14,879 nucleotides of DNA from Candidatus Thorarchaeota archaeon (lineage in GTDB: Archaea > Asgardarchaeota > Thorarchaeia > Thorarchaeales > Thorarchaeaceae). Within the stretch, counting starts at the first letter, position 1; the number at the start of each line of letters is the position of its first letter. Positions 1 through 14,879 of this stretch are shown piece by piece. The notes below the pieces were generated by a model. That model was not told the DNA's origin. It saw only the letters and a program-made list of their open reading frames with translations, and did no database searches. The position numbers were made by a program, and so were the translations under genes. The stretch is taken from contig PRDJ01000011.1 in NCBI GenBank assembly GCA_003345555.1, positions 1 to 14,879 of the forward strand, written 5' to 3'.

Positions 1-242
1 ACTGCCTCCTTCATATCAATGACACCCTTAATGCGGCGCAGCGTAGAATCGATTTCTTCCTGAGTAATCTTGCCTTTCTTGAGACCTCTCTCAAGGTCAC
101 CCTTGATAGTGGCAATACCTTTGTCAATGAACTTCTGCTCGATGTCTCGCATTTTGACATCGTATCCGGCTCGAGCGCAGACGTGGGCAATGCCATTGCC
201 CATCTGACCTGCCCCAAGCACAGCTATCTTCTTGACTTCCAT
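1..242 (-). CDS. 3-hydroxyacyl-CoA / 3-hydroxybutyryl-CoA dehydrogenase, N-terminal NAD-binding part (3' end outside window)
   Basis: Manual translation from ATG at 242: MEVKKIAVLGAGQMGNGIAHVCARAGYDVKMRDIEQKFIDKGIATIKGDLERGLKKGKITQEEIDSTLRRIKGVIDMKEA. It has the Rossmann GxGxMG motif and the 3HCDH_N pattern, with a GTGAGG RBS-like sequence upstream. The frame is open to the window edge. Confidence 0.92.
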   Translation of the reverse strand, partial: MEVKKIAVLGAGQMGNGIAHVCARAGYDVKMRDIEQKFIDKGIATIKGDLERGLKKGKITQEEIDSTLRRIKGVIDMKEA

Positions 243-295
243 CGTCGCCGTCCTCACAATCGTTATTTGGTGGCCGACTTGTCCATTCTCCTTCG

Positions 296-301
296 TAATA
301 T
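296..301 (-). promoter_or_regulatory. TATA-like element (aagcATATTA) upstream of the dehydrogenase
   Basis: AT-rich hexamer 54 nt upstream of the ATG; similar WTATTA hexamers precede three other units in the window. Confidence 0.3.
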
Positions 302-418
302 GCTTGACTGTCAGCTGTCATCCATGCTCTTTGGTCCTAGGTAGCGTCATGCGACCCCGTTCTGTGTTCCCTTGATGTGACTTCATCTTATAATGGAATA
401 CGAAGATTGTCAACCCAT

Positions 419-615
419 ATGAGATGGCGGCCAAGAACTCGCTCACCAGATTGTGGGCTGAGGTTCAAGGCCTTACCGACTGGGCCTGAGGTGCCGCCTA
501 GCATTTCTCTCTCATCTTCGGCGGCCCTCGTGAGCAAAACACGGGGGCTGCTCTCCGTGAGGTTGCTGACGTGCATAAGCAAATAACTGCCAGACACCGG
601 CTCGAGACGGAGCAG
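419..615 (+). ncRNA. Candidate structured RNA / 5' leader upstream of the MFS gene (family unassigned)
   Basis: Stems seen by eye: 419-424/510-515, 426-431/493-498, hairpin GCTCAC/GTGGGC (441-458), hairpin AGGCC/GGCCT (469-487), 13-bp hairpin 520-532/540-552 with three G-U pairs, and 553-558/607-612. The G-U pairs only work on the plus strand. TTATAA at 388-393 lies about 26 nt upstream. Confidence 0.3.
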
Positions 616-689
616 GATTCTTATCCCCATCGCAGTGCTCTTGAGTCCAATAGAACCGCTCGAAGCGAACCGGGAGAATAGAAATCAAG

Positions 690-2189
690 ATGAGGCTAAC
701 GGCTCGATTCTTTGGCTTGAAGGATTCGCCCCCCGCTATTCTTGGCATGGCGAGAGTGATGGGAGTCTTTCTTCCATTGGTGGCTGCTACCGTCACCTTC
801 TCTACGACTTTCTATGTGATCTTCGTCGCCGAAGCCTTGGGCAAAGGCAGCTACATTCAGGGAATGGCACTCATCGGTCCGCTTATTGTAGTGCAATTGG
901 CAGTTCAGACTGCATTGGACTACCCGACAGGCAGTGTAGGAGATTGGATTGGACAGCGTTTCATACTATCGACTGCATTTGTACTCTATGCAGTCACTTT
1001 CTATTTGATATCACAGGTCACCTACGACACTCCCTACTTGCTTCTCGTCGCAATATATGCCATTCAAGGAGTGGCTGATGCTCAGCAGAGTGGTGCTTGG
1101 GGAGCGTGGTTCGATAACAACTACAGAGTAGCAGTTCCAAAGGACACTGATCGAAAACAGTACGGGGTTATGCAGGGTAGAATCGGCATGCTCTTTCAGA
1201 TTGTCTCTACGCTCTCGCTTATCCCGGGCAGTGTCATGGCTTTGATTTACGGCAGGACCTGGGTATTCCAGTTGCAGTCTGTGCTATGTGTGATAATTGC
1301 CATATCCCTTCTCTATGTTCTCCGTGACCTGCCAGAGGTTAGGGGGAGTCGGTCAGAGAGACCGTCTACCAAGGAGTATGGCTCGATTCTAAAGTCGGGA
1401 GTCAGTTATCTGGTGGATAATCCGTTCCTCAAGTATGTTGTATTTGGATCCATGCTAGCGTCGAGCTCAATCATAGTTTGGGGAAATCTCATACTGTTTC
1501 CGATGTACTATCTGTACTTGCTCACGGACGTGGCAGTAGCGTCTTTCAGAACTCTACTGTTCATCCCCGGGGTCTTCTCTCAAGGTGTATCAGGCACCTG
1601 GTCCAGAAGGTTTGAACCGAAAAAATGGATACCTAGATTCAGGATTATTCAGACCTGCGGGTTTGTCTTTTTCTTTGTATTCGCGACAATTATGTTCCTG
1701 CTGCCACCTTCAACCGACGCCACAATGGTTCAGCTATTCATACCTTTCACAAGCATTCCAGTCATTCAAATACCATCTAACAACGCGGTTCCTTTGCTCA
1801 TTATATTCATGACCTTCGTCTCGACCAGCTTCTTCGGTGGGTTCGCCGACATACTAACTCAGCGTATCGTTATAGATGCCATACCCAACCGAATCCGGAA
1901 CAGCATGTACTCACTTCAACCAGCCATTGCCACGATTCTGGCTATGCCACAGATTGCGCTGTTTGGATGGTTAACGGCCATATGGGGCTTTTCTCTTACA
2001 CTGTTTTCCTGCGGCCTGATCTCATTCATCGGAGTGGTGATGATACGGAAAGGAATGAAGTTCCCACGTCCAGTTGTAGCTGATGTAAGTGCTCCCGTTG
2101 CGCCCTCACGCAAAGAGCAGGGCGATTCACCAATAACGACTGCATCAACACAGGCAGACCCTGACCCGTCTGACACAACTTCCAAATAG
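690..2189 (+). CDS. Major facilitator superfamily (MFS) transporter
   Basis: 499 aa with about 12 hydrophobic segments in two halves, an MFS motif A-like loop DYPTGSVGDWIGQR, a central hydrophilic loop and a low-complexity C-tail. Substrate not inferable; the start could be ATG 747. Confidence 0.88.
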   Translation: MRLTARFFGLKDSPPAILGMARVMGVFLPLVAATVTFSTTFYVIFVAEALGKGSYIQGMALIGPLIVVQLAVQTALDYPTGSVGDWIGQRFILSTAFVLYAVTFYLISQVTYDTPYLLLVAIYAIQGVADAQQSGAWGAWFDNNYRVAVPKDTDRKQYGVMQGRIGMLFQIVSTLSLIPGSVMALIYGRTWVFQLQSVLCVIIAISLLYVLRDLPEVRGSRSERPSTKEYGSILKSGVSYLVDNPFLKYVVFGSMLASSSIIVWGNLILFPMYYLYLLTDVAVASFRTLLFIPGVFSQGVSGTWSRRFEPKKWIPRFRIIQTCGFVFFFVFATIMFLLPPSTDATMVQLFIPFTSIPVIQIPSNNAVPLLIIFMTFVSTSFFGGFADILTQRIVIDAIPNRIRNSMYSLQPAIATILAMPQIALFGWLTAIWGFSLTLFSCGLISFIGVVMIRKGMKFPRPVVADVSAPVAPSRKEQGDSPITTASTQADPDPSDTTSK

Positions 2190-2245
2190 AATGCGTCTGC
2201 AGAATGCCGCCTTGCTGCGCTTGGACAGATGTAATCAAGACAAGG

Positions 2246-2251
2246 TTATTA
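2246..2251 (+). promoter_or_regulatory. TATA-like element (aaggTTATTA)
   Basis: Purine-rich BRE-like bases followed by TTATTA in the spacer upstream of the zinc-ribbon gene. Confidence 0.35.
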
Positions 2252-2342
2252 TCTGTTGATTCGGATACGTGGAGTGGTGATTTGTCTGTCAGAGCGTCCA
2301 GGTTTCATGACTGTATCCTTCTCAGATTCTGGTCTAACGACA

Positions 2343-3038
2343 ATGGGTTATGAGAAGAAGATGATACGTGAAGACGATGTCAAGTTCGGAGACGAAGACG
2401 GCATCTTAGAACTGACTGACGTTCGACTTGTCTGGTATAAGAAGCCCGGCAAGTCCATCAAGAAGTTTGCCGCCCTTGCGGGGGCTGTGGCTGGTGCAGC
2501 ATTGCTAGAAGGCATAGGAAGCCGCGCTGGAGGAATCGGAGGTCATGCAATGAGGAGTGTTGGCAGAGGATTGGGTGCAGCTGCCGTTTTTTCTGCAGTA
2601 TCCTCATGGACCCAAGACTCATTTGTCAACAAGGACGCGAACGGACGTGCTCAGAGCATTGCGCTTCCTCTCGTGGCGTTTTCTCAGGCGCAGGCTATGG
2701 GCAAGACGCTCGTTCTGCCTTTGAAGAGCGGAGGGGACATGCGCTTTGAATTCAAGCATGACAAAGTCATCCCTGCGTTCATGGCCAACATCAACTCTGC
2801 ACAGCAAGAAGGGAAGTGCCCCTATTGTGGAGCACCATCTAGAGGGCTTTCTTCGTGCTCTCAGTGTGGTGCACCTTTGCAGGGTGGAGGCGGCGGTCCT
2901 GCTCAGAGAGGACCCGTAGGAGGCACAACAATCACAATAACAGGGCAACCGACCGAGCGTGGCGGTTTCTGTCCCAACTGTGGGCAGCCTGTCCGTCCCG
3001 GTGCTAGTTTCTGTGATAGATGCGGGCAAAGGCTGTAA
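2343..3038 (+). CDS. PH-like (bPH/GLUE-type) domain split by a Gly/Ala-rich segment, with two C-terminal zinc ribbons
   Basis: GILELTDVRLVWY and SIALPL...RFEF...final helix resemble the two halves of a PH-like fold. C-terminal CPYC..CSQC and CPNC..CDRC are joined by a poly-Gly linker. Start uncertain (2256, 2307 or 2343). Confidence 0.75.
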   Translation: MGYEKKMIREDDVKFGDEDGILELTDVRLVWYKKPGKSIKKFAALAGAVAGAALLEGIGSRAGGIGGHAMRSVGRGLGAAAVFSAVSSWTQDSFVNKDANGRAQSIALPLVAFSQAQAMGKTLVLPLKSGGDMRFEFKHDKVIPAFMANINSAQQEGKCPYCGAPSRGLSSCSQCGAPLQGGGGGPAQRGPVGGTTITITGQPTERGGFCPNCGQPVRPGASFCDRCGQRL

Positions 3039-3048
3039 TATCAAACCA

Positions 3049-3092
3049 ATGGACTGGGCAGGTGAATAGCCTGTCCATCATTTCTTTCTCTT
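3049..3092 (+). terminator. Hairpin plus pyrimidine/T tract between convergent genes
   Basis: ATGGAC (3049-3054)/GTCCAT (3073-3078) with an inner GGC/GCC, followed by TTTCTTTCTCTT, starting 10 nt after the stop at 3038. Confidence 0.5.
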
Positions 3093-3147
3093 AGGTAAGC
3101 AAAGGTTCATGTACGAGATTGCCTGAATCCTATTGGTTTCGGCATTC

Positions 3148-3906
3148 TTATCGAAAGATGTCTTCCGTCTTTGGACGAGGGATGTCCCGGCCATGCTCAC
3201 TGCCGTCTTCGTATCCGTAACCCCTTATGACAATGACAGGAGTCCCTTCGCCTGCTTCTCCCATTACGTGTTCAGCGGCAGCCGCAATCTCATCTACCTG
3301 ACAGACCGTTGACCTCTCTATCACTCTGCCATAGAGGTCGGTTTTCCCCTTATTGAACTTGAAAGCACTGATGCCAGCACATCCTATCGCCAGATTGACA
3401 GACCCTTTTCGCCAAGGTCTGCCTTGAGTATCAGATATGATTACAGCAAGCTTGTGAAGGCCTGTTCGATGCAGTAACGATTCCCGTATGCGCTGAGCAC
3501 TGGCATCCGGATTCAAGGGAAGAAGGACATACCCGCCTGCCGGTGCGTTTGAATGGTCCACGCCACTGAAGTTGCACACCAAGCCATACAGCGTTTCTGT
3601 TATCAACACGCGTTCAGTTCGAAGAACCTCACGGCTCTCCCTGAGAGCCAGCTCGACTTGAAATGGATCGAACCCGTTACGCCCGGCAAGGTCCTTTGCC
3701 TTCTCTGAAAGCTGAATGTCTTTCTGGTCCACGACCCTACCCTCTGCCTTGGACACTAGTGTATGTGATATGACGAGCGCATCTCCATCTCTCAACGGAG
3801 TCTTCTGCCGACTGAGAGCAGATATCAAGAGCTCAGCAATGTCGGCAGGACCGTCAATCACAGGTATGCCTAGAACTGCGAAGACCTTGACCTTCTTAGC
3901 ACTCAT
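3148..3906 (-). CDS. cofE: Coenzyme F420-0:L-glutamate ligase
   Basis: 252 aa from ATG 3906 (MSAKKVKVFAVLGIPVI). CofE motifs: DALVISHTLVSKAEGR, SGVDHSN, LLPLNPDASA, VIISDTQGRPWRKG, DLYGR, VDEIAAAAEHVMGEAGEGTPVIVIRG. The first 35 aa of the track ORF look non-coding. Confidence 0.95.
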   Translation of the reverse strand: MSAKKVKVFAVLGIPVIDGPADIAELLISALSRQKTPLRDGDALVISHTLVSKAEGRVVDQKDIQLSEKAKDLAGRNGFDPFQVELALRESREVLRTERVLITETLYGLVCNFSGVDHSNAPAGGYVLLPLNPDASAQRIRESLLHRTGLHKLAVIISDTQGRPWRKGSVNLAIGCAGISAFKFNKGKTDLYGRVIERSTVCQVDEIAAAAEHVMGEAGEGTPVIVIRGYGYEDGSEHGRDIPRPKTEDIFR

Positions 3907-4046
3907 TGTCGGGGGCTCAGACGGAATGGGGAAACATGCTCGGAAAAGGCTGTCTATATTAGCCACAAGGCACATACGTGGAGTTGAGGTCCTGGCGACA
4001 AGATACCCCATTCACTGTTTCGGTGTCAGCCCCCGGACGTATGACT
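3904..4046 (-). ncRNA. Candidate structured RNA with H/ACA-like geometry immediately upstream of cofE
   Basis: Two nested perfect 8-bp inverted repeats (3910-3917/4028-4035 and 3924-3931/4006-4013) flank a 14+6 nt internal loop. On the minus strand ACA (3909-3907) follows the lower stem, 14 nt from the upper stem. Confidence 0.4.
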
Positions 4047-4069
4047 AACGCCGGGGAACAACGGGAAAG

Positions 4070-4075
4070 TAATAA
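4070..4075 (-). promoter_or_regulatory. TATA-like element (gcatTTATTA), putative promoter of the structured RNA/cofE transcript
   Basis: TTATTA on the minus strand; archaeal spacing would put the TSS near 4046-4040. It could instead serve top6B on the plus strand (AATAAA). Confidence 0.35.
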
Positions 4076-4185
4076 ATGCACATCGAGGGACTCACGGGCC
4101 AGATAACCCATTCCAGCATTCCGAACTAAACACGTTCATTTGTTGAACACAAGCTATCATGACCCACGATATTGTACTTCGTCTC

Positions 4186-4191
4186 GAGGTG
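4186..4191 (+). promoter_or_regulatory. Ribosome-binding site of top6B
   Basis: GAGGTG 6 nt upstream of the TTG at 4198; matches the archaeal SD consensus GGAGGTGA. Confidence 0.7.
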
Positions 4192-4197
4192 GATTGA

Positions 4198-6375
4198 TTG
4201 ACTTCAAAGGAGAAGATTTCCGCAGGAAAGAAAGCCAAGAAGGGCGAAAAGGGCAAGACTGCAAAGACAGCAGGTCCACGGAAAACCGCAAGGAGGACCG
4301 TCGCCACGAAGGCGCCAAAGAAGCCTGTGAAGGAAAAGAAGGTAAGAAAGACCGCCCGCGCAAGACGTGTGAGGAAGTCTGTACCTACAAAGAGTGCACC
4401 AGCGGTCGAAGTCACCACCGAAGAGTCGGGCGAGATCCGACAAGGTACAATTGCAAAGTTCATGCGAAAGCGGACACAGCTTGTCGGCTTCGAGACCGGG
4501 CTCAACAAACACACTCAATATGCGATTGAGTTCCTAGACAATTCAGCTGATGCACTTGAAAGCATGTGGTGGAAACTCGACAGGAAACCAAGACTAAGCG
4601 ACCAACTCGACCCGAAACTGGCGGAGGAAGTCAAGGAGAGATTCAAGGATCAGCTATCGGACACAATCGCGTTTAGCAAGAAAATCGAGAAGGATACTCG
4701 AGATGGAAAGGCTGTTGAGATACCACCAAGACCTAAGGAGAACCTCGAAGCACACCTGACCCGATTCAGGAAATTCCTTGTGCCGTTTAGAAGCTTTATC
4801 ACAAGGCATGAGCCGCTGATAGTAATTCAAGTGACAGAGGTGCTGATGCCCGACCTGGTACCTGTAGACGATGAAGAGGGATTCAAGGTCTACGAGTTCA
4901 TATGTCTTGACACGGGTATTGGCATGGTGCCCGCAGACCTAGAGAAGTTCGGCATCTACCTAGCATCCAGCAAGTCAGAGCATCTCAAACAGACCAGAGG
5001 AAGTCAGGGCTTTGGTGCACCATCTGCCTTTAGTGATGCGCAGAATACGACTGGAAAGCCGATGTTCGTGGTCACAAAGAGATACAATAGCGACAAGTCA
5101 ACAGTCGCGGAGTTCTATACGACCACCGCTAACACGAAGGAGTATGTGAATGGTCCCCTCGAGATGGACCTCCCTTTGGAGCACGGCACATACATCAAAC
5201 TCTACTATCTCAATATCCAGTACAAACGAGGCTACGCAGACATGTATGCTGAGATGGCTTCTTTGCTGGACCCTCATATCACAATTGTGTTCATAGACCC
5301 TTACGGTGAGATACATATGTACCCGCGTCGGGTCAGTGTCTTCCCAGACGAACCGAAGTATGCCCAAGCTCATCCTGCGAGCATAAGAGTAGGGGAGTTC
5401 CAGGATCTGCTTCGTGAGACTACAGAAAAGGACCTTCAAGGATTCCTGACAAGAGGCTTCTGCAGGCTGAGCTCAAACAAAGCCAATGCGATTTTAGAGA
5501 AGACAAACAAGGAACTAAGGATTCGCAAGCTCGATGCGATAAGCGGTCGGACCCCTACCGATTCATTATCGAAGACAGAGACAGAATTCCTGTACAAATC
5601 GTTCTCAAGTGAAGAATACATCGCTCCACCAACTGATACTGTTGTCCCTGTGGGAGAGGAAGTATTCGAGAGGACCATCAAGTCGGCATTCAAGCCGGAA
5701 TTTGCGGCAGCAATCACAAGGAAGCCTTGCTCGGGTAAGGGGTTGTCATTTGCCGTCGAGGCCTGTATAGCTTATGGTGGCGACATAAAACCTGCATCAT
5801 CTGCCAATGCGGTACTCTGGAGATATGTCAACAGGGTTCCGAAGCTTAGAGACAACAGTGACTGTGCCATGTGGAAGGCAACTGCTTCGGTCAATTGGAA
5901 GAACTACAAGCTTGATTCATTTGATAACGGGATACCAAGAGGACCTGTCATGCTCTTCATACACGTGTGCGGCGCGTACGTACATGTTATGTTCAAAGGA
6001 AAGAGCAAGCAGGCTCTCGCCGAAGATGAAGTACTGATCAGAGAAATCAAACTCGCCCTTGAAGATGCAGGGAGGAAATTCAGGTCCTTCATAACAAAAC
6101 GAGATACTGCACAGCGGAAGGCGAAGAGAGCTGGTATTCTGGCCATGTATGCAGACCAGTTCGCTCATAGTCTCGTTACAGTCGCAAACGATGGCAAACG
6201 AAAGAAGCAGTTTGACGCTGAAGTTGTTGCACAGAAGCTGAGGGATGCTATCTCAGGATTCGAACTCGAGGCAGATGAAGAGGAGGTTGGTGTGGATGTT
6301 CTCGGTGAAGAGATACTATCAGATTCCTCTGCCAGCGGAGATGAAGGCTTCTCTTCTGGGGGCAAGGATGAGTAG
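4198..6375 (+). CDS. top6B: DNA topoisomerase VI subunit B (GHKL ATPase) with basic N-tail, GHKL insertion and acidic C-tail
   Basis: 725 aa. N-box IEFLDNSADA (E111, N115), G1 DTGIG (D238), ATP-lid/G2 QTRGSQGFG, HGTYIKL, H2TH region (FCRLSSNKA...LSKTETEFL), YIAPPTDTVVPVGEE, and transducer RYVNRVP and FKGKSKQALA (switch Lys). Confidence 0.93.
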   Translation: MTSKEKISAGKKAKKGEKGKTAKTAGPRKTARRTVATKAPKKPVKEKKVRKTARARRVRKSVPTKSAPAVEVTTEESGEIRQGTIAKFMRKRTQLVGFETGLNKHTQYAIEFLDNSADALESMWWKLDRKPRLSDQLDPKLAEEVKERFKDQLSDTIAFSKKIEKDTRDGKAVEIPPRPKENLEAHLTRFRKFLVPFRSFITRHEPLIVIQVTEVLMPDLVPVDDEEGFKVYEFICLDTGIGMVPADLEKFGIYLASSKSEHLKQTRGSQGFGAPSAFSDAQNTTGKPMFVVTKRYNSDKSTVAEFYTTTANTKEYVNGPLEMDLPLEHGTYIKLYYLNIQYKRGYADMYAEMASLLDPHITIVFIDPYGEIHMYPRRVSVFPDEPKYAQAHPASIRVGEFQDLLRETTEKDLQGFLTRGFCRLSSNKANAILEKTNKELRIRKLDAISGRTPTDSLSKTETEFLYKSFSSEEYIAPPTDTVVPVGEEVFERTIKSAFKPEFAAAITRKPCSGKGLSFAVEACIAYGGDIKPASSANAVLWRYVNRVPKLRDNSDCAMWKATASVNWKNYKLDSFDNGIPRGPVMLFIHVCGAYVHVMFKGKSKQALAEDEVLIREIKLALEDAGRKFRSFITKRDTAQRKAKRAGILAMYADQFAHSLVTVANDGKRKKQFDAEVVAQKLRDAISGFELEADEEEVGVDVLGEEILSDSSASGDEGFSSGGKDE

Positions 6376-8591
6376 TGGTCGGAAACAAGGATGAGGACAG
6401 CCAGCCAGTGCAGACGACATTGGGAGAGCTCATCGAATCAAAGAAATCGGGGATGCAAAAGATGAAGTCAGCCAAGAGCAGCACGCGAGCAAGAAAGCAC
6501 AACAACGCTCGTGCAAACGATAAGAAGAGTACGAAGAAAGGGCAATCTGCGAAAGCGACGAAGAAGCAATCCTCGAAAGTCGCTCCCTCGAAGTCTCCAA
6601 GACCGAAGCATCCTGCCAGCAAGCCCGCAAAGGAGAAGAAAGAAGAGCCCAAACAGAAAACTGGTACCGAACGCACCCCATCAGTTCCCAGCCAAGAAGG
6701 CACCGCCCTGAAGCTCTTGCCAGGAGTGGGAGCCAAGCTCGCACAGAAGCTGGCATCTACCGGTTATGACTCAGTAGAGAGGCTGTCCAAAGCGAGAGCC
6801 GACGCGCTATCACGCAGAATCAAGGGCTTGAACGTTGAGGAAGCAAAGAAAATCATTCGCACTGCCACAGAGTATCTTCGCGGCAGGTCGGTGACAGACG
6901 AGACGTTGTCAGTGGAGGCGGCTACTCCAGTGAGTGGAGCAGCTCTTCTCGCTGCCGAAGACAGTGCTGCAGAGACTGCGACCGCGAAGTCAGATGAAGA
7001 GGGCAGCAAGACTAAGGAATATGACATAAAGCTCACGGAGTTGCCAGGCGTTGGTCCCAAGCTCGCAGAGAGATTCAGGGAAGCGGGCTATGATTCGGTT
7101 GCGCGCGTTTCAAGATCACGTCCCGACGCCCTGGCACGCACTGTTGCTGGTCTCAGCAAGGATCGCGCCAAGTCAATTGTCTCAGCCGCAAAGGAAGCTA
7201 TCACTTCAAGACAGCTTGCGGAATTGGCAGAGGAAGCTTCAAAGACTGCTCCGGAACCGAAAAGGGGAGCCGCAGCGCCCCCAACTAAGAAACGGGGCAA
7301 GGCAAAGACCCAGGAGACAGTCGTCTCCCCGCTCTTACAGAAAGCCAAGGCCAAGAAGCCTATCGAGAAACGTCCCAGACCTGTAATCAAATCATCGGGT
7401 CTTCCCGTACCCGAATCCGTGCTCGAGCTACGCAGGGAACTGAAAGCTCGCTATCGTGCTGCCGAAAAGGCGGAAGCCGCAGCAGGATCTGAGGCTCCAG
7501 CTTTCGCCTCCGGCACCGTCCAAGTCGCCGACCTAACATCCGATGAGACGACTGCCAGATTGGTCGAAGCGGCAATTGAAGTTCTCAATGAGACCATGAC
7601 CACAGGCCGCCCATCATTCGAGATTCCAAGCAGATCGGCAGACAACATTGTCTGGGACGAAATCAAGGATCTACTGCTTCTAGGCATGCGTACTATATCT
7701 CGGCCTTATCATTCTCTTGCATCGGTCTTGGACGCGACAAGAACAGCCCGAGTAATGGAGATTGTCTATCAGCTTCTCCGATCTGGCCTCCATGCAACGA
7801 AAAGAGAGCTCTACTACGCCGATGTCAATCTGTTCAGAGACCAAAGATACAGTGACAAGATTATTGAAGATGTCGCTTCAATGCTGCCTACAACCCGTGA
7901 CAGCATCCATGTCGTGGCTGCCGCAAGAGGCTCGGCCATGGGAAGGATTGTTATCAGAGACGCGGGTGATAGAATTGACCTAACGCAAATGGGAACAGGC
8001 GGTTGGGCCATAACACCCTTCTTGGATCAGGTCGAGATCGTCGAGAGTGATGCAGAGTTCATCCTGCTGTCGGAGAAGGACGCAGCCGTCATGAGACTTG
8101 CGGAAGCCAAATACTGGAATAGGCAACCCTGTATTGTGATTACCGGAAAAGGATCTGGTGACATAGCTACGAGAGCCTTCCTCAAGACAATGGTGAAGGA
8201 ACTTGAGATTCCAGCATTCGCATTGATGGACTCAGACCCATACGGTCACTACATCTACTCTGTGTTTCTAAGAGGCAGCAAGCGCTTGAGCTACGAGTCG
8301 CCATTCATAGCTACGCCGGAACTGAAGCTTCTCGGAGTGCTTAGCAGAGACCTTGATGAATTCAAGATTCCAAAGAGTGTGCGTATTCCAATGATGCCAG
8401 CTGACATCAAACGAGTGAAGGAGATGCTCAAGGAGCCGTTCGTGCAGAAGAATGATCCTTGGGTCGAAGATCTGCAGTTGATGCTGAGGATAAAAGAGAA
8501 GGCGGAAATCCAAGCATTTGCTAGCCACGGGTTCGAATACCTAACAGACGAATACATTCCGAGGAAGCTCGAGACTGGCGATTGGATATAG
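6375..8591 (+). CDS. top6A: DNA topoisomerase VI subunit A (Spo11 family) with a long N-terminal extension bearing two HhH modules
   Basis: 738 aa. The C-terminal ~350 aa have 5Y-CAP TKRELYY (catalytic Tyr481), Toprim LSEKDA (E567), ITGKG, DSDPYG (D619/D621) and the KAEIQAF end motif. The GTG start overlaps the top6B stop (TAGTG); alternative ATG at 6453. Confidence 0.93.
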   Translation: MVGNKDEDSQPVQTTLGELIESKKSGMQKMKSAKSSTRARKHNNARANDKKSTKKGQSAKATKKQSSKVAPSKSPRPKHPASKPAKEKKEEPKQKTGTERTPSVPSQEGTALKLLPGVGAKLAQKLASTGYDSVERLSKARADALSRRIKGLNVEEAKKIIRTATEYLRGRSVTDETLSVEAATPVSGAALLAAEDSAAETATAKSDEEGSKTKEYDIKLTELPGVGPKLAERFREAGYDSVARVSRSRPDALARTVAGLSKDRAKSIVSAAKEAITSRQLAELAEEASKTAPEPKRGAAAPPTKKRGKAKTQETVVSPLLQKAKAKKPIEKRPRPVIKSSGLPVPESVLELRRELKARYRAAEKAEAAAGSEAPAFASGTVQVADLTSDETTARLVEAAIEVLNETMTTGRPSFEIPSRSADNIVWDEIKDLLLLGMRTISRPYHSLASVLDATRTARVMEIVYQLLRSGLHATKRELYYADVNLFRDQRYSDKIIEDVASMLPTTRDSIHVVAAARGSAMGRIVIRDAGDRIDLTQMGTGGWAITPFLDQVEIVESDAEFILLSEKDAAVMRLAEAKYWNRQPCIVITGKGSGDIATRAFLKTMVKELEIPAFALMDSDPYGHYIYSVFLRGSKRLSYESPFIATPELKLLGVLSRDLDEFKIPKSVRIPMMPADIKRVKEMLKEPFVQKNDPWVEDLQLMLRIKEKAEIQAFASHGFEYLTDEYIPRKLETGDWI
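6708..7190 (+). repeat. Two 53-aa intragenic HhH-module repeats (6708-6866 and 7032-7190) in top6A
   Basis: LKLLPGVGAKLAQKLASTGYDSVERLSKARADALSRRIKGLNVEEAKKIIRTA vs LTELPGVGPKLAERFREAGYDSVARVSRSRPDALARTVAGLSKDRAKSIVSAA: 27/53 identical by ungapped manual alignment. Confidence 0.9.
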
Positions 8592-8747
8592 AGTCTAGAC
8601 TCTTCAGAGCCCCGAAAAGAGACATGATTGGTGTCATCACGGCCAAAGCTGAAGCCTTCACCGATTCCAATGAATCATGATGCTGACCGAGACTTGTCAT
8701 GATTGAGCCAACAACATGGAGAAAGGCGGTTGTGGAGGATACCCCTG

Positions 8748-10094
8748 CTAAGCCTTCCTTATCTTGCGCTCAAGACCACTGAGCTTCCGCGGATCTTCTG
8801 CCTCTCTGAATCTCTCAGCGGCTTCCTTGTACTTTGTAAGAGCTTCTCTTGACTGTCCGTTCTTTGCGAGTGAGTCCCCCTCTGTCTCCAGCGCTCTTCC
8901 CCATGCGGCATAGCACTCACGAGTTCTCTCCGCGCACCTTGCCCTCTTCTTAGCATCCGTAGAAAACATGTAGAACTCTCTGGCCTTCTTGAACTGAACG
9001 ATGGCCCACTCGAATTCAGCTGACTTCAGATGGCGTTCGCCTTGGACAAAGTGCGATTCGGCGATGGCATCGTAGCCCTCGTCTGCTCGTCTTGTACTCT
9101 CTTCCACCATCTTGCTATTGCCTGCTTTCTCGAACAGCTTCTTTGCCATCTCGAACGACTCGATTGCGCTCTCATGTTCATTGTCCTTCAGCTCTGTCAT
9201 GCCGAATTCAAGCCTAGCCCTGCCCATAGCATCGTATACATACGCAGGGTACTCGAACTCGTCCTGAGTTATTACGGCGCCACACTTGGGGCAAGAAGGC
9301 GTCTCAAGCTCAGGCATCGGGATTGCGGTCCCGATCTTCGTGGGTTTGCCGACCACAGCATCTATGAAACCTCGACTCGTTACTCCTCTGCCTTCCGGAA
9401 ACAAATGCGCAACGGCGGCCTTTGTTGATACTGGTCTTTTTTCGGGCTCAACTTGCCGACGGGACTCGTCATCGCTAACCTCAGGGGCTTCTGATGTTAC
9501 TTTCGGCGGCGCAACCTCTTGGAACGGATTGCCTTCCTTGACATCGCTGCTTTCTATCTCTTTCACAACAGGATACTCCCAAGCGAGAGTTGAGTCCTCC
9601 CGAGACGATGGAACCTGCTTTACCGCGACTTCTGCTACTGGCATCTGGCTTGAAACAACAGGAGATGCCTTCTCCACGCTCTTAACCGGAGTTTCCCTTT
9701 CTGGCAATTGCAGCTCTTCTGCATCCCAATCAGACAATAAACTCTCGAATTCCTCTTCATCGGTCGCCTTGTCTGAGCCGGAACCGGCAGAGGGTTCTTC
9801 GAGTTCTAATTCCTCCACTGGTGGTAGGGCGCCAGACTCTGCTTGGCTCGCGGATTTGCTCTGCGCTGTTGATGTCTCCTCTGCCTCACTTAGCATCCCC
9901 AGCATTTTATCCTCGAGGCCTGCCAATGTCGAGAGCCTTGTCGCCTCAGTCGATGGTTGGGGTGACTCTGTTTGAGAAGGCACCGTGTCCGAATTGTCTA
10001 GAACTCCCGTAAGCTTGCGGCCGCAGCTGTAGCAATGCGTCGAGCCTTTCCCAACTTTAGTGCCGCATCCAGGACACACTGTCTGCTCCTGCAT
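8748..10094 (-). CDS. Zinc-ribbon + acidic disordered linker + TPR-like helical repeat protein
   Basis: 448 aa: N-terminal CPGC...CYSC, ~200 aa rich in S/E/P, a lone CPKC, then three 54-aa helical repeats with a TPR-like G/A/aromatic/A pattern. Confidence 0.85.
   Translation of the reverse strand: MQEQTVCPGCGTKVGKGSTHCYSCGRKLTGVLDNSDTVPSQTESPQPSTEATRLSTLAGLEDKMLGMLSEAEETSTAQSKSASQAESGALPPVEELELEEPSAGSGSDKATDEEEFESLLSDWDAEELQLPERETPVKSVEKASPVVSSQMPVAEVAVKQVPSSREDSTLAWEYPVVKEIESSDVKEGNPFQEVAPPKVTSEAPEVSDDESRRQVEPEKRPVSTKAAVAHLFPEGRGVTSRGFIDAVVGKPTKIGTAIPMPELETPSCPKCGAVITQDEFEYPAYVYDAMGRARLEFGMTELKDNEHESAIESFEMAKKLFEKAGNSKMVEESTRRADEGYDAIAESHFVQGERHLKSAEFEWAIVQFKKAREFYMFSTDAKKRARCAERTRECYAAWGRALETEGDSLAKNGQSREALTKYKEAAERFREAEDPRKLSGLERKIRKA
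8751..9236 (-). repeat. Three 54-aa TPR-like protein repeats
   Basis: Repeats start at Y287, Y341 and Y395 (YDAMGR, YDAIAE, YAAWGR). Each has aligned G, K, A, F/Y, A and F/Y positions. Confidence 0.75.
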
Positions 10095-10249
10095 CTGGAT
10101 CCCTTCTCAATGCAAGGTCATGTCGAGCTCTAGCACGAGCTCTTTCCAGAACAAAGTGGCCAAAATTCACATATGAATGCTCTTCGTATCTGCATGCATT
10201 CACCGGTTTTGTGTCTTCCAAGCACCATATATGGGGGGTGTCTCGCCAT

Positions 10250-10873
10250 CTAGAATTGATATAGCAGTGAATATACGGCCAACGTTACAGCCATCCCAAT
10301 CAGAATACCGCCAACAGACTGAGCAAGTGAGTGCTGTCTAAGAGTCGTTCTTGCCCACACTACAGCAATCCATAAGATGACAACAGGAAGCGCCGCCATC
10401 CCATAAACGAACAGGAGTGCCGTGCCAGGTCCTCCCACGCCTGCGGCATGTACCGATATCTTTGTCCGAAGAGTTGTGATCATCACAGCGGAGGTCACGC
10501 CAAAGTAGGCGGCAGCAAGAACCCTCATGATGTCGCACTGCAACCACCAGTATACTACATAGGCAGCAACATAGCACAGCAGAGAGAATGCAAAGAACCG
10601 CAGCCTCATTTCTCGGGCCGAGACATCAAGATCAACCTTGCCTCTGTGAGCCTGAATCACGATCGGCGAGACAGGTGCAACGACCATCAGGACGAGACAA
10701 ATGATTACGCTAGTGAAAGGAGTAAGAAAGGGACCAAGGGTAATCGGTGAGAAACATGACATGATAATCCCTACATACAGATTCACAAATGGAGCTGGTG
10801 CCACTCTCGATATAGCACGCGCTACTCCAGCACGGTGACCCTGAAGGCCTAGTATCTCGTCGTGGTACTTCAA
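10250..10873 (-). CDS. PAP2-like membrane protein (lipid phosphatase superfamily)
   Basis: 207 aa, about 6-7 TM segments. KISVHAAG (C2-like) and WARTTLRQHSLAQ (C3-like R-x5-H). TTG start with a GGTGAG RBS upstream. Confidence 0.7.
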   Translation of the reverse strand: MKYHDEILGLQGHRAGVARAISRVAPAPFVNLYVGIIMSCFSPITLGPFLTPFTSVIICLVLMVVAPVSPIVIQAHRGKVDLDVSAREMRLRFFAFSLLCYVAAYVVYWWLQCDIMRVLAAAYFGVTSAVMITTLRTKISVHAAGVGGPGTALLFVYGMAALPVVILWIAVVWARTTLRQHSLAQSVGGILIGMAVTLAVYSLLYQF

Positions 10874-11073
10874 CCGAACTCACCGAATGATAGGTCGACT
10901 CTCGGGCTTGCGCGCTTGAATCTTTCTCCTCGTCACGCTTAAGAACTCAGGACGTATGAGGCACCCGGTCCGGCCACTGAATGGGACAACCTTGGCAGCT
11001 CATCTCTCGGTGCTCGTGCTTCTCATCCCACAGAGCCGGTCACCTCCTATGTGTCGAGAATGGTAGCGGAAAG

Positions 11074-12612
11074 ATGAAAAGCCGCCTACACCAACAACGC
11101 CTGCCTGTGGTGTCAGTGCGGGAGATCAAAGGACAACAAGTAAGGCCATTCGTCGTTCTCGCCTTGTTAGTTGGAAGCATTGCGCTGCTTTGGTCCAGTA
11201 CTTTCTTTGTTCAGATACGCAGCGACTCTGGCTCTTTTTGGGCATCAGATGGTTATAACCATGTAGAGGTTGAACTGAACTCAACGACACCAGGAGTCAA
11301 CGTAACAATCGAGACGGTCAGACTCCATATACCTCACTTCAATGTTTCAGCTGGAAATGCAAGCATATTGGTCAGGGCAGCAAATGGCACCGTTCTTTCC
11401 AACATGAGCTTCGTATCTGGCGAATTCATTCCTGGCGTTATGAGTCAAGAATCGATTCCTGACTACGGCTATCCTGTGCAGACGTTCACCATCGCTCTAT
11501 ACTGGGAAGGGGCCAACAATACAGTGACTTTCGATTACGAGGAGTATATAGTCGCGGTCTGGGATGGTGTTCCATACGCAGTGATCCTGCCCGGGTTCTA
11601 TGAGCGACTCTGTACGGGCCTGTGCCTTCTTGCAGCGAGCATTCTACTGTTCGCTTTCACGACATGGGTCTACAACTCCTTGACTTTCTCGGGAATGCGC
11701 CTACCTGAGTACGTCCTGCTAATCTCCGGTTTCCTGCTTCCAACGCTGCTAGGGTTCTTTGTTTTCGGAACGAACATCGTCTTCCGTTTGTATTCCTCAC
11801 TATGGTACTATAGCACCGGAACGAGCGCATTCGCTACACGCATATCGTCAACAATCGAACTCTTTCCCAATGCCTTCGCCTTGGCAGGGCTTCCTTTCAA
11901 CGCTCTCCTGTGTCTCGGCATCTGGCTATCCAGTAAAGGCAGGATAAGCAAACGCGGCTATGAGCTGGTTCTGGGGTTTAGCTTCCTCCCTCAGATTCTA
12001 GCATTGTGTGCAGATTTGTACCAACTGATAGTGCCGTACAGCCCGGCTACATACTACGTTCCCATTCCCTTTCTTCAGGTAGCTGCATACCGCCTATGGA
12101 GCTCCTGGGCACCCACAGAACCGGAGAAAGGTATGTTGCTGCGGCCAGAGAGAGTACTTGCGTTGGGATCCTTACTCGCAGTAGCTGCTCCCGTTCAGTT
12201 TTACATATACTCTGATTGGTGGAGTTCATACTGGGAGTTGTCTGCCTATTGGTGGACCTACGGCAACGGGGGGTACTACGCGGGTCTCGTTCTGGTATCT
12301 TCAGCTTATCAGATAGGAGTCTCTCTCCTGTTCATACTCGTACGATTGTTCTTCGCGTTTGTGCTGTACAGATATTGCCAAGGCAGTATGAACTTCACGT
12401 TAGTTCTCTTGACAGGAATTGTCGCTGAGATGCCTTACCTCGCCGTCGACATCTTCTATATTCTCCAATTCTCGTTATACCACGCAGTTGGATATTCCGG
12501 GCTTCCCACGCCGTTGCTCCTCTGCTTTGGCCTGATTATTGCAGCCTACCAACGTCGTTTTCCTCAGAATCATGTCGCAAAATCGGCCCCTTGGATGGCC
12601 GCTCTGCGCTAA
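11074..12612 (+). CDS. Hypothetical multi-pass membrane protein with sequon-rich extracellular domain and internal duplication
   Basis: N-terminal TM/signal segment, a beta-rich ectodomain with 7 N-x-S/T sequons, then many TM helices in two similar halves. Start uncertain (10981, 11074 or later). Confidence 0.8.
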   Translation: MKSRLHQQRLPVVSVREIKGQQVRPFVVLALLVGSIALLWSSTFFVQIRSDSGSFWASDGYNHVEVELNSTTPGVNVTIETVRLHIPHFNVSAGNASILVRAANGTVLSNMSFVSGEFIPGVMSQESIPDYGYPVQTFTIALYWEGANNTVTFDYEEYIVAVWDGVPYAVILPGFYERLCTGLCLLAASILLFAFTTWVYNSLTFSGMRLPEYVLLISGFLLPTLLGFFVFGTNIVFRLYSSLWYYSTGTSAFATRISSTIELFPNAFALAGLPFNALLCLGIWLSSKGRISKRGYELVLGFSFLPQILALCADLYQLIVPYSPATYYVPIPFLQVAAYRLWSSWAPTEPEKGMLLRPERVLALGSLLAVAAPVQFYIYSDWWSSYWELSAYWWTYGNGGYYAGLVLVSSAYQIGVSLLFILVRLFFAFVLYRYCQGSMNFTLVLLTGIVAEMPYLAVDIFYILQFSLYHAVGYSGLPTPLLLCFGLIIAAYQRRFPQNHVAKSAPWMAALR

Positions 12613-12734
12613 TATGGAGGAACATCAACCACATGTATGCAAGTCGCCTAGGGAGATAGCAGGAAAAACCTTTTCTCTACAAATTCCAACTTGCGCTGAC
12701 AGGGAGATGGCAGAAGCTCCTCACGGATGTGCAA

Positions 12735-13046
12735 ATGATGCCTGCAATGCCCAAGCGTGAGATTTTCGAGAGGATCATCCAGAACATTACGTCCAAGTTC
12801 CCGGACGTTTATGCGGCGCTTTTTATCAGCCCTGAGGGTTTTACGATAAATAGCTGGGGACTGACTCCGGAGCGCTGTGAGGAGGTCTCCGCACTTCTGG
12901 GCGCTCTAATCGGAAAAACAAAGGAAGTAATTGGGCAGATGTTCAAGGAAGGGGCATTACAGTTCATTCAGGTTCAGACGTCATTGGGTGGCATTCGTAT
13001 TGCACCTCAAGAGGAATTCATACTTGTGACTCTAACTCACACATAA
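12735..13046 (+). CDS. Roadblock/LC7 (MglB/LAMTOR-like) domain protein
   Basis: About 100 aa with the alpha-beta-beta-alpha-beta-beta-beta pattern: IIQNITSKFPDVYAALFISPEGFTI, EEVSALLGALI, QFIQVQT, IRIAP, FILVTL. Start uncertain (12729, 12735, 12738 or 12747). Confidence 0.85.
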   Translation: MMPAMPKREIFERIIQNITSKFPDVYAALFISPEGFTINSWGLTPERCEEVSALLGALIGKTKEVIGQMFKEGALQFIQVQTSLGGIRIAPQEEFILVTLTHT

Positions 13047-13085
13047 GCCCTCTGTGAATCCGCTGCGTTCATTACTTGTGAGCGA

Positions 13086-13096
13086 TTATTAATATA
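13086..13096 (+). promoter_or_regulatory. TATA box of the ABC operon (TTATTAATATA)
   Basis: Strong AT-rich element 32 nt upstream of the TTG start; GAGGT RBS at 13118-13122. Confidence 0.55.
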
Positions 13097-13128
13097 GGGG
13101 ACCATGTATCTGCCGTTGAGGTCCACCC

Positions 13129-14058
13129 TTGAGTTCCGAAGCTTTTAGCACTCAATCACTGAAGAAGCTCTACGGCCACACGCTGGCGCTCCAAGAAATC
13201 AGCGTAAGTGCGCCCAAGAAAGCAGTTGGTCTCTTGGGACCGAACGGCGCTGGCAAGACAACCTTGATTCGTGTCTTGATGGGCATCATCCCGTTCAATT
13301 CGGGCTCAGCGACTGTGCTGGGCAGACCAATGCCCGCTTCGCTCAATGATATAAGAGACCACGTCGGGTACTCGCCAGAGTTCTCGCCAACGATGCCTGA
13401 CGTGTCTGCGCAGAAGTACGTGACTTTCATGGGCAGGCTTTCGGGCTTGAACTCAGTGGAAGCAGCACAAAGAGCTCACGATACGCTACACTATGTCGGG
13501 CTGGGCGAGGAGAGGTACAGACGCCTTGGCGAATACAGCACCGGAATGATGCAAAAGTGCAAATTGGCGACCGCTCTTGTCCACGACCCGGAACTCCTGA
13601 TACTCGATGAGCCAACGGACGGCCTTGACCCCAGCGGACGCCATCAGATGCTTGAGTTGATCAAGAAGCTGTATGTCGAGGAGAAGAAGAGCATAATCCT
13701 GTCCTCTCACCTTCTGTTCGATGTTCAGCGGGTCTGTGACTGGGTGGTCATATTAGGAAGGGGACGAGTTATTGCGAATGGGGACGTGTCTCAAATGCTC
13801 GCTGATAGCTCTGGGACCGTCAGACTCAAAGTTGCTGGGAATCCTGAACTGCTTGTCTCCAGACTAAAGTCGAGAGGCATTGATGCCGCGAGCGAGGGAC
13901 AGTATGTCGACGTCCAAAGGACCGAGAACGTTGAGATGAAGGTCTTAGAGGAAATCCAAAAGGAACGTTCACTGGGCCTGCGCTATCTAGGACCAAAGAC
14001 GCGAACACTTGAGGACGTGTTCATGTCGCTTGTTGAAGGCAGGAGTGACATGGAATGA
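13129..14058 (+). CDS. ABC-2 type transporter ATP-binding subunit
   Basis: Walker A GPNGAGKTT, signature-like YSTGM, Walker B/D-loop LLILDEPTDGLDP, H-loop LSSH, and a C-terminal LEDVF motif typical of DrrA/CcmA-like exporters. Confidence 0.95.
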   Translation: MSSEAFSTQSLKKLYGHTLALQEISVSAPKKAVGLLGPNGAGKTTLIRVLMGIIPFNSGSATVLGRPMPASLNDIRDHVGYSPEFSPTMPDVSAQKYVTFMGRLSGLNSVEAAQRAHDTLHYVGLGEERYRRLGEYSTGMMQKCKLATALVHDPELLILDEPTDGLDPSGRHQMLELIKKLYVEEKKSIILSSHLLFDVQRVCDWVVILGRGRVIANGDVSQMLADSSGTVRLKVAGNPELLVSRLKSRGIDAASEGQYVDVQRTENVEMKVLEEIQKERSLGLRYLGPKTRTLEDVFMSLVEGRSDME

Positions 14059-14879
14059 GCACAGAAGGCACAGATGAGACCTATGTAAGAAAATTCGGCT
14101 TCCGGCCGTTTACTGGCGTGAGACTGGGCAGGCTCTACAGAACTGTCTCAGTTGCTTGGTTCAACTTGATTGAGGCTATTCGGCGGTCAGGATTCACTAA
14201 GTTTCTTTTGGTGATAATGATATTCAACCTCATCATTCAAGATGTAGTAATCATAGTTCTAGCAAGACTAGTACCACCTGAGCTCCTCGGAATCACACTG
14301 ACTGAGTTGTTCCAAGGATCCTATACCGACTCCGTGCTAGGGATGGTCTCGATACTTAACCGGATAACGACCCAAACAGGACCATTCACTGGCGGCCTAG
14401 GACTGACATCTGTGGGAACCAGCTTTCTCTGGCTTCTTCTTCTGTCTGTCGTGGGAGGAGGCCTCATCTCAGATGACAAGTTGTATCGAACTACAGAGAC
14501 CTACTTCTCGAGGATTACGCGCCTCGAGTATGTCATTGGAAAGCTCCTCAGCCTTATGCTCTTCTCATTGTTCATTCTGACATTTCCAGCAGTGCTCCAA
14601 TACGTGCTTCTGTGCATGGGATTAGGCATTGGCTTCCTCGACAACGTAGGTCTCCTAGTCTGGGCGCTGGGTTTCACTCTAATGGCTGCGCTTGCATTGA
14701 GCATGATTATTCTTTCACTGTCCAGCCTCACAAAAAGAAGAAGTCTTGCTTCTCTTACTCTCTTCATATTCGTCGTACTGATGTCAAGCCTTCCGTCAGC
14801 GTTTGGGACAATAGTGAATAACCCAGTCACGCTTCTAATCGATTTCGTCGGTTGCATCGCTTTGTTCGGTGCAATGATG
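14055..14879 (+). CDS. ABC-2 type transporter permease (3' truncated; not in ORF track)
   Basis: ATG overlaps the ATPase stop (ATGA). The frame is open for 275 codons to the edge: MSTEGTDETYVRKFGFRPF...LLSVVGGGLISDDKLYRTTETYFSRITRLEYVIGKLLSL..., with the ABC-2 permease motif and several TM helices. Confidence 0.9.
   Translation, partial: MSTEGTDETYVRKFGFRPFTGVRLGRLYRTVSVAWFNLIEAIRRSGFTKFLLVIMIFNLIIQDVVIIVLARLVPPELLGITLTELFQGSYTDSVLGMVSILNRITTQTGPFTGGLGLTSVGTSFLWLLLLSVVGGGLISDDKLYRTTETYFSRITRLEYVIGKLLSLMLFSLFILTFPAVLQYVLLCMGLGIGFLDNVGLLVWALGFTLMAALALSMIILSLSSLTKRRSLASLTLFIFVVLMSSLPSAFGTIVNNPVTLLIDFVGCIALFGAMM

Follow-up and report, generated by a model that had tools for sequence, protein, structure and literature searches.

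A Thorarchaeial topoisomerase VI of the conserved Asgard type with HhH modules and a PIP-like motif in an extended A subunit

Introduction

The canonical archaeal topoisomerase VI (Topo VI) enzymes of S. shibatae (2zbk), M. mazei (2q2e) and M. jannaschii (1d3y) comprise an A subunit with 5Y-CAP and Toprim domains and a B subunit with GHKL, H2TH and transducer domains. The solved A subunits are 369–389 aa in length and are devoid of appendages (1d3y representing a 301-aa fragment), and M. mazei Top6B has a C-terminal domain of its own. A conserved Asgard/eukaryote type of the enzyme, whose Top6B has an extra transducer helix and a C-terminal region, has also been described (PMC9665070, PMC12680538). 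Asgard and eukaryotic TopoVIA proteins have an N-terminal helix ahead of the core (PMC9665070), and multiple Asgard Top6A/B pairs, including three in Thorarchaeia, were published in 2025, the conserved Top6A being closest to eukaryotes, with a second copy in various clades and a third in Thorarchaeia (PMC12680538).

Here, a Topo VI locus was examined within a window of 14,879 nucleotides (the whole stretch of DNA analysed; contig PRDJ01000011.1 of assembly GCA_003345555.1) from a Candidatus Thorarchaeota archaeon. The encoded pair has the same domains as the canonical enzymes (best PDB matches of 2.7e-56 for Top6A and 1e-52 for Top6B), and belongs to the same clade as the conserved Asgard type, with which it shares gene order (top6B upstream of a coupled top6A), the N-terminal helix, an insertion in the GHKL domain and intact motifs. 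It differs from that type in having ∼345 more residues ahead of the Top6A N-terminal helix, comprising a PIP-like motif, basic linkers and (HhH)2 modules.

Results

Both genes are located on the forward strand. The gene for the Asgard-type subunit B, top6B (4198..6375; 725 aa, TTG start), was assigned by Pfam, NCBIfam and alignment, and that for the Asgard-type subunit A, top6A (6375..8591; 738 aa, GTG start), encodes a protein with an N-terminal extension of ∼380 aa. The genes overlap by one base, the final G of the top6B TAG serving as the initial G of the top6A GTG. A Shine-Dalgarno-like hexamer, GAGGTG (4186..4191, forward strand), is read from the sequence 6 nt upstream of the top6B TTG, and supports the upstream start, i.e. 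a predicted product that includes the basic tail described below. Contigs from two metatranscriptome libraries correspond to positions 4215-4365, in the region encoding the Top6B basic tail, and 7026-7193, in that encoding the second HhH module of Top6A; such libraries may contain DNA, so this is weak evidence, and regions without contigs are uninformative. The original prediction had allowed that the fusion might be an assembly artefact. However, the architecture is common to 120 Top6A homologs of 644-953 aa on many independent contigs, indicating that it is not, and the extensions are, judging from their conservation in more than 100 relatives, true coding sequence.

Top6B was matched by Topo-VIb_trans in Pfam (8.7e-42, residues 477-643) and by PRK04184 in NCBIfam (1e-100, above the cut-off of 274). 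Comparison with M. mazei Top6B (2q2e_B) revealed a GHKL domain with N, G1 and G2 boxes, an H2TH domain, and a transducer domain with the WKxY motif and switch lysine. When aligned with solved Topo VI chains, the N box is represented by E111/N115/D118, the G1 box by D238-x-G240-x-G242 and the G2 box by residues 266-273, with WKNY at 567-570 and K604 as the switch Lys in the transducer; E111, N115, D118, D238, G240, G242, G268, G273, W567, Y570 and K604 all fall in invariant columns. The protein begins with a Lys/Arg/Ala/Thr-rich disordered tail (residues 1-76, 4198..4425; net charge +21, pLDDT <50), which is followed by the N-strap and N box (residues 77-122, 4426..4563), aligned to residues 14-55 of M. 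mazei Top6B. Between the N box and the G1 box lies a 93-aa GHKL insertion (residues 123-215, 4564..4842), evident from both alignment and model, which is absent from the solved canonical B subunits and corresponds to a gap at M. mazei Top6B positions 55-58. AlphaFold2 modelled the insertion as a three-helix subdomain (helices 139-149, 156-168 and 183-202; pLDDT 85-94). The rest of the GHKL domain, the H2TH domain (about 396-470), the transducer and extra C-terminal helices occupy residues 216-688 (4843..6261), as delimited by Pfam, alignment and model, with helices 652-663 and 674-685 modelled past the long transducer helix. Composition and the model place an acidic disordered tail at the C-terminus (residues 689-725, 6262..6372; net charge -13), with a G-x-D-L-V-A-D-like core that is common to the family orthologs.

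Every aligned Asgard-type Top6B has a GHKL insertion, and the second-type Top6B is without it. Asgard-type Top6B proteins range in size from 617 to 1154 aa, an insertion and a long C-terminal region being the norm, and the homologs in Thorarchaeota are of 633-760 aa with 68-85% identity. The basic tail is variable in length, at ∼20-35 aa in other genera of the family (f1) and long in families f2 and f4, and its length is the only feature of Top6B to stand out in this genus. The basic tail, insertion and acidic tail that had been predicted for Top6B are therefore all present, but the claim that both subunits are heavily extended applies to Top6A and is overstated for Top6B.

The catalytic core of Top6A (residues 379-738 plus stop, 7509..8591), delimited by Pfam, PDB alignment and invariant columns, consists of the 5Y-CAP and Toprim domains, with Pfam matches to TP6A_N (6.9e-20, residues 455-513) and TOP6A-Spo11_Toprim (PF21180; 1.8e-52, residues 562-732). 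The catalytic tyrosine of the 5Y-CAP domain is Y481 (7815-7817), the RELYY motif at residues 477-481 aligning with RDLYY of S. shibatae Top6A, and R477 and Y481 are invariant across 60 Top6A sequences. The Toprim domain retains the Glu and DxD residues of the metal site, i.e. E567 (8073-8075) and D619/D621 (8229-8231 / 8235-8237), which are invariant and aligned to those of 2zbk_A. Open reading frames, Pfam and NCBIfam matches and alignments thus bear out the prediction of a coupled top6B-top6A pair, of 725 and 738 aa, with intact catalytic motifs. Residues 345-378 (7407..7508) include the N-terminal helix of the Asgard/eukaryote type, modelled at 347-369, where the sequence can be aligned to the N-terminal helices of other Asgard orthologs. 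The structural features of the clade, namely the extra Top6A N-terminal helix, and an extra helix and C-terminal region in Top6B, are hence all present, as judged against the description in PMC9665070 and not at residue level.

Top6A is lengthened by basic disordered tracts and two HhH modules, as predicted originally, on the evidence of charge counts, Pfam HHH_5 (3.9e-21, two stretches) and AlphaFold2 models, in which both modules have pLDDT values of 91-96 and the linkers and tails values of <50. A Lys/Ser/Ala/Pro-rich disordered linker (residues 22-105, 6438..6689; net charge +22) leads to the first (HhH)2 module (residues 106-172, 6690..6890; HHH_5, pLDDT 91-96), which is separated by an acidic, Ala-rich disordered linker (residues 173-215, 6891..7019; net charge -7) from the second (residues 216-281, 7020..7217; HHH_5 at 219-274, pLDDT 93-96). 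A Lys/Pro-rich disordered linker (residues 282-344, 7218..7406; net charge +10) then ends in K-x-S-G-L-P-V-P (residues 339-346), which is near-invariant among homologs. Each module shows the two h-x-G-h-G hairpins and compact five-helix unit of the (HhH)2 fold, the hairpins being LPGVGAKL and IKGLNVEE in module 1, and LPGVGPKL and VAGLSKDR in module 2, with glycines that are near-invariant across homologs. The second module is the better conserved, and was matched by the RadA N-terminus in NCBIfam (1.6e-16) and, in the PDB, by RadA/Rad51 and the HhH repeats of Topo V (5hm5, 2.1e-6). When the organism's own genome was searched with Top6A residues 100-290 the best other matches were 32-34% identical, and hence there is no sign of recent copying of the HhH modules from RadA or another gene. 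The number of (HhH)2 modules per Top6A varies from two to seven in the family.

The extreme N-terminus of Top6A carries a PIP-box-like motif, VQTTLGELI (residues 12-20, 6408..6434), which was recognised by conservation and a complex model. Among 56 aligned N-termini Q13, T15 and L16 are invariant, and 115 of 120 homologs have Q-x-T-L within their N-terminal 45 aa. Together with the HhH glycines and K-x-S-G-L-P-V-P, this pattern of sequence conservation indicates that the extension is under selection. Q13 and L16 fit the consensus Q-x-x-[LIM]-x-x-[FYW]-[FYW], but PIP positions 7 and 8 are taken by the aliphatic residues L19 and I20, and the motif is consequently regarded as non-canonical and PIP-like as opposed to a consensus PIP box. 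Homologs have L/V at the first of these positions and V/I/L at the second; both positions are hydrophobic in 88 of the 115 motif-bearing proteins, one or both are non-hydrophobic in 27, including those of the genus with seven HhH modules (QSTLLEHD), and the hydrophobic character of positions 7 and 8 is lost in 11 of the 115. The two Fen1 proteins of the same genome have C-termini of QRSLTDYY and QATLEQWT, the latter belonging to Fen1-2, and its PCNA is a protein of 250 aa encoded on contig C50.

Prediction of a Top6A-PCNA complex gave an ipSAE of 0.80 (0.77-0.80 in three runs), with 0.00 for all three controls; among solved complexes 58 of 80 attained the 0.80 level, as did 2 of 110 mismatched pairs, a calibration that holds roughly since our own alignments were fed into the prediction. 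Runs shared 76% or more of their contacts, and partner pLDDT was 49 or higher. The predicted contacts are between Top6A residues 10-17 and 19-20 and PCNA residues 40, 43-47, 123-128, 226, 242 and 244-249, which we take to be the classical pocket, interdomain connector loop and C-terminal tail. It is the model, then, that suggests docking of the Q-x-T-L peptide in the PIP pocket of PCNA. Numerous PIP-PCNA complexes have already been solved, and the score may for that reason reflect learned likeness as opposed to real binding.

A search of the genome for a further pair of normal length, as advised by the original prediction, revealed a catalytically intact top6B/top6A pair on contig C10 (507/355 aa). 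In a tree of 76 Top6A cores, constructed by a 'quick' method with SH-aLRT support only, the window copy was placed within the conserved Asgard Topo VI clade (SH-aLRT 99), which contains rows of 16 Asgard family codes and to which the sole Top6A of most Asgard families belongs. The C10 copy and a third Thorarchaeial copy fall outside that clade, the C10 pair being situated among other archaeal representatives, with Marsarchaeota, Jordarchaeia and Hermodarchaeota as named relatives. The outside set consisted of cluster representatives, without eukaryotic Top6A/Spo11 or named non-Asgard archaea, and the label 'eukaryote-like' is accordingly taken from the cited papers. For the adjacent Top6B genes, bit scores at 40 loci showed the same split as the Top6A tree, and the placement fits the copy scheme of PMC12680538.

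The extended type is present in 58 of 61 family genomes, those without it being 52, 60 and 74% complete, and uncut extended Top6A reading frames in the family are of 658-954 aa. Two apparent short forms were rejected as exceptions, one (G242, 505 aa) being interrupted by a run of 100 N and the other (G218, 617 aa) cut by a contig end. The normal-length type is present in 53 of the 61 genomes, and was not found in a one-contig genome nor in three family genomes that are at least 90% complete. The extended Top6A N-terminus was seen only in family f1, the ortholog of sister family f2 being 420 aa in length without such parts, which agrees with the prediction of a lineage-specific variant with added DNA-binding-type modules. 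In other Asgard lineages the same enzyme has HhH modules at the C-terminus of Top6B, and long Lys/Pro-rich Top6B tails. The suggestion of an undescribed system requires qualification: multiple Top6A/B pairs have been published (PMC12680538), but no description of the HhH/PIP-like Top6A extension, nor any report of a PIP box in Topo VI, was found in the literature searched, to which the supplements of PMC12411855 and PMC12680538 did not belong.

Discussion

The pair is probably the Thorarchaeial version of the conserved eukaryote-like Asgard Topo VI, serving as a replisome-tethered and DNA-anchored housekeeping decatenase and relaxase. Genes, domains, motifs, orthology and distribution are as observed above, and what we infer is that the enzyme is anchored to DNA and coupled to the replisome, together with the functions of its tails. 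The enzyme would be an ATP-dependent A2B2 type IIB topoisomerase that passes one duplex through a transient break in another, and would most likely be the decatenase and relaxase of the lineage. To this the family alone has added, ahead of the Top6A core, a terminal peptide, lysine-rich linkers and (HhH)2 modules. The peptide, Q-x-T-L-x-x-[LV]-[VIL], may act as a non-canonical PIP box that binds the PCNA sliding clamp and so brings the enzyme to replication forks, while the (HhH)2 modules would grip the DNA backbone without sequence preference. Jointly, these additions would keep close to newly replicated DNA an enzyme that senses crossings and itself binds DNA weakly, and would raise its local concentration or processivity. 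The Top6B basic tail may be drawn to DNA by charge, and the acidic tail may mask basic parts while the enzyme is off DNA.

Parallels for each of the added parts are found in other systems. Topo V of Methanopyrus kandleri is likewise a topoisomerase with a variable tandem (HhH)2 array, located behind its core, the repeats of which provide DNA anchoring, processivity and salt tolerance. It is, however, a type IC single-strand cutter whose 12 C-terminal repeats also have repair activity, whereas Top6A of the window belongs to a type IIB enzyme and has an N-terminal array, of two to seven units in the family, set in disordered basic linkers. In plants, the DNA-binding proteins RHL1 and BIN4/MIDGET are extra factors needed by the eukaryotic relative of the same enzyme, and are likewise added DNA-binding parts, but they are separate polypeptides unrelated to HhH, whereas the additions described here are fused to the A subunit. 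Both are predicted to dock on the C-terminal and GHKL domains of TOPOVIB (PMC9665070). Archaeal PCNA clients (Fen1, the RFC large subunit, polymerases and ligase) have a terminal Q-x-x-L-x-x-h-h motif in a disordered basic context, as does Top6A, with the differences that positions 7 and 8 are aliphatic in Top6A and that the putative client is a type II topoisomerase.

Among other explanations, the C10 pair could feasibly be the general decatenase and the extended pair a specialist, such as a fork-coupled or chromatin-bound relaxase. Both pairs are intact and conserved family-wide, so that each would be kept by selection; with two or three pairs per genome, the normal-length pair could perform bulk decatenation, multicopy Top6A/B has been argued to be advantageous (PMC12680538), and the additions to the extended pair point, in the complex model, to a particular location. 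This division of labour is nonetheless considered unlikely, if still to be reckoned with, given that the extended type is never absent from near-complete genomes and is the ortholog of the sole Topo VI in most Asgard lineages, and that several good family genomes yielded no pair of the normal-length type. It is similarly doubtful, though conceivable, that Q-x-T-L docks some other partner (Top6B itself, a chromatin protein or a segregation factor) and that the PCNA model is a look-alike. Thr at that position is no requirement of a PIP box, and its invariance alongside Q and L may therefore reflect selection by another partner; the aliphatic positions 7 and 8 are sometimes lost, and pairs that resemble solved complexes can score well through that likeness. 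Conversely, the motif suits a PIP box in its register, its position at a terminus, its disordered surroundings and its basic flank, the C-terminus of Fen1-2 also has Q-x-T-L, and three of three complex controls scored zero.

The specialised paralog proposed in the original prediction, a targeted Spo11-like DNA break-making complex in place of a strand-passage topoisomerase, appears very improbable. Homology to Spo11 (PDB 8urq, 1.2e-5), the resemblance of the HhH modules to the RadA/Rad51 N-terminus and the presence of a paralogous pair in the genome are all compatible with such a function, but Top6B retains the N strap, the N, G1 and G2 boxes, H2TH, WKxY and switch lysine, and with ATPase, H2TH and transducer kept in full there is no sign of a break-only enzyme. 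Eukaryotic TopoVIB-like partners of Spo11, by comparison, are without H2TH and often without ATP-binding motifs (PMC9665070), and the extended pair is a conserved ortholog, placed in the conserved Asgard clade and found in all reasonably complete family genomes. Scarcely credible is the idea that the extensions are untranslated, with true starts far downstream, or are assembly chimeras. Both genes do have non-ATG starts, low-complexity sequence of this kind often breaks assemblies, and many orthologs end at contig ends; against this, the N-terminal motif, HhH modules and linkers are in frame in more than 100 independent homologs, many of them ATG-started, GAGGTG precedes the top6B TTG and, as weak evidence, the RNA-library contigs cover parts of both extensions.

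For the replisome-tethered housekeeping enzyme favoured here, a more far-reaching form can be advanced tentatively, and with somewhat less than even expectation: a clamp-riding type II topoisomerase in which a PCNA peptide and an (HhH)2 array of variable size are carried on a long basic leash, and which travels with the replisome or is recruited by it and grips sister duplexes. It would be one case of an Asgard habit of adding modules to this enzyme, which elsewhere take the form of ubiquitin-like domains, of HhH arrays carried by Top6B instead, or of long basic tails that bear a terminal domain. If so, it would be, to our knowledge and within the literature searched, the first among type II topoisomerases to carry its own clamp hook, and the locus raises the question of direct wiring of a type II topoisomerase to the sliding clamp.

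Of the two or three Topo VI pairs of Thorarchaeia, the conserved one can moreover be identified from this locus, which matters for the use of Top6A/B as phylogenetic markers because mixing of copies is reported to mislead trees (PMC12411855). Among prokaryotic enzymes, Asgard Topo VI is the one most closely related to plant Topo VI and the meiotic Spo11 complex, and the finding bears on how the eukaryotic enzymes came to need extra DNA-binding and recruiting partners: at this locus an ancestral-type Topo VI already acquires such parts through fusion. If the clamp-riding reading is true, the module-adding habit of Asgard archaea would foreshadow the accessory subunits of the eukaryotic Topo VI and Spo11 machinery.

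Genomic context and catalytic integrity

The extended topoisomerase VI (Topo VI) genes lie on a 14.9 kb contig, C11, all of which the window comprises, of a 2.28 Mb, 93% complete assembly from an Asgard archaeon of Thorarchaeota type, as judged by named homologs, and near-identical DNA is present in wetland metagenomes from two studies. Top6B (4198-6375, TTG start, 725 aa) and top6A (6375-8591, GTG start, 738 aa) are both encoded on the forward strand, exactly as originally predicted, with the last G of the top6B TAG stop shared with the top6A start and a GAGGTG hexamer located six bases 5' of the top6B start. The surrounding genes are ordinary chromosomal ones (MFS transporter, zinc-ribbon proteins, F420 gamma-glutamyl ligase, Roadblock/LC7 protein, ABC transporter parts), and no signs of mobile elements were found among these neighbours. 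The Roadblock/LC7 domain protein (12729-13046, Pfam 2e-8) belongs to a family frequently listed among Asgard eukaryotic signature proteins; the 543-aa and 207-aa ORFs on either side returned no match in a Pfam search. Metatranscriptome contigs from two wetland libraries of different studies cover 4215-4365, which lies within the Top6B basic tail, 4373-4523, 4764-4944, 5928-6122, 7026-7193, which corresponds to helix-hairpin-helix (HhH) module 2 of Top6A, and 7322-7622. This coverage lends weak support to transcription of the extension-coding parts, since such libraries can carry contaminating DNA.

Both proteins gave strong Topo VI matches (Pfam, NCBIfam); among solved structures, Top6A is closest to that of S. 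shibatae (2.7e-56) and Top6B to that of M. mazei (1e-52). Topo VI is established as an A2B2 enzyme (review), and every testable feature of the enzyme and of the conserved Asgard clade was found. All checkable catalytic features are present, and invariant among 60-64 homologs, comprising R477/Y481, E567 and D619-x-D621 in Top6A, and the N box (E111, N115, D118), G1 (D238-G240-G242), G2 (266-273), H2TH, WKNY and switch K604 in Top6B.

Orthology and distribution of Topo VI pairs

The original prediction had raised the possibility that the extended pair is a specialised paralog, and had suggested a genome search for a second, normal-length top6A/top6B pair. A catalytically intact pair of this kind (Top6B 507 aa, Top6A 355 aa) was found on contig C10 at 44798-47357 (fetched locus L003:6799-9358), and is conserved across Thorarchaeota with 67-90% identity. 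Forty Top6A loci were collected from 28 genomes spanning the phylum, and each adjacent gene was scored against both pairs. In most Asgard families the only Topo VI scored 300-600 bits against the window proteins, compared with only 110-150 bits against the C10 proteins. In a maximum-likelihood tree built from 76 Top6A cores, the window protein grouped, at an SH-aLRT of 99, with sequences carrying 16 Asgard family codes, and the C10 copy fell among other archaeal representatives, with named relatives including Marsarchaeota, Jordarchaeia and Hermodarchaeota. Scores and tree agree with a published analysis that places the conserved Asgard Top6A nearest to Top6A/Spo11 of eukaryotes, with a second Top6A copy in various clades and a third copy in Thorarchaeia related to other archaea (PMC12680538, 2025). 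The paralogy is therefore known, and the extended pair is the conserved Asgard copy rather than the odd one out; the specialised-paralog reading is not supported.

A third, very divergent pair is present in many relatives, including genomes G005, G075 and G236 (loci L008:2919-5577, L011:2698-5644 and L015; reverse strand), but was not found in the source genome or its genus. It encodes a Top6B-like protein of 505-597 aa and a Top6A-like protein of about 387 aa, with a Toprim match of only about 1e-23 and a tree branch of 2.9. Within the source organism's own family (61 genomes), the extended type is present in 58 genomes, the three without it being 52, 60 and 74% complete, the normal-length type in 53 and the third type in about 39. 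The normal-length type was found neither in a one-contig genome of the family nor in three genomes that are at least 90% complete.

Architecture of the extensions

About 380 residues precede the Top6A core. These comprise a terminal motif, VQTTLGELI (12-20), a Lys/Ser-rich linker (22-105, net +22, pLDDT below 40), (HhH)2 module 1 (106-172, pLDDT 91-96), an acidic linker (173-215), (HhH)2 module 2 (216-281, pLDDT 93-96), a Lys/Pro-rich linker (282-344) and a helix (347-369). Module 2 has matches to both the N-terminal domain of RadA (NCBIfam 1.6e-16) and the HhH repeats of Topo V. The motif K-x-S-G-L-P-V-P at the end of the last linker (residues 339-346, window 7389-7412), directly before the N-terminal helix, is near-invariant and was found to be specific to the extended Top6A family. 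HhH copies number from two to seven per protein, a 953-aa relative having seven HHH_5 stretches (Pfam), and extended-type ORFs uncut by contig ends span 658-954 aa; at NCBI they carry no more specific label than 'helix-hairpin-helix domain-containing protein'. Since the ortholog in the sister family, f2, is 420 aa long and has no HhH module, the extension arose at about the base of the source family, which bears out its description as a lineage-specific variant. Family orthologs are often cut inside the low-complexity or HhH-repeat region by contig ends or N runs, and gene callers can therefore be expected often to report a truncated 'normal-length' Top6A. Two apparent short extended-type forms proved to be artefacts.

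Top6B begins with a basic disordered tail (net +21 over residues 1-76), contains an insertion of 93 residues (123-215) modelled as three helices (pLDDT 85-94) and ends in an acidic tail (689-725, net -13), likewise disordered. These elements are real, as had been claimed, but the insertion and the length are general in Asgard-type Top6B. The GHKL insertion is common to all Asgard-type Top6B aligned and absent from the second-type pair, and these proteins are usually long (617-1154 aa). Thorarchaeota Top6B is mostly 633-706 aa, reaching 725-760 aa in the source genus because the basic tail is longer; such tails occur also in the sister family and family f4, with length and sequence unconserved. 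The acidic tail (window 6262-6372) contains a short conserved core common to family orthologs (consensus about G-x-D-L-V-A-D-x-P-L), which might act as a further docking peptide or mimic DNA.

Other appendages were observed elsewhere in the phylum. The conserved Top6A of families f16, f22, f5 and f14 is about 465-470 aa; the one checked (L028:562-1953, reverse strand, 463 aa) has a ubiquitin-like domain at its N-terminus (Pfam Rad60-SLD 5.4e-7, ubiquitin 2.8e-6), of which no mention on Asgard Top6A was found in the Topo VI literature searched, and the N-termini at L038, L041 and L043 resemble it. In a 1114-aa Top6B from family f27 (L026:979-4323, forward strand), several HhH modules (HHH_5, 4.6e-27) sit on a C-terminal tail rich in lysine, modules of this type having been joined independently to the other subunit. 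Top6B measures about 1000-1150 aa in families f9 and f24 (L031:1034-4447, forward strand; L032, L034, L042), where a very long C-terminal tail rich in Lys and Pro ends in a conserved domain of ~60 residues (…W.TIKHLIFKL…DARYLQ.KL…L…GK..WKL) without Pfam match, which may be a winged-helix-like DNA-binding end.

A PIP-like motif and predicted PCNA binding

Q-x-T-L occurs within the first 45 residues of 115 of 120 Top6A homologs, the remaining five beginning inside the linker, and Q, T and L are invariant across 56 aligned N-termini. The consensus, [TI]-[VI]-Q-[AEST]-T-L-G-[ED]-[LV]-[VIL]-[ED], which follows a stretch rich in Lys, is in the register of a PCNA-binding PIP box (Q1, L4, hydrophobic 7 and 8), positions 7 and 8 both being hydrophobic in 88 of the 115. 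These residues are aliphatic, not aromatic; the motif departs from the strict PIP consensus and, from its sequence, should be termed PIP-like. The source genome has two Fen1 genes (L077 and L078, on contigs C10 and C37), whose products carry differing PIP boxes, QRSLTDYY and QATLEQWT, at their C-termini, in keeping with the published Asgard Fen1-1/Fen1-2 split. The second Topo VI pair is found about 5.6 kb downstream of the C10 gene.

PCNA (contig C50; 30 aligned sequences) was modelled in complex with Top6A 1-45 (56 aligned sequences), giving an ipSAE of 0.80 (runs 0.77, 0.80, 0.80), with 0.00 for all three controls; in calibration, 58 of the 80 solved complexes reached the same mark, as did 2 of the 110 mismatched pairs. 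Contact agreement was at least 76% and partner pLDDT at least 49. Top6A residues 10-17 and 19-20 contact PCNA residues 40, 43-47, 123-128, 226, 242 and 244-249, which form the classical PIP site. The model supports, short of showing, PCNA binding by the Top6A N-terminus, although its pass may reflect likeness, since many PIP-PCNA complexes have been solved.

Possible role of the extended enzyme

The pair had been put forward as an undescribed system. This holds in part, in that both the paralogy and the helices of Asgard type have been published (PMC12680538, PMC9665070), whereas no description of an HhH array or clamp-binding motif on Topo VI was found in the literature searched. The extended pair is best seen as a known enzyme in a real variant form that is family-wide, together with a testable new idea. 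(HhH)2 modules grip the backbone of duplex DNA irrespective of its sequence, and those of Topo V give processivity and salt tolerance. The basic linkers and HhH modules of Top6A may likewise form a leash holding the enzyme on DNA, with the acidic Top6B tail perhaps shielding the basic parts when off DNA, and the terminal peptide would recruit the enzyme to clamps remaining on replicated DNA.

Follow-up and report, generated by a model that had tools for sequence, protein, structure and literature searches.

The topoisomerase VI locus and its Top6A core

The window, i.e., the whole 14,879-nucleotide stretch of a Candidatus Thorarchaeota contig that was analysed, carries adjoining genes for the two subunits of a predicted topoisomerase VI (Topo VI). 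The upstream gene, top6B (4198–6375, + strand), encodes a protein of 725 aa that matches the NCBIfam model NF003218 (Topo VI subunit B) with 337.9 bits, above the equivalog threshold (cut-off 274), as well as the Pfam family Topo-VIb_trans. Translationally coupled to top6A, it ends in a TAG stop that overlaps by one base with the GTG start of top6A (6375–8591, + strand), an open reading frame of 738 aa that profile matches divide into an N-terminal arm (residues 1–345), a conserved helix and the Top6A core. Since the N-terminal residues of Top6A are conserved among orthologs, the GTG at 6375 was accepted as the start.

The catalytic core (residues 389–738; 7539–8588, + strand), composed of a 5Y-CAP winged-helix domain followed by a Toprim domain, was delimited by Pfam and NCBIfam matches and by conserved residues. 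TP6A_N was matched at residues 455–513 with 71.1 bits (cut-off 26), and the Top6A Toprim family PF21180 at residues 562–732 with 178.2 bits, the model being covered over its full length (1–170). The catalytic-tyrosine motif RELYY is found at residues 477–481, with Y481 invariant in 38 orthologs, and the metal-binding residues E567 and D619-x-D621 of the Toprim domain are present, with E567, D619 and D621 invariant among orthologs. Furthermore, the core shares 56–65% identity with the single Top6A of other Asgard families; among solved chains, S. shibatae Top6A was closest to it, and Spo11 was matched weakly. The full-length AlphaFold2 (AF2) model, built on a shallow alignment of 38 rows, represents the core poorly (mean pLDDT 51, pTM 0.23). 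Judged by its profile matches and conserved residues, the host protein is an intact, ordinary, conserved Asgard-type Top6A, in agreement with the sequence-only reading, which had described a Spo11/Top6A core from a probable Asgard archaeon; public records name the source Thorarchaeota.

Eukaryotic Top6A/Spo11 and the conserved Asgard copy of Top6A have been placed as sisters (Nat Ecol Evol 2025, PMC12680538), and Brinkmeier et al. (2022, PMC9665070) reported that TopoVIA of Asgard archaea and of eukaryotes has an extra N-terminal helix. The conserved pre-core helix of the protein studied here (residues 346–372; 7410–7490, + strand), which is modelled as helical from 347 to 369 with pLDDT values of 68–86, probably corresponds to that helix. 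Short basic helices occupy the same pre-core place in other Asgard Top6A proteins.

The partner subunit, Top6B, begins with a Lys-rich N-tail (residues 1–80, net charge +20), carries an insert of approximately 90 aa within its GHKL domain and ends in an acidic C-tail (net charge −12). In this genus, as in the sister family, the N-tail is long, but in three other genera it spans only approximately 25–30 residues; with such variation in length, it is not part of a conserved design. That this ATPase partner is intact argues for a strand-passage enzyme rather than a dedicated break-maker, and ATP-dependent strand passage by an A2B2 tetramer would be expected of the predicted Topo VI. The same genome encodes a second Topo VI in a compact, euryarchaeal-like operon, and no GyrA was found in this genome.

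The fusion of the arm to the core does not represent an assembly or gene-calling artefact, since contigs from another sample's DNA run, which is not flagged as the source, cover positions 6338–7047 and 7110–8042, and since the same arm-plus-core layout is found in orthologs from 79 other genomes. In addition, contigs from one wetland RNA library cover positions 7026–7193 and 7322–7622 as well as parts of top6B; the uncovered stretches carry no meaning in this library. As DNA can occur in RNA libraries, these contigs give only a weak hint that the locus is transcribed.

An N-terminal arm with tandem (HhH)2 modules

The arm begins with a Lys-rich tail (residues 1–111; 6375–6707, + strand) of net charge +17, modelled as disordered (pLDDT 31–45), at the extreme N-terminus of which lies a PIP-box-like motif (see below). 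It is followed by a first (HhH)2 module (residues 112–168; 6708–6878, + strand), an acidic disordered linker (residues 169–216; 6879–7022, + strand; net charge −5, pI 4.4, pLDDT about 30–40), a second (HhH)2 module (residues 217–275; 7023–7199, + strand) and a second Lys-rich linker (residues 276–345; 7200–7409, + strand; net charge +11), which is likewise disordered in the model. The sequence-only reading had placed two repeats of 53 aa, 27 of them identical, within positions 6708–7190, which encode residues 112–272 of the 738-aa protein, and had described an acidic linker between them and Lys-rich linkers around them. All of this proved exact: the stretches starting with LPGVG at residues 115 and 223 are identical at 27 of 53 positions, and the net charges agree with the described linkers. 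A BLASTP comparison of the two module regions yielded 45% identity over 64 aa (E 1e-18).

Both repeats belong to the HHH_5 type, as had been proposed. Pfam HHH_5 was matched twice in the arm (75.7 bits, cut-off 27, E 3.9e-21), with residues 219–274 as the best stretch, and a profile scan of the genome's own proteins scored modules 1 and 2 with 39.3 and 48.7 bits, respectively. In contrast to the tails and linkers, both modules were folded confidently by AF2 (pLDDT 83–95; 83–91 for module 1 and 92–95 for module 2). Each contains a first hairpin of the form L-P-G-V-G and a second hairpin of the form G-L-N or G-L-S with conserved glycines, the conserved residues being G117, G119, K121 and G151 in module 1 and G225, G227, K229 and G259 in module 2. 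Among 38–70 orthologs, each module shows little or no variation at both hairpin glycines and at the lysine that follows the first hairpin. In HhH proteins, a G-hydrophobic-G or G-L-S hairpin pattern and the lysine that follows it contact DNA phosphates, and on the basis of this family knowledge the modules are predicted to bind dsDNA non-specifically. Moreover, the arm is basic in all orthologs, the median net charge being +24 in the N-tail and +14 in the linker that follows the modules. Other Asgard Top6A proteins have short basic N-termini, and one has a long tail of PPPAEVKK repeats, so that basic N-tails are a recurrent theme.

Orthologs of the fusion protein, with open frames of about 700–950 aa, were found in 79 of the 85 genomes of one Asgard family, designated Thorarchaeota in public records, while the Top6A proteins of the sister family and of the further Asgard families sampled lack the arm. 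The HhH-arm design is thus fixed in, and confined to, one Asgard family, and a common occurrence outside the lineage, named beforehand as a refuting outcome, was not observed. Two modules are present in 114 of 121 listed proteins (the window's own protein being counted twice), and the remainder have 3, 4, 5 or 7. The tree traces the additional modules to internal duplications within individual lineages, a pattern suggesting that the number of DNA-binding modules has been under selection. No published description of an HhH arm on Top6A was found; it is unmentioned in PMC12680538 and PMC9665070.

Relatives of the modules and a PIP-box-like motif

When the two-module profile was compared with solved structures, repeats of topoisomerase V were among the closest matches (E 1.6e-14), which supports the resemblance noted in the sequence-only reading; the best match to topoisomerase V covers its residues 626–678. 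In that enzyme, DNA is wrapped by the (HhH)2 domains, which appear to serve as a processivity factor (PMC9489208). Like the type IC enzyme of Methanopyrus kandleri, with its 12 tandem (HhH)2 domains, the Top6A described here joins a topoisomerase to tandem modules of the same Pfam family, and its orthologs carry up to 7 of them. However, the catalytic domains are unrelated (type IIB in Top6A, type IC in topoisomerase V), and the Top6A modules are N-terminal, usually number two and are separated by disordered linkers, whereas those of topoisomerase V form a packed array. The likeness is one of design only and not of membership.

This kinship with topoisomerase V raises the question of whether the modules could constitute a second enzymatic activity, since three lysine-based AP lyase sites have been described in the (HhH)2 domains of topoisomerase V (PMC4838376), and the modules studied here are lysine-rich. 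We regard this as very improbable. The best match falls on residues 626–678, the second and third lyase sites are located where domains 9 and 10 meet and in domain 12 (PMC4838376), and the same HHH_5 subtype occurs in many proteins that have no role in repair.

A further possibility is that the modules serve as protein–protein adaptors to chromatin proteins, e.g., archaeal histones, or to another partner, and not as DNA binders. Among the structural matches are NusA AR2 as part of a protein complex (6ib8) and the N-terminal lobe of RAD51 on the nucleosomal H4 tail (8xbw), and the same HHH_5 subtype is found on ribosomal proteins, Rpb6 and an MFS transporter, for which a role in DNA binding is not obvious. 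However, the DNA-contact hairpin pattern and the following lysine are kept in both hairpins, the modules are embedded in strongly basic tracts, and no linked candidate partner gene was found in the neighbourhood, so that we consider an adaptor function unlikely.

The sequence-only reading had also likened the modules to the N-terminal domain of RadA and Rad51/Dmc1 and had speculated that they might mimic or recruit the RadA filament, a reading in which the double-strand cuts of a Spo11 homolog would be linked to strand exchange. The shared fold was confirmed: Foldseek searches of the PDB superposed each module on RadA/Rad51 N-domains with an rmsd of 1.0–1.1 Å over 54 residues at 33–42% identity, although with E-values of 3e-3 or weaker, none reaching E 0.001, this represents fold likeness only for a domain of approximately 55 residues. 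Furthermore, the N-domain of P. furiosus RadA scored 54 bits against the repeat profile, and RadA models were the best NCBIfam matches to the arm. The special tie to RadA, however, was not borne out. In single-domain scoring, HHH_5 domains fused to L32e, S25e, Rpb6 and HEAT proteins, together with small proteins, reached 65–79 bits at the top of the ranking, compared to 43–51 bits for RadA N-domains, and within this genome, an HhH-Rpb6-like protein scored 64 bits and RadA 51 bits. In the tree, which rests on few columns and has weak deep support, the RadA N-domains form their own cluster apart from every Top6A repeat, and the Top6A modules group with generic HHH_5 fusions, the very outcome that had been named beforehand as refuting. 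Neither module is followed by an FxxA-type polymerisation motif, and the protein contains no RecA-type ATPase core; the sole FxxA of the arm, at residue 234, forms part of a module 2 helix and lacks conservation among orthologs. The higher scores of generic fusions, the separate cluster and the missing polymerisation motif, together with an intact ATPase partner that indicates a strand-passage enzyme and not a dedicated break-maker, leave RadA mimicry or recruitment unsupported, and we give it an even slimmer chance than an AP lyase.

By score and tree, the nearest relatives of the modules are thus the promiscuous archaeal HHH_5 modules found in L32e, S25e, L13e, Rpb6, HEAT and MFS fusions, which differ from the Top6A arm in sitting on non-topoisomerase partners. 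This genome alone contains 16 HHH_5 matches in many different contexts. HEAT-HhH proteins, which are near relatives of the modules, were considered as accessory subunits of Topo VI as well; this was rejected because both proteins checked lie away from the Topo VI genes in unrelated neighbourhoods.

The second feature of the arm, newly reported here, is the PIP-like motif Q-x-T-L-G-x-L-V, which is conserved at the extreme N-terminus across the family and reads Q13-T-T-L-G-E-L-I20 in this protein (6411–6434, + strand). Within the first 35 aa, Q-x-T-L is found in 115 of 120 orthologs, and Q13, T15, L16 and G17 are invariant in the ortholog alignment. Positions 7 and 8 of the motif, L and I in this protein, are aliphatic in orthologs (L/V, then V/I/L), both being hydrophobic in only 88 of 115. 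A canonical PIP box follows the pattern Q-x-x-[LIM]-x-x-[FY]-[FY], with two aromatic residues at positions 7 and 8, and the Fen1 copies encoded by this genome terminate in QRSLTDYY and QATLEQWT. Like the motifs of archaeal PIP clients (Fen1, PolB, RFC-L and others), the Top6A motif is terminal, has Q1, T3 and L4 and is flanked by basic residues, but it differs from them in its aliphatic positions 7 and 8. For comparison, the consensus peptide of archaeal PCNA clients is KTTQSTLDSFFK (PMC4929162); a review of archaeal PCNA partners mentions Topo VI only for its co-purification with NucS. Terminal aliphatic PIP-like patterns occur in 25 of the 1558 long ORFs of this genome.

In a complex model with the genome's own PCNA, residues 10–20 of Top6A were placed in the canonical PIP site with a score of 0.74, the best control scoring 0.00; 58 of 80 solved complexes and 2 of 110 mismatched pairs attain this mark. 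At least 63% of the contacts were common to three runs, the pLDDT of the partner was at least 49, and the PCNA residues contacted were 40–47, the interdomain loop 123–128 and the C-tail 242–249. Since PIP–PCNA complexes are abundant among solved structures, passing this mark may show likeness only. On the basis of motif conservation and this model, the N-terminal motif of Top6A is predicted to dock on PCNA.

A predicted DNA tether on an Asgard Top6A

We consider it probable that the flexible arm of approximately 345 residues acts as a non-specific dsDNA tether, to which the PIP-like motif probably adds docking on PCNA. The tether role suggested in the sequence-only reading is therefore retained as the best reading; that the arm binds DNA, alters activity and docks on PCNA is in each case a prediction from its features. 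In one family, a conserved Asgard-type Top6A has gained an arm comprising in order the PIP-box-like motif, a polybasic disordered tail, the two (HhH)2 modules with their acidic linker and a second polybasic linker. According to our proposal, the modules and basic tracts most likely bind the phosphate backbone of dsDNA with no sequence preference and would thereby keep the A2B2 enzyme attached or close to the DNA on which it acts. Such a tether could raise the local affinity for DNA, make capture of a second duplex more likely and increase processivity, in the manner of the topoisomerase V (HhH)2 array, and docking of the N-terminal motif on the sliding clamp PCNA would place Topo VI where DNA is being replicated. 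Since canonical Topo VI acts slowly and in a highly distributive manner on supercoils (PMC8837201), extra anchoring to DNA has an obvious use. Against a tether, it should be noted that (HhH)2 domains can mediate protein contacts, as NusA AR2 and the RAD51 N-terminal lobe on the H4 tail do, and that the modules are separated by disordered linkers and do not form a continuous array like that of topoisomerase V.

A more specific version, which we put forward tentatively and regard as rather doubtful, is that the arm is a device for coupling to the replisome, with the PIP-like motif on PCNA and the modules and basic tracts holding the nearby duplex. If this were true, the enzyme would be a fork-associated swivel or decatenase of a gyrase-less lineage, leaving other tasks to the compact, euryarchaeal-like Topo VI, and would be the first of the type IIB topoisomerases to have a clamp tether built in. 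The findings have no bearing on a link between Spo11 and the recombinase, as the evidence does not support such a link.

Plant Topo VI and the meiotic break-maker Spo11 both have their archaeal ancestor-type in Topo VI, and eukaryotic Topo VI requires extra DNA-binding partners. The Asgard copy nearest to the eukaryotic enzymes has predicted DNA-binding modules, and possibly a clamp-docking motif, built in. With modules varying from 2 to 7 in number and a plain second Topo VI in the same cell, this family provides a ready-made natural experiment on how accessory DNA anchoring affects the activity of a type IIB topoisomerase, on how two Topo VI enzymes divide their labour where gyrase is missing, and on whether the archaeal relatives of eukaryotes had a clamp-coupled type II topoisomerase.

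Tandem HhH modules on a complete topoisomerase VI

The contig PRDJ01000011.1 (14,879 bp, lying whole within the window) belongs to a genome of 2.28 Mb with a completeness of 93% and encodes both topoisomerase VI subunits on the + strand: top6B (4198-6375; above the NCBIfam equivalog cut-off) lies upstream of top6A (6375-8591; 738 residues, GTG start), the TAG stop of the former and the GTG start of the latter sharing one base. The two HhH repeats proposed by the sequence-only reading at 6708-7190 are confirmed on Top6A, where they correspond to residues 112-272. Their LPGVG-initial stretches are, as claimed, identical at 27 of 53 positions, the repeat regions match each other with an E-value of 1e-18 (BLASTP), and Pfam assigns two stretches to HHH_5 (75.7 bits against a cut-off of 27). 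This pair is followed by TP6A_N (455-513) and the Top6A Toprim domain (562-732), and the NCBIfam Top6A models span residues 387-738 only. The N-tail (1-111) has a net charge of +17, the inter-repeat linker of -5, and the post-repeat linker of +11.

The neighboring genes are unrelated (an MFS transporter, zinc-ribbon proteins, an F420 ligase, and an ABC ATPase), and three ORFs of the window are devoid of Pfam matches at E 1e-4: 10250-10873 (- strand, 207 aa), 10981-12612 (+ strand, 543 aa), and 14055-14879 (+ strand, at least 275 aa). The top6B product has a Lys-rich N-tail of 80 residues (net charge +20), an insert of about 90 residues located between the N-box and G1 box of the GHKL domain, and an acidic C-tail (net charge -12). 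The insert and the C-tail are shared across the Top6B compared; the long N-tail occurs in the same genus and the sister family and is short in three other genera.

Several lines of evidence bear on the reality of the fusion. Both junctions of the N-terminal arm (residues 1-345) are spanned by a DNA run of another sample, and in one RNA library, contigs over module 2 and the beginning of the catalytic core give no more than a weak hint of top6A transcription. A search among 5.8 billion proteins returned 120 with the HHH_5 and Top6A layout, including the window's own, and the named bearers are mostly Thorarchaeota. Among 400 genomes of the phylum, an ortholog was found in 79 of the 85 belonging to the window's family, with 60-81% identity in alignments spanning most of its length and open frames of about 700-950 aa. 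Two modules are present in 114 of 121 proteins (a count that includes the window's own protein twice), and the remainder have 3, 4, 5, or 7. A repeat tree groups all seven modules of one protein into a lineage-specific clade and does likewise with four of the five modules of a second protein, which indicates that these two arrays grew by internal duplication.

Relatives of the modules and a likely DNA tether

The sequence-only reading took the modules for a DNA tether or, more speculatively, for a mimic or recruiter of the RadA filament, and the resemblance to RadA is real at the level of the family. Structure prediction gave both modules a pLDDT of 85-95 (tails and linkers below 45). When a single domain is compared, RadA/Rad51 N-domains are the top fold matches (rmsd 1.0-1.1 Å over 54 residues at 33-42% identity), and NusA AR2, topoisomerase V, polymerase iota, and Hjm are among the other matches. 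Against solved chains, a one-repeat profile matched the Pyrococcus furiosus RadA N-domain with 54 bits as a single domain, and a two-module profile ranked topoisomerase V first in total (E 1.6e-14).

However, specific derivation from, or mimicry of, RadA is unsupported. The repeat profile matched 3829 proteins among 1.84 billion representatives, and, with fragments of Top6A orthologs set aside, the highest single-domain scores (65-79 bits) went to HHH_5 domains fused to L32e, S25e, Rpb6, or HEAT repeats, or residing in small proteins, whereas RadA N-domains reached 43-51 bits. Within the own genome, an HhH-Rpb6-like protein (64 bits) likewise scored above RadA (51) and an MFS-HhH protein (48). 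A maximum-likelihood tree built from 64 modules over 56 columns placed the six RadA N-domains on one side of a branch found in 70% of bootstrap trees, in a half without any Top6A repeat, while the Top6A repeats were intermixed with generic HHH_5 fusions, although the deep forks are weak owing to the small number of columns. Furthermore, no polymerisation motif was found following module 1 or module 2, the sole FxxA lying inside a helix and not being conserved.

In the same genome, the HHH_5 subtype of the modules is also fused to the Rpb6-like protein (locus L002:1381-2088), to the C-terminus of a 536-aa protein (L009:1438-3048), and to ribosomal protein L13e (L015:1129-1677). Elsewhere, between 2 and 9 copies of this subtype are often found on L32e, S25e, and HEAT-repeat proteins.

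Thus, the HHH_5 assignment and a likely role in DNA tethering are retained from the initial proposal, and the link to RadA is not. Both modules conserve the hairpin glycines and the Lys that follows the first hairpin, the stretches flanking the modules are disordered and carry a strong positive charge in all orthologs, and the enzyme is complete, with intact ATPase and cleavage motifs. Together with the module expansion in some lineages, these features speak for a non-specific dsDNA tether, which would bind DNA and may affect activity. This reading is further backed by topoisomerase V, whose (HhH)2 domains wrap DNA and apparently serve as a processivity factor (PMC9489208), and by the Methanosarcina mazei Topo VI, which acts on supercoils slowly and in a highly distributive manner (PMC8837201).

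A PIP-box-like motif at the N-terminus

At its extreme N-terminus, Top6A carries a PIP-box-like motif, Q13-T-T-L-G-E-L-I20 (6411-6434; conserved pattern Q-x-T-L-G-x-L-V). In 115 of 120 orthologs, Q-x-T-L falls within residues 1-35; the other five are short (644-670 aa), one being "partial" by its source name. Q13, T15, L16, and G17 are invariant among 47 N-termini that elsewhere are only about 25% identical. The archaeal PIP consensus peptide KTTQSTLDSFFK (PMC4929162) is similar to the motif, but has an aromatic pair where the motif has aliphatic residues. Fen1-type products of the same genome end in a canonical PIP box, QRSLTDYY (contig C10, 39168-39449), and in a variant, QATLEQWT (contig C37, 53431-53676).

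The predicted complex of the genome's own PCNA with Top6A residues 1-45 scored 0.74 (best control 0.00); 58 of 80 solved complexes attain that mark, as do 2 of 110 mismatched pairs. Runs had at least 63% of contacts in common, with a partner pLDDT of at least 49. Modelled contacts join Top6A 10-17 and 19-20 to PCNA 40, 43-47, 123-128, 226, and 242-249, the canonical PIP site. Solved structures include many PIP-PCNA complexes, and this pass therefore shows likeness to a PIP box rather than binding. Other Asgard Top6A proteins examined lack the motif in their N-terminal regions.

The arm among Asgard Top6A

A second Topo VI operon (contig C10, 44798-47357) encodes a Top6B of 507 aa and a compact Top6A of 355 aa (locus L018), which shares only 29% identity with the core (residues 389-738) of the HhH-bearing Top6A. 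The latter core shares 56-65% identity with the Top6A of most other Asgard families, which have a single one of about 395-410 aa. Among solved chains, this core is nearest to Sulfolobus shibatae Top6A, with a weak match to yeast-type Spo11; the compact Top6A is nearest to the euryarchaeal enzymes of M. mazei and Methanocaldococcus jannaschii and is kept across Thorarchaeota. This pair fits the published split between a conserved Asgard Top6A, sister of eukaryotic Top6A/Spo11, and extra copies that are related to other archaea and number up to three in Thorarchaeia (PMC12680538). Many genomes of the window's family have a third Toprim-family match. GyrA (PF00521) was not found in the window's genome (93% complete, with two complete Topo VI operons), in agreement with the reported lack of gyrase in Thorarchaeota (PMC9348778).

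The repeat profile had no match in Top6A of the sister family (one genome, 420 aa) or of five other sampled Asgard families; at their N-termini, these proteins have short basic segments that include a helix. In one of these other families (genome G123, contig C299, L033:2-760, a frame that runs open up to the end of the contig), about 250 N-terminal residues consist mostly of tandem PPPAEVKK-type Pro/Lys repeats in place of HhH modules. The arm is therefore an addition inside one family, against a background of common basic N-termini. No description of an HhH arm on Top6A was found in the literature searched, and HhH domains go unmentioned in PMC12680538, Brinkmeier et al., Allen et al., and the reviews checked. 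In the eukaryote-proximal Asgard Top6A, the HhH arm is an architecture fixed within the lineage.
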